64,000 bases of DNA, taken from NCBI GenBank assembly GCA_964510435.1, contig CAZEBU010000002.1, positions 81,080 through 145,079 of the forward strand, read 5' to 3'. Source of the stretch: an uncultured Candidatus Saccharibacteria bacterium (GTDB taxonomy: Bacteria > Patescibacteriota > WWE3 > UBA101185 > UBA10185). This document shows positions 1 to 64,000 of this stretch, piece by piece. The notes beneath the pieces were generated by a model, which was not told the DNA's origin, ran no database searches, and was given only the letters and a program-made list of their open reading frames with translations. Made by a program: the position numbers and the translations under genes. How positions within the stretch are numbered: position 1 is the stretch's first letter; the number at the start of each line of letters is the position of its first letter.

Positions 1-31
1 TTAGTTTGTTAGAATCGAGGCCGTAGAAATA

Positions 32-256
32 ATGAGTAAAACAACAAAGAAAGTAATATCTAAAGACGGAAAAGTCATCGAAACACTTCAGGCAGGAATG
101 TTCAAAGTAGAGTTAGAGGACGAGACTATTGCTTTAGCTACATTATCTGGTAAAATGCGAAAGTTCCGCATTAGGATATTGGCCGGAGACACAGTAAAGA
201 TCGAGTTTTCTCCCCATGATCTAACTAGAGGTAGGATTACCTATAGATACAGGTAA
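32..256 (+). CDS. infA: translation initiation factor IF-1
   Basis: 74 aa; S1-like IF-1 sequence ([21 protein letters not shown]...[21 protein letters not shown]). Conserved position upstream of rpmJ-rpsM. Confidence 0.9.
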
Positions 257-266
257 CCATTTTTAT

Positions 267-383
267 ATGAAGGTACGTGCATCTGTAAAAAAAATGTGCG
301 AAAAGTGCAAAATTATAAGAAGAAAGGGTGTCGTGAGGGTTATTTGCTCAAGAGATCCTAAACATAAACAAAGACAGGGTTGA
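267..383 (+). CDS. rpmJ: 50S ribosomal protein L36
   Basis: 38-aa ORF not in the track (below its size cutoff): [38 protein letters not shown], with the Cys/His zinc-ribbon pattern typical of L36. Lies between infA and rpsM as in most bacteria. Coordinates hand-counted. Confidence 0.85.
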
Positions 384-387
384 TTCT

Positions 388-774
388 ATGGCTAGAATTG
401 TAGGCATTAACGTTCCGGATGAAAAAAGAGTAGAAACCGCCCTAACCTATATACACGGCGTGGGGGCAACTATCTCGAAGAAAATACTTGAGAAAACAGG
501 TATTGGTCTTGATACTCGAGTAAAAGATCTCTCTGAAAGCGATCTGGCTAAGATCCAAAGTACTATTGTGGAATTACAGGTTACGGTTGAAGGTGAGCTA
601 AAAAGAATAACTAGACAAAACGTGCGCAGGTTAATGGATATCAAATCTTACAGAGGCCAAAGACACCGAGACGGGCTACCGGCAAGAGGACAGAGTACAA
701 AAAGGAATGCTAGAACCAAGAAAGGTAAAAGGAAGACTGTGGGAGGTCAAAAGAGAAAGTTAGTCAAGAAATAA
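388..774 (+). CDS. rpsM: 30S ribosomal protein S13
   Basis: 128 aa; MARIVGINVPDEKRVETALTYIHGVG... and a basic C-terminus typical of S13. Confidence 0.95.
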   Translation: MARIVGINVPDEKRVETALTYIHGVGATISKKILEKTGIGLDTRVKDLSESDLAKIQSTIVELQVTVEGELKRITRQNVRRLMDIKSYRGQRHRDGLPARGQSTKRNARTKKGKRKTVGGQKRKLVKK

Positions 775-780
775 CAATTT

Positions 781-1170
781 ATGGTAAAACCATCAAAGAG
801 AAAAAAATCCAAAGATAAAATAATTCCTTCTAGCGGGAAGGTACACATCAAGGCTGGTTTTAATAATACGCTAATTACCATTACAGACCCGGACGGCAAC
901 ACTCTTTTTACAGGCAGCGCCGGAAAAGCAGGTTTTAAAGGCTCTCGAAAATCAACCCCCTATGCAGCCACTAAAGCTACTGAAACTATTGCCTCCCAAG
1001 CTCGCAATGCAGGGCTAAAAGAGGTTTCCGTAACGGTAAAAGGTCCCGGATTGGGGAGAATACCTGCTATAAAAGCACTAAAAACTGGAGGCTTACACGT
1101 AATATCAATTTCGGACAGCACACCGGTTCCCCACAACGGTTGCAGACCTAAAAAGAAGAGAAGAGTTTAA
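781..1170 (+). CDS. rpsK: 30S ribosomal protein S11
   Basis: 129 aa; [24 protein letters not shown]...TPYAATKA motif of S11. Confidence 0.95.
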
Positions 1171-1172
1171 GA

Positions 1173-1784
1173 ATGGCTAGATATAAAGGACCTAAATGTA
1201 GATTGTGCAGAAGAGAAGGCGAAAAATTATATCTTAAAGGTATGAGATGCCACACTGATAAGTGCGCTATTAACAAAAGAAACTACGCGCCCGGTCAACA
1301 TGGAAACTCCCGAAGGAGAAGAAGAAGACCCTCTGACTACGGTAAACAGTTACGAGAAAAGCAGAAAGCAAAAAGAATTTACGGAGTTCTAGAAAGACAA
1401 TTTAAAAAATATGTTGATGATGCGTTGGAAACAAAAGGGGTATCAGGCGAAAAGCTTTTAAAACATTTGGAAACTAGATTTGATAACTTGGTCTTTCGAA
1501 GCGGTTTTGCTGTTTCTCGGGCTCAGGCCAGGCAGTTTATTAGATCAGGGTTTTTTGAGATAAACGGTAAAGTAGCCACCATACCTTCCATGCAACTGCT
1601 AATTAATGATATTATCAAGCCAGTAAATTTCGAAAAGATCCATTTAAGAGAAGGTTTTGTACTTCCTGAATGGCTTGAAGCCAACGTAAAAGAAAAGTAT
1701 GTAAAATTTGTTAGTCTGCCCACATTAGATAATTCACTAGAAAATATCAATGTGCAGTTAATTATTGAATATTATTCTAGATAA
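1173..1784 (+). CDS. rpsD: 30S ribosomal protein S4
   Basis: 203 aa; MARYKGPKCRLCRREGEKLYLKG N-terminus and an S4 RNA-binding domain. Confidence 0.95.
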   Translation: MARYKGPKCRLCRREGEKLYLKGMRCHTDKCAINKRNYAPGQHGNSRRRRRRPSDYGKQLREKQKAKRIYGVLERQFKKYVDDALETKGVSGEKLLKHLETRFDNLVFRSGFAVSRAQARQFIRSGFFEINGKVATIPSMQLLINDIIKPVNFEKIHLREGFVLPEWLEANVKEKYVKFVSLPTLDNSLENINVQLIIEYYSR

Positions 1785-1795
1785 GGAGAATTTTT

Positions 1796-2725
1796 ATGCA
1801 AATTACTTCTAAAGATTTAAAAATTAGAACCATCTCCGAAACAGATACACAAGGTGTATTTGAGTTCGACCCATTACCTAAAGGTTTTGGTCATACCCTA
1901 GGCAATACACTCAGAAGAGTTTTGCTTACTTCAATGGATGGCGCGGCTATTGCGCAAATTAAGGTTGAGGGAGCCAATCACCAGTTCTCAACTCTAGAGG
2001 GAGTAAAAGAGGATTTAGTAGAAATTATTCTAAACTTGAAAAAAGTTCGCCTAAAAAAATTTAGTGACAACCCGGAAGTGGCTATTTTAAAAGCAGAGGG
2101 ACCAGGAGAAGTAACTGCTGAGAAAATCGAATCTACGGCAGATATAGAGGTTATAAACAAAGACTTGCATATAGCTACCTTAGCTAACAAAAAAACTAGA
2201 CTAGAGATCGAACTAATAGTGGAGTCAGGGGTTGGTTACTCCCCTATGGAAGAAAGAAAAACTTCCAAAGTTGGTGTGATCGTCATCGATGCTTTATATT
2301 CTCCGGTAATTAGTGCCAATCTGGAAATTGAGGAGACAAGAGCCGGAGGTAGAACCGACCTTGACAAACTCGTTCTCACGGTGGAAACGGACGGCACGAT
2401 CAAACCTTCCACGGCTGTCTACAAATCCGCAGGTGTTCTTTCCAGGTTCTTTGAAGTATTAGAGAAGTGGGAGCAAGAACCGGAAAAGAAACCGGAAGAC
2501 ATAGAAATTCAGACCGGAGAAGTTTTGAACATTGAGGAGATCCTCGTTGATGAGCTCCCTTTACAAACTCGAACCGTTAACGCACTTAAAAAAGCAGGTG
2601 TTGATACCTTGGCAAAGTTGTCCAAAAAGTCCGAGGAGGAATTAGCTGACATTAAAAACCTTGGTGAGAAATCAATTTCCGAGATCAATAAATTGCTGGT
2701 CAAAGAAGGTCTGAAAGAAAAATGA
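1796..2725 (+). CDS. rpoA: DNA-directed RNA polymerase subunit alpha
   Basis: 309 aa; N-terminal dimerisation domain followed by a C-terminal alpha-CTD (ELPLQTRTVNALKKAGVDTL...). Follows S4 in the alpha operon. Confidence 0.95.
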   Translation: MQITSKDLKIRTISETDTQGVFEFDPLPKGFGHTLGNTLRRVLLTSMDGAAIAQIKVEGANHQFSTLEGVKEDLVEIILNLKKVRLKKFSDNPEVAILKAEGPGEVTAEKIESTADIEVINKDLHIATLANKKTRLEIELIVESGVGYSPMEERKTSKVGVIVIDALYSPVISANLEIEETRAGGRTDLDKLVLTVETDGTIKPSTAVYKSAGVLSRFFEVLEKWEQEPEKKPEDIEIQTGEVLNIEEILVDELPLQTRTVNALKKAGVDTLAKLSKKSEEELADIKNLGEKSISEINKLLVKEGLKEK

Positions 2726-3192
2726 GACACAGAGTCGCTAAAAAGACATTGCAAAGGGACAAGAGTCATAGAGTAGCATTACTAAAAAACCTTTCCACTA
2801 GCCTTATTATCAACGAGAAGGTTATAACAACAGTTTCCAAAGCAAAGTACTTAAGACCTCATATAGAAAAACTTATTACTAAGGCAAAAAAAGGAAATGG
2901 CTTTAACAACGTCAAGTATATGAAAAGCAAGCTTTTCAAAGAAGATGCTGTACGAAAAATCTTGAGTGATTTAGGCCCAAGATTTAGTAAAAGGCCTGGA
3001 GGCTACACCAGAATAATTAAGATCAAGAATAGAGAAGGTGATAATGCTCCCATGGCAAGAATTGAGTTTGTTGAGAAACCAAGAAAAAAGGAGAAAAAGG
3101 TTACTGAAAAGGTAGAAAAGAAATCTGGGAGAAAAATAACAGCTAAGAATGTTAAGAAAAATAAGGCGAAAAATAAGGAAGCTATAAAATGA
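2722..3192 (+). CDS. rplQ: 50S ribosomal protein L17 with Lys-rich C-terminal extension
   Basis: 156 aa; L17 core (RHRVAKKTLQRDKSHRVALLKNL...) plus a ~45-aa K/E-rich tail. Overlaps rpoA by 4 nt. Confidence 0.9.
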   Translation: MRHRVAKKTLQRDKSHRVALLKNLSTSLIINEKVITTVSKAKYLRPHIEKLITKAKKGNGFNNVKYMKSKLFKEDAVRKILSDLGPRFSKRPGGYTRIIKIKNREGDNAPMARIEFVEKPRKKEKKVTEKVEKKSGRKITAKNVKKNKAKNKEAIK

Positions 3193-3605
3193 AAAAGACC
3201 TATATCCCAAGCAAAAATGAGATCAAACAAAACTGGCATTTGATAGATGTAGATAACAAAATCCTCGGCAGAGTAGCTACGGAAATAGCCACATTACTTA
3301 CAGGAAAAAATAAACCAAGCTATACTCCTCATATCAACGTGGGAGATAAAGTGGTGGTGATCAATGCAGAGAAAATTGCAGTGACAGGAAGAAAATTAAC
3401 CCAAAAAAAATATCACAGATTTACAGGCTACCCCAGCGGAATTAAAACCGAGTCTCTGGAAAAACTACTGGAAAGGAAACCTACGGATGTAATTAAAAAA
3501 GCTGTGTGGGGCATGCTTCCAAACAATAAACTTAGAAAAGAGAGAATCATCAATTTACATATCTACAAAGGTGAGGAACATCCACACCAAGGGCAAATAA
3601 AATAA
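3189..3605 (+). CDS. rplM: 50S ribosomal protein L13
   Basis: 138 aa; MKKTYIPSKNEIKQNWHLIDVDNKILGRVATEIA... typical of L13. Overlaps rplQ by 4 nt. Confidence 0.9.
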   Translation: MKKTYIPSKNEIKQNWHLIDVDNKILGRVATEIATLLTGKNKPSYTPHINVGDKVVVINAEKIAVTGRKLTQKKYHRFTGYPSGIKTESLEKLLERKPTDVIKKAVWGMLPNNKLRKERIINLHIYKGEEHPHQGQIK

Positions 3606-3606
3606 T

Positions 3607-4023
3607 ATGGCAAAAGTAGACTCACAAGACAATTTGGTTATGACCTCAGGAAAAAGGAAAACAGCCATCGCCAGAGTATTCCTTTACCGAGAAAAAGGTG
3701 ATATTTTTGTAAATGACAAAAAGATTGATGATTACTTTACCAAAGAAATTGAACATATTGCTTGGAAAAAACCCTTTCACATCATAGGTGTTTCACATCC
3801 TGATACTCAGTTTAGAGGTACCATTAAAGTTTTTGGTTCAGGGAAATCAGCCCAACTTGATGCAATAACACACGGAATCTCCAGAGCGTTAGCCAAAATG
3901 GACGACGAATATAGGACAGCGCTAGGAAAAGCCGGTTTATTGACCAGAGATCCCCGAATGGTGGAACGAAAAAAGTATTATTTAAGAAAAGCTAGGAAAC
4001 GTCCACAGTATTCAAAGAGATAA
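3607..4023 (+). CDS. rpsI: 30S ribosomal protein S9
   Basis: 138 aa; the C-terminus ...RKARKRPQYSKR is diagnostic of S9. Confidence 0.9.
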   Translation: MAKVDSQDNLVMTSGKRKTAIARVFLYREKGDIFVNDKKIDDYFTKEIEHIAWKKPFHIIGVSHPDTQFRGTIKVFGSGKSAQLDAITHGISRALAKMDDEYRTALGKAGLLTRDPRMVERKKYYLRKARKRPQYSKR

Positions 4024-4299
4024 CCTATCCTTTAACAACTCTTTTAAATGTAGTAATTCACTTTCTATATTATTAATCTTTGATCTCAACTCGTACTTAT
4101 GGACATCATTCATATTAACAATAGGTGTATTGTAGATCGAGGAAATCTTATCCAAAACTTTTAAAGGAGGGCTTGTTCTCCCCCTCTCATAAGCAGAAAT
4201 AGTTTTCCCGGAAAGTCCTATTCTCTTAGCAAAACGATCCTGGGAAAGATTGTAACCATCTCTTATTTTCTTTATTTTTTTTCCAATATGTTCGGGCAT
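4012..4299 (-). CDS. XRE-family helix-turn-helix transcriptional regulator
   Basis: 95 aa; N-terminal HTH_3 pattern (IKKIRDGYNLSQDRFAKRIGLSGKTISAYERGRTSP). Divergent from the RadC-like gene. Confidence 0.7.
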   Translation of the reverse strand: MPEHIGKKIKKIRDGYNLSQDRFAKRIGLSGKTISAYERGRTSPPLKVLDKISSIYNTPIVNMNDVHKYELRSKINNIESELLHLKELLKDRLSL

Positions 4300-4328
4300 G
4301 GCAGTTATCTAAATTAATTAGAAACTAA

Positions 4329-4366
4329 CATATTGTAACAAGTATTGCAATAACCTATATTGCATA
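4329..4366. promoter_or_regulatory. divergent promoter/operator region with three TATTG(Y)AA direct repeats
   Basis: tattgtaa (about 4331), tattgcaa (about 4343) and tattgcat (about 4358), spaced 12-15 bp apart in the 68-bp gap between the XRE gene and the RadC-like gene. attgcaat is itself palindromic. Confidence 0.35.
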
Positions 4367-4367
4367 T

Positions 4368-5084
4368 ATGTACGGAAAACTGACCTTAAGGGATTTCGAT
4401 AAGGGAAATCAGCCTCGCGAAAGACTCGTAAATAAAGGCTCGGAAGCTCTTTCAGATGTTGAGCTGATGGCCATAATATTAAGATCCGGAGGAAAACACA
4501 AATCAGTTTTGGATATTTCCTACGAACTGCTAAAAAAACACGGCAACCTGGTTAATATATTCCAATGTGATCTGGAACAGCTGGCAAAGGAGAAGTACAT
4601 CGGGCGAGTGAAAGCCATAACTATAATAGCTGTCTTAGAAATATCTAAAAGAATACATTTGGCAAATAAGAAAGAGTATAGGTACATTCACAAACCCAAA
4701 GATGCCTTCCAAATAGTAAAGAAAGAACTTTTTGGTAAACGGCAAGAACATCTTTACTTAATTTCTCTTGATACTAGAAAGAGGTTTCTTTCTAAGGATC
4801 TGATCTGTATCGGATCTGTTAATGAAACGTTGATTCCTGTTAGGGAAATAATACAAAAAGCATTACTAAAGGACGCCGTCAATATTATCCTTGTGCATAA
4901 CCACCCCTCTAAGGATCCCAGTCCCAGTAAGGAGGATCTAGTAATTACCGAAAAAATTGCAAAAGCATGCCAACTAACCGGTTTGTCGCTTTTGGATCAC
5001 ATTATTACGGCTGACAATGAGTTTGCTAGTATAAAAAGTCTAGATTTATTTAATAGTGAAAAGTTAAGCAATGAAAGGAGGTGA
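4368..5084 (+). CDS. radC: RadC-like JAB-domain protein (UPF0758)
   Basis: 238 aa; N-terminal HhH-like region and a C-terminal JAB/MPN domain with HNHPSxxxxPSxxD (HNHPSKDPSPSKED). Confidence 0.85.
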   Translation: MYGKLTLRDFDKGNQPRERLVNKGSEALSDVELMAIILRSGGKHKSVLDISYELLKKHGNLVNIFQCDLEQLAKEKYIGRVKAITIIAVLEISKRIHLANKKEYRYIHKPKDAFQIVKKELFGKRQEHLYLISLDTRKRFLSKDLICIGSVNETLIPVREIIQKALLKDAVNIILVHNHPSKDPSPSKEDLVITEKIAKACQLTGLSLLDHIITADNEFASIKSLDLFNSEKLSNERR

Positions 5085-5088
5085 AGAA

Positions 5089-5220
5089 ATGAAAACAAAG
5101 TTAATTGTGATTTCCAGTTTGGCAATCTTAATACTAATTCTGGCCGGTGTGTCGTGGGCTGCATTCGGAGATAGAAGTAAGATCTTAGGGAGCAGTTTTT
5201 CTGTGGGGAGTGTTACCTAA
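5089..5220 (+). CDS. small predicted signal-peptide/membrane peptide (43 aa)
   Basis: ATG 4 nt after the radC stop, preceded by a ggaggtgaag RBS. Encodes MKTKLIVISSLAILILILAGVSWAAFGDRSKILGSSFSVGSVT. Hand-counted; overlaps the 3' end of the convergent ORF 5185-5598. Confidence 0.35.
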   Translation: MKTKLIVISSLAILILILAGVSWAAFGDRSKILGSSFSVGSVT

Positions 5221-5598
5221 TTCAATAGTAGATACCTTTATCTCCCCATCAATCAAAATATGGTCTTTATAGACAACAAGTTTCTTTACCCTAGACCTCA
5301 GTAGTTCTCTTTTTAGTAGACCAGATGCATTTCCCTCCCTTATTAGTTCATTGTACTTATCAATAAACTCCTCTCTGGCTTTTGTTAACGCGCTTTTCCT
5401 AACTTTGAAAATTTTAAATTCTCCCAATTCACCTTTTCTTTCTCCTAGCTGTGTGGATAGAGACTCACGTTCTTTACTAATTTCTTTCAGTTTAGTATCA
5501 AGGAGGTCTTCTCTAAATCTCTTTTTTACAAATTCCTCAACAGGGTAAGTACAATCAAATAGGAATAAGTGTGTCGAGATGAAGATTATAGGGTACAC
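5185..5598 (-). CDS. hypothetical coiled-coil protein
   Basis: 137-aa ORF, charged and helical (KLKEISKERESLSTQLGERKGELGEF...). I recognise no family. Confidence 0.4.
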   Translation of the reverse strand: MYPIIFISTHLFLFDCTYPVEEFVKKRFREDLLDTKLKEISKERESLSTQLGERKGELGEFKIFKVRKSALTKAREEFIDKYNELIREGNASGLLKRELLRSRVKKLVVYKDHILIDGEIKVSTIELGNTPHRKTAP

Positions 5599-5724
5599 GA
5601 AACTAGAAAATATCTCAAAAAAACAGCTTTAAACGTCGTTTAATAAATGATATACGACATGCTCACAAATAGTTCTTTTATAGATAAGCTGATTTTAGTG
5701 CTAGTGAGGTTATAATCGTGTTTT

Positions 5725-6441
5725 TTATGATACTGGCTTAATAACATCAGCATATGGTGCAACAAATTGAGTACCTTCATCGGAGACAATTGGTGTTTCT
5801 TCTTTAATCGTTTTCCTGTTTTCTTCAGCAAGTTCCTGCTTAGAAATATCATAGTAAATCTCTCCTCCACTTTTAAGGTAATCACTTTTAACTTTTTTAT
5901 CACTTATATCGATAATGATTTTAACCTTTGATAGAAGATCAAGAGATAAAATGTCTGCCTTTTTACACTTCTTTTGTAGATTACCAATGTGCACGCTGTA
6001 GACATCCAGTAGGCTTTCGTTTACTTCTTTATCTTTAAGCGAGGTCATTATTGCATTTACTTCTTCTTCAAGATATTGGGTATCAGAGTTTATAGTCTCT
6101 ATTAAAGAATACAAATTTGAGTAATCATTAATGATATCAATACTCAGAATTTTAAGGCTTAAACCTGAGCTTAAAAATAATTTATAAAACCTGAGCATAA
6201 GTCTAATTACATTATCTTCATGATCGAAGGAAGCTTCTAAAGTTCTTAGGTTTCTGGACATATTTACTCGTAGTGGTATTAGCTCGTGTTCAATTTGGAC
6301 AATTGTGTTCCTATGATCAATATACTTATCTCTACGTAATTCTCTTAAGCGTCTTTTAGATTCAAAGTGATCTGACCATATACCAGCAAATAAACCACCT
6401 GAAAAAGCTGATAATAATATTAATATGGCATCTTCCTTCAT
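5725..6441 (-). CDS. hypothetical membrane-anchored protein
   Basis: 238 aa; one N-terminal TM helix (AILILLSAFSGGLFAGIW) then a helical soluble domain. I recognise no family. Confidence 0.5.
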   Translation of the reverse strand: MKEDAILILLSAFSGGLFAGIWSDHFESKRRLRELRRDKYIDHRNTIVQIEHELIPLRVNMSRNLRTLEASFDHEDNVIRLMLRFYKLFLSSGLSLKILSIDIINDYSNLYSLIETINSDTQYLEEEVNAIMTSLKDKEVNESLLDVYSVHIGNLQKKCKKADILSLDLLSKVKIIIDISDKKVKSDYLKSGGEIYYDISKQELAEENRKTIKEETPIVSDEGTQFVAPYADVIKPVS

Positions 6442-6527
6442 ATATGTATATTATATGTCAGTTTAGTTGTAATATATCCTTACAGGCACCACGCTAGTTC
6501 ATTAATGCAACAATAGTGATTGTGGTA

Positions 6528-6556
6528 TTTACAAAATTATAAATGGTTGCTAAAAT
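6528..6556 (+). promoter_or_regulatory. sigma70-like promoter (-35 TTTACA, 17-nt spacer, extended -10 TGcTAAAAT)
   Basis: tttaca at 6528-6533 and tgctaaaat at 6548-6556. The predicted transcription start is near 6563, at the base of a structured region. Confidence 0.45.
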
Positions 6557-6562
6557 GTAAGC

Positions 6563-6655
6563 GTGCTAGTCGGGCGAAAGCCCTTCTTCAGCTAAGACAT
6601 GTCTAAGCCGAGAGACTAGCACACTAAGAGCGCCTTTTCTGGCGCTTCTTTTTAT
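6563..6655 (+). ncRNA. candidate small RNA with a three-way-junction fold, ending in an intrinsic terminator
   Basis: A 9-bp outer stem gtgctagtc/gactagcac (6563-6571 / 6614-6622) encloses hairpins gggcGAAAgccc and gctaagacatgtctaagc. A GC stem agagcgcc..ggcgct (6627-6647) plus a cUUUUUaUU tract follows. Sits directly downstream of the promoter above and is antisense to the last ~11 codons of ORF 6624-7061. Confidence 0.4.
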
Positions 6656-7061
6656 TAGATTTCATTTTATTCTTATTCATAACACTTCCAAGTTTGTAAA
6701 TATTGTTATAGATTCCTATTTTTTCAACGACTACTTTTATCTTCATTCTTGGGGATACTGGATGAATAAGCTCATAACTTATAAGGTCTTTCATCTTACC
6801 CTTATATTTTTTCTTTCTCCTTCTTATTTCTGAAATACTCTCACAATTTTCAATGACCTCTGGTGCGTATTGTAAACACCTAAGTCTCATATATTGATCG
6901 CTAATATTTCTAGGCATTCTATTTGAGTCGTAAATGAGATGATTAAATCCTTCTGATGTGAAATGAACGTCAGATTTTAGAACAGGACAATAAACCTTTT
7001 TAATTTTTTTGTAGTCTTTACGCTTTTCTTCAATTAATTTCTGTATATCTTTCGTGATCAA
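6624..7061 (-). CDS. hypothetical highly basic protein
   Basis: 145 aa; a cysteine-containing N-terminal half and an extremely K/R-rich C-terminus (KNKMKSNKKKRQKRRS). No family recognised. Confidence 0.45.
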   Translation of the reverse strand: MITKDIQKLIEEKRKDYKKIKKVYCPVLKSDVHFTSEGFNHLIYDSNRMPRNISDQYMRLRCLQYAPEVIENCESISEIRRRKKKYKGKMKDLISYELIHPVSPRMKIKVVVEKIGIYNNIYKLGSVMNKNKMKSNKKKRQKRRS

Positions 7062-7313
7062 TTATCTGTCTTTCTTATAGTACTTTTATAAAACAATAAG
7101 CTGGTCTACTACCAATCCCTTGCTTTTTTAACGGTAACTCTCTTTAGAAATTCCTGCAAAAGTCGCTATTTTGCGCCCATAAAGTAGCACTCCAAGGTCT
7201 TAGGTGTCAAGTGGTGATTTTCTAGGTACGCGCAACAATTAAACATAACATCCAGGAGTCCCGTTAAATTTATTGTAAGCAAGCTTTTATAACCATCGAT
7301 AGTGGTATATACC

Positions 7314-7814
7314 TCACTCCGAGTTTATATTTTGCCAAAATATCTTTGGGTGGGGATATCCACCATAAATGGCGGCACTCTTATAAGCCTTTTTTACATT
7401 CTTTAAACCCTGCGTAGTCAAAACTTTGGTTAAACGCCCCCTGTACAGTTCTCTCGAAAGCTTTGGTTTAAACACAGGCATGCAAATCCAGTCCAGTATT
7501 TCCTCAATCAATGTATGCTCTTCATCCCTAAGATTTCCTGCTTTAATAGAGTAGCCTTTATTAGTCTTTTCAGTTTTATCACTATATATAGTCTTGTTAG
7601 AGTTCATCCTGTGGTACGTTCTATGGGGAATCTTTGATTCATTCTGTGGTGCAAATCCAATCACAGAGTCCACTTCATTTATCGTTACAACAGTTCCCTT
7701 TCTTGAAGGGCTCTGCTCTATTAACTGGTACACGTTTTCTAGTCTTTTAAGTGCCTTGCCTACAGTTCTGTGGTCACATCCAAACTCTCTGGCTATTTCT
7801 CTCCAACCACACAC
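7314..7814 (-). CDS. N-terminal HTH-domain protein (possible mobile-element or phage remnant)
   Basis: 166 aa with a GTG start. Residues 5-25 (REIAREFGCDHRTVGKALKRL) form a classic HTH like those of transposase OrfA or terminase small subunits. An in-frame stop lies 2 codons upstream, so the N-terminus is intact. Confidence 0.45.
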   Translation of the reverse strand: MCGWREIAREFGCDHRTVGKALKRLENVYQLIEQSPSRKGTVVTINEVDSVIGFAPQNESKIPHRTYHRMNSNKTIYSDKTEKTNKGYSIKAGNLRDEEHTLIEEILDWICMPVFKPKLSRELYRGRLTKVLTTQGLKNVKKAYKSAAIYGGYPHPKIFWQNINSE

Positions 7815-8000
7815 GCACTACCCACGTTTTAGGGTGTATACCTTACCCGCACTTTTAACAGCACCAGCTGAAATTCTTGTTCTAAGAAGTAAAAGGGTAT
7901 AAATATGCTTAGCTAGATAGTCTTCCCCAAATACACTATTTAAATTCGAGGGAATTGGGATTTTATAACTTGATTTAATTATGTCAATATTATTCATCTA

Positions 8001-8189
8001 TCAACTCTTCTCGGTCAAAATAATGTACCCCTTTCCCAAACATGCGTGGCACACTCTTCTATCAAAGGAAACAGTCCCAAACCCATTACAGACCAGGCAT
8101 TTATGCGGTTTTAAATCATTTCTATTTTTCATCGTTTTATCCATCTTTTTTATTTCGCTTTCAACAAAAAGGCTGACATATACACCCAA
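8001..8189 (-). CDS. small zinc-ribbon protein (CxxC...CxxC)
   Basis: 62 aa; KCLVCNGFGTVSFDRRVCHACLGKG carries two CxxC pairs. Could be a real small protein or spurious. Confidence 0.3.
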   Translation of the reverse strand: MGVYVSLFVESEIKKMDKTMKNRNDLKPHKCLVCNGFGTVSFDRRVCHACLGKGYIILTEKS

Positions 8190-8494
8190 TTCCTTGGATA
8201 GATATACCGGCTTTTCAGCAGGAACTCTGCTGTCACCTTTTTTACTGCAGCATTATAGACATGTTTTTTAAGTTTATGCAAATGCCGTATTTTGCTTTAA
8301 CCACAGTAAATCATAAAATATATTATTTTAAAATATTTCAAGATTAATAATTTTTTAATTTTTGGGAAGTACGATGTTGGAATGAAAAATACAAGGAAAC
8401 TCCTTAAGTTAATTGATTTACTAGCTCACCTAAACAAGAAAACAGGTAAAAGATACTATGTTTTAGTAACAATAGATGGTTCCTGGTAAAGAAA

Positions 8495-9064
8495 CTACAC
8501 GCCAATTCCTAGTATGTAAACGGGAATATCTATATCTGAAACTCCTCTGGCATTTAAATCCCATACAAACTGTTCAAAATACGACACGCCAGTAGACATC
8601 TTTGCCGCCAACTCTTTCACAGGAACTATCTCAACTCCGGCATCAATATGCCCTAAGTTACTAAAAATGGTCATTTTAGCGCATACATTGTAAACCATAA
8701 AAGAATACTTACCGAATTGCACCTCAACACCTAGCTTATTTTTTATAAAGTCCATTTCCCTGTATGCATTATTAATTTTTATTGGAGAATACCCGTCTAT
8801 AAAGTATTCTGTCGGGTAATCGCATTTCTCTCTTATTCCATATTGCCACCCTTTAGATTTAAAGATTCTTTTAAACTCGTTATTCAATTTTCGTGGAGAG
8901 TACAGTGTCTTACCTGGCATAGTTTTTTCTTTGCTCTCCTTGCTAAAACTCTTTAAAGCATCGTTTAAACCGATTGCTTCTTCAATCTCTTTTAACTCTT
9001 GACTATAATTATTTTTTACATAATCCTCGCCATTAGCGAAGGAATACCTTCCAAATATTTTCAT
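8495..9064 (-). CDS. type II restriction endonuclease, BamHI/BglII/BstYI family
   Basis: 189 aa. IDGY...GVEVQFGKYSF...LGHIDAGVEIVPVKELAAK follows the BamHI pattern (D94 ... GMEFETGNIS ... LKHGEIDLAIILMPIKQLAYY). A Gln occupies the position of BamHI Glu113, as in BglII. Sits 2 nt downstream of a methyltransferase gene. Confidence 0.6.
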   Translation of the reverse strand: MKIFGRYSFANGEDYVKNNYSQELKEIEEAIGLNDALKSFSKESKEKTMPGKTLYSPRKLNNEFKRIFKSKGWQYGIREKCDYPTEYFIDGYSPIKINNAYREMDFIKNKLGVEVQFGKYSFMVYNVCAKMTIFSNLGHIDAGVEIVPVKELAAKMSTGVSYFEQFVWDLNARGVSDIDIPVYILGIGV

Positions 9065-9066
9065 CT

Positions 9067-10005
9067 TTATTTAATCCAACTTATTGGTACCTTCGATACC
9101 TTTTCTTTTCCTGTTGGTTTGTATACTGGTTTACCTAGAGGCCTTATTCTTAATTTTCCAGCTCTTAATTTAGCAATTCTCTTCTCGGCTAAGCTAACAT
9201 ATTTTGCTTCCATTTCCATACCTAATGCATCCCTATTATGCATAATAGCACCAATAACCGTGGAACCCACACCCATAAACGGGTCGTAAACCAAATCTCC
9301 TTCGTTTGTTAATGCTAGAACACATCTCTGAACCAATTCCACGGGAAATTGACAGGGATGACCAGTCTTTTCAGGATGATTGCTTTTTACATTAGGTATT
9401 TCCCAAATTTCCTTCTCCCAATCCCCACAAATTATCTCCCAAAAATCTGAAGGATTCTTTCCTCTTGGATTACCAGAAGGTTTACCTAAATTTTTACCTT
9501 TATAGGAAAGCTTTCCTGGGTACTTTGCAGGAACTCTTACATTATCAAGGTTGAACACATACTCTTTATTCTTATCATTTTTTGTGAACCATAATATTGT
9601 CTCGTACCTACCCGAAAACCTTTTACTAGCGTGGAGTCCGTGACCAAAATGCCAGATTATTCTATTCCTTAGATGAAATCCAACGTCTTTAAAAATATTA
9701 TAAAAATAAATATCTAAGGGAAAAACTTCGCCTTTTTTGATATAGTTTCCAACCTCCCATGCTAAACTGCCGCCGTCTCTTATTTTGGAGTAAATTGCTC
9801 GAGCAAAATCTTTATAAGGATGAAGGTACTTTTCAAAATCTTTTCTTTTCTCATATTCCTTTCCAATATTGTATGGTGGAGAGGTTATAAGTAATTGTAT
9901 GCTATCATCTTCCAATTTTTTTACATGTTTGAATGTATCAACTTGGAGAATATCGTATTTACCAAATTTTTTTTGCATGTTTAATCCCAACTTTGACTGT
10001 GCCAT
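9067..10005 (-). CDS. DNA methyltransferase, beta-class (SPPY motif IV before FxGxG motif I), probable N4-cytosine or N6-adenine type II MTase
   Basis: 312 aa; LLITSPPYNIGKEY (motif IV) followed later by DPFMGVGST (motif I). This order matches the N4C/N6A beta group that includes M.BamHI and M.PvuII. Confidence 0.85.
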   Translation of the reverse strand: MAQSKLGLNMQKKFGKYDILQVDTFKHVKKLEDDSIQLLITSPPYNIGKEYEKRKDFEKYLHPYKDFARAIYSKIRDGGSLAWEVGNYIKKGEVFPLDIYFYNIFKDVGFHLRNRIIWHFGHGLHASKRFSGRYETILWFTKNDKNKEYVFNLDNVRVPAKYPGKLSYKGKNLGKPSGNPRGKNPSDFWEIICGDWEKEIWEIPNVKSNHPEKTGHPCQFPVELVQRCVLALTNEGDLVYDPFMGVGSTVIGAIMHNRDALGMEMEAKYVSLAEKRIAKLRAGKLRIRPLGKPVYKPTGKEKVSKVPISWIK

Positions 10006-10151
10006 AAACCTATGTTATCACACACACAAAACTATCAATTATATACCGGGTCATTACTAAACAATGAGGTTGTGAATTTGTGATTTATATTTTCAAAAAA
10101 TAAGGAATACCAATACATTCATTATAGTTACTTTCTTGGTAGGAAGTTTCC

Positions 10152-11432
10152 CTAAAACGCATCCAATTCAGCAAAGGACGGATTATTGACAATTTCCTCT
10201 ACAGCATCGCTATCAAATTTTTCGTTCTGCCAAAAACCCCGAAGTTCCAAATCTTTTGTTGCAAGGGGGTATATCCATGCAGTAAACACTTTATCTGCTT
10301 TATCAATAAATATTATCCTTACCTCCACACCTCCAGCAAGAGAACCACTAAGTGGAAACGTGACAAATTTGCTTCTATAATAACTATTGTCAAAATTCTT
10401 CAAACCAGTAATTTCGGTTTCTAAACCAACTATAGCTAGATGTGACACGCCGTCATTACCCCCGTCAAGATAATTATCTAAGGCTTCTCTCAAGAAAGTC
10501 ACATACTCCAAGTCACTAATATTCTTTCTCCATTCTAAGTATTCTTCGTAATCGCCTATAGCTGGTTGTGGAAAGGTATCACCAGCATTATAAATATCTT
10601 CAATCTCTATTTTTGGTTGCTGTGCAGTTAACCCATTAGCTTCGCTAGGCTCAGTGTGCTCTTTAGCCCCGTTAGAATCATAAAACTTAAGGTCAGTCGG
10701 AAGATTGAATTTATTAGGCTCATAGGTAGTAATTTCTAGCAATATTGATATGCCTGTGACTAAAGTGACAAGTACTAAAGATACTTCTAAAAATCTTAGA
10801 ATTTTTCTTCTTCCCCAGAAATTATTAAAAAACTTGAATGCTAATATAAACAAAGTAAACGATGCCAGTAATAACGGTAATATTTCTTCAGGAATACTTG
10901 GTTTGGGTGAGTACCCTATAAAAGCACCTATAATTGCGTATAAAATCAGTAAAAAGAGAAGTAAAACTAACCAAAATAATACCTTGACTATTTCGTCGGT
11001 TTTCCTATAGGAGAAAGCCAGACGCGTATATATTTTCTGTATTAATTCCTTAGTATATCTAAAACCATACAACTTAATTAATAATATTGTTCCTATTAAA
11101 AATGTTATCATTCTCCAAATATTATCTGAGAACCAAGCGCTATCTGAGAATTTAAACTCTGCAATCGGATTTATAACCACAATTAACAATATATAAACTC
11201 TTACCCAAGTCATGTTTTTACTCTGATATTCTTTATATGCAAGGTAGATTAGTGATAAGAAAATAATTATCTTGAAGTTATAGAATGTATTACTATTTGA
11301 AAGGTAACTAGGCTGTGTGGCCAACAACCAAATAAATAAAAATAACAAAACTAGTGGTAAACTTTTCAGTATAACCGAGTCAGACTTTATCATTGATAGT
11401 ATTTTCTTATTGTAAGACTCTTTTAGTTCCAT
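10152..11432 (-). CDS. hypothetical polytopic membrane protein with C-terminal soluble domain
   Basis: 426 aa; about 7 hydrophobic helices in the first ~240 aa, then an acidic soluble domain. No family recognised. Confidence 0.55.
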   Translation of the reverse strand: MELKESYNKKILSMIKSDSVILKSLPLVLLFLFIWLLATQPSYLSNSNTFYNFKIIIFLSLIYLAYKEYQSKNMTWVRVYILLIVVINPIAEFKFSDSAWFSDNIWRMITFLIGTILLIKLYGFRYTKELIQKIYTRLAFSYRKTDEIVKVLFWLVLLLFLLILYAIIGAFIGYSPKPSIPEEILPLLLASFTLFILAFKFFNNFWGRRKILRFLEVSLVLVTLVTGISILLEITTYEPNKFNLPTDLKFYDSNGAKEHTEPSEANGLTAQQPKIEIEDIYNAGDTFPQPAIGDYEEYLEWRKNISDLEYVTFLREALDNYLDGGNDGVSHLAIVGLETEITGLKNFDNSYYRSKFVTFPLSGSLAGGVEVRIIFIDKADKVFTAWIYPLATKDLELRGFWQNEKFDSDAVEEIVNNPSFAELDAF

Positions 11433-11685
11433 GGTATCCCAAACTGATTATTTTACTTATCTCTCTAATTAATCCTTATCTTTTTTACCTACTGCTCTTC
11501 GGAGTTCCTTTTTAGCAAGTGGAAAACTTATTATTCTTGATATTTTGTACTTTACTTCGAAATATTAACCACTTTTTTCAAGAAAAAATACAAATCCTTC
11601 CCACAAAATCATTTTACATCATAAACTATATGTTTACTTCCACACTGTAAGGTATAGAAATAAACTCAATTAGGCTGCTCTTTCC

Positions 11686-12153
11686 GTGGGGAGCGCAGAT
11701 ATCAAGCTTTTGGAAGATCTCGCAGCAGGTACCAATCCGGAAAACCTCGTAGACGAGCTGCCCGGACCGTCCTTTAGTGGGCTCCATCCCAATTGGACAG
11801 AAGATTATCCGCTAAAAATCTATAATAACGCTACGGGTCATATTCAACTAACCTCCAACGCCGACTATGAAACTATCAATGATCCGGATGATTTAAGACA
11901 AATAATCTATGTTGAACCCATTAATTGGAGTGATACAGATAACAATGGCTTGGTCGAAGAAGGAGAACTCGGTTCTTCTTTTGGCAGGAAGACCATCATC
12001 AAGTGGAAAACAGAAGGTTTTGACCTAAGCTCTATGAGCTCGGGTTCGGTGAAGGGAATGGTTTTAAGATTCTCCACGGATAATGTGTCGGACACAAAAC
12101 AGGGAAAGAGCGCTATTTTCGATTTCGTATTCGACTCTCTAGGACTGGAATAA
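11686..12153 (+). CDS. hypothetical protein
   Basis: 155 aa with a GTG start; an in-frame stop lies 5 codons upstream. Acidic, no recognisable motif. Confidence 0.4.
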   Translation: MGSADIKLLEDLAAGTNPENLVDELPGPSFSGLHPNWTEDYPLKIYNNATGHIQLTSNADYETINDPDDLRQIIYVEPINWSDTDNNGLVEEGELGSSFGRKTIIKWKTEGFDLSSMSSGSVKGMVLRFSTDNVSDTKQGKSAIFDFVFDSLGLE

Positions 12154-12160
12154 ACGTTTA

Positions 12161-12190
12161 GAAGCCTCACCCGGGAGAGGCTTCTATTCT
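12161..12190 (+). terminator. stem-loop downstream of ORF 11686-12153
   Basis: gaagcctc-acccggga-gaggcttc is a perfect 8-bp stem, followed by a weak U-tract (tattctgtc). Confidence 0.4.
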
Positions 12191-12224
12191 GTCAAAAAAC
12201 CTGATTTTCTGCTATCCTGAATTT

Positions 12225-14798
12225 GTGCTGATACTGCCCAAATTGATCTATAACTTTATCTATTGGTGGATCTATGAGATACCAAGAAACACTTTTAATG
12301 TTCTTAAAAAGATCACCTATTTTGTAAACAACGAATTTTCTTTTACCTTAAACATCAAACTTATTTTCACACCTCTCTACGGCGACAACACAATCATAGG
12401 CAGGGTAATTGGTTTTATCTTAAGAATAATTTTTATAGTTGTCGGATTTTTCTTTGTAGGATTTCTAGCCTTAGCTTCTGTGATCTTACCAACCTCTTGG
12501 TATCTCCTACCACTTATCATGTTCTATTATCTTGGCTTTTGGTCCCTACCTATCGTCGCAGCTATGTTTTTATACCATATCTACATCACCATTGATCAAC
12601 CTGATAAAAGAGTGGAAAATGTGGATGAAGAAAACAAGTTATTTTCTTTTAGGCCTCAAGTAAAGGAAATAATTAGGAAAATAAAGAAAAACCCCTCACA
12701 GGCTATAGCAAGTTTTATGAAATCTCCCGAAATTAACTCCTTGTTGGAAAAAGCAGAACTTACCGATATCAATTTCCCTGCAAAAATCGGCCAAGTAGAG
12801 AAACTCTCCACTAAAAAAGTAGAGGTTTCATCCTTTGTCTACGGCAAAAAGAACAGATCCAGATATGTAGAAAAAGAGCATTTACTTCTCGGTTTGCTTT
12901 CCTCCATTCCCGGTATAGATAATATCCTTTCGGAATTTGGCATTGAACTTAAAACTATTGAAGAAACCGCTTTGTGGATTGTCGGGAAAAGAGAGGATGA
13001 ATCCAAGCTCTACTTCTGGCAGGAAGATTACGAAACATCAACCATATCAGGTTTCGGTCATGGCCTCATCGGCAGAGTTACGCCCCATCTTGATGCAATT
13101 TCAGTTGATTATACTAAAATGGCTAAGAAAGGCCGGCTTAAAAACATTATTGGCAGGGAAGACGAAATTAAGAAAATTGCTCAATTGCTTGGCGGTTCTA
13201 GAGAAAATGTCTTACTGATCGGAGAACCCGGATGTGGAAAAACCTCTATCGTTATGGGCATGGCGCACAGAATTATGCATGGGACAAAATACAAAACTTT
13301 GCAAAACAAAAGGATCGTTAACTTACAAACCGGAAGCCTGATTGCGGGGTCAAAAACAACCGGTGAAATTGCCGAAAAACTAAAAGACGCACTTGATGAT
13401 GCTATCGGTTCTGGAGATATTATCCTCTTTATTGACGAGATTCATGCACTAGTTGGTTCTGTTAACGAAGGAGAGGGTTACTCCACAATATTCTCTATCT
13501 TAGAACCTCATTTATCCTCAAATCAGCTGCAGTTTATAGGGGCTACAAGCATAGAAAACTATCGTAAGTATATTGAATCCATAGGTTCTTTTTCAAGACT
13601 ATTTGAAATTGTAGAAATCCCTGAATCCAACCAAGAAGATACCTTGGAAATACTTAAATACATAGCTGATCTGCAAGAAGTTACTTTTGGTGTCAGAATA
13701 ACCATGCCTGCACTCTTAACAATTTTAAAACTCTCAGGAAAACTAATTCATAACCGAGTCCTTCCCGATAAAGCCATAGATGTGCTCATCAGATCCGTAG
13801 CCTTAGTCAATGATTCAACTAGGGTAGTCACTTCTAAAGTTGTGGAACAAGAAATATCCGAAATGACGCATATTCCCGTTACGGCAGTTACAGAAGAGGA
13901 GTCAGAAAAGCTTCTTAACATCTATAGAGAGATGAAAAAGTATGTGGTAGGACAAGATCACGCTCTAGAAAAAATCTCCTCAGCTTTAAAAAGAGCCAGA
14001 GTGGGAATAAGAGATGAGAAAAAGCCTATCGCCAGCTTTTTGTTTGTAGGTACAACAGGCGTAGGAAAAACAGAAACAGCAAAAACTCTCGGTAAGGTTT
14101 ATTTTGGAGATGAAACTAATATGATCCGCTTGGATATGAGTGAATATCAACACGTTGACAGCATCGAAAAATTAATTGGTTCCTCAGACGGAAAAACAAG
14201 AGGTCTGCTGACAGAGGCAGTTCGGTCAAAACCTTTTGCCGTGATACTTTTAGACGAAATTGAAAAGGCGCACCATAAAATTTTGCTTACCTTCCTGCAG
14301 GTATTGGACGACGCCCGCTTAACTGACTCCACAGGAAGAACAGTTGACTTCACCAACACAATTATTATTGCCACCAGCAACGTTGGGACAAAGCAAATTC
14401 AAAGCATTACTGAAAAAAGTGGGTCATACGAGGAAATCGAGATCGTCGCCTTAAAAGCGGTAAGAGAAAACTTCGCACCGGAGTTTCTTAATAGATTTAC
14501 GGATATTATTGTCTATAAACCCCTAGATCTAGAACACGTTCGAAAAATTGCCCGCATTTTACTATATGACGTGAAAGGGCGTACTCAAGAGCAAAACGTC
14601 AAGATTTCCTTCTCAGAGGAATTGATCGATGAATTAGTTAAAAGAGGCTACAATCCACAGTGGGGTGCCCGACCTATGGCCAGGGTAATAGAAGATTCCG
14701 TGGAAACTCATATAGCCGAGAAGCTTCTTACCAAGGAGATAAAGAGGGGGGACGTCGTCAAACTTGGCATAGAAGTGTTTGATGAGCGTCCCCATTAA
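12225..14798 (+). CDS. ClpA/ClpB-like double-AAA+ ATPase with N-terminal transmembrane segment
   Basis: 857 aa. NBD1 Walker A is GEPGCGKTS with Walker B ILFIDEIH; NBD2 Walker A is GTTGVGKTE with Walker B ILLDEIE and a sensor region. There is a single Clp_N-like repeat (EHLLLGLLSS). The first ~130 aa hold 3-4 hydrophobic helices. No long M-domain and no IGF/IGL ClpP-docking loop. Confidence 0.85.
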   Translation: MLILPKLIYNFIYWWIYEIPRNTFNVLKKITYFVNNEFSFTLNIKLIFTPLYGDNTIIGRVIGFILRIIFIVVGFFFVGFLALASVILPTSWYLLPLIMFYYLGFWSLPIVAAMFLYHIYITIDQPDKRVENVDEENKLFSFRPQVKEIIRKIKKNPSQAIASFMKSPEINSLLEKAELTDINFPAKIGQVEKLSTKKVEVSSFVYGKKNRSRYVEKEHLLLGLLSSIPGIDNILSEFGIELKTIEETALWIVGKREDESKLYFWQEDYETSTISGFGHGLIGRVTPHLDAISVDYTKMAKKGRLKNIIGREDEIKKIAQLLGGSRENVLLIGEPGCGKTSIVMGMAHRIMHGTKYKTLQNKRIVNLQTGSLIAGSKTTGEIAEKLKDALDDAIGSGDIILFIDEIHALVGSVNEGEGYSTIFSILEPHLSSNQLQFIGATSIENYRKYIESIGSFSRLFEIVEIPESNQEDTLEILKYIADLQEVTFGVRITMPALLTILKLSGKLIHNRVLPDKAIDVLIRSVALVNDSTRVVTSKVVEQEISEMTHIPVTAVTEEESEKLLNIYREMKKYVVGQDHALEKISSALKRARVGIRDEKKPIASFLFVGTTGVGKTETAKTLGKVYFGDETNMIRLDMSEYQHVDSIEKLIGSSDGKTRGLLTEAVRSKPFAVILLDEIEKAHHKILLTFLQVLDDARLTDSTGRTVDFTNTIIIATSNVGTKQIQSITEKSGSYEEIEIVALKAVRENFAPEFLNRFTDIIVYKPLDLEHVRKIARILLYDVKGRTQEQNVKISFSEELIDELVKRGYNPQWGARPMARVIEDSVETHIAEKLLTKEIKRGDVVKLGIEVFDERPH

Positions 14799-14812
14799 CC
14801 GGGTTAAAGAAA

Positions 14813-15037
14813 TCAACGGCTTAAGTAGTACAAATAGGTTGTGATCAACGCCACTCCGGTAACCATTGAAGAGTAACCAAGAAAAAGCAGATCATTCACC
14901 CTTTGCTGGTACGGATGGCCATTCCCTGCTCTGGAGAGGAGAATCCTACTTTTCCTAACCCAGCCAACCCGAATACACACCGCACCTGCAATAAACAGAA
15001 AAGCGCCTATCACCAATAGATTTGGGCATGTCCTCAT
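14813..15037 (-). CDS. small two-TM membrane protein (hypothetical)
   Basis: 74-aa ORF with two hydrophobic helices. Confidence 0.3.
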   Translation of the reverse strand: MRTCPNLLVIGAFLFIAGAVCIRVGWVRKSRILLSRAGNGHPYQQRVNDLLFLGYSSMVTGVALITTYLYYLSR

Positions 15038-15087
15038 GCTCTACTCCTTTTAATATCATTGTTTATTGATGTTATACTACAAAAGTT

Positions 15088-16089
15088 GTGAAAGAGCAAA
15101 AAGAAAGACTGGAAAATCTAAGGAAAAACCTCTTCATCGAAGGGAAAAAAGCGAAGATAGTCAAACTCGAAGAAAGCCTTAACGATGAATCCTTATGGGA
15201 TGATTGGGAAAAAGGTCAAAAGGTATCTCAAGACCATGCAGACTTAAAAAAGGATGTGGAAGATTTCCAAATGCTGGAACTAATGCTAGAGGAAAACGAC
15301 CTGGAAAGCTTTGAAAAGGAAGTAGGAAAACTTGAGCTAAAGACTTTTCTATCAGGAAAACACGATAAAGGAAACGCCATAATAAGCATCCATGCCGGCC
15401 AGGGGGGAACAGAAGCCATGGATTGGGTGGAAATGCTGCTAAGAATGTATTTGAGATATTGTGAGCGGAAAAAATGGCTGACCACTGTTCTTTCTGAAAT
15501 ATCAGGGGAAGAAGCCGGATTAAAAAGTGTGGTTTTTGAAGTGAAAGGGAAATATTGCTATGGCTTTCTTAAAAAGGAAAGCGGAGTACACAGGCTAGTG
15601 AGACAGTCTCCCTTTAACGCAGATAATTTAAGACAAACTTCCTTTGCCTTGGTAGAAGTTATTCCCATGATCGATGATTCAATAGAGGTAGATATAAAAG
15701 ATGAGGACATAGAATTTACATCTTTTCGAGCCAGCGGTAAAGGCGGTCAAAATGTTAACAAGGTATCCACTGCAGTGAGAATCAAACATCTGCCTACCGG
15801 TATTGTGGTAGAAAACCAAACCGAAAGACACCAAGCCAAAAATAGAGAAAAAGCTATGAAAACATTAAGATCAAAATTGTACACACTAGAGAGGGAAAGA
15901 ACCGAAGCCGAAAAGAAAGATCTCAAAGGGGAATACAAAACTCCCGGGTGGGGAAATCAAATTAGAAACTATGTATTACACCCGTACAAACTGGTTAAGG
16001 ACTTAAGAACAAATGTGGAACATACAAATCCGGAAGATGTCTTAGACGGCGATCTAGATCTCTTCATCGACTCACAAATTCAATTGTAA
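15088..16089 (+). CDS. prfB: peptide chain release factor 2
   Basis: 333 aa; SPF tripeptide (RQSPFNAD) and GGQ motif ([26 protein letters not shown]). GTG start. The N-terminal region is one continuous frame (LRKNLFIEG) with no CUU-UGA shift site. Confidence 0.9.
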
Positions 16090-16317
16090 ACCTTGATTTT
16101 TCAGTATTAATAAGAGAACTACGGCAAAAATAATAAAAACGGCTGTTTTTACCAAATCGGTTTTGATGTATTTAATGTGTAGTTGGTGGGTGGCCTTTTT
16201 AGACATAGATTTAGCAACTACTGTGTTACTCCTAAATCCACTTCTTACCTGTGCTCTAAGCAGCTCCTTTTTTCTTCTTTGGCTTTTTGATTTTTTAGTA
16301 GATTTCCTCTTAGACAT
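16072..16317 (-). CDS. small tail-anchored membrane protein (hypothetical)
   Basis: 81 aa; a very basic N-terminus ([17 protein letters not shown]) and a C-terminal TM helix. Confidence 0.35.
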
Positions 16318-16340
16318 ACTGATATATTAACAGCAAATGA

Positions 16341-17036
16341 TTACTCAGAGGGTGTGGTTTCTTTGACTTCTTCGTTATCAATATTGTATTCCCTTTCCGG
16401 CCGGTAAATAATATTAAAGATTTTTTCCGTTTCTTTATTTAATCTATTAACAGCCTTTATACTGATGGTATTTATTCCTTCCCTTAACTTAACCGAGGTT
16501 AAAAAACTGCCGTCAGGATTGGCAATAATTTGTTGATTATTAATAAAAACGTCAGAATCCAAATCCACCTGTCCAGTAATATCCATCACGTCATTAATTA
16601 ATACCTGGTTGTCTTCCGGGTGGAAAATGTTCAGATTAGGTTCATCCGTATATTGTCTATATTGGAAAAAAAGGTAAATAAAAAAACTAAGTATCAATAA
16701 GGAAACAAAACTTATAATTAGTAGGGTGGGTGTAATAATGAATTTTTCCGGTTCCAGCTGCCTAAATTTTTTGTATTTCTCCTCTAATTTATCTTCGAAG
16801 GTGGGTTCGTACTCCCTACGCCATAAAGCTAGTATTTCCTCGGTATCCATGTCCAGAAATTCTGTGTATATTTTTAAAAAACCGGTAGAATGCACTTTTC
16901 CATCAAAAATTGAGTAGTCATCGTTTTCCAAAGCCTTAATGTATTTTTTATGTATCTTTATCAGTCTGTGAACATCCTCAATAGTATGATTCTTCTTTTG
17001 TCTGCTTGTCTTTAGCATTCGCCCAATACTCTTCAT
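16341..17036 (-). CDS. rodZ: RodZ-like protein (N-terminal HTH, TM helix, C-terminal domain)
   Basis: 231 aa; an N-terminal XRE-like HTH (RMLKTSRQKKNHTIEDVHRLIKIHKKYIKALEND), a single TM helix and a C-terminal beta-rich domain, matching RodZ architecture. Confidence 0.55.
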   Translation of the reverse strand: MKSIGRMLKTSRQKKNHTIEDVHRLIKIHKKYIKALENDDYSIFDGKVHSTGFLKIYTEFLDMDTEEILALWRREYEPTFEDKLEEKYKKFRQLEPEKFIITPTLLIISFVSLLILSFFIYLFFQYRQYTDEPNLNIFHPEDNQVLINDVMDITGQVDLDSDVFINNQQIIANPDGSFLTSVKLREGINTISIKAVNRLNKETEKIFNIIYRPEREYNIDNEEVKETTPSE

Positions 17037-17059
17037 ATTTTATTTTTTTTAAAGTAAAT

Positions 17060-19324
17060 TTAATATTCTTCGTCTTCGTATTTCTGGGGCTTTTTTATAT
17101 CTCCAACTGAAGGGTCATCAGATAACGGGATCGAGTCGATTAGCACTTCTCTAGCTTTACTACCTTGGGGAGGTCCCACAATGTTATTTTTTTCCAACTC
17201 ATCCAGTATACGAGCTGCCCGAGCATAGCCGATGGATAATCTTCTTTGCAAAAGTGATGCCGAGGCTTTTCCCGCTGAAACTACAATCTCAATTGCCTCA
17301 TGGTACTTTTCGTCTACTGACTCTCCCCCGGCCGCCACACTCTTTGATCTCACATCATCTGACGGTGTCTCAAGTATTTCTTCTTTATACTCAGGGGGTA
17401 TTCCTTGATCCTTCAAGAAATTGACCACACTGGCTTTCTCATTTTCGGAAACAAAAGCACTCTGCAGCCTAACAGGATTTGCCCTATCAGGAGGAATAAA
17501 CAACATATCACCACTGCCCAACAGTTTCTCCGCCCCTGATTGGTCAATAATTACCCTCGAATCCACAAGCCTGGTAACATTAAAGGCAATCCTACAAGGA
17601 ACATTCGCTTTTATTAACCCAGTCAACACTTCTGCCGATGGTCTTTGTACCGCTAAAATAAGGTGGATACCCGTAGCTCTGGCCAATTGTGCCAACCTGA
17701 TAATACTTTTCTCTACTGCAGTAGGATCCGTCACCATGACATCCGCTAACTCGTCGACGATAATCAAGATATATGGTAAAGCTTGAAAACCGGATTTTTG
17801 GTTGTACATCTCAATGTTTTTAGCTTTGGCACTTTCAAATAACCTGAACCTGCGCATCATTTCACCCTCAGCCCATTTAAAAACGGAGGAGGCTATTTCA
17901 ACATCAGCAACTAGAGGGGTGTATAAATGAGGTATGTCTTCATAAGCATTTAGCTCAACTCCCCTCTTAAAATCCATTAAAATTAGCTTTACCTCCTGAG
18001 GAGTGGCCCTAAATAGTATGGAGAGTATGAGGTTGTGAATAAAGACTGATTTACCTGAATTTGTGGCTCCGGCAATCAGTAAATGCGGCATTCTACCAAT
18101 GTCATAAACTTGCGCCACGCCACCAACATCTTTACCTAAAACAGTGGTTAATTTTGATTTGGCGCCTTTCATTTGCTCCGAAGATATCATCGATCTAAAG
18201 TCCACTTTTTCCCTAGTCCTATTAGGAACTTCAACGCCTATTAGCGCCTTACCGGGAATTGGTGCTTCGATCCTCACCGAACCTGTAGGAGATGCCAAAG
18301 CCGCTGCCAAATCATATTGTAGATTGGCCACCTTGGCAATTTTGATGCCGGGGGGTGTGCTTAGCGCATATTTTGTAACCGAAGGTCCTACTTGTACATC
18401 AACGACTTCCGCAGGAATGCTGAAAGAACTAAGCGTGTCTTTAATAATTTTTTTATTAGTTTCTATATCAACCCCATCCTTAGGTCTTACCGATGGTTCA
18501 TCAAGAAGGTCAAGACCGGGCAACTTCCAAACTTTAGTATTTGTATATGGTAGATTTGGTGCAATGGAAACCAGAGAATCGTCCGACGCCATAGCTAAAG
18601 TACCAACAATAGCCTGTGGTTCCGACATGCTGGGTACTATTTCAAAAGAAGCTTCCCTATCTACAGTTTCCTCACCGGAAAGGCCAATTTCAGCCTCACC
18701 TGCATCCTCTCCGTAAAGCTCGTTTTCATCCATACCAACCATGCCTTCGGTGATCTTGATTTCATCCTTACTTTTTTTCCTAAACAGATTACCGGTTTTT
18801 ATGTTCTCCCGGTAAAAATTAACTACTTGATCAATGGAAACGTTAAAAATTAGGATAACTGAAATTAATAACAATCCCAATAAAACTGCTAGTGCTCCAA
18901 AAACACTTACCATGTTTTTCAAATTAGTGGCAATCATAAATCCCACAAAACCACCGCCTTTCCCTGCCAAAGCAACTTCTCGTGCTATGTTCACATCAAT
19001 GAAAACATGCAAAAACCCGGAAACTGCCACCAGTAAAGTGAGTAATCCAAGAACAATGCGAAAGTCTTTAATTCTGTGTCTCACCGAATCAATCATTAAA
19101 AGACCTGATATACCTGTAATAAAAGGGATAATAATCGCCGAGTACCCAAATACTTTTCTAATAACTAATTGAATTTTAGCGTTGATGAAATAATCAGGAG
19201 CAAGAAAGGAAATTAACGCAACCACAGAAAAAATTAACAGACCCACCGCCAACAGGGACCTTAAGGACTCAGGACTAATATTAAAACTCAATCTAAATTT
19301 CTTTTTTCTGCCTCTCTTGGCCAT
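17060..19324 (-). CDS. ftsK: DNA translocase FtsK/SpoIIIE
   Basis: 754 aa; N-terminal TM helices, an ATPase with Walker A (GATNSGKS), and a C-terminal gamma wHTH domain. Confidence 0.9.
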   Translation of the reverse strand: MAKRGRKKKFRLSFNISPESLRSLLAVGLLIFSVVALISFLAPDYFINAKIQLVIRKVFGYSAIIIPFITGISGLLMIDSVRHRIKDFRIVLGLLTLLVAVSGFLHVFIDVNIAREVALAGKGGGFVGFMIATNLKNMVSVFGALAVLLGLLLISVILIFNVSIDQVVNFYRENIKTGNLFRKKSKDEIKITEGMVGMDENELYGEDAGEAEIGLSGEETVDREASFEIVPSMSEPQAIVGTLAMASDDSLVSIAPNLPYTNTKVWKLPGLDLLDEPSVRPKDGVDIETNKKIIKDTLSSFSIPAEVVDVQVGPSVTKYALSTPPGIKIAKVANLQYDLAAALASPTGSVRIEAPIPGKALIGVEVPNRTREKVDFRSMISSEQMKGAKSKLTTVLGKDVGGVAQVYDIGRMPHLLIAGATNSGKSVFIHNLILSILFRATPQEVKLILMDFKRGVELNAYEDIPHLYTPLVADVEIASSVFKWAEGEMMRRFRLFESAKAKNIEMYNQKSGFQALPYILIIVDELADVMVTDPTAVEKSIIRLAQLARATGIHLILAVQRPSAEVLTGLIKANVPCRIAFNVTRLVDSRVIIDQSGAEKLLGSGDMLFIPPDRANPVRLQSAFVSENEKASVVNFLKDQGIPPEYKEEILETPSDDVRSKSVAAGGESVDEKYHEAIEIVVSAGKASASLLQRRLSIGYARAARILDELEKNNIVGPPQGSKAREVLIDSIPLSDDPSVGDIKKPQKYEDEEY

Positions 19325-19344
19325 TAATCGTATGATAACAGGGA

Positions 19345-21057
19345 TTAAATAAAAATGGAATGTACTATAATAAGCGGTTCTCTTCCTGTCTCTTTGCTTA
19401 GAAATTTTTTCAGGTCTTTTTCTATATTGGTCTTAATCCCACCCCAGTTATTGGCTATATCCCCATCTTTCTCAATAGCCTTATTAACTACGTCTCTGGA
19501 TTTACCAAGAAGAGCTTTTGATTCCTTCACATAGATGAAGCCCCTAGTAATTATGTCCACCTTGCCAACTCTCTGCCTTCCTTTTCTGGAAACAGGTACA
19601 ACAACCACCAAAACACCATCAGTCGATAATAATCCCCGATCCCTTATAACTATGGGGCTAAGTCCTATACCATCAACATATTGATCATGTACTTCAATTC
19701 TTTTCCCTTTTACGGCGCTATTATTACGAAATTCAACCACCTCTCCTTCCTGCAGTTCAAAAACACTATTTTCATTAAACCCCAACTTACCAATCATTTT
19801 GGCATAATCATGAATTTGTCGGATGGTACCCCCTATGGGAATAAAATATTTTGGTTTAACCAAGGAAGCAACCTGGGATAGATCCCCCCTATGACCATGT
19901 CCTGAAACGTGCATGGCATTTCTGTTCAAATGATCAATAACCTCCACCCCCATCAAAATCAAATTATCTACAACTCTCCCCACAGCAATGTCAGTTCCCG
20001 GAGGATTTGGCTCGGAGGAAAATACCACGTAACCACCTTTTTTCACGCTCACATGCCTATGTTCCCTCCGACTTAGCTTATCCAAAGATGAACCAGGCTG
20101 CCCAAAACATCCGGCGATTATATAAACAAGGCTATCTTGAGGTAAACCTTCGGCCTTTTTTACTCCCATAAAAGCGTTATCGGAAAACGGAAGGTACCCT
20201 AAATTTTTGGCAATGTTAATAGATTTTTCTATTGATCTACCTACCGGAACGACTTTTCTACCGGCTTTTATGGCAGCGTCAACAATTTGGCGTATTCTGG
20301 AAATATTCGAAGATATGGTCGTGATGAAGATCTGTTTTCCTTGTAATTCTCCAAAGAGAGAAGGAAATGTTTCGTCGAGTGATCTTTCTGACTCTATAAA
20401 ACCATCCTTCGAAGCTCCCAGACAGTCAGAAGCCAAACAAAGAACACCTTCCTCGCCTATCCTAGAAATAGCTTCCAGGTCAATGGGTGCGTCAATAACA
20501 GGTGTTTGATCTATCTTAAAATCAGCCATGTGCACTACAGTGCCTTGCGGAGATTTAATCACCATACCCAATGAATCAGGTACTGAGTGATTCACATGAA
20601 ACGCCGACACGGTAAACGCGCCTAAACTAACTGGATTGGTTGATGCATCAAATAAATGAAGACTGACAGAATCTTTAAACCTTTTAAACTCTTTTTCCTC
20701 CAACAGCTCTTTAATAAATTCCTGCGTAAGCTTGTTAGCATAGACTGGAACATTTAATTCCTTTAATAAAAAGGGTATAGCGGCAAAATGATCAGCATGG
20801 GCATGAGTAATAAAAAGACCTCTAACCTTGTGGGAATTTTCCAGCAAATAAGTCATATCCGGGATAATAAAATCCACCCCAAAATCTTCCAGTTCCGGAA
20901 ATCCGATACCAAAATCTACGGCAATAATATCCTCGCCGTATTCATAAACGGTAAGATTCTTAGTCACGCCATCACCGATAGCAACAAATCTTAATGGGAT
21001 ATTTGAGGTAGATCCCTTAACTGCGGTCTTTTTTGTGTTCTTAAACTCCATAGTCAT
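19345..21057 (-). CDS. rnj: ribonuclease J (metallo-beta-lactamase/beta-CASP)
   Basis: 570 aa; HAHADH motif (FITHAHADHFAAIP) and a beta-CASP region with a C-terminal domain (HVSGHGHRGDL). Confidence 0.9.
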   Translation of the reverse strand: MTMEFKNTKKTAVKGSTSNIPLRFVAIGDGVTKNLTVYEYGEDIIAVDFGIGFPELEDFGVDFIIPDMTYLLENSHKVRGLFITHAHADHFAAIPFLLKELNVPVYANKLTQEFIKELLEEKEFKRFKDSVSLHLFDASTNPVSLGAFTVSAFHVNHSVPDSLGMVIKSPQGTVVHMADFKIDQTPVIDAPIDLEAISRIGEEGVLCLASDCLGASKDGFIESERSLDETFPSLFGELQGKQIFITTISSNISRIRQIVDAAIKAGRKVVPVGRSIEKSINIAKNLGYLPFSDNAFMGVKKAEGLPQDSLVYIIAGCFGQPGSSLDKLSRREHRHVSVKKGGYVVFSSEPNPPGTDIAVGRVVDNLILMGVEVIDHLNRNAMHVSGHGHRGDLSQVASLVKPKYFIPIGGTIRQIHDYAKMIGKLGFNENSVFELQEGEVVEFRNNSAVKGKRIEVHDQYVDGIGLSPIVIRDRGLLSTDGVLVVVVPVSRKGRQRVGKVDIITRGFIYVKESKALLGKSRDVVNKAIEKDGDIANNWGGIKTNIEKDLKKFLSKETGREPLIIVHSIFI

Positions 21058-21069
21058 TCATTAAGTTTA

Positions 21070-21690
21070 TCAGAACAACTTAAGTTGTCCATCTTGCTCA
21101 TCATCCTCTTTTTCCTCGATAAAATCACCTGATTTGATCTGTTCCAGCACCTCAGGAATTCTCAAAAAATCCTTTTTCAATGCCTCCAGCATCTTGGGGT
21201 TTCTTAAGCCGGCAGCGGGGTGGTAAATGGGAAAAACAAAGAAATTAGTAGTTTTAATTAATTCACCATGATCTCTAGATATCTTTCCCGCCTTGTAAAA
21301 AAAATTCAAAGCAAAACGTCCTAGACTAACAATCAACACCGGATCGATAGTTTTGATCTGAGCAGCTAAATATGGGATGCAGGCGTGTATCTCGTCAGGA
21401 AGCGGGTCTCTATTTCCGGGAGGACGATGTTTGATAATGTTACCAATCCAAACATCTTCTCTCTTGTAACCCAGTTCGGCTAATAGTCTCTCCAATAACA
21501 TCCCCGCCCTGCCTACAAACGGTCTGCCTGTTTCATCCTCCACAGCACCCGGAGCTTCTCCAATAAATAGTAGTTCCGAATCAACGTTACCCTCACCGGG
21601 AACGCCATGTTTTGCTTGCTTGTACAATCTACATTTTTTGCAATTTATAACATTGGTATCTATTTGTTTTACAATTTCCTCTTTTGTCAT
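21070..21690 (-). CDS. uracil-DNA glycosylase, family 4
   Basis: 206 aa; CKKCRLYK...GEGN...LLFIGEAPG...GRPFVGRAG is the family-4 UDG signature with iron-sulfur cysteines. Confidence 0.85.
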   Translation of the reverse strand: MTKEEIVKQIDTNVINCKKCRLYKQAKHGVPGEGNVDSELLFIGEAPGAVEDETGRPFVGRAGMLLERLLAELGYKREDVWIGNIIKHRPPGNRDPLPDEIHACIPYLAAQIKTIDPVLIVSLGRFALNFFYKAGKISRDHGELIKTTNFFVFPIYHPAAGLRNPKMLEALKKDFLRIPEVLEQIKSGDFIEEKEDDEQDGQLKLF

Positions 21691-22214
21691 TTGATCTTCC
21701 CTAATTGTTCCAAGGTACTTATCACCTTTAAAGTGATGCGCCGCTTTCCGCGTTGGTATATTCGATCCGAAATAAAATAAGCCTCTCTAAAAGTCATCCA
21801 GAAATACTGGTCAAACTGAGTTTCACTTATTTCCAATTTGTCCGAAGAGGAATCAACGGTACAAAAATAGTATTCCTTGCCCATCATAGCCACTTCATTA
21901 CCCCCATCATCAAGTAATGTGCCCACTTTATGCCTTCCCGGTTTAAACTCCATTCTATCTATTTCCACAAACTCCGCATTACTATATGCAAGATTCTCTG
22001 CAAAACTCTTTCCCAACTCTTCGACTATTACCCTTTTTAAGGCGCTTATAGGCTCTTCTTTATTATTGATCCTCCCTTGGGGAAGTTGCCATAATCCATA
22101 TTCCTTTTTATAAAACATAAGTATTTTATTTTGGTTAATGACGCAGGCCACTACTCCAGGTCTGAAACCTTCTTTCCTTACTTCATCCAGTTGTTTAGGC
22201 GTAGGTGTTTTCAT
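21687..22214 (-). CDS. NUDIX hydrolase
   Basis: 175 aa; Nudix box QLPQGRINNKEEPISALKRVIVEELG (Gx5Ex7REUxEExGU). Confidence 0.8.
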   Translation of the reverse strand: MKTPTPKQLDEVRKEGFRPGVVACVINQNKILMFYKKEYGLWQLPQGRINNKEEPISALKRVIVEELGKSFAENLAYSNAEFVEIDRMEFKPGRHKVGTLLDDGGNEVAMMGKEYYFCTVDSSSDKLEISETQFDQYFWMTFREAYFISDRIYQRGKRRITLKVISTLEQLGKIK

Positions 22215-22217
22215 AAC

Positions 22218-23297
22218 TCACTGAGGCAGGTATTGTTTGAGATTCTCTTGGGTTAAGTGAACTTCTGTTGCAGAGCCTTCCACTATGTTTTTGGCTACTT
22301 TCCTACATATTGATTCCAGTGTTCTTTCCAAACTTCTGATTCCTGTGTCATAACCAAACGGCCTAACTATGCCCGGCCAAAGGTCGTTATCAATAACCAG
22401 CTCACCGGGCTTAAGACCGGATCTTTCAAAAATTTGGGGCAGTAGGAAATCTCTAGAAATAATCACCTTTTCTTCATCTGTGTAGGAGGGCATCTTGATC
22501 ACTTCCATCCTATCCATTAAGGCAGTGCTTATCGTACCCGTATTATTAGCCGAACACACAAAAAGAACTTCGGATAGATCAACTGGAAAATCCACATAGT
22601 GGTCACGAAATTCATTACTTTGATTGGGATCTAGAATTTCTAATAATACCGCCATGATATCACTCAGCAAACCTCTCTCTCCACTGGCCTTATCTATTTC
22701 ATCCAGTAAAATAACAGGGTTTCTGGCACCCGTTTTTATCAAAGCCTTAACTATTTGTCCGGGCTCTGCTTCCGGCATAGACTTACTGCGCCCCCTAAGT
22801 TCCAAGGTAGAACCAATACCGCCCATGGCAATTCGAACAAATTTACGATCCAAAGACTTAGCTATGGACATGGCTAAAGTCGTTTTTCCTACACCTTGCA
22901 GACCAACAAACAATAAAACCGGTGTTTTAGCAAACATATTACCACCTCGTTTATTAATAAGGATCAAGGACGCCAGATATTCTAGAATTCTCTCCTTAAC
23001 AAAATACATTCCGTAGTGGGTTGAATCTAAAATTTCCTTGGTGTTATCCAGATCCAACTTATCCACGGTTCTTTTATCCCAAGGTATTTTGGAGATTATA
23101 TTTACATACCGGGAGAGAATATCAAACTCCGAGGAATAATGCCCCATCTTGGCCATCCTGTTTAACCTATTTAGCATTTGCCCAAGTCTACTTTCCAACA
23201 ACGGGGGCAATCCCGAAATCTCATCGAGCGTTTTTGACAACTGCTCTAATTCTTCAAAGATATATTTATCTACATCACTCATTATTTCTAACCACAA
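22218..23297 (-). CDS. Lon-type AAA+ ATPase module without LAN or protease domains
   Basis: 359 aa. Collinear with E. coli Lon residues ~230-600 (VPWNARS.../ILDTDHYGLERVKDRILEYLA/GPPGVGKTSL.../LLDEIDK.../MEVI). Ours reads IPWDKRTV...ILDSTHYGMYFVKERILEYLA, GLQGVGKTTL, LLDEIDK, MEVIKMPSYTDEEK. The ORF ends at the AAA/protease domain boundary; no Ser-Lys protease domain is present. Confidence 0.8.
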   Translation of the reverse strand: MWLEIMSDVDKYIFEELEQLSKTLDEISGLPPLLESRLGQMLNRLNRMAKMGHYSSEFDILSRYVNIISKIPWDKRTVDKLDLDNTKEILDSTHYGMYFVKERILEYLASLILINKRGGNMFAKTPVLLFVGLQGVGKTTLAMSIAKSLDRKFVRIAMGGIGSTLELRGRSKSMPEAEPGQIVKALIKTGARNPVILLDEIDKASGERGLLSDIMAVLLEILDPNQSNEFRDHYVDFPVDLSEVLFVCSANNTGTISTALMDRMEVIKMPSYTDEEKVIISRDFLLPQIFERSGLKPGELVIDNDLWPGIVRPFGYDTGIRSLERTLESICRKVAKNIVEGSATEVHLTQENLKQYLPQ

Positions 23298-24210
23298 ATT
23301 TATTAAACTGCTTATCTTTTACTTCATTTATTAAAGGCAGAAGATCCTCCATAGGTGAGTAGACCATCATAAGATCAAGGACCTCCTCAAAATTATCGAA
23401 ACTCATAAATAAAAGCTGGCCGCTGTCAGGTAATTGTGTCTTATAGCTTTTGTACTTAGGATTGTGCGCAATATTTTTCGAAATATCACCCGCAGACTCC
23501 TCTACACTTACCAGGAAGGGCTCATACTCGGTAATAACTAAAGCTTGTTTTACTTTACTAAGAAAATACTTTTCTGACTCCACAGTTTCTAAGAATTCCT
23601 TGTTCATAATCTTACTTTCCTGCTCATCCAGCATCAAAACAAGCGCTAGCCGCCATTCCTGATCAATTTTTTGACCGAAAATAATGTATCTTCCCGAAAG
23701 GTAATCTCCAAAATCATTTAGTATTCCCTCTTCGTCGAGTGCACCCCAAAAGAATTGGTAGGAAGCTAGTAAATCACTCCCTATAATATAAAAATCCACC
23801 TCGAAAGGAATGTACTTAGTTAAATCCCCAACGTCAAAAACGATATTCGGTTGTTCTAGGTTATAAACGACGGTATTATCATATCTTTCTTCCGGAATCT
23901 CCATAGCTACGTCCTTAACAGCCATTTCTTCTCTATCTTTTAGCTTGTTTTGCGTAAAAATGATGGAAATTATGGAAACAGCGGCTGCAACTAAAACCAG
24001 AGCAAAAGCAGTGAGGAACTTTTTATTGATATGGAGCTTAACCCTTACTTTCTTTTTTTCTTTTTCTGGGGGAACAAAAGAAGTTCTCTTAATTTGGAAG
24101 GTGGTAGTGTGGTTAATTAGTTTGTCATCTAATTTGTGACCACAAGATCTACAAAAGTAACCCTCATCATCATGTAAGTTTTTATTACAATTAGGACAGA
24201 TTCTATTCAC
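23275..24210 (-). CDS. hypothetical zinc-ribbon membrane protein
   Basis: 311 aa; N-terminal CPNC...CRSC zinc ribbon, one TM helix (FLTAFALVLVAAAVSIISIIF), then an extracytoplasmic domain. Overlaps the Lon-like gene by 23 nt. Confidence 0.5.
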   Translation of the reverse strand: MNRICPNCNKNLHDDEGYFCRSCGHKLDDKLINHTTTFQIKRTSFVPPEKEKKKVRVKLHINKKFLTAFALVLVAAAVSIISIIFTQNKLKDREEMAVKDVAMEIPEERYDNTVVYNLEQPNIVFDVGDLTKYIPFEVDFYIIGSDLLASYQFFWGALDEEGILNDFGDYLSGRYIIFGQKIDQEWRLALVLMLDEQESKIMNKEFLETVESEKYFLSKVKQALVITEYEPFLVSVEESAGDISKNIAHNPKYKSYKTQLPDSGQLLFMSFDNFEEVLDLMMVYSPMEDLLPLINEVKDKQFNKFVVRNNE

Positions 24211-24226
24211 TTACCAAATTTTACCA

Positions 24227-26371
24227 TCAATTACGTTTGTTGCGAGGTTTTTTGCTGGGCTTATAACCAGCCTCCAATATTTTTTTCGACAGACTCATCT
24301 TCCCATCCCTAGATACATCAAGTACCCTCACTCTCACGGTATCTCCGTCTTTGAGATGATCATGAATATCAGTCACATATTCGTTGGAAACCTCACTAAT
24401 ATGAAGTAATCCCACTTTTCCGGGTAAAATTTCCACAAATGCACCAAAATCGACCACTTCCTGTATAACTCCTTCGTATTCCTCCCCCGCCTTAACGTCC
24501 TTTACCATGTTGGTAACTATCTCAGCCGCTTTTTCCGAATTCTCAAGACTCGTGGAAGAAACTACCACTGTACCATCTTCTTCAATGGAAATATCCGTGT
24601 CGGTTTTTTCCTGTATCTCCCTGATGGTCTTGCCTCCCGGCCCAATGATGGTACCAATTTTCTCACTATCAATCTTCACACTAACTGTCTTAGGAGCGTA
24701 TTGGGATACATCTTTTCTTGGAGTAGAAAGAGTTTTTTCCATAATATCCAACACATACAACCTACCCTCTCTTGATTGCTCAACAATCTTAGGTAGCATT
24801 TCAAAAGGAATGCCGCCCACTTTCATATCCACCTGGATAGCTGTAACTCCATCTCTTGAGCCAGTCATTTTAAAATCCAGCAACCCAAAGGCGTCTTCCA
24901 TATAAGCTAGATCCGTCATGATCAACTGCTTTTCAAAATTTTTATCGGCTATAAGCCCCACGCCAATTCCTGCAATCATCTCACTGATAGGTACGCCGGC
25001 ATCCATCAACGCCAACGAAGAAGCGCAGGTAGCAGCCATAGATGTAGAGCCGCTGGAGGAAAGCGTTTCCGAAACCACAAGAATCATATAAGGAAAGCCA
25101 TCTTGCTCGGGAATAGCGGGTCTCAAAGCATTCTCCGCTATCATTCCATGACCGATCTCACGATTTTTAGGCCAACCTACTCTCCCGGTTTCTCCACTGG
25201 AATAAGGTGGAAAATGATAATAATGCAAGAATTTCTTGGACCTCTCCCCGTACATATCCTGAATAAGTAATTCTTGTGACGGCGAGGCAAGGGTAGTGGT
25301 CGTTAACATTTGTGTCTCACCACGAGAAAATAAAGCGCTGCCGTGTGTCCTTGGTAAAACACCAACCTCGCAAGTAATCGGCCTAATGTCCTCGGCGCCT
25401 CGTCCATCAATACGTTTCCCTGTTTCCAATATTTGCTTCTGCATGGCTTCCTTCTTCAATTCAGCTAGGGCCAGAACCATATCAACTTTTTTGTATTTTC
25501 CCTCCAAATCAGTGAGCACAGTCTCCGTCAATTCTTCAATCTCTTCACTAAGATCAGATTTATCGGCACCCTTACTCATTAGCTCATCGATCTTTTTTCC
25601 CGCTAATTTTTTAACATCCGAGATTAATTCCTCAGGAAGGGCTCTTGACTCATATTCATATTTTTTTCCTTGTGGATTTAGTTCCTTAGCAAATTCCATG
25701 ATCAACTCATATAGTGGGTCTACATTATTTCTGGCGAACTCCACCGCGCCGAGGATCTTTTCTTCAGGTAGATTGTTGGCTTCTGCCTCCAAAGCCATTA
25801 ATTTCTTATCTTTACCCACAAAAGAAACCATCATATCCAGCTCGCTACCGCCATGAAGTTGTTCATGGCCGGGGCACATGAGATACTTTTCGTCAATGTA
25901 ACCCACCCTAGCCGACATCACAGGGCCGTCCCAGGGAATATCCGAAGCTGTAAGTGCCGCCGAAGTAGCAATCATACTTAAAAATTTGGGGTCACTATCG
26001 TGATCCAAAGAGAGTACAGTAGCGATAACCTGAACTTCGTCCATATAGTCATCAGGGAATAGCGGCCTAATAGCGTGGTCGATCATTCTCCCGGCGATAA
26101 TGGCAGCATCAGTTGGTCGCCCGTCTCTTTTTACAAATCTGGAACTTTTGATACTACCGCTAGCATAAAACTTCTCTCTATAATTAACATTAAGCGGAAA
26201 GTAGTCAATATCGGGATTGTAATCAGCTGAGACTACAGTAACCAACATTACGGTATCTCCAAAACTAGCTTTAACGGACATATTAGTCATATTGGCTAAT
26301 TTTCCTGCTTCCAGACTCAATTTTTTACCCGCAAATTCAATTTCTTTATATATTATGTTTTTAGTGGCCAT
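24227..26371 (-). CDS. pnp: polyribonucleotide nucleotidyltransferase (PNPase)
   Basis: 714 aa; two RNase PH domains with KH and S1 domains at the C-terminus. Confidence 0.95.
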   Translation of the reverse strand: MATKNIIYKEIEFAGKKLSLEAGKLANMTNMSVKASFGDTVMLVTVVSADYNPDIDYFPLNVNYREKFYASGSIKSSRFVKRDGRPTDAAIIAGRMIDHAIRPLFPDDYMDEVQVIATVLSLDHDSDPKFLSMIATSAALTASDIPWDGPVMSARVGYIDEKYLMCPGHEQLHGGSELDMMVSFVGKDKKLMALEAEANNLPEEKILGAVEFARNNVDPLYELIMEFAKELNPQGKKYEYESRALPEELISDVKKLAGKKIDELMSKGADKSDLSEEIEELTETVLTDLEGKYKKVDMVLALAELKKEAMQKQILETGKRIDGRGAEDIRPITCEVGVLPRTHGSALFSRGETQMLTTTTLASPSQELLIQDMYGERSKKFLHYYHFPPYSSGETGRVGWPKNREIGHGMIAENALRPAIPEQDGFPYMILVVSETLSSSGSTSMAATCASSLALMDAGVPISEMIAGIGVGLIADKNFEKQLIMTDLAYMEDAFGLLDFKMTGSRDGVTAIQVDMKVGGIPFEMLPKIVEQSREGRLYVLDIMEKTLSTPRKDVSQYAPKTVSVKIDSEKIGTIIGPGGKTIREIQEKTDTDISIEEDGTVVVSSTSLENSEKAAEIVTNMVKDVKAGEEYEGVIQEVVDFGAFVEILPGKVGLLHISEVSNEYVTDIHDHLKDGDTVRVRVLDVSRDGKMSLSKKILEAGYKPSKKPRNKRN

Positions 26372-26490
26372 TTTACTTAGTGGTCTCAGCGCAATGAGGA
26401 TTAAGAGATGAGATACTTCCTACGAAAATTTCGTAAAAAATACTCCACTTCCTAATCTCCACGCAACCATACTCCTTAAAAAATTATTAC

Positions 26491-26757
26491 TTACTTAATT
26501 TCCAGCTTTTTCACCAGAAAGTCATATCTCTCTTCGTCTTTTCGCTTTAGATAGGCTAAGAGTCTTCTTCTCTTATTTACCATTTGCAGAAGCCCTCTCC
26601 TGGAATGATTATCTTTTTTATGTTTTTTCAAATGATCCGAAAGTTCAGAGATCCTTTCCGAAAGCAAAGTAATTTGCACCTCCGGAGATCCCGTGTCACT
26701 TGCGTGCATTTGACTATCTTTGATGATCTTCTGTTTTTTTTCGCTATTTAAAGCCAT
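26491..26757 (-). CDS. rpsO: 30S ribosomal protein S15
   Basis: 88 aa; ...[33 protein letters not shown]... typical of S15. Lies upstream of pnp. Confidence 0.9.
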
Positions 26758-26793
26758 AAACTCTAGTTATGATATCAAAACATGTTTATAAAA

Positions 26794-27459
26794 TCAATCT
26801 TTATAGGGAGGGGTTTTAGAAATAATTCCTTTTAATAAAGCCTTAGCTGTCTTTTCATCCGGAGCTAATTCCCATTGAGTGGCTTTTTGCAGTACCAGAA
26901 GTGAAAGTGAACTAGTCTTAGGTTCTACGACATTAACAAAACCGAATCTCTCGTTCCTATCGGTTATGTCAATATTAATTATCTTTGAAGTTTTTGAAGC
27001 TTTGTCCAAACTCCTGTAGATCTGCCCTAGATCAAAAAGATTTTGCGCACCAATAATAAATAGGACATCAAAATCGTAACCTGCAATTTTCGATCTAATT
27101 TTCTCTCTACTGTTAAAGTTTGGGGGGATAGGACTTATGGTCAAATATAAAATACCCTCATCCGTCGTATAATTAACCTTTGAGGCTTGGGTATCAGAAT
27201 AATCAATGGAAACAACCAAATTTCTTTGTTTAACTTCTCTGGTGATCTTATTTGCATTAATAAGGTCTTTCCCTTCCTCAGGCACTTTCCCGGGATAAAT
27301 AAAGGTAACTTCTTTCTCACTGTTTATTAACATGTGATAAATTCCTACACTAGCACAATAGGCATCCAAACCTGCTACCTTAGAGGTCATTATGGCAATA
27401 TTCTTTGCACCATTAAGCAATGTTGCTACCTTGTCTTTCACCACATCATTATTATTCAT
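26794..27459 (-). CDS. DHH-family phosphoesterase-like protein (degenerate motifs)
   Basis: 221 aa; NIAIMTSKVAGLDAYCASVGIYHMLI resembles DHH motifs I-II of NrnA-like proteins. The DHH triad position reads SIDYS. It occupies the slot usually held by rbfA or an nrnA-like gene between infB and rpsO. Confidence 0.45.
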   Translation of the reverse strand: MNNNDVVKDKVATLLNGAKNIAIMTSKVAGLDAYCASVGIYHMLINSEKEVTFIYPGKVPEEGKDLINANKITREVKQRNLVVSIDYSDTQASKVNYTTDEGILYLTISPIPPNFNSREKIRSKIAGYDFDVLFIIGAQNLFDLGQIYRSLDKASKTSKIINIDITDRNERFGFVNVVEPKTSSLSLLVLQKATQWELAPDEKTAKALLKGIISKTPPYKD

Positions 27460-27552
27460 AAAATTAGTAGGGGCAAATTTTGTCTATCTGACAACAAAAA
27501 ACACTATTTATATTCTTGGGGATTATACAATATTAACCCTATAGCGTCAATA

Positions 27553-29037
27553 CTACATGACTTCCAACCATTGACCGACCTCAGCTTCTATAAATTGTGG
27601 TTTCAACAGAACTCCAAATTCGGTGCCTTTCCCTGCTACGCTTATTTCATCCTTGCCCGATTTAAGCTTTTTAATAGCACCAATGTAGAGGGGTTCGTCT
27701 TTTTCATCAAGATCCACGGGGTTTTTTTCGAAGATGGCTATTCTGTTCTTGGGTTTAAAACTACCGGCTTCAACTTTACAACCTATAATCTTATCACCGG
27801 ATGGTAACTTAAATATTTTTAAAACTTGTGCTCGACCCTTAATTTTTTCCTCCTCAGATTTAGCAGAACCTTCCAAAAGCTCCGAAACCCCGTCTATTAA
27901 TTCGTAGATGGTCTGATAAGATTTCGCAATCACCCCCAATTCCCTGGATAGTTCTTCAACTCGACTCGGTATTCCCACATTAAAACCCAGGACGATACCA
28001 TCACCACTCTGTGCCAGCATCACATCCGAATCTGTAATCTCTCCTGTAGCTGCGCGCAAGAATTTTATGGAAAAAGTTATACCCACCGTAGAAGTAACCA
28101 AATCAGCCAAACTAGCCTTGACAGCTTCTAGTGTGCCTTGCGTATCAGCTCTCAATACAATAGAAACTACTTTTTTAGTATCCTTTCCGATGATTTCTTC
28201 ACGGCTATCATCAACGGCTAAGGTAGCTAACTCACTCCCTTCCTCCACAACTAAGTCGCCTACATTTAGTACTTCCTTAAACCCGGTGATTTCTACGGGT
28301 GTGCTTGGTCCCGCTTCTTTAAGCATGTTTCCCTTGTCGTCCATCATGGATCTCACTCTCGCCGTATAACCACTGGCCATCACTTTATCTCTAACTCTCA
28401 GCGTACCGCTTCTGACGATACAAGAAACTAGCACGCCTCTCTTTCTATCCTTTTTAGATTCGATGATCATGGCCTCTAGTTCAGAATCGGGATTTGACTT
28501 TAGCTGTTGCAATTCGGCCACTAGTAAAATAGCGTCCAAGAGGTTGTGCAAATTCTTTTTAGTCTTAGCAGAAACCTCAACACAGACAACATCTCCACCC
28601 CAATCTTCTACCATGACGTTTTCTTGAGCCAACTCCTGCTTGGCTTTTTGTACGTCCGCATTAGGTAGATCCACCTTATTTATGGCCACGATAATAGGGG
28701 TGTTAGCAGCTTTCGCATAAGTAATAGCTTCCCTGGTCTGAGGTTGTACCCCGGACTCTGCCGCCACTACCAAAACCACAATATCAGCTGCTTTTCCCCC
28801 ACGCGCCCTCATTTGAGAAAAAGCCTCATGACCTGGAGTATCAATAAAAGTTATTTTTTTGTCATGATGAGAAATTTGATATGCACCTATGTGCTGAGTT
28901 ATACCTCCGTGCTCACCCTCTTGTACATTGGTATTCCTAACAGCATCCAAAATACTAGTCTTACCATGGTCAACATGACCCATGATTGTAACAATAGGGG
29001 GTCTGTATTCATTTTTACTGGTATTTTGTTTTGGCAT
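27553..29037 (-). CDS. infB: translation initiation factor IF-2 (short form)
   Basis: 494 aa; G-domain (GHVDHGKTS, DTPGH, NKVD) plus the C-terminal beta-barrels. The long N-terminal region of E. coli IF-2 is absent. Confidence 0.95.
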   Translation of the reverse strand: MPKQNTSKNEYRPPIVTIMGHVDHGKTSILDAVRNTNVQEGEHGGITQHIGAYQISHHDKKITFIDTPGHEAFSQMRARGGKAADIVVLVVAAESGVQPQTREAITYAKAANTPIIVAINKVDLPNADVQKAKQELAQENVMVEDWGGDVVCVEVSAKTKKNLHNLLDAILLVAELQQLKSNPDSELEAMIIESKKDRKRGVLVSCIVRSGTLRVRDKVMASGYTARVRSMMDDKGNMLKEAGPSTPVEITGFKEVLNVGDLVVEEGSELATLAVDDSREEIIGKDTKKVVSIVLRADTQGTLEAVKASLADLVTSTVGITFSIKFLRAATGEITDSDVMLAQSGDGIVLGFNVGIPSRVEELSRELGVIAKSYQTIYELIDGVSELLEGSAKSEEEKIKGRAQVLKIFKLPSGDKIIGCKVEAGSFKPKNRIAIFEKNPVDLDEKDEPLYIGAIKKLKSGKDEISVAGKGTEFGVLLKPQFIEAEVGQWLEVM

Positions 29038-29068
29038 ATCCTTCTATTAACTTTCTGAGACATGTTAT

Positions 29069-30208
29069 TTAAACATCAGTTTTAGATTCTGCTTTGTCCA
29101 TATCTTGCTTTTCCTCTTCTTCCTCATCGGGATCAGGTTTCTTCTCAGGTTCTTCCTTCTTCTTTTTTTCTTTTATAGCTTCGTCCCAAACACCCCTCAC
29201 CAATTTAGTGTCTTTCTCATCGGTTCCAGATTTTTCCTCGGATCCAAAAAGCCCAACAGTACCTTTAATATCAATCTTCCATTTAGTTAATTTATTTGCT
29301 AACCTGGCGTTCTGACCTTCTTTGCCTATAGCCAAACTTTGTTGATCCTCTGGAACTGATACTACAGCACGTTTATCCTCTTCGTCCAGCAAAACTTCGG
29401 TGACCATGGCGGGAGACAAAGACGCCGCGATAAATCTTTCCGTACTTGTCGAATAAGGTATAATATCAATCTTTTCCCCAAATAACTCGGCGATGATCGA
29501 TTGCACTCTTACTCCCTTCTGACCAACACAACTGCCTACCGGATCTATTTTTTCTTCAGAAGATGAAACAGCCATTTTTGTCCTTGAGCCGGGCTCACGC
29601 GCTATTGCCTCGATTTTCACTACACCGGAAGCAATTTCCGGCACTTCTTGTGCGAATAATTGCTCAATAAATCTTGGGTCAGACCTACTGACAATGATCT
29701 CTGGACCTCTGTTGGACTCTCTAATATCCTTGACCAATATTTTTAATCTTTGATTTAACCTATACTGCTCAGTAGGTACCTGTTCTGATTGCAACATGAT
29801 CCCGTAGGCAAAAGGTTTCCCTAAATCCAAAACAACCACATTACTATCTATTTTGAAAACTGTGGCTGTAATAATTGTTCCCAATTTGGCTCTGAATTCC
29901 TGTAAAATAACCTCTTTTTCTGTTTCTCTGATTTTTTGTAAGATAACTTGTTTAGCTGTTTGCGCAGCAATTCTACCAAATCCGGATGGGGTAACATTCT
30001 TACCTTCAACGAATATCTTTGCTTCACCCGTATCAGGATCCAAATCGACAGTCAATTCTTCAGCTTCAACCTGCTCACCGTGTTCCTTTCTGTCTTTTCT
30101 ATACGCAGACACTAGAGCCAGTTTTATAGATTCGACGACTGCCTCCACAGGGATGCCTCTTTCAGTAGCCACTTGATTTAGTGCTGCATTAAATTCTGTT
30201 ACTGCCAT
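29069..30208 (-). CDS. nusA: transcription termination/antitermination factor NusA
   Basis: 379 aa; NTD, S1 and two KH domains, plus an acidic C-terminal tail. Upstream of infB. Confidence 0.9.
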   Translation of the reverse strand: MAVTEFNAALNQVATERGIPVEAVVESIKLALVSAYRKDRKEHGEQVEAEELTVDLDPDTGEAKIFVEGKNVTPSGFGRIAAQTAKQVILQKIRETEKEVILQEFRAKLGTIITATVFKIDSNVVVLDLGKPFAYGIMLQSEQVPTEQYRLNQRLKILVKDIRESNRGPEIIVSRSDPRFIEQLFAQEVPEIASGVVKIEAIAREPGSRTKMAVSSSEEKIDPVGSCVGQKGVRVQSIIAELFGEKIDIIPYSTSTERFIAASLSPAMVTEVLLDEEDKRAVVSVPEDQQSLAIGKEGQNARLANKLTKWKIDIKGTVGLFGSEEKSGTDEKDTKLVRGVWDEAIKEKKKKEEPEKKPDPDEEEEEKQDMDKAESKTDV

Positions 30209-30215
30209 ATTTTAA

Positions 30216-30239
30216 CTAAAAAGGTGGGTACAACCCACC
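30216..30239 (-). terminator. hairpin + T5 between dnaJ-like gene and nusA (terminator or RBS-sequestering attenuator)
   Basis: Minus strand reads ggtggg-ttgta-cccacc followed by ttttt. It ends ~10 nt before the nusA ATG. Confidence 0.4.
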
Positions 30240-30312
30240 AAATTCCTTACATCTAAACACCTTTTTACCCTCGTTAAATTAACATATAACTAGTTTCAGG
30301 TCAACAAAGTAA

Positions 30313-31242
30313 TTACTTAGCTTTCATGTACTCTTCCAATAGTTTTTTCTTTTTTTTCGAAAGCTTACTTGGTATTTTAACCATAACCTGCACTATAACA
30401 TCCCCCCTACCATCTCTGTTTAACCTTGGCAGACCTTTACCCTTGAGTCTGATCTGTGTACCTGCTTGGGTTCCGGCAGGAATTTTCAATTTAGCCTTTC
30501 CCAAACCTGTACTATTCTGCAAATCCACCACAGGAACTTCTATAATATCTCCCAAGGCAGCTTGGGCCATATCAATTTCTGCCACAATACCTAGAGTATC
30601 GCCTATTCTTCTAAACTCCCCGGGTAATTTTAGTCTGAGTGTTAACAATAAATCACCGGGCGGTACATCTTTTGGCCCTGGCATACCTTTTCCGGAAAAT
30701 CTAATTTCCGTGCCATTGCGCACACCGGCAGGGATCTTAATTTTCACCTTCCCACTTTCCACGTTTACTATCTTTTCCACACCAAAAATTGCATCTTTAA
30801 AATCTATGTGCAATTCATAATAGAGATTTTTACCTTGACGACGTTTTCTTCCGGAAAACCCCCGAAAGCCAAAAAAATCTTCAAAAATATCAAAAGGATC
30901 AAAATCATTAATACCCTCACCGGAAGTTGTATAACTATAAGTAAATGGTCCCCAACCTGCCTTTCCTGAAAAACCTCCTCTGAACGGACCTTCACTAGCT
31001 CCCGAAAAACCTGGACCGGTATGTCCAAACTGATCATACATCTTTTTCTTTTGAGGATCCCTTAGTACTTGATACGCTTCATTAATTTCTTTAAATCTTT
31101 TTTCGGCAGCCGTTTTATCAGACTCATTTACCATATCGGGATGGTGCTCTCTAGCTAATTTACGATAAGCTTTTTTGATATCTCCATCGCTGGCTTTTTT
31201 ATTAATACCTAGTATTTCATAGTAATCTCTGTTTGTTGGCAT
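30313..31242 (-). CDS. DnaJ-domain co-chaperone lacking the zinc-finger domain (CbpA/DnaJ class II-like)
   Basis: 309 aa; J-domain with HPD (YRKLAREHHPDM), a G/F-rich linker, and C-terminal substrate-binding beta domains. No CxxCxGxG repeats. Confidence 0.8.
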   Translation of the reverse strand: MPTNRDYYEILGINKKASDGDIKKAYRKLAREHHPDMVNESDKTAAEKRFKEINEAYQVLRDPQKKKMYDQFGHTGPGFSGASEGPFRGGFSGKAGWGPFTYSYTTSGEGINDFDPFDIFEDFFGFRGFSGRKRRQGKNLYYELHIDFKDAIFGVEKIVNVESGKVKIKIPAGVRNGTEIRFSGKGMPGPKDVPPGDLLLTLRLKLPGEFRRIGDTLGIVAEIDMAQAALGDIIEVPVVDLQNSTGLGKAKLKIPAGTQAGTQIRLKGKGLPRLNRDGRGDVIVQVMVKIPSKLSKKKKKLLEEYMKAK

Positions 31243-31275
31243 GAGCGTATTCTAGCACCACAAATTACCTGATGC

Positions 31276-31307
31276 CAGAAAAATTAAGCCCCCACTTTCG
31301 TGGGGGC
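31276..31307 (-). terminator. rho-independent terminator downstream of hup
   Basis: Minus strand reads gcccccacgaaagtgggggc, a 7-bp GC stem with a 6-nt loop, followed by ttaattttt. Confidence 0.55.
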
Positions 31308-31332
31308 CAAATTAACGAATTAGATAATAAAA

Positions 31333-31605
31333 TTATCTAACTGCATCTTTCAAACCTTTTCCGGCTTTGAAAGCAGCTGTTTTACTGGCAGGAATATGTA
31401 GGGGAGCTCCTGTCTGAGGATTTCTTCCCATTCTAGCTGCTCTTGATCTCACTTCAAAAGTACCAACACCCGTCCAAGTAACTTTCTCACCTCTGCCTAG
31501 TGCAGACTTTAGTGTTTCAGCTAGGGCATCCAATCCTTTTGCAGCATCTACTTTTGTCATACCTGCTCTATCCGCAATAGCGGCTATTAAATCTGTTTTA
31601 GTCAC
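31333..31605 (-). CDS. hup: DNA-binding protein HU
   Basis: 90 aa; MTKTDLIAAIA...GFKAGKGLKDAV... is the canonical HU/IHF fold sequence. Confidence 0.9.
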   Translation of the reverse strand: MTKTDLIAAIADRAGMTKVDAAKGLDALAETLKSALGRGEKVTWTGVGTFEVRSRAARMGRNPQTGAPLHIPASKTAAFKAGKGLKDAVR

Positions 31606-31722
31606 TTAAAACACCCCCTCTCGAAACTGCCATACTTAGCAACTGCCTATATACTAAGGCCTGCCCGGCGGCAAACAATTTAATAATCATAGTTTTCAAA
31701 AAATTCCCTAGAATTCTATACC

Positions 31723-32496
31723 CTAAGGTAGGATTTCGTCAATCCTATCAATAGAATTCTTGTCTGTATCTAATAGTACACCTCTAAACGCTTTTCTACC
31801 AGTATTTTCCCATTCAAATCGCTGATTTAATCCCGTTAAATAATATTTAATAATGATATCCTTCTCCACTCCCAGTACCGAATCAATGACACCAGTCATA
31901 CCAATATCGCTAATGTATAAGGTTTTCTGGGGTAGAGCAATATTATCACAAGTTGGTACATGCGTGTGCGTTCCTACAATTGCGTCAACTTTTCCGTCCA
32001 AATAAAATGCCAAGGCATACTTTTCACTAGAAGCCTCCGCGTGAAAATCCACAATAGTTAGGGAGATGTCCTCGTCCTTATATTTCTCTAAAATTTTATC
32101 TGCCGCACGAAAAGGATCATCTACTCTCTCATTTAAAAAAACCCGTCCCAGCAGGTTTATTAATAAAACTTTTCCCTTCTTGCCTGTGTCAATAACCGCA
32201 TGCCCTTCACCTGCAGTACCGGCAGGGAAGTTAGCCGGCCTAATTACCGGTAGAGAGTCAATTTCATCTGCAAAACCTTTTTGCCAAAAAATATGATCCC
32301 CGCTGGTAAAATAGTCGATACCTAGATCCATGAGCTCTCTGATCGTACCCTTGGTTGCTCCACGGCCATGGGCAATATTTTCAGCATTGGCCAAGACCAG
32401 ATCGATCTTTTCTTTCTTGATCATTTTGGGAAGTAATTCTTTTACGACCTGCCTGCCAGGCCGAGCGACTATGTCACCAATAAATAATATCCTCAT
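31723..32496 (-). CDS. ymdB: YmdB-family metallophosphoesterase (2',3'-cyclic-nucleotide phosphodiesterase)
   Basis: 257 aa; MRILFIGDIVARPGR...NAENIAHGRG...DFHAEASSEK...GTHTHVPT aligns along its whole length with B. subtilis YmdB. Lies downstream of rny, as in Firmicutes. Confidence 0.85.
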   Translation of the reverse strand: MRILFIGDIVARPGRQVVKELLPKMIKKEKIDLVLANAENIAHGRGATKGTIRELMDLGIDYFTSGDHIFWQKGFADEIDSLPVIRPANFPAGTAGEGHAVIDTGKKGKVLLINLLGRVFLNERVDDPFRAADKILEKYKDEDISLTIVDFHAEASSEKYALAFYLDGKVDAIVGTHTHVPTCDNIALPQKTLYISDIGMTGVIDSVLGVEKDIIIKYYLTGLNQRFEWENTGRKAFRGVLLDTDKNSIDRIDEILP

Positions 32497-32708
32497 TATT
32501 GCCTTAACCTTTTTATCTCAAAATTGTCAATTCTATACAAATCCAAAATATAGACAGGTTCTTTGGTCGATCTGATAAAAACAAATCCTAGTGACATCAA
32601 GATTAAAACAAGTATGGTCATTAAGCAACCCTTAACGATGGAGCTCAACAATTTCACAAAGATGTAATACAAAATTATAAATAGTAGTACTGCCAAAAGA
32701 TAGAACAT
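32496..32708 (-). CDS. small hydrophobic membrane protein (hypothetical)
   Basis: 70-aa two-TM ORF between rny and ymdB. Its stop overlaps the ymdB start by 1 nt. Confidence 0.3.
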   Translation of the reverse strand: MFYLLAVLLFIILYYIFVKLLSSIVKGCLMTILVLILMSLGFVFIRSTKEPVYILDLYRIDNFEIKRLRQ

Positions 32709-32730
32709 ACTTCCTATTTGCTTTATACCA

Positions 32731-34212
32731 CTATTTTGCTGTTTTCGTAACCCTAGTTTCTCTAATAACAGTCACTTTTACCACTCCGGGATAATTTTGT
32801 TCTAATTCAATTTTTTTGGCAATTTCCCTAGCTAAAAACTCGGTTGAGGTATCATCTACCTTTTCCGGCTTCACAAAGACTCTTACCTCTCTACCGGCTG
32901 ATATTGCATAGACTCTATCGACACCATCAAAATTTGAGGCTGCCTCCTCTAAATCCTTCATCCTCTTCACATAAGACTCGTAATCCTCACCTCTGGCTCC
33001 GGGTCTAGCCCCACTGACATGGTCTACTAAATTTACAATAGCTGACTCAATGGAACTAAAAGGCTTATCTTCATGATGCTCAGCTACACAATTGACCACT
33101 GCTTCCGAAATGTTGTATTTGTTTAGCAGGTCTACACCCAACTCAATGTGAGAACCTTCGTCTTCGGTAACTATTTTTCCAATATCGTGAAATAGACATC
33201 CCAACCTAACGGTGTCCACATCTGCACCCAATTCATGCGCGATGGCCACACCCATTTTGGTTTCTTCCAGAGTGTGCTCGATCATATTCTGACCATAAGA
33301 AAATCTATACTTAAACTTACCCAGCATTTGTACCAATTCTCTGGGAATATTATAGGCACCCAACCTATGACACAAGTTATCACCGGCTTTAAAAATAATA
33401 TGATCTACCTCATTCCTGGTTTTATTGACAATTTCCTCAATACGAGCTGGTTGAATACGACCATCCTTTATTAATTTCTCCAGAGAAACCTTTGCCACCC
33501 CTCTTCTAATAGGATCGAAGCTGGATAAAAGTATTTCTCCCGGGCTTGAATCCAAATCAAATTCCACGCCGGTCAATTCCTCAAGTGCTCTGATATTTCT
33601 TCCCTCTTTACCAATAATTCTTCCCTTAAGATCTTCATCGGGCAGCTTAACTTTAGAACTGGTATATTCAACAATATAATCGGTAGCGCCAAAACGCATC
33701 GCCTCCACTAACAACTGTCTGGATTCTTCCTCAATGTTTCGCTTGATTTCCTCCTGCATAACTCTTATTCTTTTGGCTTTCTCTTCCGCAAGTTCCTTAT
33801 CCACTTGTTTCAGAACTTCTCTTTCCGCCTGCTGACTAGTCATTGAAGCAACTTTTTCCATCTTTTCTCTTCTTAGCCTTAATAGTTCCGTGGCTTCCTC
33901 CCGCATTTTATCTATAGCACCCTTAGCCTTCTTTAAGGTTCTTGATTTTTCCTCCAATTCTCTTAATTTAGAATTTATCTCTGCTTTTTGTACAGCCGAC
34001 TTTCTCTCTTCTTCCATAACACTTTTCTTGATCCTTCTCGCTTCTTCTTCCGCGTCGGTTTTAACCCTTAACGCCTCATCCTTAGCCTCCAGGATAATCT
34101 CTTTTGCTCTTGCTTTTATTCCTGCTAGTTTGGAACCGGCAACAGCCGTTTCAGTAACCTGAGCAGTCTCTTTTTCTTTTTGCACAAATTTATTCAATAA
34201 GTTTTTCAACAT
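32731..34212 (-). CDS. rny: ribonuclease Y
   Basis: 493 aa; an N-terminal coiled-coil, a KH domain (GKEGRNIRALE) and an HD domain (CLFHDIGK). Confidence 0.9.
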   Translation of the reverse strand: MLKNLLNKFVQKEKETAQVTETAVAGSKLAGIKARAKEIILEAKDEALRVKTDAEEEARRIKKSVMEEERKSAVQKAEINSKLRELEEKSRTLKKAKGAIDKMREEATELLRLRREKMEKVASMTSQQAEREVLKQVDKELAEEKAKRIRVMQEEIKRNIEEESRQLLVEAMRFGATDYIVEYTSSKVKLPDEDLKGRIIGKEGRNIRALEELTGVEFDLDSSPGEILLSSFDPIRRGVAKVSLEKLIKDGRIQPARIEEIVNKTRNEVDHIIFKAGDNLCHRLGAYNIPRELVQMLGKFKYRFSYGQNMIEHTLEETKMGVAIAHELGADVDTVRLGCLFHDIGKIVTEDEGSHIELGVDLLNKYNISEAVVNCVAEHHEDKPFSSIESAIVNLVDHVSGARPGARGEDYESYVKRMKDLEEAASNFDGVDRVYAISAGREVRVFVKPEKVDDTSTEFLAREIAKKIELEQNYPGVVKVTVIRETRVTKTAK

Positions 34213-34390
34213 ATTCCTAAACCTCCATAATCAAACTATTACTACAATGGGAAATGTATAAAAATATTTAAGAGAATTAACCTAACACTCTAAATTTAAT
34301 CAGGTTTATCTAGATGTGTGTTTTCTTGTAAATTCCGACTCATAATTAATAAAAAGTAAAGATAATTTTCTTCCATTTCCCAAGCAGATT

Positions 34391-34945
34391 CTATTTTACA
34401 CCGGTAATATTGTCAACTACCGAATAAACAACCTCCCAGGGATATCCTTTACGTGAGAGGTATACCCTCAATTTATTTCTCATAGTTCTTTTGTCCATTT
34501 TTTTGTATCTCGCTAATTTTCTTGTTGCATCTTTTTTGGCCTTCGCATACTCGATCTCCTTTTTCATTAACTTTAGATTATTATCAATAATTTTATAAGG
34601 AACACCTTTACTAAGAAGGAATTTTCTAATTTGCAGTTTACTAACAGGTTTTGTGGATTTTATTTTCTCGTTGACATAGCTCTTAGCGTAGTCATCATCA
34701 TCCAGAAGGTTTAGATTTACAAGCTTTTCCAAGGATCTTTCTTTAATTTTCTCAATCTCAGAGAATTTTAAATTTTTTTTTCTTTTAAGGTAGTGGTCCA
34801 GCTTTTTCTTAACCTCAGCCGTACTGCGAGCTTTATAGCTTATAAAATTGAGGATCTTTAAGTCGATTTTTTCCTGAGTTTCCTTTATTTTTTCCTTATT
34901 CACTATGCTCCCCGCCGATTTCCATGGGCACATCGGATTCCTCAC
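34391..34945 (-). CDS. recX: RecX-like regulatory protein
   Basis: 184-aa helical, basic protein immediately downstream of recA. GTG start in the track; it overlaps the recA 3' end by 50 nt, so the true start may lie further in. Confidence 0.6.
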
Positions 34946-35990
34946 TTACTTTCTTCCTAATGTTCTTCTCAATTTCCAAGGCTATCTTAGGGTTCTCCCT
35001 TAAATAAGCTTTAGAGGCTTCTCGACCTTGACCCAGCTTCACACCATCGTATTCGTACCAGGATCCACTCTTATTAACTATTTCAAAATCAACACCCACA
35101 TCCAAGATATTTCCCTCACGACTAATACCTTCGTTAAACATAATATCAAACTCGGCAATTCTAAAAGGCGGGGCTGCTTTGTTTTTTACCACCTTGACCC
35201 TTACCTTGATCCCGGAAAACTCATCACCATCTTTTAACGATTGTATCCTTCTAATTTCCATCCTCACCGTAGAATAGTATTTAAGAGCCTTTCCACCCGG
35301 TGTTATTTCAGGGTTGCCAAACATGACACCAACTTTCATTCTCAGCTGGTTGGTAAAAACCACCGTACACCTAGATTTACTAATGGCCCCGGCTAATCTT
35401 CTCAGTGACTGGCTCATCAGTCTTGCTTGTAAGGCAATGTGACTATCTCCAATCTCACCTTCTATCTCCGCTCTTGGTACCAAGGCAGCTACAGAATCTA
35501 TAGCTATAATATCTACAGCATTTGACCTAATGAGAGTTTCCGCGATCTCTAATGCCTGTTCACCGGTATCAGGTTGGGAAACCAACAGTTCATTAATATC
35601 AACACCTGTTTTTACTGCGTAAATGGGGTCAAAGGCGTGTTCAGCGTCTATTAAAGCAGCCGTACCTCCTGCTTTTTGAGCTTCGGCGATTATGTGCTGC
35701 ACTAAGGTTGTTTTTCCGGATGCCTCAGGTCCGTATATTTCCACTATTCTACCCCTAGGAACTCCCCCAATGCCTAAGGCAATGTCCAAAGCAATTGAGC
35801 CTGTGGAAATAGCAGCCACACCTTTTGATCTAGGGTTATCTCCCAACTTCATAATAGCGCCCTTCCCAAAACTTTTCTCTATTTGCTCCAAGGCAGCATT
35901 CAAAGCCATATCCTTATTTTTTTTGGTGGTACCACTACTATCTTTATTTCCCTTATCTTTATTATCCTTGACGGCTTTTTTCGGTGGCAT
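34896..35990 (-). CDS. recA: recombinase RecA (with Lys-rich N-terminal extension in the longest ORF)
   Basis: 364 aa; Walker [11 protein letters not shown]1/L2 loops, and [14 protein letters not shown]. The canonical N-terminus [17 protein letters not shown] begins at residue 28 (about 35909). The preceding 27 aa are K/D-rich. Confidence 0.95.
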
Positions 35991-36080
35991 AGATTTCCTT
36001 TCGAAAAATATTTATCCTACTTATTCTAGCAGTTTGGTAAATTTTTTAGCAACAGAGAATATTCTAATTATTGTAGATAC

Positions 36081-37523
36081 TTATACACTAAGGGCCTTCT
36101 CTAACCTTGTCAGGACAACTTCCCGGCCAAGCAACTCCAATATCCTAAAAATCGGTGGTGTGGCCTTTTCTCCCGTTACGGCAACACGCAAAGTCATGAG
36201 GGCTTCTTTAGTTCCAAAATCGTTTTGTTCCATGAACAAGTATGCATTCTTTTCTATTTGAGAAGATTTCCACGCACCTTTACTTACACCCTTAAATAGA
36301 TCTACAAAACCATTTAAGATATATCCGGTTTTCTCCTTACTTTTCGTGTAATGATCTAGTAAAGTTTCATCAATATTAGGTTCTGAGTAAAAATAGTGCG
36401 TTAAGGAGGTAAATTCTGCTAAAGTTTTTATTCTTTCCTTGATCAGAGAGATCACCTCTAGATGATATTCTTCATTATGGTCTCCTGTATGCAGATCAAC
36501 CGAGTAATTTTCACTCCACTGTAGTATCCTCTTTTGGAAAACTTCAGATGACATGCTTCTTAAATAGTATCCGTTTAACCAAAGTAGCTTTTCCCTATCA
36601 AATACCACCAGATCAGTCTTGTGTACCCTCTTTACATCGAATACTTCGACGAATTCATCAAGAGAATATATTTCTTTATCACCGCCGGGATTCCAACCTA
36701 AAAACATCAGGAAGTTAAGAATAGCCTCCACGATATAACCTTCTCTAAGAAAATCCACAGCTAACACAGCTCCATACCTTTTAGACAACTTCTTGCTCTC
36801 GCCCTTCTCCTTTAGGTTTGGCAAATGAATAAACGTCGGCAATTCCCAACCAAATGCCTGATATAAAAGAATGTGTTTTGGGGTAGAGGGCAGCCAGTCA
36901 TTTCCTCTCATCACATGCGTGATCTTCATCAAATGATCGTCTACCACCACAGCTAGGTGGTAAGTGGGATAACCACCCGATTTAAGCAAAACGGTATCAT
37001 CAATTTCCTTGCTCTCAAATTCCAACGCACCATAAACTTCATCAAAAAACTTAACTCTTTCATTTTTAGGTACTTTGAGCCTCACTACATAAGGGACACC
37101 CTCCAACATAAGTTTTTCAGCCCCCTCCCTCTCTAATTCCCGGCAACGACCGTCGTACATAGTCCTGGCATAACCTTTTTCTGTCTGCTCAGCACGCATT
37201 TCCCCCAATCTCTCCTTGGTACAAAAACAGCGGTAAGCTTTACCAAGATTAATCAACTCATCAACGTGTTTATGATAGATATCCAATCTTTCCGATTGGA
37301 TAAAAGGTCCTTCGTCCCAATCCAATCCAAAATCACTTATCACTTTGAGGATCCTCTCTATCGCCCCCTCTACATATCTTCCTCTATCTGTATCTTCAAT
37401 ACGTATGACAAACTTACCGCTATGCTTCTTCGCGAAAACATAATTATAGAGGACTGTTCTAATATGCCCTATGTGATAATCTCCCGTTGGGCTAGGCGCC
37501 ATCCTGGTTCTTATTGTCTTCAT
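36081..37523 (-). CDS. gltX: glutamyl-tRNA synthetase
   Basis: 480 aa; HIGH motif (SPTGDYHIGHIRT) and KMSKS motif (KLSKR). Class I GluRS. Confidence 0.9.
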   Translation of the reverse strand: MKTIRTRMAPSPTGDYHIGHIRTVLYNYVFAKKHSGKFVIRIEDTDRGRYVEGAIERILKVISDFGLDWDEGPFIQSERLDIYHKHVDELINLGKAYRCFCTKERLGEMRAEQTEKGYARTMYDGRCRELEREGAEKLMLEGVPYVVRLKVPKNERVKFFDEVYGALEFESKEIDDTVLLKSGGYPTYHLAVVVDDHLMKITHVMRGNDWLPSTPKHILLYQAFGWELPTFIHLPNLKEKGESKKLSKRYGAVLAVDFLREGYIVEAILNFLMFLGWNPGGDKEIYSLDEFVEVFDVKRVHKTDLVVFDREKLLWLNGYYLRSMSSEVFQKRILQWSENYSVDLHTGDHNEEYHLEVISLIKERIKTLAEFTSLTHYFYSEPNIDETLLDHYTKSKEKTGYILNGFVDLFKGVSKGAWKSSQIEKNAYLFMEQNDFGTKEALMTLRVAVTGEKATPPIFRILELLGREVVLTRLEKALSV

Positions 37524-37565
37524 AAGTTTATTCTACCAGATAGAAATACATGATAATATATAATT

Positions 37566-38696
37566 GTGACCCTGTCTGAAGCTTCAAAGATAGTAAGAAA
37601 AGGCGTAGTTCTCACCGGAATTTTTGCTGTCGTCTATTATATTTTTTTACTACTTCTCTTTCCAGGCGCTAAAAAACTATTTATTGTTATGTTCCCGGAG
37701 AAAGATCCTCCTACACCTGTTTACGGTGTTTTACCGCCACTTGAGTTTATCGAAAAAGATATCAATGACGATAGAACTCCCAGCTTTATACTTGATACTA
37801 AAGACGGAAGATTACCAAAAGGCTTACCTAGGAAAATGACCGTTTACGAATATATCAGGTCCGTGCCTCCTTTCGAAAAGGGGAAAAATGCCTCAGCTAC
37901 AGCTGAAAAACTAGGGTATTACGAAGACGATCTCATCACTAGTTTAAAAGAAACCACCTACAGATGGCGTAAACTAAATTCCAACGGCTTACTGGAAATA
38001 AACACTAATACCAAAGATGTTATACATCTAACGCCTCTCACTGGAAAAGCAAGCAGGTTTCCCCGAGGAGAGCTAACGGAAACCAAAACTCTTAATTATG
38101 CCAAAGAACTTTTAGAAGACGTGGGAAGATTTGAGGATGAGTTGTACCTCAATGGTACACAAAAAGTTACCTTCGTGCAGTTTTACGGCAATAGGCTGGA
38201 AACAACTGAGGCCCCTCTAGATGCCCAGCTGGCTCGTGTTGACTTCTTTCGTAGTATAGAGGAATACCCCATACTAGGACCTGACCCTAAAGTAGGTTTA
38301 CAGTATATATACTTAAGAAGGCCTACTAAAAACGAGCCTCATTATAATTATCCCATCTTGGAAAGCCATGTTCGGGAAATAAAAACTCAAGCAAATGCCA
38401 CCTACCCCATTATTACCGTCGCAGACGCTTGGAATTTAGTAAAAAACAGCAAAGGAGTCATAGTTAACGCCACACCCTCCGGAAGCAGCCTACTAGATAA
38501 AAGCGTTACACCCATAGTAGAGGATATTTACATCAATAACATTTACCTTGCTTACTACGACAATAGTTCTTACCAGGAATACTTGCAGCCTATTTATATC
38601 TTCGAAGGCAAATACACCACGGGCGGAACACAAGGTGGTACCATTACCATTTACTACCCGGCATTAACACCAGACTTTATCCAATCGGTAAACTAA
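37566..38696 (+). CDS. hypothetical N-terminally anchored extracytoplasmic protein
   Basis: 376 aa; one N-terminal TM helix then a large soluble domain. No family recognised. Confidence 0.5.
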   Translation: MTLSEASKIVRKGVVLTGIFAVVYYIFLLLLFPGAKKLFIVMFPEKDPPTPVYGVLPPLEFIEKDINDDRTPSFILDTKDGRLPKGLPRKMTVYEYIRSVPPFEKGKNASATAEKLGYYEDDLITSLKETTYRWRKLNSNGLLEINTNTKDVIHLTPLTGKASRFPRGELTETKTLNYAKELLEDVGRFEDELYLNGTQKVTFVQFYGNRLETTEAPLDAQLARVDFFRSIEEYPILGPDPKVGLQYIYLRRPTKNEPHYNYPILESHVREIKTQANATYPIITVADAWNLVKNSKGVIVNATPSGSSLLDKSVTPIVEDIYINNIYLAYYDNSSYQEYLQPIYIFEGKYTTGGTQGGTITIYYPALTPDFIQSVN

Positions 38697-39805
38697 AACC
38701 ACTCATAGCTGGAAAATAACCAGTTAAGCAAATTTCTTGTATCCAGAAATCTATCATCGCTGGCTAGAACAATGATGGTTATGTCTTTCACTCCTTCGTT
38801 ATATTGATAGATTAAGACTTCCCCTGCGCCTGTTGTGGTACCTGTTTTTACACCCACCGTACCTGGTATTTCCCATAATAATCTATTGGTATTTGATATA
38901 TTCACCTCAAACTCCCCGTTCACATCATAAAAAGTATGATCCTTGGTTTGGTATATCTCTCTAATCAGGGGAATCTTAGCAGCCTCCCTGGACAACAAAT
39001 ATAAATCCCACGCTGAAGAGTAGTGAGAACCATCCTGTCCATCCAAGCCAATTTCATTGGTGAAAAATGTATCGTTCATACCAAGGTCTTGGGCTTTTTT
39101 GTTCATTAGATCTATAAAAACCAACCTGCTAAATTTCGAGGATGAGAGAACACAGCTTGCGTCAGCTGCTGAGCTCACCAGTAAGCTGTAGAGTAAGTCT
39201 TTCACTATAAACTCTCTGTCCAGAGGTAACCATAACTTTGTACTATCAACTGCCGTACAATCAGGAGTAATAGTAAGAACTTCATTTTCCGAGTAAATAT
39301 CCATAGCCACCAAAGCGGTCATTAATTTTGTAGTAGAAGCCGGTGCGAAAGTTCTCCGCAAATTATGTTCGCTGAGCACTTTTTGTGAATTATTATCTAC
39401 AACCACATGAGCTTTTGCTGTAATAAAAGGGAAGGCAATTTTATTAGTCAGCACGGGACCCTTTTTTAAAGTGCCCGACACTCCCAAAACAGTGCTACCA
39501 GCGGGGGAATTCCCGCTGTAAGATGGTTCGCCATAAATGTAAGTAATTATTCCCGTATGTAGCAAAGAAATGTTACTTTGGTAAGTCTCTTGCCTTAGGA
39601 CATACCTTACAGGCAAAAATAATACCGCCACAAAAAGGCTAACTACTGCAAACTGGTAAATCAATCCGTAGAAACGTTTTTTCTGAACAACAATAGAAAT
39701 GTAGTCAAAAAACCACAGGAAAGAGATGAGGTATCTGATGATGATAAATTGTAATTTTTGTATCAGTGTTAATGCCACATTAAAAAAAATCTTAAAAATA
39801 CTCAA
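38693..39805 (-). CDS. D-alanyl-D-alanine carboxypeptidase (peptidase S11, PBP5-like)
   Basis: 370 aa; an N-terminal TM helix, SxxK (PASTTKLMT), SxN and KTG (VKTGTT) motifs. Confidence 0.8.
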   Translation of the reverse strand: MSIFKIFFNVALTLIQKLQFIIIRYLISFLWFFDYISIVVQKKRFYGLIYQFAVVSLFVAVLFLPVRYVLRQETYQSNISLLHTGIITYIYGEPSYSGNSPAGSTVLGVSGTLKKGPVLTNKIAFPFITAKAHVVVDNNSQKVLSEHNLRRTFAPASTTKLMTALVAMDIYSENEVLTITPDCTAVDSTKLWLPLDREFIVKDLLYSLLVSSAADASCVLSSSKFSRLVFIDLMNKKAQDLGMNDTFFTNEIGLDGQDGSHYSSAWDLYLLSREAAKIPLIREIYQTKDHTFYDVNGEFEVNISNTNRLLWEIPGTVGVKTGTTTGAGEVLIYQYNEGVKDITIIVLASDDRFLDTRNLLNWLFSSYEWF

Positions 39806-39824
39806 ATGAGATTAAATAATTCCT

Positions 39825-41120
39825 TTAGGGAGAAATTCTTTTTACATCTCTAGGCAGATAGGTAGCTTCTTTGACACTGGGCAGATCCAGCAAGAGCATA
39901 ATAATTCTACCCGGACCTAAGCCACCGCCACCATGAGGCGGGCAACCGTATCTAAAAAAGTTCAAATAGTCTTTTATAGTATCTAAGGAGACATTTTTTT
40001 CCCCAGCCTGTTTTTCTAAATATTCCACCCTGTGTTCTCTCTGTGCGCCGGTGACAATTTCCACTCCTTTATATATCAGATCATAGCTCATGGTCAAATG
40101 CGGTTTATCCTCATATCTCATGTGGTAGAAGGGTCTCACCTCTATGGGGTAATCAATAAGATAAACGTAATCGGATCCTGTTTCCTCCTTAAACATTTTA
40201 CCTAGTTCGCGTTCTTCCTCCGGGCTGACATCATGCGGTCTCTCACTTTTTACACCTCTTTTTTTCAGAGCATCTTTGGCATCTTCCATGGTGATCCTAG
40301 GAAACGGTCTTTGAGGAAGCTCCAGATCAGGTAGAAGTACTTTTTTTGCCTGTTCCATCATGGAAAACATAATGTTTTCCAGTTCGTCCATAACATCAAA
40401 ATGAGAATCTATATAGGAGATCTCAAAATCCCAGCCGGTAAACTCTGTCATGTGCCTGGTAGTAAAGGAAGGTTCTGCCCTAAACACCGGTCCCACCATA
40501 AAAACTTTTTCGAAACCGGCCGCCAAAGCTGCTTGTTTGTAGAATTGCGGTGATTGAGCAAGGAATGCCTTACGATCAAAATAATTAATTTCAAAGACCT
40601 CGGACCCGGACTCGCTAGGTGCATTCATAATGGCGGGCGTATATATTTGAAAGTAGTTCTCTTTTTCGAAAAAACTTCTCATGCCTTTTTCCAGTTCGGT
40701 CCATATTCTAAAAATCTTTTGCTTTTCAGGCTTCCTTAAGTCAATCCAACGCCAGTCAAAACGAGTTGATACATCCGTTTCCTCACCACCTTTTTCAACA
40801 ACTACCGGTATGGGAAGCCTAGGGTCGGCATTGGATAAAACTTCAATTTTTTCTATAGCCACTTCGATACCACCGGGAGCCTGTTTTTCCTTTTTCACTT
40901 TACCTTCTATGGACACTACGGACTCGTGACTTAAGTGGTCAACAATATCAAAAACTTCCTCATTTTCAGCCTGTACAACCACGGTTTGGATCGTGCCGGT
41001 TACATCTCTGATGATTAAAAAGGCAATTTTTCCCTGATTTCTTATTGTTTGTACAAAACCTTTAATCAAGACATCCTTACCGACATATGCAGATAGATCT
41101 TTGGTCTGGGTTCTTTTCAT
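39825..41120 (-). CDS. aspS: aspartate--tRNA ligase, archaeal/eukaryal-type (class IIb)
   Basis: 431 aa; N-terminal OB anticodon-binding domain, FLAQSPQFYKQ, motif 2 FRAEPSFTTRH, and motif 3 GGGGLGPGRIIMLL. Lacks the bacterial-type insertion domain. Confidence 0.8.
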   Translation of the reverse strand: MKRTQTKDLSAYVGKDVLIKGFVQTIRNQGKIAFLIIRDVTGTIQTVVVQAENEEVFDIVDHLSHESVVSIEGKVKKEKQAPGGIEVAIEKIEVLSNADPRLPIPVVVEKGGEETDVSTRFDWRWIDLRKPEKQKIFRIWTELEKGMRSFFEKENYFQIYTPAIMNAPSESGSEVFEINYFDRKAFLAQSPQFYKQAALAAGFEKVFMVGPVFRAEPSFTTRHMTEFTGWDFEISYIDSHFDVMDELENIMFSMMEQAKKVLLPDLELPQRPFPRITMEDAKDALKKRGVKSERPHDVSPEEERELGKMFKEETGSDYVYLIDYPIEVRPFYHMRYEDKPHLTMSYDLIYKGVEIVTGAQREHRVEYLEKQAGEKNVSLDTIKDYLNFFRYGCPPHGGGGLGPGRIIMLLLDLPSVKEATYLPRDVKRISP

Positions 41121-41156
41121 AACTACTTACATTCAACTTATTATCCTACATATTTT

Positions 41157-41438
41157 TTGTCAATCCTTTGTTGTACAATGAAAACGATGGATGGAAAATA
41201 CATCAAAGCCATGTTTAAAATATTTCTGGTCATGGTAGTCATTGCCCTTGCGGTACAAGCTGTCTCGCTAGGTATATATTGGTATCAAAGGAGAAATTTC
41301 GAGGATAAGGAGTATATAAAAAACAATAAAGAGAAATGTGAAAAAGTTCTAAGCGGAGAAGAAGGAGATTTGACCGATTACTCTTTTTGTAAGAGATTCA
41401 TGGGGTGGTTGGAGGTCAACACCAGATTAGACGACTAG
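41157..41438 (+). CDS. small membrane protein (hypothetical)
   Basis: 93 aa; one TM helix (IFLVMVVIALAVQAVSLGIYWY). Confidence 0.35.
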   Translation: MSILCCTMKTMDGKYIKAMFKIFLVMVVIALAVQAVSLGIYWYQRRNFEDKEYIKNNKEKCEKVLSGEEGDLTDYSFCKRFMGWLEVNTRLDD

Positions 41439-42676
41439 TTTTCATCAACCTCAATTAAATAAGTGAGCAAAGAGGCTACCATTGCCAGAATAAAAACCCA
41501 TTTCCAGTATGTAAATACTTGTAAGGCTATGAGAACACTGACAGCCATGATGACAACTCCAGCATGTACAGTTAATTCTCTGTACATAAAATAGTCAGAA
41601 CCTCCAAGCTTTTTGGCTTTTTCATATGACAGGGACATAAGTGGCAGGGAAATAGCTCCGGATACGAATCTATCCATAATGTTAAGCCCATAAAAAAGTG
41701 TAGGACTGCTAAAAAAAATTCTGGGTAGATAAAGAACCGCATTTACTAAAGTGCCAATGGCATGTATTTTTTTTGTCCCGTGCTTATCGATCATTTTTCC
41801 AATAAACAAAACTGTGATCGAAGAAATAAGAAAAGATAGGGTATTCACAAAGCCAATGGAAGCAAAGTTTTGCAAAACAAAAAAAAGTAGTATGGGCCAG
41901 AATGTAGCGTATATGGCAAACTCAAAACCTTGGCCAAAGTAACTAAGTGATAGGTTCTTCATTTTACTATTTAGCAAGTAGTTTTTTAGTACTTTTAAAG
42001 TACTGTGTTTTTTGTGTTTCCAATCATGAATAACAAAAGTAATCGGCAGCGCTGCTACAACGAGAAGGATTATGCTGATACTAAATAAAACACCAAAACC
42101 ATACCAAACAATTATTATCCCACCTATGGCGGGTCCCAAGCCGGAAAATAATCTGGTTAAAAAAAATCTCAAACTGGTGTTTTTTGCAAAGTGTTTTTTA
42201 AATTTACCAACTTTTCGCAAGAAAAAAACATGGAAAGGAATCCAATAAAAAGTGACTTTAAATCCGGCGAGTGAACCTGCCAATAGAATTAAGAAGAGAT
42301 TATCCTTAGATAAATACCAAAGCATAATTTCTACAATTAAAATAACGAAGCTGACGATCATAGAAAGTTGAAAATGAAACTTAGAAAATATCGTCTCACC
42401 AAAAAGTAGAAGAGAAATCCAAACAAAGGTAGAACGGAGCAAATAGTACACCAGCACCCAAGAAATACCATTGATGACAATGTTACCGCTAAAAAATAAA
42501 AAACTCTCGGAAATATTATAAATATAAATTGGTAAAAATATACCCACCAGAGAAACGGCCATAACTCTTATAGCGTGGGTTAGGTAAAGGGCACTATTTT
42601 CGGAAAGATGAATTCCGTGGTCTTTGTGATAAAAGGGAAAATGAAAATGTACTTTTGAATATATATCTGAGGGCAT
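41435..42676 (-). CDS. MFS-type transporter
   Basis: 413 aa; about 12 predicted TM helices with a 6+6 topology and a central loop. Confidence 0.65.
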   Translation of the reverse strand: MPSDIYSKVHFHFPFYHKDHGIHLSENSALYLTHAIRVMAVSLVGIFLPIYIYNISESFLFFSGNIVINGISWVLVYYLLRSTFVWISLLLFGETIFSKFHFQLSMIVSFVILIVEIMLWYLSKDNLFLILLAGSLAGFKVTFYWIPFHVFFLRKVGKFKKHFAKNTSLRFFLTRLFSGLGPAIGGIIIVWYGFGVLFSISIILLVVAALPITFVIHDWKHKKHSTLKVLKNYLLNSKMKNLSLSYFGQGFEFAIYATFWPILLFFVLQNFASIGFVNTLSFLISSITVLFIGKMIDKHGTKKIHAIGTLVNAVLYLPRIFFSSPTLFYGLNIMDRFVSGAISLPLMSLSYEKAKKLGGSDYFMYRELTVHAGVVIMAVSVLIALQVFTYWKWVFILAMVASLLTYLIEVDEN

Positions 42677-42690
42677 AGGTTTATTTTATA

Positions 42691-44346
42691 TTATTCTAAG
42701 GTAGGTTTTTTAATATCCTTTAAGATCAAATCTATATAGGTCTGCGAATTATAAATATTTTTCTTTAGATTGTAGGCTACGTCTACTACATCCCCTACCT
42801 CAATATTTAAATTTAGATCATTTTCATTAAAAAGAATGGCTTTGTAAAATTTTTCTCCGCTCACAAACTTTAATGACAAGTGTCGCCCGTCCTTACCCAC
42901 TCTATTAACGGATGATACTCCCATTTCCCGAGTAGCAAAAACGGGTTGGTTATTACCTAAACCATATGGCCTCAACTTATCCAGATCATCTATTAAACCT
43001 TCATTTATAACCGAGGAGGGTACCTGTAGATCTACTTCTAGAACTCTGATAAATAAATCTTCGCTTATCATCTTTTTAGATAGCCTCTCTAGGTTTTCCA
43101 ACATCTCTTCGAATTTGTCAGCATGGATACTAAATCCTGCCGCCATAGGATGCCCACCTAAACTCAAGAACAAATCTTCTATCTCTCTCAACAGTTCAAT
43201 GATGTTTACGCCTGGTATAGATCTTACTGAACCCTTATAAACATCGTTGGTGGTGCTAATAACTACCGCGGGTCTGTAATACTTTTTTGCTAATCTTGAT
43301 GCCACCAACCCTATTATTCCCTCATGATAATTCTCATTATGAGAAACGATCACGTGCGGTATTTCTTTTTCATCCACTTTTGTTGCCAACTCGTACATTT
43401 CAAATGTCTTATCCTGACGCGCGCTGTTTATTTGATTTAGCTTCCAAGCCAACTCTTTCACCTTGGCGGGGTCGTTTTCCAAAAGTAAATTCAAAGAATC
43501 AACCGCGTCCTCTACCCTACCACTGGCATTTAGCCTTGGGCCTATCAACCATCCTAGATCATAAGTGGTAACTTCCACACCTTTTTTGCCGGAAAGTTCT
43601 AAAAGTGATCTTATCCCTGGGGGAGGTGCGGTATTTAGTATTTCCAGACCCTTTTTTACTATCGTACGATTAAAACCAAGGACTGGTTGTAAATCGGTTA
43701 CAGTGGCTAAGCAGCAATATGACATAAAATGGGGGTCGTCAGCACCCAATACGCTGGCTAATAACCAAGATATGGTAGCTCCAACAACCTGATCATACCA
43801 AACGATTACATCGGCTTTTGGAACTTCGGGTGGCTTCTGATGGTGATCAGTAATAATTACTTGATGGTCATCTCTTTTCAATAATTCAACTTCTGCAGAG
43901 GAGGTAATTCCACTATCAACTGTGATGACTAAAACCCCCTTCTCAACCTCTTTCTTATCTAATCTCTCTAGGGCGGCCTCAATCGAACTTTTCGATAAAC
44001 CATAGCCGTGTTCAAATCTATTGGGAATAAAAGCGTAAACATTCTTATACCCCAATTTATGCTGTAATGTACTATACAAAATAGCGGTGGCACAAATACC
44101 ATCTACGTCATAATCCCCATGAATAATAATCACTTTTTCTTTTTCTATAAACTCATTAATTAAAGTTCTCGCTGATCTAAGAGATAAGAGAAGCTCTTTA
44201 GGAAGTTTTTTAAACCAATAAGATACGGGTGGTGGGTTAAGGAAAGTATCTTTTTCATCATCTGTAATGTATCCGCGATTTTCCAGTATTTTTTTGATTA
44301 CATCTCCTTTGCCGTCGTACTCATCCATAATTTCCCATTTGTACAT
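42691..44346 (-). CDS. recJ: single-stranded-DNA-specific exonuclease RecJ
   Basis: 551 aa; DHH motifs (IIHGDYDVDGICA, ITDHHQ), a DHHA1 domain and a C-terminal OB fold. Confidence 0.85.
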   Translation of the reverse strand: MYKWEIMDEYDGKGDVIKKILENRGYITDDEKDTFLNPPPVSYWFKKLPKELLLSLRSARTLINEFIEKEKVIIIHGDYDVDGICATAILYSTLQHKLGYKNVYAFIPNRFEHGYGLSKSSIEAALERLDKKEVEKGVLVITVDSGITSSAEVELLKRDDHQVIITDHHQKPPEVPKADVIVWYDQVVGATISWLLASVLGADDPHFMSYCCLATVTDLQPVLGFNRTIVKKGLEILNTAPPPGIRSLLELSGKKGVEVTTYDLGWLIGPRLNASGRVEDAVDSLNLLLENDPAKVKELAWKLNQINSARQDKTFEMYELATKVDEKEIPHVIVSHNENYHEGIIGLVASRLAKKYYRPAVVISTTNDVYKGSVRSIPGVNIIELLREIEDLFLSLGGHPMAAGFSIHADKFEEMLENLERLSKKMISEDLFIRVLEVDLQVPSSVINEGLIDDLDKLRPYGLGNNQPVFATREMGVSSVNRVGKDGRHLSLKFVSGEKFYKAILFNENDLNLNIEVGDVVDVAYNLKKNIYNSQTYIDLILKDIKKPTLE

Positions 44347-44394
44347 AAGCCAATTAGAACATCAAACAAAAAATATTACAAGACAAAATGCATC

Positions 44395-45306
44395 TTACCT
44401 TCTTTTCTTTCTAGAGATATGCTCCTCCCAAAAAACCAGTGTAGGGCTAGCTGTAAATATTGACGAATAAGTTCCGGAAAGTATGCCAATAAGCAGTGCT
44501 AAAACAAAGTTTTTTATAGTTTCACCACCTAATATATAAAGTGAAAACAAGGTAATTAATACCGTAAGAGAAGTGGCAAATGATCTGTTCAAAGTTTCCA
44601 CGACAGAAAAGTTTACCACTCTCTCAAATCCCCAGCCTGGAGGTAATTTCTTTAAATTTTCCCTAATACGGTCAAAAACTACTATTGAGTCATGAATAGA
44701 AAAACCAATAACTGTTAGAGTGGCGGTAATAAAAAGGGCATCAATTTCAATATTGTAAATTCTCCCTAAAATAGAAAATATACCCAGCAGCAAAAATGCG
44801 TCGTGCAGCATAGCTACAAGGGCACTAACACCAAATCTCAAACTTGAATAGGGTTTGGGAATATTCCTGAAGACAAAAGTAATATAAAGCATAATGCCGA
44901 GAGAGGCTAATCCTAAAGCCTTAAATGCATTTATGGTGGTCTCTTTACCAATGGATGGCCCAACAGTTTCAAATGAGTCTTGTCTTATGCCGGGTATCTT
45001 TCCTAATAATTCTAAACTTATCTCATCATTAAGTGTTGATTCAACGGGATTGGTGCGTACTTCAAGTACTTGCTTATCGGAATACACTTCGTTTATCTTT
45101 ATACCTTTTTCCCGAATAGTATTTTCCACCTCTTCTCTAGCAATATCAACATCGTCTAAGTCACCAAGGTTATACTTAAAAACGGATCCGCCTGTGAAAT
45201 CTACCGCTAAATTCAACCCAAAAAGAATCAGAGAGATTATACCGGGAATAAGTATCACGCTGGAAAATATCAGATATAACTTTTTGTACTTCATGAGATC
45301 AATCAT
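44395..45306 (-). CDS. secF: protein translocase subunit SecF
   Basis: 303 aa; six TM helices with SecF signature regions. Overlaps secD. Confidence 0.9.
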   Translation of the reverse strand: MIDLMKYKKLYLIFSSVILIPGIISLILFGLNLAVDFTGGSVFKYNLGDLDDVDIAREEVENTIREKGIKINEVYSDKQVLEVRTNPVESTLNDEISLELLGKIPGIRQDSFETVGPSIGKETTINAFKALGLASLGIMLYITFVFRNIPKPYSSLRFGVSALVAMLHDAFLLLGIFSILGRIYNIEIDALFITATLTVIGFSIHDSIVVFDRIRENLKKLPPGWGFERVVNFSVVETLNRSFATSLTVLITLFSLYILGGETIKNFVLALLIGILSGTYSSIFTASPTLVFWEEHISRKKRR

Positions 45307-46693
45307 CTTTAGCTACTCCTCTGTAATTACCCACGTTGAAAACTTCTATTAATGTTCTAACTATAAAAATAGAGGTAAACAAGGAAACCAAAATACCTAT
45401 GGCTAAAGTTAAAGCGAACCCCTTGACCGGTCCCGTACCAAACTCAAAAAGTATGTAGGCTGTAATTAATGAGGAAATGTTAGAATCCCTAATGGAGCTC
45501 CAGGCTCTGTTAAAACCGTGTTTTATAGCTAGACTCTGAGGTTTTCCCCAGAGTATCTCCTCTTTTATCCTTTCGAAAATTAAAATATTGGCATCGCTGG
45601 CCATACCAATAGAAAGAATAAATCCGGCAAGTCCCGGCAAAGTTAGCACAACGGGAATAGCTTTAAAAATGGCTAAAACAATAATGGTGTAAGTGATAAG
45701 TGAGACGCCAGCCAAAACCCCCAATCTCTTATACATATAGAACATAAAAAGTAGCACTAACCCTAACCCCACCAAACCAGCAAAAAAACTTTTATTAATA
45801 GATTCCTCACCCAAAGTGGCGCCAATAGCCCTTTGCTCTACTACGCTCACCGAAATGGGCAATGCTCCGGCTCTAATTTGCACACTTAAATTTCTTGCTT
45901 GGGTGAGATCAAAATTACCACTAATAATTGGGTCGCTGATCAATCCCTGTGCCAGCTGGCTGTCTACTACCGCCATGGACAAAGGTACAGTTTCTTGATC
46001 TAAAAAGATAGCAATGGGTTTATTAACATTTTCCTTGGCTATCTCCGAAAACCTCTCCAGTCCTTCCTCGCTGAATCTCAATTGTATCTGCGGCCGATTA
46101 GCGTTTCGAATATCAGCCTCTGAACCAAAAACTACATCCGCTCCTTCTAGATCTGCACCTGTAATGCCTGTCTCTTCCCACACTTCAGGATCAAAATAGT
46201 ATTCCTGATACTTTTCCTCCACCCATTCCTTATCCTCTTTTAAGACCATAAATTTCAGTTGGGCTGTCTGGCCGATAAGATCAATGGCATCCGTAATCTC
46301 ATCCAAGCCGGGGATCTCCACAACGATACGGTATTCTTCCCCAATCTTAACCGTGGCGATGAAGGGTTCCGACACACCCAGTAGGTTAACTCTTCTCTCA
46401 ATCACCCGCATAGCTGACTCTACAGCGTTTTCAGACTCCTCAGGCGAAATGCCGGCAAGGTCTGCTTGTAAAACAATTCTCACTCCGCCATTTAAATCTA
46501 ACCCTCTCTTAAACCTGGAAAAATCAAAAGTATAACGACCACCAAGAACACTAAATTGATATCCTCCAATATGAGAATCAATTTTCAGCCACTTATTGTC
46601 AGACTTAATATCGATCCTGGGTAAAACAATAAGAAGACAAACAGCCGCAATGGTGGATATTAATCCTAATCTAAAGTAAACGCTCTTAAACAT
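45299..46693 (-). CDS. secD: protein translocase subunit SecD
   Basis: 464 aa; an N-terminal TM helix, a periplasmic domain and a C-terminal 5-TM bundle. Lies upstream of secF. Confidence 0.9.
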   Translation of the reverse strand: MFKSVYFRLGLISTIAAVCLLIVLPRIDIKSDNKWLKIDSHIGGYQFSVLGGRYTFDFSRFKRGLDLNGGVRIVLQADLAGISPEESENAVESAMRVIERRVNLLGVSEPFIATVKIGEEYRIVVEIPGLDEITDAIDLIGQTAQLKFMVLKEDKEWVEEKYQEYYFDPEVWEETGITGADLEGADVVFGSEADIRNANRPQIQLRFSEEGLERFSEIAKENVNKPIAIFLDQETVPLSMAVVDSQLAQGLISDPIISGNFDLTQARNLSVQIRAGALPISVSVVEQRAIGATLGEESINKSFFAGLVGLGLVLLFMFYMYKRLGVLAGVSLITYTIIVLAIFKAIPVVLTLPGLAGFILSIGMASDANILIFERIKEEILWGKPQSLAIKHGFNRAWSSIRDSNISSLITAYILFEFGTGPVKGFALTLAIGILVSLFTSIFIVRTLIEVFNVGNYRGVAKDD

Positions 46694-46698
46694 CTTTA

Positions 46699-47289
46699 TT
46701 AAATCACTGCGTAGAACTCTTCTTCGTCTCCAATGAGCATGGTTCTACTTTGAGAAAGGATCTTGGCTACAAAATGGTCGTTTTTTCTCTTTCGAAACAT
46801 AAAATCCTCTTCGGACATGACAGAGAAATTAATCTCTCTGCCCATCTCTCTTTCACCCATAGAAACAATTCTTTTTATTATCTCCATATTTATATCACCC
46901 ACCATTAACAAATCTACATCCAAAACCGTAGATTTCCTTCCCCTTAAAAATGCCGTTGATAAAACAGCAAATTTAATACTGCCTAGGTCTTTGATATTCC
47001 TAAGTATTAATCCTCCCAATCCATCCTCTTTGGTTACCAAGGAGAGAAGTTCAGAAAAATAGATATGTGAAGCATCTGCTTTGTAGTAGATCCGGTTACC
47101 GCTCTGCCTCTTTTTTAGTAACCCCATACTTTCCAACTTAGCCAGTTCGCGTCTTACAGCGTTTATTTCCGCCTCTACACTACGCACAATAGCTCTAACA
47201 TGGTACTGTTCTTCAGGCTGGGAAAGCATCATTTTTAGTATCTTCAGTCTTACCTCGGATACAAATAAGTTTTTGAGATTATCAGACAT
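46699..47289 (-). CDS. winged-helix DNA-binding protein (putative regulator)
   Basis: 196 aa; an N-terminal wHTH (VRLKILKMMLSQPEEQYHVRAIVRSVEA) and an uncharacterised C-terminal domain. Confidence 0.45.
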   Translation of the reverse strand: MSDNLKNLFVSEVRLKILKMMLSQPEEQYHVRAIVRSVEAEINAVRRELAKLESMGLLKKRQSGNRIYYKADASHIYFSELLSLVTKEDGLGGLILRNIKDLGSIKFAVLSTAFLRGRKSTVLDVDLLMVGDINMEIIKRIVSMGEREMGREINFSVMSEEDFMFRKRKNDHFVAKILSQSRTMLIGDEEEFYAVI

Positions 47290-47316
47290 TTTTGTAAAGT
47301 CTAGGACAGATAACTC

Positions 47317-48498
47317 TTAATTATATACAACTTGTTCTACATTTCTATCAGGCACGATAGAAATCCAGAACTTACCTCTGCTAAATTCGATCTCCTCTCC
47401 ATCTAGGTCATAAAACATAGTACGGGCATCCCTATCCTCTTTGGTCCAAGTGGCCTCCACAACCCGCCCGTCAACAAAAATAAGGCCGGTGCCACTGCCT
47501 ACCAACTCGTATTCCAATCTGCTCTTATCATCGCCTATTATGGGAGTTTCAGCGACGAACTGTACAATAACATTTTCAACGGTAATTTGCTCCTTAGTCT
47601 CCCTATCCACGTGCGGTGCGGGGTTGCCGTCTGCATCGTACCCCATAAACCTCAGATAGTGCTTTTCTTCGGGGTTGTACTTAAAAATAGCCGAATAATC
47701 GCCCTCGTACCAAAAATCAATCGTTAAATTCCAGGCCTCTTGCTTATCCTGGTACTTTTCGCTGCCATCAAATTTCCAAACTTTAAATTCCCTATTACCT
47801 GCCCACCCCAAAGAATCTCCGTGCTCTCTAAGTTTTACGCCATTAGTATAGAGAGTGTGCTCAAAAGCCACATTAAGACTTTCATCGCGCCAATTAGCTG
47901 TTGCAGAGGCACCCCCTCTGAAGAGGCTGCGCACCAGCCATTCATCAATAGCTAACTTCGCCTGGGGGGAATAACCTTCATGCATAAGCATAGCATCACC
48001 CATTTCCTTCACTAGAACCAGATAATACTCCCTAGTACTCCTTACCGGACCTATTTTTTCCGGTGTTTCATTAAGATAAAAAGATATAAACCTAGTAATA
48101 CCACCCTCGGCAACGACCTCATAGACAAAATCTGCATAAATTAAACCTGATTGCGGTCTGGCGTCAATGTGGTTATTGATCATCACAGCTAAAGGTCTTA
48201 TATCTTTCCAGGCTTCGGCATCTTTTTCATCAATTTCTGCACCTGTGATGGGATTTTGTACAACATTTTCCGGTCTTGAACCGCTGCCGTCTCTACCCAT
48301 TCTATTTTTTATAAAATCAAAGGGTGATTTTTTCAATAAAAAAATCCATACGACTAGGAAAATAAAAAAGGCAGTTACCGAACCAATAACGATGGGTAAT
48401 ATTTGATTTTTCTTTTTGGGTTCTTCTACATTGAACTTAGAAACGTGAGGTGCATCTTGGATAGGAACATCCGAAGTGTTGTTATTATTCATCTCCAT
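47317..48498 (-). CDS. DUF3048-like membrane-anchored protein
   Basis: 393 aa; an N-terminal TM helix. RPLAVMINNHIDARPQSGL resembles the DUF3048 (YerB-like) signature. Confidence 0.5.
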   Translation of the reverse strand: MEMNNNNTSDVPIQDAPHVSKFNVEEPKKKNQILPIVIGSVTAFFIFLVVWIFLLKKSPFDFIKNRMGRDGSGSRPENVVQNPITGAEIDEKDAEAWKDIRPLAVMINNHIDARPQSGLIYADFVYEVVAEGGITRFISFYLNETPEKIGPVRSTREYYLVLVKEMGDAMLMHEGYSPQAKLAIDEWLVRSLFRGGASATANWRDESLNVAFEHTLYTNGVKLREHGDSLGWAGNREFKVWKFDGSEKYQDKQEAWNLTIDFWYEGDYSAIFKYNPEEKHYLRFMGYDADGNPAPHVDRETKEQITVENVIVQFVAETPIIGDDKSRLEYELVGSGTGLIFVDGRVVEATWTKEDRDARTMFYDLDGEEIEFSRGKFWISIVPDRNVEQVVYN

Positions 48499-48536
48499 GT
48501 ACTCATTATATATATTGAGTACAAAACTTGTCTAGT

Positions 48537-50345
48537 TTAAATTTTGCCTAATTTTCTTGCCAGCTGAGTAACTTCCTGCAAATAACCGGAAACCTCACCT
48601 ACCGCCTCTTCCCAAAACGCTTCTTGGCTTATATCTACACCAAATTCCCCAAATAGGTCCTGGGGAGATTTTGACCCGCCAACAGAAAAAAGTTTGATCA
48701 CAGTTTTTATATAGTCCTTATCTTTTTTCACCCTGCTTTGTAAATATTTAGAAATAAGGAGTCCACCGGCGTACGAATAAACATAAAAGAACATTCTGAA
48801 GTGGGGAATATATATCCACCAATTATCCGCACCAAAGGCGGCCTCTCCCATATAAGCTTCCATGTGCTTTCTAAATAAAGAGCCGATTTCCTTTTTGGTA
48901 AGATAACCTTTTTCCCTAGTTTGTGTGTGCAAATCCAGTTCAAAACTATAAAAGGCCATTTGTCTAAAAATTGTGCTCACATCAGAATCCAGCTTCATGA
49001 TCATAATGGTTAGCTTATTTTCATCATCTGTATCCTTTAGGATCCTTTGCAAAACAAAATCTTCCATAAAGGTGCTAGCTACTTCGGCAATGAGAGTGAA
49101 AACACCTAGATTGAGTTCGTTTTCATGCTGGTTTATCAGTTCGTGGTGAATACCATGGCCCATTTCGTGTGCTAGGGTTAACACATCGTTTAGTTTGTCG
49201 TTGTGATTAAGCAGGATATAGCTAGGCATAGTAGTTCCGCCACTAGAACAGAAAGCTCCACTTTCCTTACCCTTATTGGGAAAAACATCAAGTTGTCCGC
49301 CATTTAAAAATTTCTTAAAGATTTCGGCAAACCGGTTATCCAAGTGATGTAGCGTTTTATAGACTAACTCGGCAGACTCTGCAAAGGAGTATTTTGCCTC
49401 AACTAAAGTGTATTCTACGTTTCGTTCGTAATAATCCAGTCTGTCCTGTTTTAAAAGCTTAGCTTTTAACTGATAATACTCCCGAGGGATATTATAGCTT
49501 TTAATTAGGGCGCAACGCAGGTTATCCACAATTTGCGAGTCAAGGTCATCAGCCAGATGTCTTTTCTCATCAGGACGAGAATAATTCCTCAATAAATCTC
49601 CTACTTTGCTGTTCTCACACACAGTATTCAACTCGTACTCGGCCACATCAAGGTGTTTCTCAAAAATTTCCTCCAATACTTGCGCAGCTTTTTTCCTAAC
49701 CTTTTTGTCTTTATTACTTGTTAAAGATAGTATTTGCGAAAAGTTCTTTTTAGCACGCTCGCCGTCTTCGTCCAATACAAATTTTTCCTCTTTGCTTAAA
49801 AATTCGCTCATCATACGCACCCAATTCCCAAAAGACATTTTATCGGTAAGGTTTAGTATTCTCTCCTCCTTTTCGGACAAAAGATGGTCAGCCATCCTAA
49901 ATAGTTTTTCCAAGTAATGTTTGTACTCCTTAAGCAGTGGGCTTTCTAGAAATTTTTTCTGGTCTTTTTGAGGAATTTTAGATATCTTCAGTTCGAAAAA
50001 CTGCACGTCGTTGGTGATGGCTACTTCAAAATCATGCAACTTGTTTTGTTTGGCCTTAATAAAACTATTTGTCTTCTCCAGAGCCGAACGCAGACCAAAA
50101 TAGTATCCTTGCTTACCACTTGTCCCATAAAGTTTTGCCCAATTTTCATATTCATGCAAAGCCTCTTTTAATATCTTGGGATATTGTAAATAGTCATCCC
50201 TTTCTTTCCATTTATTTATAAATTTATAGCTTTCCTCCTTGATTACTGCCAGCTCTTTCTCGATAGCGGGATCTCGGTCGTCCTTGAATAGGGGACTAAG
50301 ATCCCATTTGGTTTTAGAAAAATCAAGTTTCCCCATAGACGCCAT
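48537..50345 (-). CDS. pepF: oligoendopeptidase F (M3B metallopeptidase)
   Basis: 602 aa; HEMGHGIHH zinc-binding motif within an M3 fold. Confidence 0.85.
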   Translation of the reverse strand: MASMGKLDFSKTKWDLSPLFKDDRDPAIEKELAVIKEESYKFINKWKERDDYLQYPKILKEALHEYENWAKLYGTSGKQGYYFGLRSALEKTNSFIKAKQNKLHDFEVAITNDVQFFELKISKIPQKDQKKFLESPLLKEYKHYLEKLFRMADHLLSEKEERILNLTDKMSFGNWVRMMSEFLSKEEKFVLDEDGERAKKNFSQILSLTSNKDKKVRKKAAQVLEEIFEKHLDVAEYELNTVCENSKVGDLLRNYSRPDEKRHLADDLDSQIVDNLRCALIKSYNIPREYYQLKAKLLKQDRLDYYERNVEYTLVEAKYSFAESAELVYKTLHHLDNRFAEIFKKFLNGGQLDVFPNKGKESGAFCSSGGTTMPSYILLNHNDKLNDVLTLAHEMGHGIHHELINQHENELNLGVFTLIAEVASTFMEDFVLQRILKDTDDENKLTIMIMKLDSDVSTIFRQMAFYSFELDLHTQTREKGYLTKKEIGSLFRKHMEAYMGEAAFGADNWWIYIPHFRMFFYVYSYAGGLLISKYLQSRVKKDKDYIKTVIKLFSVGGSKSPQDLFGEFGVDISQEAFWEEAVGEVSGYLQEVTQLARKLGKI

Positions 50346-50467
50346 GTGTGGATTATATCACACACGAGAGTGCTTTTAGCTGGTATATAGGCGTATTCTT
50401 ACGGCTATAATAGTTGACAGTGGTTCTCGTTTATGATATATTTCCAGAGTTAATTTATGGAAATTAT

Positions 50468-50493
50468 CCCCATGCGCAGGGGCATTTTTTTTT
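50468..50493 (+). terminator. GC hairpin + T9 in the greA leader (attenuator/terminator-like)
   Basis: ccccatgcgcagggg followed by ttttttttt, ~60 nt upstream of the likely GreA start (MLDKNKLYI at about 50555). Confidence 0.35.
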
Positions 50494-50506
50494 AGTGTAA
50501 ACTAAA

Positions 50507-51019
50507 ATGACATCCCATAAAAACAACGCCCAAGAAGTAAATTTAAGTAAATTTATGCTAGACAAAAACAAATTGTATATAACTAAAGACGGACTAAAGA
50601 AATTGAAAGGCGAATTAAAGGCACTTATCGAGGTTAAAAGACCGGAAGTTGCTCTGAATATTCAGTCCGCTAGAGAAATGGGAGACATTTCGGAAAATGC
50701 AGCTTATGACGAGGCCAAAAGAGAACAGGCGTTTGTGGAAGGCCGGATATCAGAGTTAGAGGAGATTATCAAGAATTCAAAGATCGCTGAGGTGAGTAAA
50801 GGAGACGCTATTGTCGTAGGATCAAGGGTTGTGGTACACATTGATGGTGATGAAGAAGAGTTTCACATTGTGGGCGCTCCTGAAGCCAACCCCACAGAAG
50901 GAAAAATTTCTCACGAATCACCTCTTGGTTCCTCTCTGCTTGGTAAAAAAGTGGGAGATAAAATTAATGTCGAAGTTCCTATCGGCAAACTAACCTATAC
51001 CATATTAAAAATAAAGTAG
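50507..51019 (+). CDS. greA: transcription elongation factor GreA
   Basis: 170-aa ORF; an N-terminal coiled-coil with acidic tip (GDISENAAYDEAKREQAF) and a C-terminal FKBP-like domain. The true start is probably the internal Met at about 50555. Confidence 0.9.
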   Translation: MTSHKNNAQEVNLSKFMLDKNKLYITKDGLKKLKGELKALIEVKRPEVALNIQSAREMGDISENAAYDEAKREQAFVEGRISELEEIIKNSKIAEVSKGDAIVVGSRVVVHIDGDEEEFHIVGAPEANPTEGKISHESPLGSSLLGKKVGDKINVEVPIGKLTYTILKIK

Positions 51020-51053
51020 AAATCTTGCTACCAACAATAGCTAGATTAGTTAA

Positions 51054-51078
51054 AACGCCTCAGGAGGCGTTTTTTTAT
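51054..51078 (+). terminator. rho-independent terminator of greA
   Basis: aacgcct-cagg-aggcgtt is a 7-bp stem, followed by ttttttt. Confidence 0.65.
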
Positions 51079-51107
51079 TAGCTAAAAAGTGTTAAATTAG
51101 ATGTATT

Positions 51108-53204
51108 ATGGCTAATTTAAAAGAGTTAAGAAAAGAAAGGATAAAAAAGCTCGAAAAACTCAGAGAAATAGGTATTGATCCCTATCCTTCCAGCTCTAAA
51201 AAAGATCTTTCAAACCTTGAGGCCACCATTAATCATGAGGATTACAGAAACAAATCACTACATCTCACCGGCAGAATTCTCTCTTTGAGAGAGCATAATA
51301 AGCTGGTTTTTATAGATCTGCACGATTATTCGGGTAAGGTACAACTTTATATCAAAGATGACAAACTAAAAAAGACTAACGTTCAGGAGCAAATCCTAGG
51401 GTTTTCTGATCTGCATCTTCTCGATATTGGTGACTTCATAGAAGCTGAAGGGAAAATGACAAAAACAAAAACCGGTGAAGTTTCTCTGCAGGTATCTTCC
51501 CTAAAGATCCTAGCTAAAGCGATCCGTCCTTTACCGGAAAAGAGGGAGGGATTAAAGGATGCGGAAACAATTTTTCGAAAAAGATACCTGGATCTGGCCA
51601 CCAAACCTGAACGGAGAGAACTTTTTGCCAGAAAATCAAGATATTGGCAAGCTAGCAGAAATTTCTTGAATAACAAGGGGTTTATTGAAGTAGAAACTCC
51701 CATTTTGGAACATGTTACCGGCGGTGCCGATGCCAAACCGTTTATTACTCATCATGACGCTCTTGACGAGGATTTTTTCTTGAGGATCTCCTCAGAGTTA
51801 TATTTAAAAAGACTAATTGGGGGCGGATTCGAAAAAATATACACCTTTGGGGCAAACTTCAGAAATGAGGGCCTGAGCGACGAGCACCTGCAGGAATTTT
51901 ATCAACTAGAATGGTACTGGGCTTATGCAGACTACCGACAAAATATGGCCTTGGTAAAAGAAATGTTTAGACATATAGCCAAAGAGATCTATCAAAAAAC
52001 CGATTTCGTGAAAAACGATTATAAGTTTGACCTGGCCGACAAGTGGGAAGAAATCGAGTATGTAAAAATAATTAAGGATAAATTTAAAGTAGATGTCTTT
52101 GAAACCTCCGACGAGATGGTGCTAAATATACTTAAGGAAAATAATGTCACCCTCCCGGGCACGGTTAATAGAAACAGATTAATAGACAATTTATGGAAAC
52201 TTGCCCGCAAAGATATTTCCGGACCAGCCTTTTTAATTGATCTACCAAATTTTATATCACCATTGGCAAAAGAACTCCCAGGCAGTAAGCGTCTAACGGA
52301 GCGGTTTCAGGTTATCATCGCTGGTAGTGAGTTGGGAAATGGCTACAGCGAGTTGAACGATCCTTTCGATCAGTTAGCAAGGTTTAAGGAACAGCAAGCG
52401 GCCAGGGATGCCGGTGATGAGGAAGCGCAAATGCTAGATATTGATTATGTAGAGATGCTCGAATACGGTATGCCGCCAACTTCCGGATATGGACAAAGTG
52501 AAAGGATCTTCTGGTTTTTAGAAAATATCACCGCCAGGGAAGGAACTCTTTTTCCTCAGATGAGAAAAAAGGTCGATGAAGTAAATAAGGATATTTATCA
52601 ACTATCTGCGGCAAACCACCAAAAAGCATCACCCGAATTACCGGAGCTACCTAGGACAGTAGAATTTTCCAAAGAGGCGGTACACCCCCTCTTGGAAAAT
52701 TTTGTAGACGATAACTATCAAAAATTACACGCCAAAATGGTGGCCAAGGGTATGGAGGCCTATGCCGAATCATTCGGGGAAGATAAAGATCTCTGGTATA
52801 TCACTGGTTTACTCCATGATCTAGATTATTTCAAATTTCCGGATGAACATCCTTTAGTAGAGCTTGTCTGGTTTAAAAAATGGCACTTTCCCGACCAATT
52901 TCTGCATGCGGTTGCTTCTCATGCCCATAAAAAAACAGGTGTTGAGCCGGAAACCAAAATCGCTCATGCTTTAATGGCTATTGATGAGCTGGCAGGCTTT
53001 TTGTATGCCTACTCGCTAATGAGACCGGAAGGTTTTACCGGTATGAAAGCCAAATCAGTTAAGAAAAAGTTCAAAGACAAAGCCTTTGCCAGAAAAGTAG
53101 ATAGAGAAGAAATTAAAGCGGGTTTTAGCAATCTAGGGATAGATTTCTCCAAACATATAGACTTTCTAATAGAAATCTATCGAGAAATGGATGAATTTAA
53201 ATAG
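51108..53204 (+). CDS. lysS: lysyl-tRNA synthetase (class II) fused to a C-terminal HD-domain
   Basis: 698 aa. Residues 1-~490 hold the OB anticodon-binding domain and class II core (FRNEGLSDEHLQEFYQLEWYWAY, motif 3 GYGQSERIFWFL). The C-terminal ~190 aa carry an HD domain (LHAKMV...LLHDLD...ASHAH...AIDE). Confidence 0.9.
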   Translation: MANLKELRKERIKKLEKLREIGIDPYPSSSKKDLSNLEATINHEDYRNKSLHLTGRILSLREHNKLVFIDLHDYSGKVQLYIKDDKLKKTNVQEQILGFSDLHLLDIGDFIEAEGKMTKTKTGEVSLQVSSLKILAKAIRPLPEKREGLKDAETIFRKRYLDLATKPERRELFARKSRYWQASRNFLNNKGFIEVETPILEHVTGGADAKPFITHHDALDEDFFLRISSELYLKRLIGGGFEKIYTFGANFRNEGLSDEHLQEFYQLEWYWAYADYRQNMALVKEMFRHIAKEIYQKTDFVKNDYKFDLADKWEEIEYVKIIKDKFKVDVFETSDEMVLNILKENNVTLPGTVNRNRLIDNLWKLARKDISGPAFLIDLPNFISPLAKELPGSKRLTERFQVIIAGSELGNGYSELNDPFDQLARFKEQQAARDAGDEEAQMLDIDYVEMLEYGMPPTSGYGQSERIFWFLENITAREGTLFPQMRKKVDEVNKDIYQLSAANHQKASPELPELPRTVEFSKEAVHPLLENFVDDNYQKLHAKMVAKGMEAYAESFGEDKDLWYITGLLHDLDYFKFPDEHPLVELVWFKKWHFPDQFLHAVASHAHKKTGVEPETKIAHALMAIDELAGFLYAYSLMRPEGFTGMKAKSVKKKFKDKAFARKVDREEIKAGFSNLGIDFSKHIDFLIEIYREMDEFK

Positions 53205-53207
53205 AAT

Positions 53208-54434
53208 ATGAATAATACCGAACAAACTGCCTCTGCTCAAGAAAGTACTGAACCCGAAGATAGTATTTTAACTAAGGAGGTTATACAAAAGAAAAAAGAA
53301 CGTTTTTCTCAGGGAGTTAAAACAGCCATCTTTATTTCTATCGGTTTTCTCATCTTCTTTTCTTTGCTTTTCATTTTCATCACTATTTACAATCGCACCA
53401 AGGACACCTATGTAGTTTCCACCACAGATCCTGAAAATATAGGGCAGGAGATTGTTATCATCAACCCGGAAGAGAAGCAGCCGAAAGAAGAGTGGGAAAA
53501 ATACGGCAATGAGAAATTTAGGTTTTCCTTTAACTACCCTCCCGGGGACAGATTTTTCCTTGACGAAGAGATCAGGGAGGATTATTTTGTAAAAATCATT
53601 GCCGATGACACTATACCGCATGAGAACACCACAGGTAGAAATTTGATCAAGGGGTATATTTTCGTCATCAATCCGCTGCAAATAGCTATCAGAGATATTG
53701 ATAGCGTAGTCAGTCTAAAAAGAGAGTGGTATGTTGAACAATGTGATCAATCCGCAAATGTAACTGGTATAAAAAGTGTGGTTCTTAATGAAGTAGAGGG
53801 CAAAGGTTTTGAAGTCTTTAATTGCAATAGTGATTATCGAGTAGCCTACTACGCCGCTAACGACCTCGTTTATGAAGTAACACAAGTTTATAAAGGGGAC
53901 ATAGGTTTTGAACAACTGTATAAAACTACTGTGGGACTTATTAATGATTCGGTCTTGATCAACATCACTCCTCCTGATACCGGGCCTTACACGTTATTTG
54001 AAAATGTGAGAGAGGGTTTTTCCTTTGAATACGACAAAACCATGGACAACGAATGCTGTTTTGTACCCTCGCCACCGGATAGAACTGCAAAAATAAATAT
54101 TACTTTATCCGAGGGAAGCAACTTAGCTGCTATTGGTTTCTTTACCATCCGCTCAGATCCAGCAAAAACTTTACTTGAATACCTAGAAGAAAAAAAGCAG
54201 ATCCTCATCGACGACTATAAAGTTATTAAAGGGCATGAGCCAAACGGTACAGTAACAGAGTTTAAATTAGGAGGACAAAAAGCTTACTATCTTTCCGGTT
54301 ATTCTTGGAAAGGAAATGACTTGATCTACACAACTCTGCCAAAAAGTAATAGCTACCTCATTATTTCCAAAACTAATCTTTCAGATGAAAACTACCAAGC
54401 CATCGTGAACTCTTTGAAAATACTTACCCGATAA
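53208..54434 (+). CDS. hypothetical N-terminally anchored protein
   Basis: 408 aa; one TM helix (AIFISIGFLIFFSLLFIFITIY) and a large extracytoplasmic domain. Confidence 0.5.
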   Translation: MNNTEQTASAQESTEPEDSILTKEVIQKKKERFSQGVKTAIFISIGFLIFFSLLFIFITIYNRTKDTYVVSTTDPENIGQEIVIINPEEKQPKEEWEKYGNEKFRFSFNYPPGDRFFLDEEIREDYFVKIIADDTIPHENTTGRNLIKGYIFVINPLQIAIRDIDSVVSLKREWYVEQCDQSANVTGIKSVVLNEVEGKGFEVFNCNSDYRVAYYAANDLVYEVTQVYKGDIGFEQLYKTTVGLINDSVLINITPPDTGPYTLFENVREGFSFEYDKTMDNECCFVPSPPDRTAKINITLSEGSNLAAIGFFTIRSDPAKTLLEYLEEKKQILIDDYKVIKGHEPNGTVTEFKLGGQKAYYLSGYSWKGNDLIYTTLPKSNSYLIISKTNLSDENYQAIVNSLKILTR

Positions 54435-54972
54435 ACTCAGTGATCAAACTTTTAAAAAGGCTGAGGTCTCCGTAGTAATGGTCGTTTCCTTCAAGTTCTA
54501 TGGTTTTGTGATTTTCCACTTCCTGCACTTTTAGATAAGTGCACATATCTTGGTAGAAAAATACAGGATCCAAAGATTTTTGGATAAAAAGGGTGGAGAT
54601 AGTGTACTTTTTGACCCATTTGTCAACTTCAAAACCACAGTACTTTCCCCATTCAACGGGTAAACCTACAAAAACGCATTTTTTAGGTTTTAAGATCCCT
54701 TTAAAGATTCCCTTCAGACCTAGTAGCGCTCCGGCAGATTTGCCAAAAACCAGGTAGTTTTCGTACTGATCTATAACTTTTGACACCTCCAAAAGTTCAT
54801 GGTCCAGCAGAATTACCGGCTCTCCGGTTTCCCAATGTCTATAATATTGAATATAAGTTTTGTTGAAAAGAGGTTTTAAAACTTCTTCCACATCCCGAAT
54901 CCATTTCTTGTGTGCAAAGCTATTTCCTGAAAATAATATTAGATCCATACTTTTATTTTGAGTGGGCAGCAA
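54424..54972 (-). CDS. small alpha/beta-hydrolase-fold protein
   Basis: 182 aa; nucleophile elbow GxSxG (FGKSAGA). Confidence 0.45.
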   Translation of the reverse strand: MLPTQNKSMDLILFSGNSFAHKKWIRDVEEVLKPLFNKTYIQYYRHWETGEPVILLDHELLEVSKVIDQYENYLVFGKSAGALLGLKGIFKGILKPKKCVFVGLPVEWGKYCGFEVDKWVKKYTISTLFIQKSLDPVFFYQDMCTYLKVQEVENHKTIELEGNDHYYGDLSLFKSLITEFIG

Positions 54973-55888
54973 AAAATTCCCAGATCAAATCAGTGGCTCG
55001 TACACTCCTCCCGGAGATATTTTTTACGAGTTCAAATAAACCTCCCGGCCAAACATGCTTGGTGTTTACTGCGTAAAAAATAATTTCCGAGGAATTTTCA
55101 CAGTCAGCATAGATTTCTTTTGCGTAGTGATCAGTTTTTGATATTTCCGAAGGACGTTTAGTGCATTTATTGTTATCCAGCCAAAAATTCAACGAATCAT
55201 ACGCACCCGTAAACTCAAAAACATCATCTCTGCCGTTGCCTCCGGCAAAAGGTATGGAACTATCCTCTTTCCCATGGATTAGTATGATCGGCACCGGCGA
55301 AAAAGTTTTCTCTAATAATTTAAACTCCTCATCATCCTCATGTTTTCCACCCACAGCAGCACCAACAGGCGCAACGGCTGCTATCTTGTCATTAAGCTTC
55401 AGAGCAACCAAATGAGCCATCATACCGCCACTAGAGTACCCGGTAACATAAATTCTCGATACATCAACACTATATTCTTCGGATAATTTACCTATTAAGT
55501 GTCTCACATAACCAATATCATCGATGTTCTTCTCTTGCGCATACCCGCAACAAAATTCGCTATTCCAAGAATAAGGAGATAGAGACCTATCCTTGGAACC
55601 ATAGGGGTATAAAACAATAAATCCCTCCCTATCTGCTTTCATACTCAATCCCGTAACGATCTCCATGATCCTTGGGTTGTCCGAATATCCATGAAAGGCA
55701 ATGACCAGAGGGTAGTTAGTTTTATTGTTGTATCCCCTGGGCAAATGTAAACGATATTTTCTTTGTACATTGTCAAAGTCTGTGTAGTGTTCCTTTGATC
55801 TAAAAGTTGTTAGGCCTACAAAGACAGATATTCCTAAAAGTATTAATATAAGAATGGAAACAAAAAAATTTTTCAACATACCGTACAT
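54953..55888 (-). CDS. esterase, PHB-depolymerase family (alpha/beta hydrolase)
   Basis: 311 aa; an N-terminal TM/signal, GYSSGG nucleophile motif, and RIYVTGYSSGGMMAH. Confidence 0.7.
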   Translation of the reverse strand: MYGMLKNFFVSILILILLGISVFVGLTTFRSKEHYTDFDNVQRKYRLHLPRGYNNKTNYPLVIAFHGYSDNPRIMEIVTGLSMKADREGFIVLYPYGSKDRSLSPYSWNSEFCCGYAQEKNIDDIGYVRHLIGKLSEEYSVDVSRIYVTGYSSGGMMAHLVALKLNDKIAAVAPVGAAVGGKHEDDEEFKLLEKTFSPVPIILIHGKEDSSIPFAGGNGRDDVFEFTGAYDSLNFWLDNNKCTKRPSEISKTDHYAKEIYADCENSSEIIFYAVNTKHVWPGGLFELVKNISGRSVRATDLIWEFFAAHSK

Positions 55889-55897
55889 CGATTATAT

Positions 55898-56617
55898 ATG
55901 AGAGATGTAAAAATAAAAAAGTATTTAAAAAAAATGCATTATTCTTATGCTCTTGGTTTGATTCCCACCATCGAACTACTGCGCATAAAACCTACTAAGG
56001 CAATCAAGGTTCTTTTTAAAGAACAATCGGATAACTACCTGGAAACAGAAAAAATTAAACATCTCTGCAGAAAAAACAGAATAAAATTTGAATACAATGA
56101 TAGATGGGTAAACAAAATATCCCACAAGAAAAACACCTACGCAGTGGGGATCTTCGAAAAATACCAGGCGGAACTTGAGAGAAATAACAACCATATAGTT
56201 TTAATAAACCCTAGTGACATGGGAAATCTAGGAACAGTTATCAGATCGATGGTAGCTTTTAACTTTAAAGATTTGGCCCTATTAACTCCGGCTACGGACA
56301 TTTTCGATCCAAAAGTGGTCAGTACTACCACAGGTGCGTTATTCAAGATAAATTTTAAACATTATGAGACTTTTGCGGAATACTCTGAGGAATTTGAATT
56401 TCATAACTTGTATTTTTTTACTATGGATGGTGAAAAGAAAGTAAAATCAGCTAAATTCTCTAAGCCTTACAGTTTAATTTTTGGAAACGAAAGCAAAGGA
56501 ATTGATAAAGATCTTCTCATCTTGGGAAACACGGTACGGATACCTCACAGCGAGAACATAGAGTCTCTAAATCTAGCCGTATCAGCTTCTATTGGTATGT
56601 TTGAGGCATCACATTAG
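55898..56617 (+). CDS. SpoU/TrmH-family RNA 2'-O-methyltransferase
   Basis: 239 aa; SPOUT motifs (VLINPSDMGNLGTVIRS, LIFGNESKGI, NLAVSASI). Confidence 0.8.
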   Translation: MRDVKIKKYLKKMHYSYALGLIPTIELLRIKPTKAIKVLFKEQSDNYLETEKIKHLCRKNRIKFEYNDRWVNKISHKKNTYAVGIFEKYQAELERNNNHIVLINPSDMGNLGTVIRSMVAFNFKDLALLTPATDIFDPKVVSTTTGALFKINFKHYETFAEYSEEFEFHNLYFFTMDGEKKVKSAKFSKPYSLIFGNESKGIDKDLLILGNTVRIPHSENIESLNLAVSASIGMFEASH

Positions 56618-57171
56618 GTATTTTTCCACTTAATATTGCAGCCAACACTTGGTTTCTGTTCAACATCTACTGGCTTGCCTTCCAGAAGGAGATCTATGAC
56701 ATTCCTTAGATCCTCTCCCGTCACGGGAATATTGTTTTCCGGCCGGCTATCGTCCATCTGGCCACGGTAAACTAGTTCTCTATCTTTATCAAAAACAAAA
56801 AAATCGGGCGTACAGGCAGCTTTGTAGGCCTTGGCCACCTCTTGCTGCTCATCGAAAACATAGCTAAACGGGTAAGCATACTTCTTAGCATAAAGCTCCA
56901 TATTAGCAAAACTATCTTCCAGATACTGCTTGGCATCATTAGAATTAATGGCAACAAAACCTACATCTTTTTCGAGATAATCATTTACCAGATCAACGAG
57001 TCCGGGAATAATGTGTTTCACATAAGGACAATGGTTGCAAATAAAGGCCACAACTAATAACTCAGTTTCTTCGAAATCACCTAAGGATACGGTACCGCTG
57101 GTGACTGCGGGAAGCGTAAAATCCGGAGCTTTTGTTCCCAGGGGTATCATATTTGAAGGAGTCAAAACCAT
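56614..57171 (-). CDS. thioredoxin-fold redoxin (AhpC/TSA/TlpA-like)
   Basis: 185 aa; a CxxC active site (CNHCPY) within a thioredoxin-like fold. Confidence 0.75.
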   Translation of the reverse strand: MVLTPSNMIPLGTKAPDFTLPAVTSGTVSLGDFEETELLVVAFICNHCPYVKHIIPGLVDLVNDYLEKDVGFVAINSNDAKQYLEDSFANMELYAKKYAYPFSYVFDEQQEVAKAYKAACTPDFFVFDKDRELVYRGQMDDSRPENNIPVTGEDLRNVIDLLLEGKPVDVEQKPSVGCNIKWKNT

Positions 57172-57379
57172 ATTGCCCAGTATAGCACATCAATTTATTA
57201 GTCAATATGGAATAAAAAAAGAGGCGCACAATATCCAAGCGGTTAGCTAGGGCACGGCACGCCACGTCTTACCACCCTTTTCACGTTTTCCCGGAGAGGG
57301 GGGAGTGGGGAAGGTAAGTAGAACTTAGATGCTATTCTACTACAAATAGGGATATTTTAAAAATCTAAAAAAAGCCAAG

Positions 57380-58606
57380 TTATCTAGTTAGCACTAAAGC
57401 ACTAGGCAAACTCCTGCCGGGACCTACCACATATCTACCATCAATATACATGGCAGAAGAACCGCCGCCGTCTAAGTTTAGGGCATGCTTGGCACCCAAA
57501 GCTCTCATGGCATAGGCTGCCTCTTCCACCGTGGCGCTGGTGATTATTGCCAAATACAAATTTTCATTACCCATACCAAGTGCTCCACGTGTGCCCTTAA
57601 TTTTCTGATACGAGGTTAGATCGCCATCTTTGACCACGACTTCTCCGTTTTTTAACAATGATGGGTAATTTGACACCCCCGCATCCACGCTATCTCCACC
57701 ATATTCGTTGGATTTCTTATAAAATTTGAAGGAACTTCCCCTAAAGGTAAACAAGCCTGTTTTATTCCATGATAAGGCATCTTTGTTGATCCATTTTCCT
57801 CTGCTCGAATGATACAGGGCATAGTCAAAAGAGTTAACTTTACCGCCACAGGATGAATAGTCGGGTGGACAAAAGTATGCGCCGTTCATACCGGCAAATC
57901 CACCATTTTCACTAACATATTCGTGTAGAGGTTTTGTCGGGCAGTTATCAGAACAGTCTCCGGAAGAAGCCGCCACTGTTTTTACCCTCACCCCTGATAA
58001 AGCAACTTTGATCAAGTAAACTCCATGACTTCCCTTTTCCGTTTGTACGGTGATATAAGTATAACCAGAGGAAGGTGGTGGCGGAGGAGGCGGTAAAGTA
58101 GCCAGATATTTATCATATGATTCGTCCAACTTTGAATTCTCTTCCGCAATCTCCTCTACTAAACCCTCAAATTCCTGATCAATAATTTTTTGTCCCCATT
58201 TGTCTATACTACTTAAGCTTTCCTCTGTTTCTAAGCCAGAATTTTCATTTCTTTTTACTTTAGCTTCAAAATCACCGTAAAGTTCATAAACTTCATTGAC
58301 ATTGGCTACCAAACTTCCTTCGGGTGTATTTTTAAATAGTTCTATCTCCTCCTCCAAATTTGCTAGCTGGTTTTCTAAATTCTGAGCTTCCAAAAGAGCT
58401 AAATGCTCATTAAATAGTTCTTCGGATAAGTTTTCTTTAAAATTTTCCTGGGCCTCCTTAACTTGGCTGTAACTTAAACCCAGATTGCTTATCTCATTTT
58501 GCGAGCGCACAAACAGAAAGCTCAATAACAATATGGGTGCATAAATCAAAATGGCAGCGAAGACCACCGCATAGATGTGTTTTTTCCTAGGATGGGGCAG
58601 TTTCAT
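57380..58606 (-). CDS. phosphodiester glycosidase-family protein (NAGPA-like), membrane-anchored
   Basis: 408 aa; N-terminal TM helix, coiled-coil, a poly-Pro linker, and a C-terminal domain with LNLDGGGSS typical of PF09992. Confidence 0.7.
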   Translation of the reverse strand: MKLPHPRKKHIYAVVFAAILIYAPILLLSFLFVRSQNEISNLGLSYSQVKEAQENFKENLSEELFNEHLALLEAQNLENQLANLEEEIELFKNTPEGSLVANVNEVYELYGDFEAKVKRNENSGLETEESLSSIDKWGQKIIDQEFEGLVEEIAEENSKLDESYDKYLATLPPPPPPPSSGYTYITVQTEKGSHGVYLIKVALSGVRVKTVAASSGDCSDNCPTKPLHEYVSENGGFAGMNGAYFCPPDYSSCGGKVNSFDYALYHSSRGKWINKDALSWNKTGLFTFRGSSFKFYKKSNEYGGDSVDAGVSNYPSLLKNGEVVVKDGDLTSYQKIKGTRGALGMGNENLYLAIITSATVEEAAYAMRALGAKHALNLDGGGSSAMYIDGRYVVGPGRSLPSALVLTR

Positions 58607-58677
58607 ACTTTTGTTAATGATATGTTAAATTTAGGCTTTTTAAAAGAAAGAGCCTGTTTAACGCTGGTAAGCTCATT

Positions 58678-58705
58678 TTCAAAAAAACCCAACATGTCGT
58701 ATAAT
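58678..58705 (+). promoter_or_regulatory. sigma70-like promoter (TTCAAA-N16-TATAAT)
   Basis: ttcaaa at 58678-58683 and tataat at 58700-58705, 28 nt upstream of the ATG at 58734. Confidence 0.4.
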
Positions 58706-58733
58706 CCCTAGGACAACACATCGCATAAATAAA

Positions 58734-59075
58734 ATGCCAAAGGAGAAGACTGTGAATGGAACTACCGATGCCTTGTATAAATGTGGTGAAAGCCTTCAGG
58801 TTGCCAAGGAGGACAAAGAATTTCGTGAGGTTATTGAGTGTTACCAGGAAGTCCTAGACAATGCGGAGGACGCCAGGGGAAAACTCAATGTTCTCATGAT
58901 GATGTGCCAGACCTACCTTAGGCTGAAAGATTTTGCTAAGTCAGATTACACAACTACACTGAGTCTTCTGGGTAAGTGTGCGGTCTTGGCTTCAGAAAGC
59001 GGTAATCATAAAAACCGTGCCTTAGTGTTGCAGATGAGAAGGTACTGCAAACAACGTGAGCACGAGACTGTGTAG
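58734..59075 (+). CDS. hypothetical helical (TPR-like) protein, GC-elevated
   Basis: 113 aa; GC content is visibly higher than the flanks. Weak resemblance to the ORF at 63094-63762. Confidence 0.45.
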   Translation: MPKEKTVNGTTDALYKCGESLQVAKEDKEFREVIECYQEVLDNAEDARGKLNVLMMMCQTYLRLKDFAKSDYTTTLSLLGKCAVLASESGNHKNRALVLQMRRYCKQREHETV

Positions 59076-59170
59076 GAAGAAACCTTCCAACTAGAACTCT
59101 ATCAAATTCTCCTGATAGGGTTCTTTTTTGTGACGAGCTAGTTAATAGCACGTTTTACTTCCTATAATAT

Positions 59171-60940
59171 ATGTGCGGTATATTCGGATACGTTTCTAAA
59201 ACAAAAACTGACACTTTCGAAGTTATCCACAAGGGTTTAAAAAGGCTAGAATACCGAGGTTACGACTCCTGGGGTATATCCTTGCTGGATGAAAAAATCA
59301 TAAAAACATACAAGACAACTAATGATCTCTCGGAAAATCCCCAATTTACCACACCTAAAGTAAAAATCGGCATGGGACACACTCGATGGGCCACTCATGG
59401 AGGTGTAACAAAAAATAACGCACACCCGCACTCTTCATCTGACGGTTCTTTCGTTTTAGCTCAAAACGGTATTGTGGAAAACTATAGGCAGTTAAAGGAT
59501 TTTCTCACTAAAGAGGGGTACGAGTTTTCGACCCAAACAGATACAGAGGTTATTGTAAAGCTTATTGAGTACTATCTAAAAAAGATGAAGGGTTTCGAAA
59601 AAGCGGTTGTCTCTGCCTTTAAAAAACTTAAAGGCCGTAATACTATCATCATCTTGACCAATGAAAACAAGATCATAGCCATAAAAAACGGGTCTCCACT
59701 TACCGTTGGCCTAAAAAAAGGCGAATGGTTTTTTTCTTCCGACACCTTGTCATTCTCCGACAAAACTAAGCGGGCCATTATTTTAGAGGACGGGCAGATG
59801 GTTATTTTTGATGATTCAGGATTAATTATTAAAGATTTGGCATCTCAAAAAGTTGTCCACAAGAACACTACTGATCTTTCGTACCAACAAGACAAAATTG
59901 ATAAAGAGGGGTTTGACCATTTTATGCTCAAAGAAATAGTCGAACAGAAAAACGCCATTCTTGATTCTACAAATTATTCTCTCAACGAATTAAAACCGCT
60001 TATTGATCTTATTAAGAAAAGTGAAAAGGTTTATACCGTAGGTGCGGGAACCGCTAGCTTTGCTGCCGGTCAAGTTGCATATTTACTAAGGAAAATTGCC
60101 CAAGTACCTGCAGTAGAACTTAAAGCTTACGAAGTCGAGAGCTACCAAGATATTTTTAATAATAACTCGGTCTTGATTGCCTTAAGCCAAAGCGGGGAAA
60201 CCGCTGACACTCTTGAGGTTATTACATTAGCCAAAAAGAAAAAAACTAAAATCGTTTCTTTAGTAAACATGATGGGGTCCACCATATCCAGAGGATCAGA
60301 TCTACCATATTTTCTCAGAGTTGGTCCGGAAATATGCGTGGTTTCCACTAAAGCCTTTACGGGAAAAATTGCTTGGGGTTATTTATTGGCAAATGCCTTA
60401 ATGAGAAATTACTCTGATGCTAAGGAAAACTTGGCAGAAACTTCGAAGAAGCTGGATAAATTTCTAAAACCCGACTTTTTTAAAAATATAGAAACTCTAT
60501 CTAAAAAGTTAATTAAAAAGGAACACATTTTTATTCTTGGTAGGGGCCAAAACTATTACATCGCTCAGGAAGGGGCCTTAAAAATCAAAGAAACTTCCTA
60601 TAAACACGCTGAGGCTTTTTCCGCCGGTGAGCTGAAACATGGAGTCATCGCTCTGGTAGAAAAGGGTGTTCCTGTAATTTGCGTAGTTTCAGAGGATGAG
60701 GAAAAAGACACTATGCTAAATGCTGCCTACGAGGTTAAAGCTAGAGATGGAGAAATTATAGGTATTGCTAATAAAGACAACAAGGTATTTGATACTTTCA
60801 TCAAAACTCCCAATGGCAAAGCCTTAGATTTTTTAGTCAATGTTATTCCGTTTCAGTTGATGGGTTACTATATGGGACTATTACAGGGATTTGATCCTGA
60901 TAAACCGAGGAATTTGGCTAAGAGTGTTACCGTGAAATAA
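59171..60940 (+). CDS. glmS: glutamine--fructose-6-phosphate aminotransferase
   Basis: 589 aa; MCGIFGY N-terminal nucleophile, two SIS domains, and the C-terminus ...AKSVTVK. Confidence 0.95.
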   Translation: MCGIFGYVSKTKTDTFEVIHKGLKRLEYRGYDSWGISLLDEKIIKTYKTTNDLSENPQFTTPKVKIGMGHTRWATHGGVTKNNAHPHSSSDGSFVLAQNGIVENYRQLKDFLTKEGYEFSTQTDTEVIVKLIEYYLKKMKGFEKAVVSAFKKLKGRNTIIILTNENKIIAIKNGSPLTVGLKKGEWFFSSDTLSFSDKTKRAIILEDGQMVIFDDSGLIIKDLASQKVVHKNTTDLSYQQDKIDKEGFDHFMLKEIVEQKNAILDSTNYSLNELKPLIDLIKKSEKVYTVGAGTASFAAGQVAYLLRKIAQVPAVELKAYEVESYQDIFNNNSVLIALSQSGETADTLEVITLAKKKKTKIVSLVNMMGSTISRGSDLPYFLRVGPEICVVSTKAFTGKIAWGYLLANALMRNYSDAKENLAETSKKLDKFLKPDFFKNIETLSKKLIKKEHIFILGRGQNYYIAQEGALKIKETSYKHAEAFSAGELKHGVIALVEKGVPVICVVSEDEEKDTMLNAAYEVKARDGEIIGIANKDNKVFDTFIKTPNGKALDFLVNVIPFQLMGYYMGLLQGFDPDKPRNLAKSVTVK

Positions 60941-60949
60941 AAATAGAGA

Positions 60950-61436
60950 AAAAAAGAACCCGTGGTCTGCGTCTCAAGCTGGCACGAAGCCTACTCAAGC
61001 GTATAGCAGAACACGGGTCGGTTGTTGTGGTGCTGGTTTGAAGACACCCACGAATAATGCTGAAAACTGAGATTCAGCAAGATCCCGGAGCTAAGTGGAT
61101 GCAAAATTTCTTGTTTATGCAACCGCAACCGCGGAGCGATCGCGCAAGAAATCTTTCATTCTCTCCAGCACAAAAAAAGCCTCCCCACAAAGTAAGTGTG
61201 CTTCCGGCGCACCTTCGTGTTTTAGCATGGCACCCCTCAATGGGGCGGACCTTTGATCCCAAGGCTACCTTCCTCCAAATCCCTTACGGGATCCCACGAT
61301 CGGAACTATGCTCGTTGGTTTTCACCAACTTGAATAGCCTGGATTGGGTATTTCTCAGTCGTGCCTCTGCCGATTTTTTCCTTTCTCAATTTTTAAGATT
61401 CGTTTACTTCATTTGATTGGTGTAAGACGAAATGTA
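60950..61436 (-). ncRNA. GC-rich structured non-coding RNA candidate of undetermined class (possibly divergent RNase P RNA)
   Basis: About 480 nt with no credible ORF and ~50% GC in a ~36% GC genome. A near-consensus promoter lies on the minus strand: TTGACA (plus 61467-61472), an 18-nt spacer, then TATAAA (plus 61443-61448). The 3' end is a 12-bp hairpin cccgtggtctgc...gcagaacacggg (60957-61017) followed by T7 on the minus strand. Internal GNRA hairpins are present (gttggtGAAAaccaac, cccGTAAggg). aaaggtccgccccattgaggggtgccatgctaaaac loosely resembles the RNase P P4/P8 region. Confidence 0.35.
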
Positions 61437-61512
61437 ACGCAATTTATATACCATAATGTCAATTCTGTCAACCTATAGTGAGAAGGGTAGGTAAGATAGA
61501 GTTACAATAAAA

Positions 61513-62355
61513 TTATTTACCGGGTACCAGCAACAGATCAACATAATCATTTTTCCCGTTTTCCGGTATATTCTTTTTAACCACATCTTCCACATTCGTT
61601 TTAACAGTTTTCCTTTTGACCTTATTGATCACTTCAATGGTGTAGCCAAGATCTGCAAAAAACCGCAGTAATTCCTTAGGTTTGACATTCCATTCCTTCA
61701 TACCATAAGGCCAGAACTCCATCAAAACAATTGGGCGGCTCCTCTTGATCAACTTCTTGCCGCCCATAAAAACCAAACCCTCAGAACCCTGCGTGTCAAT
61801 TTTGATCAGATCGATCTTGTCCAACATGCCCATTTCACCAAAATGTTCATCAAGTGTCATAGCTTCAACTTCCAGATAAGAATTTCCTCTGTAAGTGTTG
61901 TTTTTAGAAAAAGAATGCCCGCCCACATTTACTTCGTCTAAATAAAGTTTTTGCTTGCCCTTTTTATCTGATAAAGCACGAGGATACAAAGTTACGTTAT
62001 CCTGTTTAAGATCTGCTAACCTGCCCTGCAAAACTTTGTGGGTACTTGGCTCAGGTTCAAAGGAGAAAACCCTCCCGGATGGAGAAACCTTTTTGCTTGC
62101 TTCCACGGTATACAAACCAAGATTAGCGCCAATATCTACTACCCTCATACCCGGCTCAAGCAGTTCTTCAAAAAGTCTGAACTCAAAACTTTCACTTAGC
62201 CTTTGGAAAAAAATGACGATCTTAAAGATCAAGCTTCTATGCTTATATTTGTATGTCAATGATGAAAAAGGAGAAATTATCGGAAAATCCCACACCTCGT
62301 GGGTTGTTGCGAACCTGGTAAATTTTTCGGACAATTTTGCGTAAGTCTTTCTCAT
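61513..62355 (-). CDS. FkbM-family methyltransferase
   Basis: 280 aa; VVDIGANLGLYTV...FSFEPEP is the TIGR01444 FkbM signature within a SAM-MTase fold. Confidence 0.8.
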   Translation of the reverse strand: MRKTYAKLSEKFTRFATTHEVWDFPIISPFSSLTYKYKHRSLIFKIVIFFQRLSESFEFRLFEELLEPGMRVVDIGANLGLYTVEASKKVSPSGRVFSFEPEPSTHKVLQGRLADLKQDNVTLYPRALSDKKGKQKLYLDEVNVGGHSFSKNNTYRGNSYLEVEAMTLDEHFGEMGMLDKIDLIKIDTQGSEGLVFMGGKKLIKRSRPIVLMEFWPYGMKEWNVKPKELLRFFADLGYTIEVINKVKRKTVKTNVEDVVKKNIPENGKNDYVDLLLVPGK

Positions 62356-62408
62356 AAATCATTCTTAAATGACTCATTATATCACCCACTTAAAATAACA
62401 ACCCATAA

Positions 62409-63002
62409 ATGTATAATGAATTAATGTTTATGGACATAGGTCTTAGCCTTATTTATGCGGTTTTAATTTCCAACTTTTTCCATTTAGATCTAAATTTAAC
62501 CATAATACTGCTTAGTGTTGTTTTTGGTTTGTTGCCGGATCTTGATGTCTCAGTGGAAATATTTCAGGAGGGCATGTTGAAAGGTAACGGAGACAGATTT
62601 CATAGGACATTAACTCACTTTCCCATCTTATATATCCCCATAATACCGGTGGTTTTCTTTAAATATGGAGGTTTTTGGGGTGCTTTATTTACCGTAAACA
62701 TCATCTCTCACTTTCTACACGATTCTGTGGGTTCCGGATGGGGCTTAAAGTGGCTTTGGCCTTTTTCGAAAAGATCTTATAAAATTTTCTCAAATCCTAT
62801 TCACGGCAAATTATCCAGAAACTTTATTGTTTCCTGGAGTCAGGAAGAACTTAAAATTTCCATCGAAAAATACGGTGACAAGAACTGGGTGAAAAACCTC
62901 TATCTTACCTTTAGCAACACTTTAATTTTGGAACTAATCGTTCTCTTTACAGGGATAATAGTTTTAATAGCTACTGTATTAATTAAAGGGTATAGTCTTT
63001 AA
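62409..63002 (+). CDS. membrane-bound metal-dependent hydrolase-like protein (YdjM/DUF457-like)
   Basis: 197 aa; multiple TM helices with H..TH and HxxHD-like motifs (HRTLTHFP, HFLHDSVG). Confidence 0.5.
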   Translation: MYNELMFMDIGLSLIYAVLISNFFHLDLNLTIILLSVVFGLLPDLDVSVEIFQEGMLKGNGDRFHRTLTHFPILYIPIIPVVFFKYGGFWGALFTVNIISHFLHDSVGSGWGLKWLWPFSKRSYKIFSNPIHGKLSRNFIVSWSQEELKISIEKYGDKNWVKNLYLTFSNTLILELIVLFTGIIVLIATVLIKGYSL

Positions 63003-63093
63003 AAACCTATAGCTTTGACTAGGAAGGGTGTTGGCATTATAATTACGCAAAGCATTCCACCAAAATTATTATCGACTCAACAAAGGAGGCATC

Positions 63094-63762
63094 ATGCAGT
63101 ATAAAAATGATCTCTTGGATTTCAATGAGCTCATTGAAAAAGGAGAAAAGGTACGGGAGATTATAGGAGATTCGAAGGCAGCCATCTCGGAGTTCGTACT
63201 GGCTTACAATTTTGCTACAAGCAATGAGCAAAGGTCTACGGCACTAAGGCAGATCGGGTTGTGCGAAGAACATCTAGGCAACATGGATCGTGCTCTGAAA
63301 TACTACCACGATGCTCTGGAGGAAGGTCAGTCGGCTGAACCCCGAGACGAAGCCTCCATGGCTAGAGCCCTAAGACACATTTCTTCCGTGAAGCGTAAGC
63401 AAGGTCTTTACGACGAAGCAATTGAAAAAGCCATACTTGCTTGGAGCCACATGAATAGTGTGAGGCCTCCACCTACGGACATTGTCTGGGTGACGCATGG
63501 CGTGGTTCAAGTTTTAGTCGAAGCGGGAAAGGGCCGGGATGAGATCAAGCGCTGGTTAAAGAGGGAGTCGTCCCATATTCTCTACATGCTTCGAAACGAA
63601 GCAAATGACATCCGTCGCTGGGTTTGGTTTTCCGGCTGGCTCATGGACCTGCATAAAGTATACGGTGCGATTGCCTGGCCTGCCAAAGCTCTTGCTTACC
63701 GAATCTCCAAAAAGGCAGAGTTAACAATCAGGCAAGAGCAAATAGAAGGAAAGCGTCTGTAA
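63094..63762 (+). CDS. hypothetical TPR-like helical protein, GC-elevated
   Basis: 222 aa; helical repeats (ALRQIGLCEEHLGNMDRALKYYHDALEEG). GC is noticeably higher than the genome background. Confidence 0.5.
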   Translation: MQYKNDLLDFNELIEKGEKVREIIGDSKAAISEFVLAYNFATSNEQRSTALRQIGLCEEHLGNMDRALKYYHDALEEGQSAEPRDEASMARALRHISSVKRKQGLYDEAIEKAILAWSHMNSVRPPPTDIVWVTHGVVQVLVEAGKGRDEIKRWLKRESSHILYMLRNEANDIRRWVWFSGWLMDLHKVYGAIAWPAKALAYRISKKAELTIRQEQIEGKRL

Positions 63763-63770
63763 ACACTTAA

Positions 63771-63803
63771 AGCCCTGTTAATCTCCCAAACGGGGCTTTT
63801 TTT
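63771..63803 (+). terminator. rho-independent terminator downstream of ORF 63094-63762
   Basis: agccc...ggggct hairpin followed by ttttttt. Confidence 0.5.
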
Positions 63804-64000
63804 CTTGGCGTTTTCTTGGTGACCCTAGTGTCTGAAAAGTGGAACACTCTTATACCATCAATAATTAAAATATCCAAGCTGGTTAGTGTTCACAATACTA
63901 ACACATCCTTATCGCACCAATAGAGGAGATATCTGTGTGGTATTAATACCCAGTAAGTAAATAAACACATGAGAAGATAAATCGGAATAGATAAATAGCG

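Follow-up and report, generated by a model that had tools for sequence, protein, structure and literature searches.

Which kind of restriction-modification (R-M) system do two adjacent genes in a WWE3-like Patescibacteria genome encode, which DNA site does it target, and how did it reach this genome? Both genes lie in the window, meaning the whole 64,000-nt stretch of DNA that was analysed, and are referred to here as M (methyltransferase) and R (restriction endonuclease). The explanation put forward, which is considered very probable, is a type IIP R-M cassette of the BglII/BstYI family that is directed at RGATCY and is carried on an acquired island.

An intact methyltransferase–endonuclease pair

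9067 to 10005, minus strand: M gene, beta-class DNA amino-methyltransferase; longest ORF 312 aa, Pfam N6_N4_Mtase
8495 to 9064, minus strand: R gene, BglII/BstYI-family type IIP restriction endonuclease; 189 aa, Pfam PF09195

Both genes are real and intact. An earlier, sequence-only reading of this DNA had placed the pair at 8495 to 10005, and the motifs that it quoted are all present. The TAA stop codon of M (9069 to 9067) is followed, after a gap of 2 nt, by the ATG of R at 9064. Alignment with homologues indicates that M probably starts at its second ATG, at 9978, which lies 27 nt inside 10005 and gives a protein of 303 aa; gene callers likewise use this start on identical metagenome contigs. 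An identical R protein is present in three other assemblies.

The same reading had called the locus a type II R-M pair of the BamHI/BglII kind, and Pfam bears this out, with matches far beyond chance. M matches N6_N4_Mtase (PF01555) at 1e-49 over aa 36 to 275, well above the gathering cut-off, and R matches Endonuc-BglII (PF09195) at 5e-21 and 75.5 bits (cut-off 26), with the match covering R aa 13 to 187 and profile positions 3 to 162 of 163. In a search of NCBIfam, no model matched R above its cut-off, and M matched only sub-threshold adenine-methyltransferase equivalogs, which were given no weight in deciding between m6A and m4C. The locus is an ordinary two-gene bacterial R-M system that adds one more member to a family already known.

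This arrangement is a regular feature of the family. M lies directly upstream of R on the same strand in 80 of 85 loci, with no exception where upstream DNA exists, and the M described here is 45–66% identical to methyltransferases upstream of family R genes. M and then R would be transcribed as one operon from the minus strand. The BglII system carries a C-protein gene. Whereas the BglII and BamHI systems are under C-protein control, the pair described here is without such a gene: as the earlier reading had noted, none is evident, because no HTH ORF of at least 50 aa occurs in the stretches flanking the pair (146 bp upstream of M and 305 bp downstream of R). Nor was a C-protein gene found in the homologous loci looked at.

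The endonuclease is a relative of BstYI

By sequence and by structure alike, the nearest solved relative of R is BstYI of Geobacillus stearothermophilus Y406 (R^GATCY; PDB 1sdo, 1vrr and 2p0j), which is the best match and aligns over the full length. With phmmer, R matches BstYI at 2e-31, BglII at 0.01 and BamHI at 0.68. A profile built from the R family reaches BstYI at 1e-46 over the full length and BglII at 3e-7, and finds no match to BamHI at E≤1. Additionally, R matches PHROG 28079, "restriction endonuclease II", at 7e-30. The family is large, with more than 5,000 clusters at 61–68% identity.

The AlphaFold (AF2) model of R, with a pLDDT of 89.8 and a pTM of 0.87, agrees with these matches. 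In a Foldseek search of the PDB, BstYI, BamHI, BglII and OkrAI alone matched the model at E≤1e-3, and the BstYI–DNA complex 1vrr did so with an E-value of 5e-17, a TM-score of 0.81 and 35% identity. The comparison with the BamHI/BglII fold that the earlier reading had named as a check on its assignment is therefore in its favour. BglII (AGATCT; PDB 1dfm, 1d2i and 1es8) shares both PF09195 and the fold with R (TM 0.72), but at 22% identity and by the phmmer and profile scores above it is far more distant than BstYI. BamHI and OkrAI (GGATCC; PDB 1bhm and 3odh) share the alpha/beta PD-(D/E)XK fold, with Foldseek E-values of about 1e-8 to 1e-6, but are only 13–19% identical to R, and BamHI lies beyond the reach of the family profile.

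R and BstYI nevertheless differ in several respects. Their identity is only 35–41%, and restriction enzymes this far apart can have different specificities. R has 189 aa against the 203 aa of BstYI, and about 14 residues are absent from the segment corresponding to BstYI 78–112. The hosts differ as well: that of R is a mesophilic candidate-phyla-radiation (CPR) bacterium, that of BstYI a thermophilic Firmicute.

Catalytic and specificity residues

8717 to 8752, minus strand: catalytic segment D105-X8-E114-X-Q116 (EMDFIKNKLGVEVQ), from sequence alignments
8708 to 8710, minus strand: K119, aligned with BstYI K133; the heptapeptide QFGKYSF is identical in BstYI
8591 to 8596, minus strand: S157-T158, aligned with BstYI S171-S172; MSTGVSYFE in R, MSSGISYYE in BstYI

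D105, E114 and Q116 of R align with residues 119, 128 and 130 of BstYI and with D84, E93 and Q95 of BglII, Gln included. Across 121 R-family sequences these three residues never vary, and neither do K119 and S157. The catalytic Asp, D105, sits in the tetrapeptide EMDF, and the D-X8-E-X-Q spacing is of the BglII type, whereas BamHI has a D-X16-E-X-E spacing with Glu113 in place of the Gln. The sequence-only reading was right to see a Gln at the Glu113 position, as in BglII, and its pairing of GVEVQFG (R aa 112–118) with BamHI GMEFETG agrees with the alignment. Its equation of IDGY (R aa 89–92) with BamHI Asp94 is rejected: D90 is variable in the family (N in 36 sequences, D in 24, E in 22, G in 11 and K in 9).

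Beyond the catalytic segment, R shares the peptides KESKEKT and QFGKYSF with BstYI without a change, and MS(S/T)G is conserved. Two of the BstYI residues aligned here reportedly contact bases and govern specificity, K133 as a specificity-determining residue and S172 as a second one (Samuelson & Xu 2002; Townson et al. 2005). The Lys is retained in R, and S172 is replaced by Thr. Across the family, position 157 is Ser in 121 of 121 sequences and position 158 is Thr in 91 and Ser in 30, so a hydroxyl group is kept at position 158.

By the proposed mechanism, R would be a homodimeric PD-(D/E)XK enzyme that uses D105, E114 and Q116 for Mg2+-dependent hydrolysis. It would cut unmethylated R^GATCY in incoming DNA, and the cut ends would probably carry GATC 5ʹ overhangs like those made by BstYI.

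The methyltransferase and its predicted product

9871 to 9882, minus strand: motif IV, SPPY, catalytic; M aa 42–45
9259 to 9285, minus strand: motif I, DPFMGVGST, AdoMet-binding FxGxG; M aa 241–249

In M, motif IV precedes motif I, as the earlier reading had observed; this is the beta-group order (IV, then the TRD, then I), which has been described (PMC2890505), and motif IV of the N4-cytosine enzymes in this class has the form S-P-P-Y/F. M shares both this order and the SPPY form of motif IV with M.BamHI, M.BglII and M.PvuII, and SPPY is present in 71 of the 71 partner methyltransferases of R-family loci. Most bacterial N4C methyltransferases have SPPY in common, and in N6A methyltransferases the motif reads DPPY (PMC8885841). 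Known N4mC methylases include M.BamHI and M.BglII, and possibly M.BstYI as well (PMC2890505); the partner in the BstYI system is an amino-methyltransferase, as it is here.

The best solved matches of M are N6-adenine enzymes of the beta class, with M.RsrI first (1e-25) and CcrM and M.MboIIA also matching. The cytosine-N4 methyltransferases 8s9n and 8s9m follow at about 1e-19, and M.PvuII at 9e-12. M differs in this respect from the beta-class N4-cytosine methyltransferases, and because its best PDB matches are N6-adenine enzymes, the m4C call is drawn from motif IV and from analogy. On these grounds, M most likely makes N4-methylcytosine within RGATCY (RGATm4CY), a modification that would mark the host DNA.

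Recognition site

The site is most likely RGATCY. The evidence is the avoidance of these hexamers in genomes that carry the family, measured in 85 R-family-bearing loci (599 kb) with order-2 and order-3 Markov models; maximal-order expectations absorb the depletion of pentamers and understate avoidance, and were replaced by these. Under the order-3 model, RGATCY has an observed-to-expected ratio (O/E) of 0.53 in the 85 loci, and it is observed less often than expected in 55 of 60 family loci (P 1e-11). In the pooled loci, O/E is 0.42 for AGATCT, 0.36 for GGATCC and 0.68 for AGATCC/GGATCT, against 1.01 for YGATCR, and mixed-flank GATC sites are likewise undepleted. All four RGATCY hexamers are thus strongly under-represented and YGATCR is not, which supports RGATCY. 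When palindromic and non-palindromic hexamers are ranked together in 2,076 classes with reverse complements merged, GGATCC is the third and AGATCT the fourth most depleted, and AGATCC/GGATCT ranks 15th of the 2,016 non-palindromic classes (lowest 1%). In Patescibacteria control loci without the system, which are not GC-matched, O/E for RGATCY is 0.94. The RGATCY specificity of BstYI fits the avoidance pattern in hosts of the R family. Against this reading, GGGCCC and GTCGAC show a generic palindrome avoidance that is even stronger than that of RGATCY in the pooled set.

The genome described here does not itself share in this avoidance. In the host window, 90 RGATCY sites were observed against 89–94 expected (O/E 0.99), and no depletion was found in the other low-GC CPR loci; the signal therefore comes from homologues and not from this genome. 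GGATCC occurs 12 times in the window against 8–11 expected, close to the figure of about 10, near chance, in the sequence-only reading. The conclusion drawn there, that depletion says nothing about specificity, holds for the window but breaks down when the island and the family at large are taken into account. Of the GATC-core sites that it proposed (GGATCC, AGATCT or RGATCY), the core stands, and the closeness of BstYI favours RGATCY among the three.

An enzyme of the same family and mechanism with another GATC-core site, whether AGATCT only, GGATCC only or another NGATCN, is an unlikely alternative. It would be in keeping with the modest identity to BstYI, the shortened arm segment, the Thr at position 158 and the stronger depletion of the palindromes AGATCT and GGATCC than of AGATCC/GGATCT. 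However, an enzyme confined to the BglII site or to the BamHI site would not deplete both palindromes, yet both are depleted; host avoidance in the family takes in GGATCC and AGATCC besides the AGATCT of BglII. The non-palindromic AGATCC/GGATCT pair ranks in the lowest 1% of the non-palindromic hexamers, and YGATCR and the mixed-flank sites are undepleted. Moreover, BstYI is 15–40 orders of magnitude closer to R than BglII or BamHI is, and conservation extends to the R residues that pair with BstYI K133 and S171/S172.

An acquired island

5085 to 11685, strand not assigned: genomic island with the R-M pair, about 6.6 kb, boundaries approximate; nine ORFs, all on the minus strand

The cassette arrived in this WWE3-like Patescibacteria genome on a horizontally acquired island of about 6.6 kb. 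On one side the island borders radC, and on the other a conserved hypothetical gene, which is followed by a ClpB-like gene. Homologues of the flanking segments 4368–5084 and 11686–12153 are adjacent in about 15 related WWE3/Patescibacteria genomes, and the island ORFs have no homologue at the matching loci of these genomes. GC content is 0.34 in the island against about 0.39. Between 5181 and 11714 there is no RGATCY, against about 5.7 expected (P about 0.005), and 7057–11715 holds no GATC at all. A search of the island edges for repeats (direct or inverted), tRNA genes and integrases gave nothing convincing. One integrase candidate, the ORF at 5185–5598, was set aside, its match to phrog_95 (E 0.0065) being too weak. 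The DnaD-like gene of the island is split by an in-frame TAG.

A more speculative and unlikely reading is that the 189-aa clade is not a set of simple BstYI isoschizomers, having altered discrimination of the outer base pair or an altered cleavage position, and that in CPR its members are selfish addiction modules on integrase-less, GATC-purged mini-islands. If it were true, such carriage would explain why RGATCY avoidance is lacking in CPR chromosomes and present elsewhere.

The cassette is probably active in this host. That it is non-functional as a defence here, with R silent or inactive beside an orphan or epigenetic M, or as a decaying passenger of a dead mobile element, is quite improbable: the signs of island decay (the in-frame TAG and the failure to find an integrase), the lack of RGATCY avoidance in the host and the absence of a sigma-70-like minus-strand promoter match upstream of M, in a scan that took in E. 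coli-type consensus sequences only and is uninformative for a CPR organism, are set against two full-length ORFs, the retention of every family-invariant residue (those of the catalytic triad, motif IV and motif I among them), the preserved 2-nt coupling of M to R and the identical R protein in other assemblies.

Significance

The significance of the locus is modest, and the understanding of such systems is unchanged. The locus gives a WWE3-like Patescibacteria genome an R-M system whose assignment is confident and whose specificity is probably RGATCY; because these organisms are uncultured, inference is the only way to learn about their defence and methylation. The predicted m4C RGATCY motif could aid binning, or the linking of mobile elements to hosts, in long-read metagenomes. 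Furthermore, family-wide site avoidance offers a sequence-only route to specificity for an abundant, uncharacterised BstYI-like clade. The contrast between non-CPR hosts, which show avoidance, and CPR hosts, which do not, is a hint that carriage in CPR genomes is recent or transient. The short-armed 189-aa clade is spread over Bacteria and Archaea.

The gene pair and its family

The methyltransferase gene (M) and the endonuclease gene (R) lie on the minus strand exactly where the sequence-only reading had put two open reading frames, and the motifs that it quoted are all present in the proteins to which it assigned them:

9067-10005, minus strand: M, 312 aa as the longest ORF, with SPPY (motif IV) at aa 42-45 and DPFMGVGST (motif I) at aa 241-249
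8495-9064, minus strand: R, 189 aa, with IDGY at aa 89-92 and GVEVQFG at aa 112-118

Judged by sequence and predicted structure, the pair is a type IIP restriction-modification system of the BglII/BstYI family, by mechanism and by membership, and every defining feature that these two approaches can test is present. The M stop codon (TAA, 9069-9067) is separated by only 2 bases from the R start codon (ATG, 9064), so M and R almost certainly share one transcript and are coupled in translation. The true start of M is probably the second ATG, at 9978, because the protein is called at 303 aa on identical metagenome contigs and residues before Met10 show no conservation in the homologue alignment, where the first nine codons have no counterpart. 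Just 5ʹ of the first M ATG is a (GT)4-like run, GTGTGTGTG.

Existing database annotation already covers the clade to which the cassette belongs, and one member carries the NCBI name "BglII/BstYI family type II restriction endonuclease". At E<=1e-3 this very large, well-conserved clade numbers 5,083 clusters of proteins, the best 120 of which are all ~189 aa long and 61-68% identical to R; its hosts include phyla of the candidate phyla radiation (CPR), Anaerolineae, Planctomycetota, Bacteroidota, Deltaproteobacteria and Woesearchaeota. Among 85 loci carrying an R-family member, 80 have an M homologue (45-66% identical) immediately upstream on the same strand, and the 68 loci with enough upstream DNA include no exception lacking M. 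M-to-R is a strictly co-inherited two-gene cassette. No controller gene was found beside it in the 85 loci, and the 146-bp upstream and 305-bp downstream intergenic regions of the window pair contain no HTH-type small ORF, in agreement with the earlier remark that no C-protein gene is evident. In this respect the pair differs from BglII and BamHI, which have a C protein. In a Daviesbacteria locus (L004, JACPEW010000011.1, 1-12061), the cassette sits inside a defence and mobile-element cluster with an IS1595 transposase, an SNF2/PLD helicase, a ParB-N-fused methyltransferase and an Eco57I/TaqI_C type IIG-like enzyme.

Fold and active site of the endonuclease

R matches the Pfam family Endonuc-BglII (PF09195) at 5e-21. 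A confident AlphaFold2 model (mean pLDDT 89.8, pTM 0.87), built on the homologue alignment also used for the profile, retrieved only BstYI, BamHI, BglII and OkrAI from the PDB at a Foldseek E<=1e-3.

Comparison of R with known endonucleases (phmmer with the single sequence; 40-homologue profile; Foldseek)
BstYI: 2e-31; 1e-46, full length (1-188 to 1-202); 1vrr, E 5e-17, TM 0.81, 35% identity
BglII: 0.01; 3e-7; E about 1e-8, TMq 0.64-0.72
BamHI: 0.68; no hit at E<=1; E about 1e-8, TMq 0.55-0.67 (BamHI chains)
OkrAI: Foldseek only, E about 1e-6

Together, the sequence ranking and the structural matches indicate that R would adopt the BamHI/BglII fold, as had been proposed, and the assignment can be sharpened to BstYI-like. 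Relative to BstYI, R has a shortened segment (BstYI 78-112), a Thr in place of S172 and a different host.

Residues D105, E114 and Q116 of R align with BstYI 119/128/130 and with BglII 84/93/95, the catalytic Asp84, Glu93 and Gln95 of that enzyme. All three are invariant among 121 family sequences, and their spacing, D-X8-E-X-Q, is of the BglII/BstYI type and differs from that of BamHI (D94-X16-E111-X-E113). The sequence-only reading had interpreted GVEVQFG correctly, including the Gln at the position of BamHI Glu113 (Q116, aligned to BglII Gln95). However, its equation of the IDGY aspartate with BamHI Asp94 was mistaken: this residue, D90, varies among the same 121 sequences (N36, D24, E22, G11, K9) and lies within a variable segment ~14 residues shorter than that of BstYI, whereas the invariant D105 aligns with BglII Asp84.

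Recognition site

Because R is only 35-41% identical to BstYI, homology alone leaves its recognition site unfixed, and independent evidence was sought in individual residues and in site avoidance. Residues K133 and S172 of BstYI reportedly tune recognition of the outer base pair. The stretch QFGKYSF, which contains K133, is identical in R, where the corresponding K119 is invariant across the family; BstYI S171-S172 corresponds to S157-T158, with T or S at family position 158.

Avoidance was assessed in the 85 family loci pooled (599 kb), with order-3 Markov expectations per locus; in this mostly high-GC set, the generic palindromes GGGCCC and GTCGAC are even more depleted than the sites listed here.

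Avoidance of GATC-core hexamers in the pooled loci (O/E; observed / expected; rank)
GGATCC: 0.36; 56 / 154; 3rd of 2,076 hexamer classes
AGATCT: 0.42; 46 / 111; 4th of 2,076 hexamer classes
AGATCC/GGATCT, non-palindromic: 0.68; 170 / 250; 15th of 2,016 non-palindromic classes
YGATCR: 1.01; not depleted
Mixed-flank GATC hexamers: 1.20; not depleted

Since both palindromes and the asymmetric variant are depleted and no other GATC-core site is, the pattern is that expected for RGATCY, the BstYI site (R^GATCY), and not for a BamHI-only or BglII-only specificity. RGATCY fell below expectation in 55 of the 60 loci with an expectation of at least 2 (P 1e-11), and YGATCR in 25 of 62. In 23 Patescibacteria control loci without the system, whose GC was not matched to that of the pooled set, RGATCY O/E was 0.94.

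Low-GC CPR family loci show no RGATCY depletion, and neither does the window (O/E 0.99), in which GGATCC occurs 12 times against 8-11 expected. This difference in avoidance between CPR and non-CPR hosts, which is mildly notable, as is the GATC-free island described below, may stem from a recent or short-lived presence of the cassette in CPR genomes. As a share of GATC sites, RGATCY accounts for, e.g., 17/47, 15/45 and 90/283 in low-GC CPR-type carriers (loci L004 and L033, others with GC <0.42, and the window), and most higher-GC hosts show strong depletion (e.g. 0/33, 1/48, 2/84).

The methyltransferase and the methylated base

Motif IV precedes motif I in M, the beta-group order already recognized from the sequence. 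M matches Pfam N6_N4_Mtase (1e-49) and, among solved structures, beta-class amino-methyltransferases; these include M.RsrI (1e-25), CcrM and M.MboIIA as well as cytosine-N4 methyltransferases (~1e-19) and M.PvuII (9e-12). BstYI, BamHI and BglII alike cut Dam-methylated DNA, so methylation of the GATC adenine would not protect the host. Motif IV is SPPY in 71/71 partner methyltransferases of the family. In beta-group enzymes, motif IV comes before motif I and reads DPPY or SPPY (PMC2890505); SPPY is common to most bacterial N4-cytosine methyltransferases, and DPPY is found in N6-adenine enzymes (PMC8885841; PMC10406627). M.BamHI and M.BglII are N4mC enzymes, as M.BstYI possibly is (PMC2890505). 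From the SPPY motif, these N4mC relatives and the lack of protection by adenine methylation, we infer that the product of M would be RGATm4CY. Counting against m4C, the solved methyltransferases closest to M by sequence are adenine enzymes.

A GATC-free genomic island

The pair and its surroundings are arranged as follows:

4368-5084: radC (Pfam RadC)
5085-11685, minus strand: island, nine ORFs, between radC and a conserved hypothetical gene
7818-7997 and 7314-7814, minus strand: DnaD-like/HTH ORF pair in the same frame, in-frame TAG at 7820-7818
8001-8189, minus strand: zinc-ribbon ORF, 62 aa, CxxCxGxG...CxxCxGxG, just 3ʹ of R
10152-11432, minus strand: multi-pass membrane protein, 426 aa, DUF6804 (2e-7), directly upstream of M
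11686-12153: conserved hypothetical gene, followed by the ClpB-like gene
12225-14798: ClpB-like protein, 48-59% identical to candidate division WWE3 and other Patescibacteria MAG proteins

In ~15 WWE3/Patescibacteria genomes, a radC homologue is followed directly by a homologue of the 11686-12153 gene and then by the ClpB-like gene, and the minus-strand ORFs at 5185-11432 have no homologue at these syntenic loci. On this comparison of gene order, the M-R pair lies within an insertion of ~6.6 kb, with a GC of 0.34 against ~0.39 in its surroundings.

The island's other cargo (the DUF6804 membrane protein, the small CxxC zinc-ribbon, the DnaD-like/HTH gene, an LPD3-like protein and two further ORFs) gave no match at convincing significance, and a search of the island found no integrase, tRNA or flanking repeat. 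The downstream part of the split ORF has weak matches to DnaD-like helicase loaders, replication initiators and HTH proteins (PHROG E about 2e-3), and the whole (7314-7997) probably represents a replication gene of a mobile element that has become a pseudogene; contig VAPC010876800.1 (family locus L002) carries the same TAG split. The DUF6804 gene also adjoins M on another metagenome contig (L001) and thus travels with the M-R pair in this element. The 62-aa ORF is not an HTH C-protein; its matches, to anti-TRAP (RtpA), the central domain of DnaJ and Q-like antiterminators of phages, all fall below threshold.

From 5181 to 11714 there are zero RGATCY sites, where the trinucleotide composition of the island itself predicts ~5.7 (P ~0.005). 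Moreover, 4.66 kb of it (7057-11715) lacks any GATC, where the host density is 4.8 per kb and the next-largest such gap anywhere in the window measures 1.2 kb, which suggests that sites containing GATC were selected against as the island evolved. A decayed mobile element would have brought in the cassette fairly recently, and such an arrival would also account for the persistence of RGATCY sites in the host chromosome. Across the whole window, GGGCCC (the ApaI/PspOMI site) is absent against 3-6 expected, and GATC is somewhat over-represented (283 against 223-249 expected).

Follow-up and report, generated by a model that had tools for sequence, protein, structure and literature searches.

Clp/Hsp100 ATPases are soluble threading machines, with tyrosine-bearing pore loops and either a ClpP-docking loop or an M-domain that couples them to Hsp70. 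The window analysed here, a stretch of 64,000 nucleotides from an uncultured WWE3 bacterium, contains a Clp-type gene (12225..14798, + strand) whose product starts with a hydrophobic region, and this raises the question of what a two-ring ATPase of this kind might do at a membrane. The coding sequence is complete and specifies 857 amino acids, which comprise an N-terminal module (here called X), a Clp_N-like domain, a collar motif, NBD1, NBD2 and a D2-small domain. By sequence criteria, the ORF is a real and conserved gene. Its full-length homologues make up approximately 100 protein clusters with 46-66% identity, and the fused X-Clp gene is found at 45 reference-genome loci (WWE3/Patescibacteria). 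The gap that separates clp from the gene upstream of it contains a palindromic, terminator-like hairpin with a 10-bp stem (12159..12186, no strand assigned).

The predicted X-module covers residues 1-125 (12225..12599, +), and consists of a cytoplasmic helix (4-38), a short helix (40-45), a conserved loop (residues 38-67, SFTLNxRLLFTPL[FY]GDxTxxGRxIGFxxR) and a transmembrane hairpin. P50 and R67 are invariant among 90 full-length homologues, and W14, P20, N35, N43, F48, G53, D54, G59, R60 and G63 are conserved in at least 90%. The X signature (W[WY]..P, F.PL[FY]GD, GR..G...R, TM, W..LP) is present in the query. In the hairpin, the first transmembrane helix (residues ∼59-88; 12399..12488, +; Kyte-Doolittle peak 2.84) is followed by an uncharged turn with conserved P89, W92 and P96 (12489..12512, +), and a second helix (residues ∼97-122; 12513..12590, +) is predicted to bring the chain back to the cytoplasm. 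The positive-inside rule agrees with an N-in/C-in topology (K+R 6.2 / 0 / 6.2). Because the hydrophobic N-terminus is present in all 90 full-length homologues and is conserved at the sequence level, we consider it to be translated. The membrane anchor proposed in the earlier note, and the conservation that it had suggested checking, are thus borne out, although the three to four hydrophobic helices that it had described reduce to two strong transmembrane segments that follow a long cytoplasmic helix. It had also placed these helices in lieu of a normal Clp_N domain; this does not hold, since the region is a distinct conserved module that is encoded by a separate gene elsewhere, and a diverged Clp_N-like domain still follows it. 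No match to the X-module was obtained in Pfam, NCBIfam, PADLOC or PDB sequence searches, or with Foldseek, and the ∼125 residues are best described, from their conservation pattern, as an independent and previously undescribed module.

In other Patescibacteria, X is found as a separate gene for a protein of ∼110 amino acids. The fused and stand-alone forms align with one another (hhalign 99.8%, E 1.6e-29), with the match ending at approximately residue 103, so that the second transmembrane helix lacks a full counterpart in stand-alone X. A profile search with X found 645 proteins. Among the best 150 of these, 95 are stand-alone (≤165 amino acids) and the remainder are Clp fusions or fragments thereof; within the same 150, none has X fused to a non-Clp partner. 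At each of the six loci with enough DNA, stand-alone X lies directly upstream of a Clp-like gene of 829-868 codons, with gaps of -17 to +16 nucleotides, and the X gene of a partial locus (L007) is likewise directly upstream of a Clp-like gene. Since X is a separate gene upstream of a Clp-like ATPase, and was never found fused otherwise, we read the clp gene of the window, from these gene arrangements, as a two-component membrane AAA+ system in fused form. Of the two rings, NBD2 alone is intact in the split-gene relatives, and it is therefore the probable constant motor.

Behind the membrane module, and thus in an internal position, is a Clp_N-like domain with nine predicted helices (residues ∼135-262; 12627..13010, +). 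The earlier note had described a single Clp_N-like repeat, and Pfam does indeed return one marginal repeat (residues 208-247, 19.9 bits against a cutoff of 20.7). However, hhalign matches the query N-domain to positions 33-166 of canonical Clp_N (94% probability, E 8.6e-8), and the domain is therefore best read as a diverged, near-complete N-domain. It is followed by a family-specific collar motif (residues 263-298; 13011..13118, +; FWQEDYExPxxGGxGKGMTGRVTPxLDSxSxDFTK), which is the most conserved non-ATPase segment of the family. The query's own collar reads FWQEDYETSTISGFGHGLIGRVTPHLDAISVDYTK, and matches the pattern [GN][RK][GA][MWL]T.R.TP.LD at all positions except for Ile282 in place of T (GHGLIGRVTPHLD). 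Five of the six split partners also have a collar, which reads NRAWT[AS]RPTP.LD in four of them and NRAMTSKITSLLD in L010p; it was not detected in L059p.

The AAA+ body consists of NBD1 with its lid (residues 301-545; 13125..13859, +; Walker A 333-340, Walker B D404/E405, sensor-1 T441), the large domain of NBD2 (residues 546-765; 13860..14519, +), in which K615, D677/E678, N719 and R757 are invariant, and the D2-small domain (residues 766-850; 14520..14774, +) with the sensor-2 motif GAR (R816). The corresponding Pfam domains all score above cut-off (AAA 329-466, AAA_lid_9 470-562, AAA_2 600-760 and ClpB_D2-small 767-846), and the two Walker A motifs are GEPGCGKTS (333-341) and GTTGVGKTE (609-617). 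Across the 90 homologues, the Walker A/B, sensor-1, arginine finger and sensor-2 residues of both rings are invariant or at least 95% conserved, with the exception of the NBD1 arginines. The first of these is retained in the query (R458) and in 78 of the 90, while the second (equivalent to ClpB R332) is L459 in the query and Leu in 84 of the 90. The catalytic residues of both query rings are intact as aligned, and the retained arginine fingers and ATPase sites suggest a vigorous motor rather than a slow switch.

The main departure is in the pore loops. In NBD1 (AGSKTTGEI, residues 374-382; 13344..13370, +) the motif KYRGE has become KTTGE, with Thr378 at the position of ClpB Y251 and ClpA Y259. 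In NBD2 (IGSSDGKTRG, residues 651-660; 14175..14204, +) GAPPGYVGYEEGG has become GSSDGKTR----G, a loop with four residues fewer, and Lys657 is at the tyrosine position. In the 90-member family, these positions are occupied by T, S, N or G in NBD1 and by S, K, R or Q in NBD2. None of the 90 has an aromatic residue at the NBD1 position (in two, the residue that follows is a Tyr), and there is a single exception at the NBD2 position among the fused proteins. The canonical character that had been ascribed to both rings thus extends to Walker A/B, sensor-1, the NBD2 arginine finger and sensor-2, but not to the pore tyrosines or the second NBD1 arginine. The divergent fusions likewise lack the pore tyrosines. 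All six split partners, like the fused ATPases, are without a pore tyrosine at the canonical position, an M-domain and a ClpP loop, and in five of the six the NBD2 loop carries the same deletion, with DG[KR/S/E]; together with the collar, these are shared derived characters of the fused and split ATPases.

The reading that we favor, to which we give about an even chance, is that of a membrane AAA+ machine of two fused components, confined to Patescibacteria/CPR, which acts as a remodeller independently of ClpP and DnaK and without tyrosine-paddle threading. In this scheme, the X-module provides a conserved cytoplasmic juxtamembrane element of ∼60 residues and a transmembrane helix. The second transmembrane helix is predicted to return the chain to the inside, so that the Clp_N-like domain, the collar (TGRVTP.LD) and both rings are on the cytoplasmic face. 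The protein would presumably be a hexamer, with 12 transmembrane helices holding the ring at the membrane, and would work without a peptidase and without coupling to DnaK. Conformational cycles driven by NBD2 may remodel, assemble or dislodge a putative membrane-associated client, which may be recognized by the X-module, the N-domain and the collar, with no processive threading of polypeptide by tyrosine paddles. A machine of this kind would correspond, in bacteria and with two rings, to the presumed Torsin mode of action. A further proposal, which we advance tentatively as a possibility well short of even, is that X and the Clp-like ATPase are a CPR-wide essential membrane machine that threads no polypeptide at all, being either a Torsin-like envelope or membrane remodeller that acts via a dedicated membrane subunit, or an Hsp100 ring that now serves to move a non-protein polymer across the membrane or along it.

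Among the alternatives, the one that survives best is a classical membrane-tethered unfoldase or disaggregase, a hexamer that would thread misfolded or mislocalized membrane proteins through a central channel in the manner of Msp1 or the FtsH ATPase, without a protease. The two complete ATPase sites with hexamer-type arginine finger and sensor residues would fit such a machine, as would the retained Clp_N-like substrate/adaptor domain, the membrane anchoring, and the superposition of the AAA+ body on substrate-bound ClpC and ClpB structures (TM ∼0.75-0.8, target-normalised). The loss of tyrosine does not strictly exclude threading, because some AAA+ rings, for example Cdc48/p97 D1, pass substrate with non-aromatic pore loops. 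However, in the fused family no member has an aromatic residue at the aligned NBD1 tyrosine position and a single member has one at that of NBD2, where the loop is also shortened, and the loss is shared with the divergent fusions and the split partners. In ClpA, either Y259A or Y540A eliminates or hinders the degradation of all tested substrates (PMC8666677). There is also no M-domain for Hsp70-coupled disaggregation, and we consider this alternative to be rather unlikely. The unfoldase or disaggregase role that the earlier note had suggested is accordingly not supported as stated, with the KYR and GYVG tyrosines missing clade-wide and no Hsp70-coupling M-domain; the quality control of membrane proteins is a possible function, but not one with specific support.

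The polar and basic pore loops (K-T/S-x-G in NBD1; D-G-K/S-S/T-K in NBD2) could alternatively contact phosphates, as in ring ATPases that translocate nucleic acids, so that the protein would translocate or remodel a non-protein polyanion at the membrane (nucleic acid, polyphosphate, or a lipid-linked or teichoic-type polymer). DNA-metabolism genes do recur beside the X-Clp system, in the form of PolX (L012, L013), UDG (L012, L059), PolA with AP endonuclease (L006) and a DinB-type IMS (L004), and RadC and FtsK are encoded in the region of the window. Such neighbors belong to the ordinary housekeeping set of small genomes with a collinear gene order, however, and none is constant; Pfam detects no nucleic-acid-binding domain, and we know of no precedent for a Clp/Hsp100 ring that translocates a non-protein polymer. 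We therefore regard the polyanion reading as improbable. The neighborhood also offered two candidates that were rejected. An upstream 155-aa ORF adjoins clp in 41 of 45 related loci, and was set aside as a dedicated partner, as the region is collinear across WWE3 and the ORF is absent from split-type loci; in the window it is 5'-truncated while clp is intact. The idea that the fused gene belongs to a conserved operon was likewise dismissed, as the neighborhoods of P0031 and P0053 differ.

Less probable still is a membrane-bound Clp protease, in which substrates would reach ClpP by way of a docking surface other than the canonical one, in an FtsH-like fashion. The ClpP-docking loop has IGL in ClpA and LGF in ClpC. 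The corresponding segment of the query (TSN...PEF, 32 residues; residues 719-752; 14379..14480, +) is of ClpB-like length, and an alignment scan between the sensor-1 TSN and PEF finds no hydrophobic-Gly-hydrophobic tripeptide there or in 86 of 87 relatives, which bears out the absence of an IGF/IGL loop reported earlier; one divergent member (P0102) has VGI near the position of ClpA IGL. Because the docking loop is absent, there is no obvious partnership with ClpP, and, as far as the alignment goes, docking by the known route cannot occur. No clpP, clpX or clpS gene is present in the window, or within ±10 kb at the 45 fused-type loci. In L011 and L013, which constitute a single observation because they are closely syntenic, a clpP gene (PF00574) is found upstream of the X-Clp pair, two genes away; this placement favors a protease, and runs against the peptidase-free remodeller. 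The conserved C-terminal LG[IVLM]EVF (residues 846-851) was considered as an alternative docking motif for ClpP or another peptidase, and was rejected, since it is in or beside a predicted β-strand of the D2-small domain and not in a flexible loop.

Finally, the idea that the annotated start is an artefact, with the real start downstream and the hydrophobic N-terminus untranslated, is effectively refuted already: the start codon is GTG with no obvious Shine-Dalgarno sequence ahead of it, but residue-level conservation begins at position ∼4 across the 90 homologues, the N-terminus is homologous to an independent protein family (stand-alone X), and the only in-frame starts that would delete it (GTG86, ATG99, ATG114 and GTG130), of the kind that the earlier note had raised against its own reading, are inside or after conserved sequence.

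We found no description of the X-Clp family in the searchable literature (membrane-anchored Hsp100, CPR Clp proteins, WWE3 ClpP). The clade is without the textbook hallmarks of Hsp100 proteins and appears to be built into the membrane by a dedicated small subunit with no known relatives; among two-ring Hsp100 proteins, it would be the first that is integral to the membrane. That many Patescibacteria retain it although their genomes are very small suggests an important function, and X-Clp represents, on present comparisons, a widespread predicted membrane machine of these ultra-small (CPR/Patescibacteria) bacteria. It offers a natural experiment in what an Hsp100 ring does without aromatic paddles, to which the split-gene relatives add a case of D1 as a pseudo-ATPase, and through it a family of "hypothetical" membrane proteins of roughly 100 aa gains a partner.

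Compared with known systems, the query has the two tandem AAA+ modules of Clp/Hsp100 class I, without the pore-loop-1 tyrosines. Its top Foldseek matches are ClpC and ClpB, and its best sequence matches, for both NBDs, are Thermus thermophilus ClpB (458 bits) and Staphylococcus aureus ClpC (438 bits). It is below the NCBIfam cut-off for ClpA (TIGR02639, 501 vs 993 bits), far below that for ClpB (TIGR03346, 559 vs 1232), and below the equivalog or exception cut-offs used for ClpV (443 vs 885), ClpK (456 vs 1900) and ClpG (445 vs 1900). Like ClpA (residues 169-733 of which align with query residues 289-847), it has two rings, a short junction, a D2-small domain and no M-domain. The junction from the PDK motif to the NBD2 Walker A is 95 residues (92-96 in the family), against 100 in ClpA, 157 in ClpC and 218 in E. 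coli ClpB, and the query aligns with ClpA in one stretch and with ClpB and ClpC in two, so the short linker without an M-domain noted earlier stands; PF02151 (UVR) is missing from the precomputed Pfam lists of the full-length family hits. Unlike the query, ClpA has an IGL loop, the KYR and GYVG tyrosines and two NBD1 arginines, none of which the query has in canonical form, and the ClpA N-domain is soluble, double-repeat and ClpS-binding; the query protein is membrane-embedded. The query resembles ClpB in lacking a ClpP loop and in the length of the loop segment, and differs from ClpB/Hsp104 and ClpC in its membrane anchor and in having neither the ClpB coiled coil, nor the UVR-type hairpin of ClpC, nor pore tyrosines. 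The short M-domain of ClpC, ClpE and ClpL is also absent, as is the [VL]GF ClpP loop of ClpC and ClpE. Anti-phage defence models (PADLOC) give no full-length match; there is partial NBD2 similarity to DolB / PDC-M37B (117 bits over ∼200 residues).

FtsH has been described as the sole AAA+ protease family known to be membrane-anchored (PMC8943139). As in FtsH and Msp1/ATAD1, an N-terminal transmembrane segment is predicted to anchor a cytoplasmic AAA+ ring at the membrane surface; however, those belong to the classical clade of AAA proteins, with one ring and aromatic pore loops, while the query has two rings and no such loops, and the M41 zinc peptidase domain of FtsH has no counterpart in the query, in which Pfam finds no peptidase domain. 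An Hsp100 ring at a membrane with dedicated membrane proteins is also found in PTEX, where the ClpB-type HSP101 of Plasmodium, a soluble protein that has retained both the pore tyrosines and the M-domain, threads its cargo into the channel EXP2; there is no evidence of a channel for the query system. Torsins have a single Clp-D2-like ring, are in the ER lumen, and have no arginine finger of their own, which LAP1 or LULL1 supplies. They are related to Clp/Hsp100 proteins, carry a hydrophobic domain at the N-terminus, lack aromatic pore loops and have transmembrane cofactors, and their active site is complemented by these cofactors (PMC5425593). The query differs in having two rings, a cytoplasmic location, an invariant arginine finger (R757) and sensor-2; its intact arginine fingers and full ATPase sites, unlike those of Torsins, weigh against the remodeller reading. 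The resemblance to Torsins is a functional one, in membrane association, the absence of aromatic pore loops and a transmembrane partner. On the best reading, Torsin would be the closest analogue, and the X-Clp system would provide a bacterial comparison for the Torsin mechanism.

The window's clp gene is a single ORF at 12225..14798 (+), with a GTG start and 857 codons for amino acids. Pfam recognizes AAA (residues 329-466), AAA_lid_9 (470-562), AAA_2 (600-760) and ClpB_D2-small (767-846), and the nearest NCBIfam models are ClpB, ClpA, ClpK, ClpG and ClpV, all of whose curated cut-offs are missed by far (559 bits versus 1232 for ClpB; 501 versus 993 for ClpA). Its homologues belong to Patescibacteria, candidate division WWE3 among them. 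A full-length search gives approximately 100 clusters of ~850 aa (46-66% identity, 98-100% coverage); the matches that follow score much lower and are ordinary ClpC proteins of 810 aa that contain Clp_N and UVR domains. As far as sequence can place it, the protein is by homology a member of the Clp/Hsp100 superfamily, but it does not fit the definition of ClpA, ClpB, ClpC, ClpV, ClpK or ClpG. One family member, with the secreted-protein gene upstream of it, lies on a 2.5-kb contig binned as 'Candidatus Bathyarchaeia archaeon' (L043, JBAZEV010000237.1), most likely a mis-binned Patescibacteria contig.

The N-terminus is hydrophobic, as the earlier note had it, but Kyte-Doolittle analysis gives two strong segments (residues ~59-88 and ~97-122) rather than 3-4 helices. 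Both are present in all 90 aligned family proteins, and the count of lysines plus arginines (6.2 ahead of TM1, 0 in the TM1-TM2 turn, 6.2 past TM2) indicates an N-in/C-in hairpin, so that the protein is anchored in the membrane with its ATPase in the cytoplasm. The first 125 residues are conserved residue by residue in the same alignment, with P50 and R67 invariant, and W14, P20, N35, N43, F48, G53, D54, G59, R60, G63, P89, W92 and P96 at least 90% conserved. Since the in-frame alternative starts fall within this conserved sequence, a true start further downstream is not indicated.

Among 1.84 billion representative proteins, 645 match a profile built from residues 1-130, 190 of them at E<=1e-10. 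The best 150 of the 645 are 95 stand-alone proteins (<=165 aa, without a Walker motif), 25 full-length Clp fusions and 30 truncated fusions, with no other architecture among these 150. The fused and stand-alone families align with 99.8% probability (E 1.6e-29), and the N-terminus, judging by these matches, is an independent module, here called X. Stand-alone X proteins are annotated only as 'hypothetical protein', belong to no Pfam, NCBIfam or PADLOC family, and neither sequence nor fold relates them to any solved structure. In their model (pLDDT 95.8), a long N-terminal helix and a short one precede the conserved PL[YF]GD loop, after which comes a long hydrophobic helix. We found no account in the literature of the X family or of a membrane-integral two-ring Hsp100; according to one paper (PMC8943139), no membrane-anchored AAA+ protease family other than FtsH is known.

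At all six split-type loci with enough DNA, stand-alone X directly precedes a same-strand, two-ring Clp-like gene of 829-868 aa, at distances of +16 (L006), -17 (L010), -11 (L011), -1 (L012), +7 (L013) and 0 nt (L059); the arrangement begins in the same way on the short contig L007. None of the six partners has a canonical pore tyrosine, M-domain or ClpP tripeptide, and five have the NBD2 loop deletion. The collar, a conserved segment between the Clp_N-like domain and NBD1, is also found in five (NRAWT[AS]RPTP.LD in four, a variant in L010; not detected in L059). These are derived characters that the split partners share with the fused protein. Unlike the latter, the partners have a TM pair of their own, and their NBD1 is catalytically degenerate (Walker A GKE, GRT or absent; Walker B IPD, IPH, LPY or IPE), whereas NBD1 is intact in the fused WWE3 form. 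The fused and split forms together trace a natural progression from a ring with two motors to one with a single motor. In a third architecture (P0105, P0159 and P0162; ~775-785 aa), X is fused to an ATPase with little or no Clp_N region. On the evidence of the X-module and the split genes, the window's gene represents a two-component membrane AAA+ system in fused form. What stays constant in this system is X, the collar and an active NBD2, and the association of ATPase and X is obligate.

The region following X appears to be a diverged, near-complete Clp_N domain. The earlier claim of a single Clp_N-like repeat agrees with Pfam, which finds one marginal repeat (residues 208-247, 19.9 versus 20.7 bits), but when family residues 123-300 are compared, profile against profile, with the ClpA, ClpB and ClpC N-domains, the match (94% probability, E 8.6e-8) spans canonical positions 33-166. 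AlphaFold (mean pLDDT 84.8) models nine helices within 135-259. The collar (FWQEDYExPxxGGxGKGMTGRVTPxLDSxSxDFTK, residues 263-298), a predicted loop directly after this domain, is the best-conserved non-ATPase segment.

The 155-aa ORF upstream of clp (11686-12153, +) is adjacent to clp in 41 of 45 loci. We do not take this as a sign of functional coupling, because gene order is collinear across WWE3 throughout the region (ribosomal proteins, rpoA, HTH, RadC, 155-aa ORF, clp, prfB, rodZ-like, ftsK, RNase J, UDG, NUDIX). The ORF matches no Pfam or NCBIfam family and corresponds to a ~195-aa protein kept in 41/45 relatives, of which it is a copy truncated at the 5' end; in the relatives this protein begins with a signal peptide/TM segment followed by AAF[GT]DKG.ILGSSFSVGSADIKLL, a start that resembles SipW-type TasA/camelysin signals. 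At L005 a SipW/archaeal-type signal peptidase I (TIGR02228, 93.9 bits) comes after the homologue. In the window, an in-frame stop (11671-11673) replaces the signal/TM part at the edge of what is probably an inserted restriction-modification island, a ~6.5-kb segment of eight ORFs (~5100-11680) with no counterpart in any of the 45 syntenic loci. It includes minus-strand genes for an LPD3-domain protein (6624-7061), a BglII-like restriction endonuclease (8495-9064), an N4/N6 DNA methylase (9067-10005) and a DUF6804 membrane protein (10152-11432), and its GC (0.34-0.35) is lower than 0.38-0.41; that of the genome is low (about 0.34-0.43). Between the truncated gene and the clp start lies a perfect palindrome with a 10-bp stem (12159-12186; TAGAAGCCTC ... 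GAGGCTTCTA), which scores as a terminator-like element of the minus strand; no Shine-Dalgarno sequence is evident for the start codon, which lies 38 nt further downstream.

UDG and NUDIX genes lie 6-7 kb downstream of clp (21070-22214), and UDG and/or NUDIX (and PolX) genes recur beside the X-Clp pair at L012, L013 and L059, which may be left over from an ancestral gene order rather than reflect a functional link. The gene at 22218-23297 (-) encodes a 358-aa protein with AAA and Lon_lid and no Lon protease domain within the ORF; kept in 15 related loci (flank length limits this count), it may be either a split Lon or a Lon-like ATPase that lacks the peptidase. A clpP gene (PF00574) occurs two genes upstream of the X/Clp-like pair in two Parcubacteria-type genomes that are syntenic with each other (L011, 3401-3985; L013, 3337-3924), in the order pyrophosphatase, ClpP, 2-hydroxyacid dehydrogenase, X, Clp-like; thus, at least some CPR lineages with the X-Clp system have ClpP.

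The description of both NBDs as canonical holds for the catalytic residues, with K339, D404, E405, T441, K615, T616, D677, E678, N719, R757 and R816 (near-)invariant (n=90) and the catalytic sites intact. It fails for the second NBD1 arginine (ClpB R332 equivalent), replaced by Leu in 84/90 as the sole catalytic-type replacement, and for the pore-loop tyrosines, a change that the earlier note had missed. The NBD1 loop reads AGSKTTGE versus AG[AT]KYRGE in ClpA/B/C, and the NBD2 loop GSSDGKTR----G versus GAPPGYVG[YFH][ED][EQ]GG. Across the 90 proteins the tyrosine positions hold T45/S23/N10/G7 and S37/K25/R9/Q4, respectively, and the four-residue NBD2 deletion occurs in 89; in more divergent fusions this loop is full-length yet without tyrosine (GAPPGSKDSSAGG, GAPPGHRGAEEGG). 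With catalytic residues kept and aromatic pore loops lost, the rings look like an active ATPase with a non-canonical pore. The kept residues would suit a classical threading unfoldase, but ClpA depends critically on its KYR and GYVG tyrosines, the changes Y259A or Y540A eliminating or hindering degradation of all substrates tested (PMC8666677), and we consider this reading rather unlikely, if still the strongest rival. That such rings serve as a polyanion translocase is less probable again.

A non-canonical partnership with ClpP is very improbable. In alignment with authentic E. coli ClpA and ClpB and two ClpC proteins, ClpA has IGL, and ClpC has LGF in a longer loop, between sensor-1 (TSN) and PEF; the 32 residues there in the window's protein hold no hydrophobic-Gly-hydrophobic tripeptide, nor does this stretch in 86/87 relatives. 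No clpP, clpX or clpS occurs in the window or within +-10 kb of the gene at 45 reference-genome loci (677 kb in total). The M-domain is likewise lost: 95 residues (family 92-96) separate the PDK motif of NBD1 from the Walker A motif of NBD2, versus 100 in ClpA, 157 in ClpC and 218 in ClpB, and in a PDB search ClpA matches in one stretch, ClpB and ClpC in two. Alignment, junction length and loop scan thus bear out both absences proposed earlier. An annotation artefact is extremely improbable.

As the fused form of a two-component membrane system, the protein would form a hexamer on the membrane's inner face, working with neither a peptidase nor Hsp70 coupling. The motor would be NBD2, and contact with clients would be made via X, the N-domain and the collar instead of tyrosine paddles. 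By analogy, the closest functional counterpart is probably the Torsin family, whose Clp/Hsp100-related members are membrane-associated by an N-terminal hydrophobic domain, have no aromatic pore loops and need transmembrane cofactors (PMC5425593). In contrast to Torsins, the window's protein keeps two rings and its own arginine finger.

Follow-up and report, generated by a model that had tools for sequence, protein, structure and literature searches.

A stand-alone Lon-type AAA+ ATPase without LAN or protease domain in WWE3-type Patescibacteria

Lon and related ring ATPases

By definition, Lon is a single-chain ATPase-protease. All Lons are stated to contain both an ATPase and a protease domain (PMC9569914). 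The tyrosines of its pore loops drive translocation (PMC12994072). A protease-independent chaperone role has been shown with engineered catalytic mutants or as moonlighting: yeast Pim1 with a Ser-to-Ala substitution and LONP1 acting with mtHSP70 provide the precedent for ATPase-dependent, protease-independent activity of the Lon ring (PMC12994072), in each case in a full-length protease with canonical pore-loop tyrosines. Archaeal LonB and Bacillus LonBA keep the protease domain and have, in the same chain, a membrane anchor that is placed within the AAA+ module or N-terminally (PMC9569914). ATPase and protease activities are also uncoupled in LonC, which a passage of PMC3391209 describes as a Lon-like protease without ATP-powered unfolding activity. 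In ClpX, a ring ATPase that also belongs to the HCLR clade and has no protease domain of its own, a fused C4 zinc module handles adaptors and substrates (references 189 and 190 in PMC12994072). Our literature search for a protease-less Lon in CPR or WWE3 yielded no paper.

A Lon-type module in WWE3-type Patescibacteria

Here we describe a Lon-type protein, referred to as Lon-AAA, encoded in the window (the whole 64-kb stretch of DNA that was analyzed). The features of its gene are as follows.

22218..23282, minus strand: coding sequence of the protease-less Lon-type AAA+ ATPase, 354 aa from ATG 23282, with a TGA stop at 22218-22220
22953..23282, minus strand: N-terminal helical region, aa 1-110, aligning from Meiothermus Lon residue 244 and TIGR00763 position 254
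22878..22904, minus strand: Walker A, GLQGVGKTT, aa 127-135 (family alignment)
22758..22796, minus strand: rewritten pore-loop 1, RGRSKSMPEAEPG, aa 163-175 (alignment with LonA)
22692..22715, minus strand: Walker B, VILLDEID, aa 190-197
22653..22691, minus strand: pore-loop 2 region, aa 198-210, KASGERGLLSDIM, exceeding that of LonA by 2-3 residues
22500..22556, minus strand: sensor-1, CSANN, and Arg finger, MDRMEV
22323..22343, minus strand: sensor-2, GIRSLER, within the Lon_lid alpha-subdomain
22221..22238, minus strand: conserved extreme C-terminus, KQYLPQ, at the position of the lid/protease junction in LonA

The original prediction gave the protein 359 aa, a length that follows from the alternative start TTG 23297 (ORF 22218..23297, minus strand); the likely start is ATG 23282, which the public gene call P0001 also uses. 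Pfam detected AAA (aa 128-267) and Lon_lid (aa 291-342) and no other domain. In phmmer searches of the PDB the matches were LonA structures (1e-70 to 1e-75), with the Lon proteins of B. subtilis, E. coli, Meiothermus and human all collinear with Lon-AAA; the alignment with Meiothermus Lon ended at the AAA/protease boundary. A chance match to Lon is excluded because the E-values reach 1e-75 and lower. The NCBIfam model TIGR00763 'lon' was covered at positions 254-572 of 795 and scored 333 bits, under its cutoff of 608 because both model ends were unmatched, and NF008053 scored 259 bits against a cutoff of 891. Structure prediction, which had been proposed as a check, gave an AF2 model with pLDDT 87.6, for which the best reciprocal Foldseek match, with TMq 0.87 and TMt 0.91, was the AAA+ module of E. 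coli Lon in 6n2i. In this model aa 1-110 form five helices (residues 3-20, 27-46, 50-65, 78-88 and 93-111), the equivalent of the LonA three-helix bundle and the linker preceding the AAA+ core, and no LAN/PUA domain lies upstream of them. The AAA+-only module that had been proposed therefore exists: Lon-AAA consists of the LonA three-helix bundle and the AAA+ alpha/beta and lid subdomains, without LAN or S16. Compared with LonA (TIGR00763, MEROPS S16.001), these parts are collinear and 36-40% identical, whereas the LAN/PUA N-domain, the coiled coil and the S16 Ser-Lys protease domain are missing, pore-loop 1 is different and the family score is below cutoff.

To judge whether such a protein is functional, as had been predicted, its distribution is informative. 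The same architecture of 352-382 aa was common to all of the best 120 homolog clusters, hence to at least 120 clusters, and was present in 27 species-representative genomes of WWE3-type Patescibacteria, one of them a curated complete genome. Many homologs lie inside contigs of 20-900 kb, and most are not contig-end fragments. The median identity over the same genome pairs was 69% for Lon-AAA, compared to 61% for PNPase, 61% for UDG and 51% for RNase J, which makes Lon-AAA the best conserved gene of its block, above its housekeeping neighbors. The phylogeny of the AAA module, also proposed earlier, placed the AAA-only sequences in one clade apart from full-length LonA (neighbor joining, bootstrap 129/200, 65%). 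The window protein groups with these sequences, ends no more than 8 residues past the lid, lacks S16 and LAN, and carries the clade form of pore-loop 1, S-[KR]-x-x-P-[ED]-A-E-P-G.

A six-frame HMM scan covering the window together with 36 related loci (~450 kb around 37 Lon-AAA copies) found neither S16 nor LAN, and the positive control, L036, was recovered with S16 at 3e-70 and LAN at 2.5e-41. These empty scans with a working control rule out a frameshift or a hidden S16 or LAN domain at these loci. Two findings had been named in advance as contrary to a functional AAA+-only protein, a frameshifted downstream S16 domain and an adjacent S16 ORF in relatives; the first was seen in no frame and the second in none of the 36 loci. 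It is hardly credible, then, that the gene is a decaying remnant or an artefact, that is, a lon truncated by frameshift, mis-assembly or recent deletion whose product is non-functional. The low NCBIfam lon score and the label 'Lon protease' that some sources still give to homologs are in its favor, but it is contradicted by the identical architecture in all these clusters and species, by the conservation of the gene above the rest of its block, by the invariance of the catalytic ATPase residues and by the lack of S16 traces in any frame. Strong conservation within one ultra-small bacterial group therefore points to a working Lon offshoot rather than a broken gene. Lon-AAA is a genuine and strongly selected protease-less derivative of LonA. 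Patescibacteria proteins of this kind are annotated just as 'AAA family ATPase' or are mislabelled 'Lon protease'.

The Walker A, Walker B, sensor and MEVI motifs that had been read from the sequence are all present, and DRMEVI holds the Arg finger. The Walker A residues G130, G132, K133 and T134 do not vary across the family alignment. Asn246 corresponds to E. coli Lon N473 (sensor-1), Arg258 to R484 (Arg finger) and Arg316 to R542 (sensor-2), with E. coli residue numbers taken from PMC9569914. The residues predicted to bind and hydrolyze ATP, in Walker A and B, sensor-1, the Arg finger and sensor-2, are intact and retained as in LonA. Lon-AAA is in this respect the mirror image of LonC: LonC combines an active S16 protease with a dead ATPase whose motifs are degenerate, whereas Lon-AAA has a seemingly live ATPase and no protease.

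On the other hand, pore-loop 1 has been rewritten, a feature absent from the original prediction. Residues M169, P170 and E171 are the equivalents of Y398, I399 and G400 of E. coli Lon, and the T-Y-[VIL]-G sequence of LonA is replaced by M-P-E in the window protein. The Y398 position is Tyr in all 69 full-length LonA sequences; among the 120 WWE3 AAA-only clusters it is Phe in 72, Tyr in 29, Leu in 16 and Met, Gln or Thr in one each, and in deep AAA-only relatives it is Gln, Asn, Ser, Glu, His, Arg or Phe. The next position is Pro in 111 of the 120 clusters and the one after it Glu or Asp in 106, so that TY[VI]G of LonA becomes x-[FYL/M/polar]-P-[ED] in the AAA-only family, and a conserved acidic motif, P-[ED]-A-E-P-G, surrounds the altered site. 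A bulky hydrophobic residue (F/Y/L/M) is nevertheless kept at the Tyr position in 118 of the 120 WWE3 clusters, and some ability to translocate may therefore persist. The longer pore-loop 2 and the separate clade are further differences from LonA.

ClpX with ClpP and HslU with HslV pair an ATPase ring with a separate peptidase ring; ClpX has a canonical GYVG pore loop and docks ClpP through its IGF loops. These pairs are the model for a split Lon, in which the AAA+ ring would act as an unfoldase-translocase feeding an S16 or other peptidase ring encoded elsewhere in the genome. We consider such an arrangement unlikely. The intact ATPase motifs and the F/Y/L residues at the pore-loop position of most WWE3 members are compatible with it, but the Tyr common to the 69 full-length LonA sequences is not conserved and is replaced by polar residues in deep relatives, and S16 is absent from the ~450 kb flanking the 37 copies. 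A docking tail could be provided by the extreme C-terminus, which ends exactly one residue past YLP in 114 of the 120 WWE3 clusters; however, YLP-x is WWE3-specific and is not kept across the AAA-only clade, two members of which continue beyond the tail into long disordered extensions, and we rejected it as a docking motif. Among the Pfam and NCBIfam matches of Lon-AAA there were no ClpX models, and the weak Clp matches were to ClpA and ClpB. Stand-alone Lon-like protease proteins are known, according to a passage of PMC3391209, but a natural split LonA is not described in the Lon classification literature (PMC9569914).

The zinc-ribbon partner and the gene neighborhood

As had been proposed, the genes flanking Lon-AAA are not Lon fragments; Pfam and NCBIfam identified them as encoding a Zn-ribbon/TM protein, a NUDIX hydrolase and a family-4 uracil-DNA glycosylase (UDG).

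23275..24210, minus strand: upstream partner gene, Zn-ribbon single-pass membrane protein, 311 aa, GTG start
24139..24198, minus strand: C4 zinc ribbon of the partner, CPNC-x11-FCRSCG, aa 5-24 (21-ortholog alignment)
23956..24072, minus strand: Lys-rich juxtamembrane linker (aa 47-65) and TM helix (aa 66-85) of the partner
21687..22214, minus strand: NUDIX hydrolase gene, 3 nt downstream of Lon-AAA
21070..21690, minus strand: family-4 UDG gene, downstream of the NUDIX gene

The stop of the partner gene and the start of Lon-AAA share 8 nt (ATGAGTGA, 23275-23282), and the same overlap recurs in L001, L002, L010 and L011. An overlap had been noted before and is real; its length is 8 nt and not 23 nt, because the start of Lon-AAA is likely ATG 23282. 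In the partner, C5, C8, F19, C20 and C23 are the same in all 21 orthologs. Strong conservation is limited to the ribbon, and the remainder is 15-36% identical to the window protein; Zn-ribbon Pfam models match 11 of the 21 members, all under the gathering score. Each of the 21 has one TM helix, with K/R of 4.6 on its N side versus 2.9 on its C side. The ~225 aa after the helix, which would be extracytoplasmic, form a fast-evolving alpha/beta domain without an assigned fold. The AF2 model of the partner (8-sequence alignment) contains a helix at 63-91, but its overall pLDDT of 43 makes the fold uninterpretable. The family evolves too quickly for a word index: a search with the single sequence recovered just that sequence, and a profile of 21 sequences recovered no more than 8 proteins. 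The C-terminal domain is unrelated to the DUF4012 protein at the same position in L006 (hhalign probability 3%). We also looked at the N-terminal extensions of longer AAA-only relatives as possible Rosetta-stone fusions; they are disordered Q/P/S/T-rich tails and not Zn ribbons.

Of 26 distinct WWE3 loci, ~25 have a Zn-ribbon ORF directly upstream, mostly at -26 to +22 nt from the Lon-AAA ORF. L026 keeps just the ribbon, and L031 keeps the ribbon and the TM helix. The earlier suggestion that the upstream protein is a membrane adaptor is strengthened by this recurrence and by the persistence of the ribbon when the TM helix or C-terminal domain is lost, although it is unproven; synteny extends over the whole region in WWE3, so that adjacency by itself is a weak argument for the link. 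The partner is absent from the deeper AAA-only relatives L006, L007, L038, L039 and L040 and is therefore not essential to the core function of the family. An associated C4 zinc module is a likeness to ClpX, in which the zinc domain is fused, whereas the ribbon of Lon-AAA is on a separate and mostly membrane-anchored protein. Placement of a ring at the membrane, the proposed effect of the partner in WWE3, would resemble archaeal LonB, Bacillus LonBA and FtsH. In contrast to LonB and LonBA, any anchoring of Lon-AAA would be in trans and without a protease: we found no same-chain membrane insertion, as the AAA domain is contiguous in Pfam and the AF2 model has no hydrophobic insertion.

Downstream, the NUDIX and UDG genes are adjacent, as originally described, but this is adjacency only and not the proposed operon link: NUDIX was detected in 13 of 32 WWE3-type loci, and UDG is a frequent downstream neighbor in WWE3 and two deeper relatives but is absent in several other deeper relatives, in which Lon-AAA has PNPase and RNase J as its immediate neighbors. 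The two genes are variable inserts within an old pnp...rnj...ftsK block, and their adjacency to Lon-AAA is physical. Scans for promoters and terminators gave matches at chance level, so no operon boundaries could be drawn, and Rfam and tRNA scans of the 64-kb window found nothing.

This setting would suit a ring whose targets are nucleoprotein complexes or the machinery of RNA decay or DNA repair. At identities of 41% to 100%, Lon-AAA keeps its place within the block, with PNPase on one side and RNase J on the other; in L039 and L040, PNPase, Lon-AAA and RNase J are directly in a row, and in L005 Lon-AAA and UDG overlap by 4 nt. However, the order pnp...rnj...ftsK also occurs without a Lon-AAA gene, in Firmicutes and Actinobacteria, and inherited synteny may therefore account for the position. 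Furthermore, NUDIX and UDG come and go, the surroundings in L038 are unrelated (M16 and M23 peptidases), and an acidic pore is poorly suited to threading nucleic acid. Even though Lon binds single-stranded DNA (PMC12994072), a nucleic-acid role seems rather improbable to us.

The same housekeeping context, syntenic across the whole class, bears on a possible defense function. BrxL is a Lon-related ATPase, and PADLOC reported a weak match of Lon-AAA to DolB (36 bits), which could suggest a defense-system ATPase of the BrxL or Lon-like type. PADLOC gave no BrxL match, however, the similarity is generic to AAA proteins and there is no Lon_C-like domain. The PADLOC result and the context effectively refute this role.

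Proposed function and significance

The explanation that we favor, with somewhat better than even confidence, is that Lon-AAA is a non-degradative Lon-derived AAA+ remodeler working with the Zn-ribbon partner. The conserved catalytic residues and the Arg finger between subunits suggest that it would assemble as a Lon-like hexameric ring and hydrolyze ATP. Without a degradation chamber or the invariant Tyr-hydrophobic-Gly paddle, the ring would be a remodeler or chaperone that grips or partly unfolds its clients via the acidic motif in the pore, and would not be a processive translocase feeding a protease. In WWE3, the translationally coupled upstream protein may give in trans what the missing N-domain gave in cis; its cytoplasmic zinc ribbon would dock on the ring or be handled by it, and its TM helix would put the complex at the membrane. 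Protease-independent activity of this kind is the likeness to Pim1 and LONP1, but Lon-AAA has lost its protease domain in evolution and has an altered pore loop.

A more far-reaching proposal, which we advance tentatively and hold to be somewhat doubtful, is that Lon protease is missing altogether from WWE3-type Patescibacteria and related lineages, which have kept the Lon motor alone as an essential-grade, non-proteolytic AAA+ machine whose acidic pore has been re-engineered and which is recruited by a zinc-ribbon membrane protein. If true, this would be a natural split of the chaperone or remodeling activity of Lon from proteolysis, and effectively a new Lon-derived AAA+ class outside the LonA/B/C/BA scheme. 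Because the branch lacks a peptidase unit, it is missed as a whole by MEROPS-based Lon classification. A Lon motor found across a lineage offers a natural system for learning what the Lon ring does without proteolysis, and the very small proteome of Patescibacteria gains a conserved, probably important factor for protein quality control or associated with the membrane.

Lon-AAA as an isolated AAA+ module

The original prediction described a reading frame encoding the AAA+ module of Lon and nothing more, and the Pfam, NCBIfam and PDB matches agree that this observation is correct.

22218..23297, minus strand: Lon-AAA open reading frame, reading frame confirmed

Pfam matched only AAA (residues 128-267) and Lon_lid (residues 291-342). 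TIGR00763, the NCBIfam LonA equivalog, aligned over model positions 254-572 of 795 and scored 333 bits, below its cutoff of 608, because Lon-AAA covers neither end of the model. Among solved structures, the protein matched LonA of Bacillus, E. coli, Meiothermus, Yersinia, Thermus and mitochondria at 1e-67 to 1e-75, and the match was collinear from residue 244 of Meiothermus Lon up to where the AAA+ lid ends. The public gene call of the identical protein (P0001) starts at ATG 23282 and gives 354 aa; this start leaves 8 nt, ATGAGTGA, shared with the upstream gene instead of the 23 nt given earlier, and the same 8-nt overlap was seen again in several orthologous loci. Structure prediction gave a confident AF2 model (pLDDT 87.6), whose best reciprocal structural match was 6n2i, the isolated E. 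coli Lon AAA+ module (TM-scores 0.87 and 0.91). Lon-AAA is the natural counterpart of the Lon AAA+ construct excised by structural biologists.

The best 120 homolog clusters were 352-382 aa long with an identical Pfam architecture, and none contained the S16 protease domain (120/120); the organism names given for them were Patescibacteria, WWE3 or Saccharimonadales. A scan of species-representative genomes located the gene in 27 WWE3-type MAGs at 62-81% identity, and the copy at locus L020 lies on a curated complete 897-kb genome. The median identity over common genome pairs was 69% for Lon-AAA, 61% for PNPase, 61% for UDG, 51% for RNase J and 43% for NUDIX, which makes Lon-AAA the best-conserved gene of its own block. 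The gene is under strong purifying selection.

We then searched six frames of the window and of 36 Patescibacteria loci (about 450 kb) with S16 and LAN HMMs built from 41 full-length Lon matches, and obtained no match at E<=1. The full-length Lon control (L036, Leptospiraceae) gave 3e-70 for S16 and 2.5e-41 for LAN. Since S16 is absent from every frame and every neighbouring ORF of the window and these 36 loci, both ways in which the original prediction might have failed, a hidden frameshifted protease domain and an S16 ORF adjacent to the gene in related genomes, are set aside. The constant architecture in 120 clusters and 27 MAGs, the high conservation and the lack of an S16 remnant rule out a pseudogene or artefact and favour the proposed functional AAA+-only Lon-like protein. 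A split Lon, with its peptidase encoded elsewhere in the genome, is a main rival and seems to us unlikely. A BrxL-type defence ATPase was also considered and rejected.

ATPase site, pore loops and the AAA-only clade

Walker A, Walker B, sensor-1, the Arg finger and sensor-2 (N473, R484 and R542 for the last three in E. coli Lon numbering; PMC9569914) are kept in 120 WWE3 clusters and 13 deep relatives, and judged from its residues the site of Lon-AAA should be able to bind and hydrolyse ATP and to communicate between subunits. The protein is a LonA-derived three-helix bundle and AAA+ module with intact ATPase residues and neither protease nor N-domain.

The pore loop is altered, and conserved in its altered form. 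Pore-loop 1 reads R-R-T-Y-[VIL]-G in full-length LonA (69/69) and S-[KR]-x-x-P-[ED]-A-E-P-G in the AAA-only clade, which comprises Lon-AAA and deep relatives without S16 and the LAN N-domain. The Tyr position is occupied in WWE3 by F (72), Y (29), L (16), M, Q and T (1 each), the sole Met being M169 of the window protein, and in deep AAA-only relatives by Q, N, S, E, H, R or F. After this position, WWE3 proteins have Pro for a hydrophobic residue in 111/120 and Glu/Asp for Gly in 106/120. Pore-loop 2 of Lon-AAA is 2-3 residues longer. Because the new pore-loop 1 residues are highly conserved, the loop has been re-specified rather than allowed to decay. The pore-loop tyrosines of Lon thread substrate into the protease chamber (PMC12994072), and their loss is consistent with a ring that has no chamber left to feed.

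When 50%-identity representatives were searched exhaustively, more AAA-only proteins came to light, with identities of 40-54%. Some measure about 350-380 aa, others carry low-complexity, disordered, Q/P/S/T-rich N-terminal extensions of 40-350 aa, and insertions or C-terminal tails occur in a few. The N-terminal tails (P0136, P0145, P0147, P0149, P0151/P0273) are often found in deep-branching relatives without a Zn-ribbon neighbour (loci L038-L040); in P0152 and P0155 the disordered tails are C-terminal instead. In a neighbour-joining phylogeny of AAA modules, these AAA-only relatives all fall on the WWE3 side of a split that separates them from full-length LonA and multi-AAA Lons, with moderate bootstrap support (129/200). 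Two "AAA-only" sequences that the tree places with full-length Lons are probably gene calls cut short.

Metagenomes also contain Lon relatives in which Lon-type AAA+ modules are repeated in tandem, two to five per protein (P0121, P0122, P0125, P0128, P0130, P0140, P0154). P0121 (1113 aa), assigned by NCBI to Candidatus Dependentiae, has three AAA+/Lon_lid modules and then a single S16, without LAN. Multi-AAA proteins with S16 numbered 29 among 150 representatives, and three further proteins have two AAA+ modules without S16.

The zinc-ribbon partner and the gene neighbourhood

In WWE3, a Zn-ribbon gene is tightly coupled to Lon-AAA.

23275..24210, minus strand: partner, 311-aa Zn-ribbon single-pass membrane protein
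Partner aa 5-24: C4 zinc ribbon, CPNC-x11-FCRSCG
Partner after the ribbon: Lys-rich linker, single TM helix (aa 66-85), roughly 225-aa C-terminal domain
Minus-strand order, first half: NusA, IF-2, 221-aa DHH-like protein, S15, PNPase, Zn-ribbon protein
Minus-strand order, continued: Lon-AAA, NUDIX, UDG, RNase J, FtsK, RodZ-like protein

At 24 WWE3 loci with readable upstream sequence, we found a partner ortholog of 300-347 aa with an N-terminal ribbon and one TM, mostly lying between -26 and +22 nt from the Lon-AAA ORF. Four Cys and one Phe are invariant, while identity to the window protein is 15-36% (median across loci 24%). L026 encodes a soluble ribbon only (about 46 aa) and keeps the 8-nt overlap with the ATPase gene, L031 encodes ribbon and TM only (99 aa), and in L010 the gene is split into two ORFs. 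L028 is the single WWE3 locus without a Zn-ribbon ORF upstream of Lon-AAA; its PNPase-to-ATPase stretch of roughly 1 kb (L028:3122-4137) has no plus-strand ORF of at least 60 aa, which could reflect gene loss or a degraded copy. These exceptions single out the ribbon as the part that is retained alongside the ATPase.

The ribbon is predicted to be cytoplasmic from a modest positive-inside bias (K/R 4.6 vs 2.9). Pfam gave no domain above threshold for the partner, with sub-threshold Zn-ribbon matches only, and its AF2 model was unreliable (pLDDT 43). Sequence and profile searches detected no relatives outside the WWE3 group. The partner is absent from deep AAA-only relatives, where the gene lies downstream of a divergent AlaRS (L007), an unrelated DUF4012 protein (L006) or PNPase directly (L039 and L040), or near peptidase genes (L038). 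Thus the partner was added specifically in WWE3, and the core of the family does not depend on it.

The proposed operon with NUDIX and UDG held as to adjacency, the intergenic gaps from PNPase to the RodZ-like gene being -8 to 23 nt, and did not hold as to membership of one system: among WWE3-type loci, NUDIX was found in 13/32 and UDG in 30/32. UDG is kept in the deeper relatives L005 (4-nt overlap) and L007 and is missing from L006, L008, L038, L039 and L040. We therefore treat both as neighbours outside the Lon-AAA/partner system. A promoter/terminator scan gave matches at chance level only. Over 41-100% identity, the AAA-only gene keeps its position inside the pnp...rnj...ftsK block. This neighbourhood suggests a nucleic-acid-linked role for Lon-AAA; a similar order occurs in Firmicutes and Actinobacteria, so the position may be inherited rather than functional, and we regard such a role as rather improbable.

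NUDIX (21687-22214, minus strand), the block gene most variable in presence, has by eye the box G-x5-E-x7-R-V-I-V-E-E-L-G, with Val for the Glu of the canonical R-E motif, so its catalytic competence is uncertain. The 221-aa protein (26794-27459, minus strand) of the infB/rpsO interval is kept in all WWE3 loci at 212-220 aa. Its sole match, without DHHA1, is a sub-threshold DHH N-terminal domain (24.5 bits vs cutoff 28.1), and it may be a degenerate NrnA-like remnant.

Elsewhere in the window, a ClpB/ClpC-type double-AAA protein (12225-14798, plus strand, 857 aa) is syntenic near Lon-AAA in related loci too; the protease-less Lon is thus accompanied in these genomes by a separate AAA+ of the disaggregase type. 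A type II R-M pair (8495-10005, minus strand), inside a lower-GC stretch of about 34%, has a BglII-family endonuclease (189 aa) directly downstream of an N6/N4 DNA methylase (312 aa). A 698-aa fusion (51108-53204, plus strand) has an unusual architecture: a class II aminoacyl-tRNA synthetase (Asp/Lys/Asn type) that includes an OB anticodon-binding domain carries an HD phosphohydrolase domain at its C-terminus. Over 1-64000, scans detected no tRNA gene, and no Rfam family reached its gathering score.

Proposed mechanism and relation to Lon

We propose that Lon-AAA would form a Lon-like hexamer that hydrolyses ATP and remodels clients without degrading them. Protease-independent chaperone activity is documented for Pim1 and LONP1 (PMC12994072), and remodelling by Lon-AAA would extend it. 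In WWE3, the Zn ribbon would provide a recognition or anchoring module in trans. More speculatively, a basic stretch, for instance the Lys-rich linker of the partner, might be held in the acidic pore; the linker is not uniformly basic. A ribbon in trans is reminiscent of the ClpX zinc domain, which is fused, and the proposed anchoring recalls the membrane tethering of LonB and FtsH.

LonA is the ancestor of Lon-AAA and the nearest to it in predicted working. Lon-AAA departs from LonA in four defining features: it has neither S16 nor LAN, its pore-loop motif differs, and it scores below the curated cutoff. It should not be classed as a Lon protease. The Lon classification of PMC9569914 assumes ATPase and protease domains in every Lon, and our literature search turned up no account of a Lon without protease in CPR/WWE3. 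Database labels of these sequences are "AAA family ATPase" or, mistakenly, "Lon protease"; the gene is thus not new, and it is the variant that is uncharacterised. Overall, Lon-AAA is a clean curiosity that can be put to the test, relevant to those who work on AAA+ proteins and Lon and to the biology of Patescibacteria.

Follow-up and report, generated by a model that had tools for sequence, protein, structure and literature searches.

A lysyl-tRNA synthetase with a C-terminal HD-domain phosphohydrolase module in Patescibacteria and its candidate substrates

Appended domains are a familiar feature of aminoacyl-tRNA synthetases, and lysyl-tRNA synthetase (LysRS) is the main cellular source of Ap4A. 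In a 64,000-nucleotide stretch of DNA from an uncultured Candidatus Saccharibacteria bacterium, referred to here as the window, the gene for this enzyme runs on in frame into an HD domain, which raises the questions of whether such a fusion is genuine and on what its second module would act. A sequence-only reading had proposed the fusion and had given the added domain the fold of YqeK-type Ap4A hydrolases and other nucleotide phosphohydrolases, while allowing for action on another nucleotide or an editing or regulatory part. The open reading frame is borne out by Pfam and NCBIfam matches above their cut-offs, and the N-terminus agrees with the consensus of homologues in an alignment of 89 fusion proteins, so that the start codon is right. 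The frame was also verified on the DNA, where the codon for H541 reads 'cac' at 52728-52730. At 90% identity the window protein forms a singleton cluster. Elsewhere in the window a NUDIX protein is encoded at 21687-22214, and an Rfam scan of the window returned zero matches. The features of the locus, together with the domain chains and fusion partners found in relatives, are collected in Table 1.

Table 1. Features of the LysRS-HD locus in the window, and related domain arrangements in other proteins
Feature	Position in window	Strand	Residues or length	Basis or identifier
greA, directly upstream of fusion gene	50507..51019	+		PF03449 + PF01272
Terminator-like hairpin, then T-run, between greA and fusion gene	51052..51073	+		pattern match only
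LysRS-HD fusion gene	51108..53204	+	698 aa + stop	one ORF, ATG start
OB-fold anticodon-binding domain	51264..51512	+	aa 53-135	PF01336, tRNA_anti-codon, E 6.4e-13
Class II catalytic core	51561..52562	+	aa 152-485	PF00152, tRNA-synt_2, E 5.9e-67
LysRS C-terminal tail, KVDEVNKDIY	52572..52598	+	aa 489-497	column conservation; unfused L002 LysRS
Variable low-complexity linker, probably disordered	52599..52667	+	aa 498-520	entropy, length variation, pLDDT
HD-domain phosphohydrolase module, HDIG-type subfamily	52668..53201	+	aa 521-698	invariant residues
LysRS-DUF2000-HD				P0365
LysRS-tRNA_bind-HD			870 aa	P0240
LysRS-tRNA_bind-B3/4-HD			1072 aa	P0453
LysRS-HAD-HD			918 aa	P0421
Other fusion partner: diguanylate cyclase, PAS-GGDEF-HD				P0477
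Other fusion partner: MazG				P0478

The N-terminal part is predicted to be a functional class II LysRS. NCBIfam LysRS models span aa 5-488 end to end, with NF001756 (lysine--tRNA ligase) reaching 502 bits against a cut-off of 468 and TIGR00499 reaching 464 bits against a cut-off of 427.6 while covering profile positions 3-495 of 496. Motif 2 (FRNEG, aa 251-255), E408 and the motif 3 arginine (Arg466) are invariant across the 89 fusions. The full-length match, the OB domain, motif 2 and the motif 3 Arg together place this part of the protein among the bacterial class II LysRS.

An apparent fusion in a metagenome-derived contig might be produced by sequencing, assembly or a frameshift that joins two genes, and broken genes do occur in related contigs: in L001 and L009 lysS is split upstream, so errors or pseudogenes exist in metagenome assemblies of this kind, although in both loci the LysRS C-terminus is still in frame with HD. 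Against an artefact, the best 120 matches of the full-length protein, drawn from independent NCBI, JGI, ENA and Logan assemblies and including Roizmanbacteria, Woesebacteria and unclassified Patescibacteria, are all proteins of about 700 aa with one architecture at 52-70% identity, with 97-100% coverage except for the 870-aa P0240; most carry PF01336, PF00152 and PF01966, and the named records among them say only "lysine--tRNA ligase", leaving the second domain unannotated. Among species-representative genomes, LysRS residues 1-488 and the HD domain share one open frame at 12 loci, ten of which have both ends (653-758 aa), the other two being cut by a contig end. Moreover, the two halves are joined by a coding linker of varying length rather than by simple read-through, and both are conserved in frame. 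Related genomes thus retain the fusion, and separate but adjacent lysS and HD genes are found in four of them (WWE3, loci L002-L004; L017; L018; L019); the sequencing-error explanation, under which no conserved fusion was expected, is disposed of, as far as sequence data can tell, by the 120 best matches of about 700 aa, and the chance that the fusion is an artefact is vanishingly small. At the level of the sequences compared, these data show a fusion that is real and widespread in Patescibacteria, with both halves under purifying selection.

Equally informative are the ways in which the two modules are linked. Patescibacteria present direct fusions, neighbouring genes that overlap at stop and start, and longer chains; where it is not fused, the HD gene in this lineage otherwise directly follows lysS. 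The WWE3 loci have the gene order greA-lysS-HD-serS, in which the lysS stop overlaps the HD start; in L018 and L019 a LysRS-DUF2000 protein precedes a separate HD gene, and in L061 the HD gene lies 2.5 kb downstream of LysRS-DUF2000. Multi-domain LysRS chains always end in HD (Table 1); of the intervening domains, DUF2000 has a peptidyl-tRNA-hydrolase-like fold and B3/4 is the PheRS editing fold. In addition, a second HD subfamily (B) is also fused to LysRS, in L024, whose HD domain is 34% identical to that of the window and 50-57% identical to its own best matches, among them proteins of Caldisericum and Dehalococcoidales that stand alone. The two relatives nearest to it, P0241 and P0242, are likewise fused to LysRS, and serS follows P0242. 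The presence of subfamily B at LysRS reflects either an independent fusion or a replacement in situ, and each of these implies selection for an HD enzyme at the lysS position.

The junction itself was characterised at the level of alignment and model. The LysRS tail, predicted by AF2 to form a short helix at aa 491-497, carries a T-K-x-I-Y motif at aa 493-497, in which Y497 is invariant and the T is replaced by N493 in the window protein; since the unfused LysRS of L002, which terminates in TTKEIYGIKE followed by two stops, has the same motif, this tail is the ordinary end of LysRS in the clade and not specific to the fusion. Beyond it, across the 89 fusions, column entropy rises to about 2.7-3.8 bits over aa 498-518, and the spacing from FP483 to L529 varies from 37 to 78 residues. 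The full-length AF2 model consists of two confident modules, with pLDDT below 50 at aa 503-509, and at a pTM of 0.68 it offers no confident arrangement of HD docked on LysRS and hence no sign of channelling. Modelling thus fits a linker that acts as a flexible tether rather than a fixed interface. Furthermore, the reading frame has no internal Met close to where the HD domain begins, so the window organism makes HD only within the fusion.

No family member from outside Patescibacteria was found closer than 3.5 kb to lysS. When the ORFs at 63 loci were clustered and the neighbours annotated with Pfam, the stand-alone members showed no consistent neighbours; the genes encountered encode MlaD/ABC, adenine glycosylase, inositol monophosphatase, M24 peptidase, an EPSP-synthase-family protein, amidohydrolase, GH57/NIF3 and UvrA. 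The ancestral role of the family would therefore not be LysRS-specific. This breadth suits an explanation in which the module is an uncoupled house-cleaning or salvage nucleotidase encoded downstream of lysS and repeatedly fused by stop/start loss in streamlined genomes, the fusion being tolerated because the tether is flexible. One small mutation could join genes whose stop and start overlap, in the HD tree fused and unfused members are intermingled, the linker lacks conservation and is predicted to be disordered with no docking, and a widespread family with unrelated neighbours has acquired partners as mixed as AMMECR1, a beta-propeller and MazG. Yet the lysS-HD linkage spans divergent Patescibacteria classes, three architectures and two HD subfamilies, it survives the insertion of 150-400 aa of other domains between LysRS and HD, and LysRS is by far the dominant partner, being linked to 22 of the 150 best family representatives, as opposed to a single example for each other partner. 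An uncoupled enzyme is accordingly judged improbable, albeit a reading of real weight.

The second module, 178 aa long and thus near the size of about 190 aa first attributed to it, is matched by the Pfam HD profile PF01966 at aa 541-629 (35.3 bits against a cut-off of 22, E 1.6e-8). The motifs LHAKMV, LLHDLD, ASHAH and AIDE, picked out before any alignment, are real and all fall on invariant columns: in the 89 fusions H541 (KLHAKMV), H570-D571 (LLHDLD), D573, H581, H605 (ASHAH), D626-E627 (AIDE), K653, K654, R666 and H683 do not vary. The ligands H...HD...D of the HD superfamily (H541, H570-D571 and D626) are accordingly present in all 89, and the polybasic signature SVKKKFKDKAFA..R occupies aa 650-666. 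In domain numbering, where residue 1 is aa 521, subfamily A has H21, G47, L48, H50, D51, D53, H61, H85, G110, A114, P120, K133, F140, A141 and R146 invariant and D106, E107, K134, K136 and H163 nearly so; H21, H50, D51, D53, H61, H85, F140, A141 and R146 stay invariant once subfamily B joins, and the basic signature SVKKKFKDKxFA..R recurs in both consensus sequences, that of subfamily A and that with subfamily B added. Ligands in the pattern H...HD.D...H...H...DE may form a dinuclear site, in which D573, H581 and H683 might supply the second metal position.

In a profile search the domain retrieved 5,809 clusters (50% identity) at E <= 1e-3 and 615 at E <= 1e-30; the family, one of free-standing proteins of about 180 aa, occurs in Patescibacteria, Solirubrobacterales and other Actinomycetota, Opitutaceae (Verrucomicrobiota), Rhodothermales, Caldisericota and Dehalococcoidales (Chloroflexota). 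TIGR00277 (HDIG) matches all 30 of the family members compared at E <= 1, and half of the members also give a weak match to NF005519, for which the HD part of that model (profile positions 188-261) is probably responsible. By profile and residue pattern, the module is assigned to a distinct HD subfamily within this large uncharacterised HDIG-type family of about 180-aa proteins. The window protein is very probably bifunctional, a true LysRS that carries an active HD hydrolase.

Whether that hydrolase is related to YqeK is a separate matter. YqeK (COG1713 / TIGR00488) is the symmetric Ap4A hydrolase of Firmicutes, and it is often fused to, or adjoins, NadD, an ATP-adenylyltransferase. It resembles the window domain in being an HD-superfamily enzyme of about 180-190 aa that shares the first four ligand positions, and the two would share a function if the Ap4A hypothesis holds. 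The six-ligand dinuclear site of YqeK is built from H, HD, H, H and D, in B. halodurans H21, H50, D51, H83, H109 and D127 (PMC8177086). Its first four positions coincide with H21, H50-D51 and H83-85 of the window domain in domain numbering. For the fourth YqeK histidine (H109/H117) there is no counterpart, as the 89 fusions have no conserved His in the stretch from H605 to D626, a distance of 21 residues, and H607 is variable (P, H or S). All HD phosphatases, YqeK included, have an Arg three residues before the first His (PMC8177086), a position that in the 89 fusions holds Q (60) or L (29) and never Arg; position -2 is K or R in 54 of them. The catalytic lysine of Sp-YqeK, K62, lies three residues after the HD Asp (PMC11857287), where all 89 fusions have Y, W or F at position 574 and Lys is absent. 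TIGR00488 did not match the window domain at E <= 1 and matched two of 30 family members, with a best E of 0.05.

Comparison of the C-terminal domain with YqeK thus found none of the four testable YqeK features. Of the fold first proposed, assignment to the HD superfamily stands on PF01966 and the metal ligands, while YqeK membership is ruled out by the TIGR00488 HMM, three signature residues and structural rank. A PDB profile search did give YqeK as its best match, a weak one (E 0.0036) that is confined to the N-terminal 45 residues and ends at the HD doublet; a single-sequence PDB search with the tail gave chance matches only.

The AF2 model of the HD domain alone (pLDDT 96, pTM 0.92) is all-alpha, as in the HD superfamily. 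Foldseek returned no close structural relative, with all matches at E >= 5e-3 and TM about 0.5; as all are distant, structure does not fix the substrate. The HD domain in the beta-subunit of bacterial heterotetrameric GlyRS (GlyRS-beta) is the best structural match, and the comparison gave 12.4 and 12.1 for HD-GYP, 12.2 for plastid GlyRS, 11.6 for PgpH and 11.4 for 2pq7, with YqeK lower at 9.8 and 9.2. The protein 2pq7 is itself uncharacterised. PgpH and HD-GYP, the nearest active structural neighbours, are defined by a seven-ligand motif H...HD...H...HH...D, with a GYP triad in HD-GYP (PMC8177086); the HH doublet and the GYP triad are absent from the consensus of the window family, and unlike those enzymes the window domain has no 7TM or REC partners.

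A rival reading takes tRNA as the target. The module might act on tRNA(Lys) or on a tRNA 3' end, either by repairing 2',3'-cyclic or 3'-phosphate ends as a phosphodiesterase or phosphatase, in the manner of the HD domain in class II CCA-adding enzymes, or in tRNA handling together with the other appended modules, as a quality-control arm on LysRS. The GlyRS-beta HD domain approaches the acceptor arm, the inserted tRNA_bind and B3/4 modules are tRNA-directed and DUF2000 may be too, and the phosphatase-type Arg is missing from the window domain. GlyRS-beta is, however, an imperfect guide: its HD domain is internal to the beta-subunit, serves in tRNA acceptor-arm binding or allostery and no longer has the catalytic doublet His-Asp, which is Ser393-Lys394 in E. 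coli (PMC8464048), and its own closest resemblance is to PgpH and HD-GYP, so that the resemblance may mark only a shared structural subgroup. It is best seen as a catalytically dead structural analogue on another synthetase, whereas the catalytic residues of the window family are all invariant and its HD domain sits C-terminally on a flexible tether and also exists free-standing. Moreover, the stand-alone proteins of about 180 aa have no RNA-binding domain, their distribution is patchy and their gene context outside Patescibacteria variable, a general tRNA-end repair enzyme tethered to a single synthetase would be odd, and the MazG, GGDEF and HAD partners indicate free nucleotides. A link to Trm56-HD proteins is putative: the domain make-up of PRK12703 (NCBIfam) is our assumption from the model's name and length, and the N-terminal half of P0485 (339 aa), a suspected example, has no Pfam or PDB match, which leaves PRK12703 as the sole basis of that link. 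A tRNA substrate is considered unlikely, though a contender.

The substrate reading that we prefer, tentatively, is hydrolysis of an Ap4A-type by-product of LysRS. We infer that the HD module would hydrolyse something that LysRS makes or binds, clearing adenylylated or dinucleoside-polyphosphate by-products of its active site, with Ap4A, Ap3A, Ap4N and possibly stray aminoacyl-adenylate as candidate substrates. Co-translation in a 1:1 ratio would hold the hydrolase next to the enzyme that is the chief source of such compounds in the cell, and the protein would constitute a synthase-plus-hydrolase pair comparable to Rel/SpoT for (p)ppGpp and GGDEF-HD for c-di-GMP. Several observations point towards a nucleotide: in the modelled structure the closest catalytic neighbours appear to be cyclic-dinucleotide phosphodiesterases, the sole sequence-level PDB similarity is to YqeK, with the weak NF005519 matches beside it, the space between LysRS and HD can hold a HAD phosphatase, and the family is fused to MazG (P0478) and to a diguanylate cyclase (P0477), the latter joining a dinucleotide synthase to an HD hydrolase and thus following the same logic as LysRS-HD. 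In addition, a polyphosphate chain would sit well on the invariant polybasic patch.

Other observations weigh against Ap4A. The specific marks of YqeK are all missing, as is the phosphatase-type Arg before the first His, and tRNA-related modules stand between LysRS and HD in several relatives. Furthermore, the NUDIX protein of the window could already hydrolyse Ap4A, so the organism need not rely on the HD domain for its removal. A bolder extension of the preferred reading, in which the module founds a new dinucleoside-polyphosphate (Ap4A/NpnN) hydrolase family unrelated to YqeK and LysRS-tethered in Patescibacteria, is rather doubtful; were it true, the fusion would be a self-limiting Ap4A synthase/hydrolase and a counterpart of bifunctional Rel/SpoT, and its roughly 5,800 stand-alone relatives (50% clusters) would be the missing Ap4A hydrolase in many phyla without ApaH and YqeK. 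The remaining probability belongs to some other function of the HD module.

Among known systems, the Rel/SpoT (RSH) proteins combine an alarmone synthetase and an HD hydrolase in one chain and would be conceptual analogues if the HD domain degrades Ap4A. LysX, the MprF-LysRS fusion of mycobacteria in which an N-terminal membrane lysyl-transferase consumes Lys-tRNA, offers a precedent for product-coupled fusion, in that LysRS is joined to a second enzyme that uses its product; the window fusion differs in adding a C-terminal soluble phosphohydrolase. The window core aligns along the entire LysRS part of the LysX model at 414 bits, below the cut-off of 742. The protein belongs to none of the compared families beyond class II LysRS and the HD superfamily, and a literature search found neither a LysRS-HD fusion nor a synthetase with a catalytically intact HD phosphohydrolase.

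The fusion provides a robust, widespread and experimentally tractable clue to an HD family that is large (5,809 clusters at the 50% level) and uncharacterised. If Ap4A is the substrate, bacteria would have a third way, of HD or ApaH type, to turn over alarmones, and the protein would be the first Ap4A synthase-hydrolase fusion; if tRNA is, it would reveal a modular quality-control arm (tRNA_bind, B3/4, DUF2000, HD) on LysRS in minimal genomes. Either substrate would inform how translation by-products are policed in ultra-small symbiotic bacteria, the host lineage being one of tiny "candidate phyla radiation" bacteria. In this lineage greA is a conserved upstream neighbour, and the order greA-lysS-HD recurs in L001-L004.

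The HD family found at the C-terminus of the window's lysyl-tRNA synthetase (LysRS) is also joined to other partners, namely a PAS-GGDEF diguanylate cyclase (P0477, 656 aa), the nucleotide pyrophosphohydrolase MazG (P0478, 310 aa), AMMECR1 (P0434, 370 aa) and a PQQ-like beta-propeller (P0403, 555 aa), each partner being represented by one representative cluster. Additionally, the LysRS-fused HD domain of the second subfamily, at related locus L024 (3780-4394), matches positions 177-336 of the 339-position NCBIfam model NF009343 (PRK12703; E 7e-11), named tRNA (cytidine(56)-2'-O)-methyltransferase. This match suggests that archaeal Trm56 proteins may carry a homologous C-terminal HD domain.

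Within Patescibacteria, some LysRS proteins bear long C-terminal arrays in which HD is the last module, including LysRS-tRNA_bind-B3/4-HD (P0453, 1072 aa), LysRS-tRNA_bind-HD (P0240, 870 aa) and LysRS-HAD phosphatase-HD (P0421, 918 aa). B3/4 has the fold of the PheRS-beta editing domain, and a LysRS with a domain of this editing type is in itself unusual. In the Dojkabacteria-type relatives (L018, L019 and L061), the C-terminal domain of LysRS is instead DUF2000, of about 150 aa and with a peptidyl-tRNA-hydrolase-like fold, and HD is encoded by a separate, later gene; related protein P0365 combines all three as LysRS-DUF2000-HD.

The lysS gene is broken up in two related contigs, where a 347-aa N-terminal LysRS part precedes a gene encoding the LysRS C-terminus together with HD. 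The break could be an error (a frameshift or a fault of assembly), or it could mark a pseudogene or split gene; the LysRS C-terminus and HD still share one frame in both contigs.

Upstream of the fusion gene in the window lie a promoter-like site and, closer to it, a hairpin followed by a T-run (see table), and expression of the fusion gene may require either read-through transcription or a promoter that went unrecognised. Neither of the two genes directly 3' of the fusion has a Pfam match. In WWE3 and L085 relatives, the gene after HD is serS, which is absent from the corresponding place directly after the fusion gene in the window.

Features of the window and of related loci
Feature	Location	Strand	Details
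Extended -10 promoter-like site	window 50414-50442	+	near-consensus, 11/12 matches, with TG; upstream of greA
Hairpin then T-run	window 51052-51073	+	AAAACGCCTCAGGAGGCGTTTT + TTTATT; between greA and fusion gene
408-aa protein	window 53208-54434	+	downstream of fusion gene; hydrophobic stretch close to N-terminus
182-aa protein	window 54424-54972	-	second gene downstream of fusion gene
Ribosomal-protein/rpoA cluster	window 388-4023		
BglII-like restriction endonuclease adjoining N6/N4 DNA methylase	window 8495-10005	-	PF09195, E 5e-21; PF01555, E 1e-49
NUDIX-domain protein, 175 aa	window 21687-22214	-	PF00293, E 4.7e-9
TFIIB zinc-ribbon	window 23275-24210		weak match
DHH	window 26794-27459		weak match
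LysRS-DUF2000	L018:2319-4221; L019:24-1417; L061:2322-4250		PF09391, E 1e-23 to 1e-25
Interrupted lysS	L001:2907-5014; L009:2251-4373		

Elsewhere in the window, the NUDIX gene, which overlaps a gene of the uracil-DNA glycosylase family (21070-21690) at the latter's end, possibly encodes an alternative Ap4A or RNA-cap hydrolase within the same genome. The BglII-like endonuclease and its neighbouring methylase form an apparent type II restriction-modification pair, and GC across this stretch is lower, at about 0.34, than the roughly 0.39 of the window. An Rfam scan of the whole window (1-64000) returned no matches (no tRNA, rRNA or riboswitch), although coding sequence accounts for about 92% of these 64 kb, which include the ribosomal-protein/rpoA cluster.
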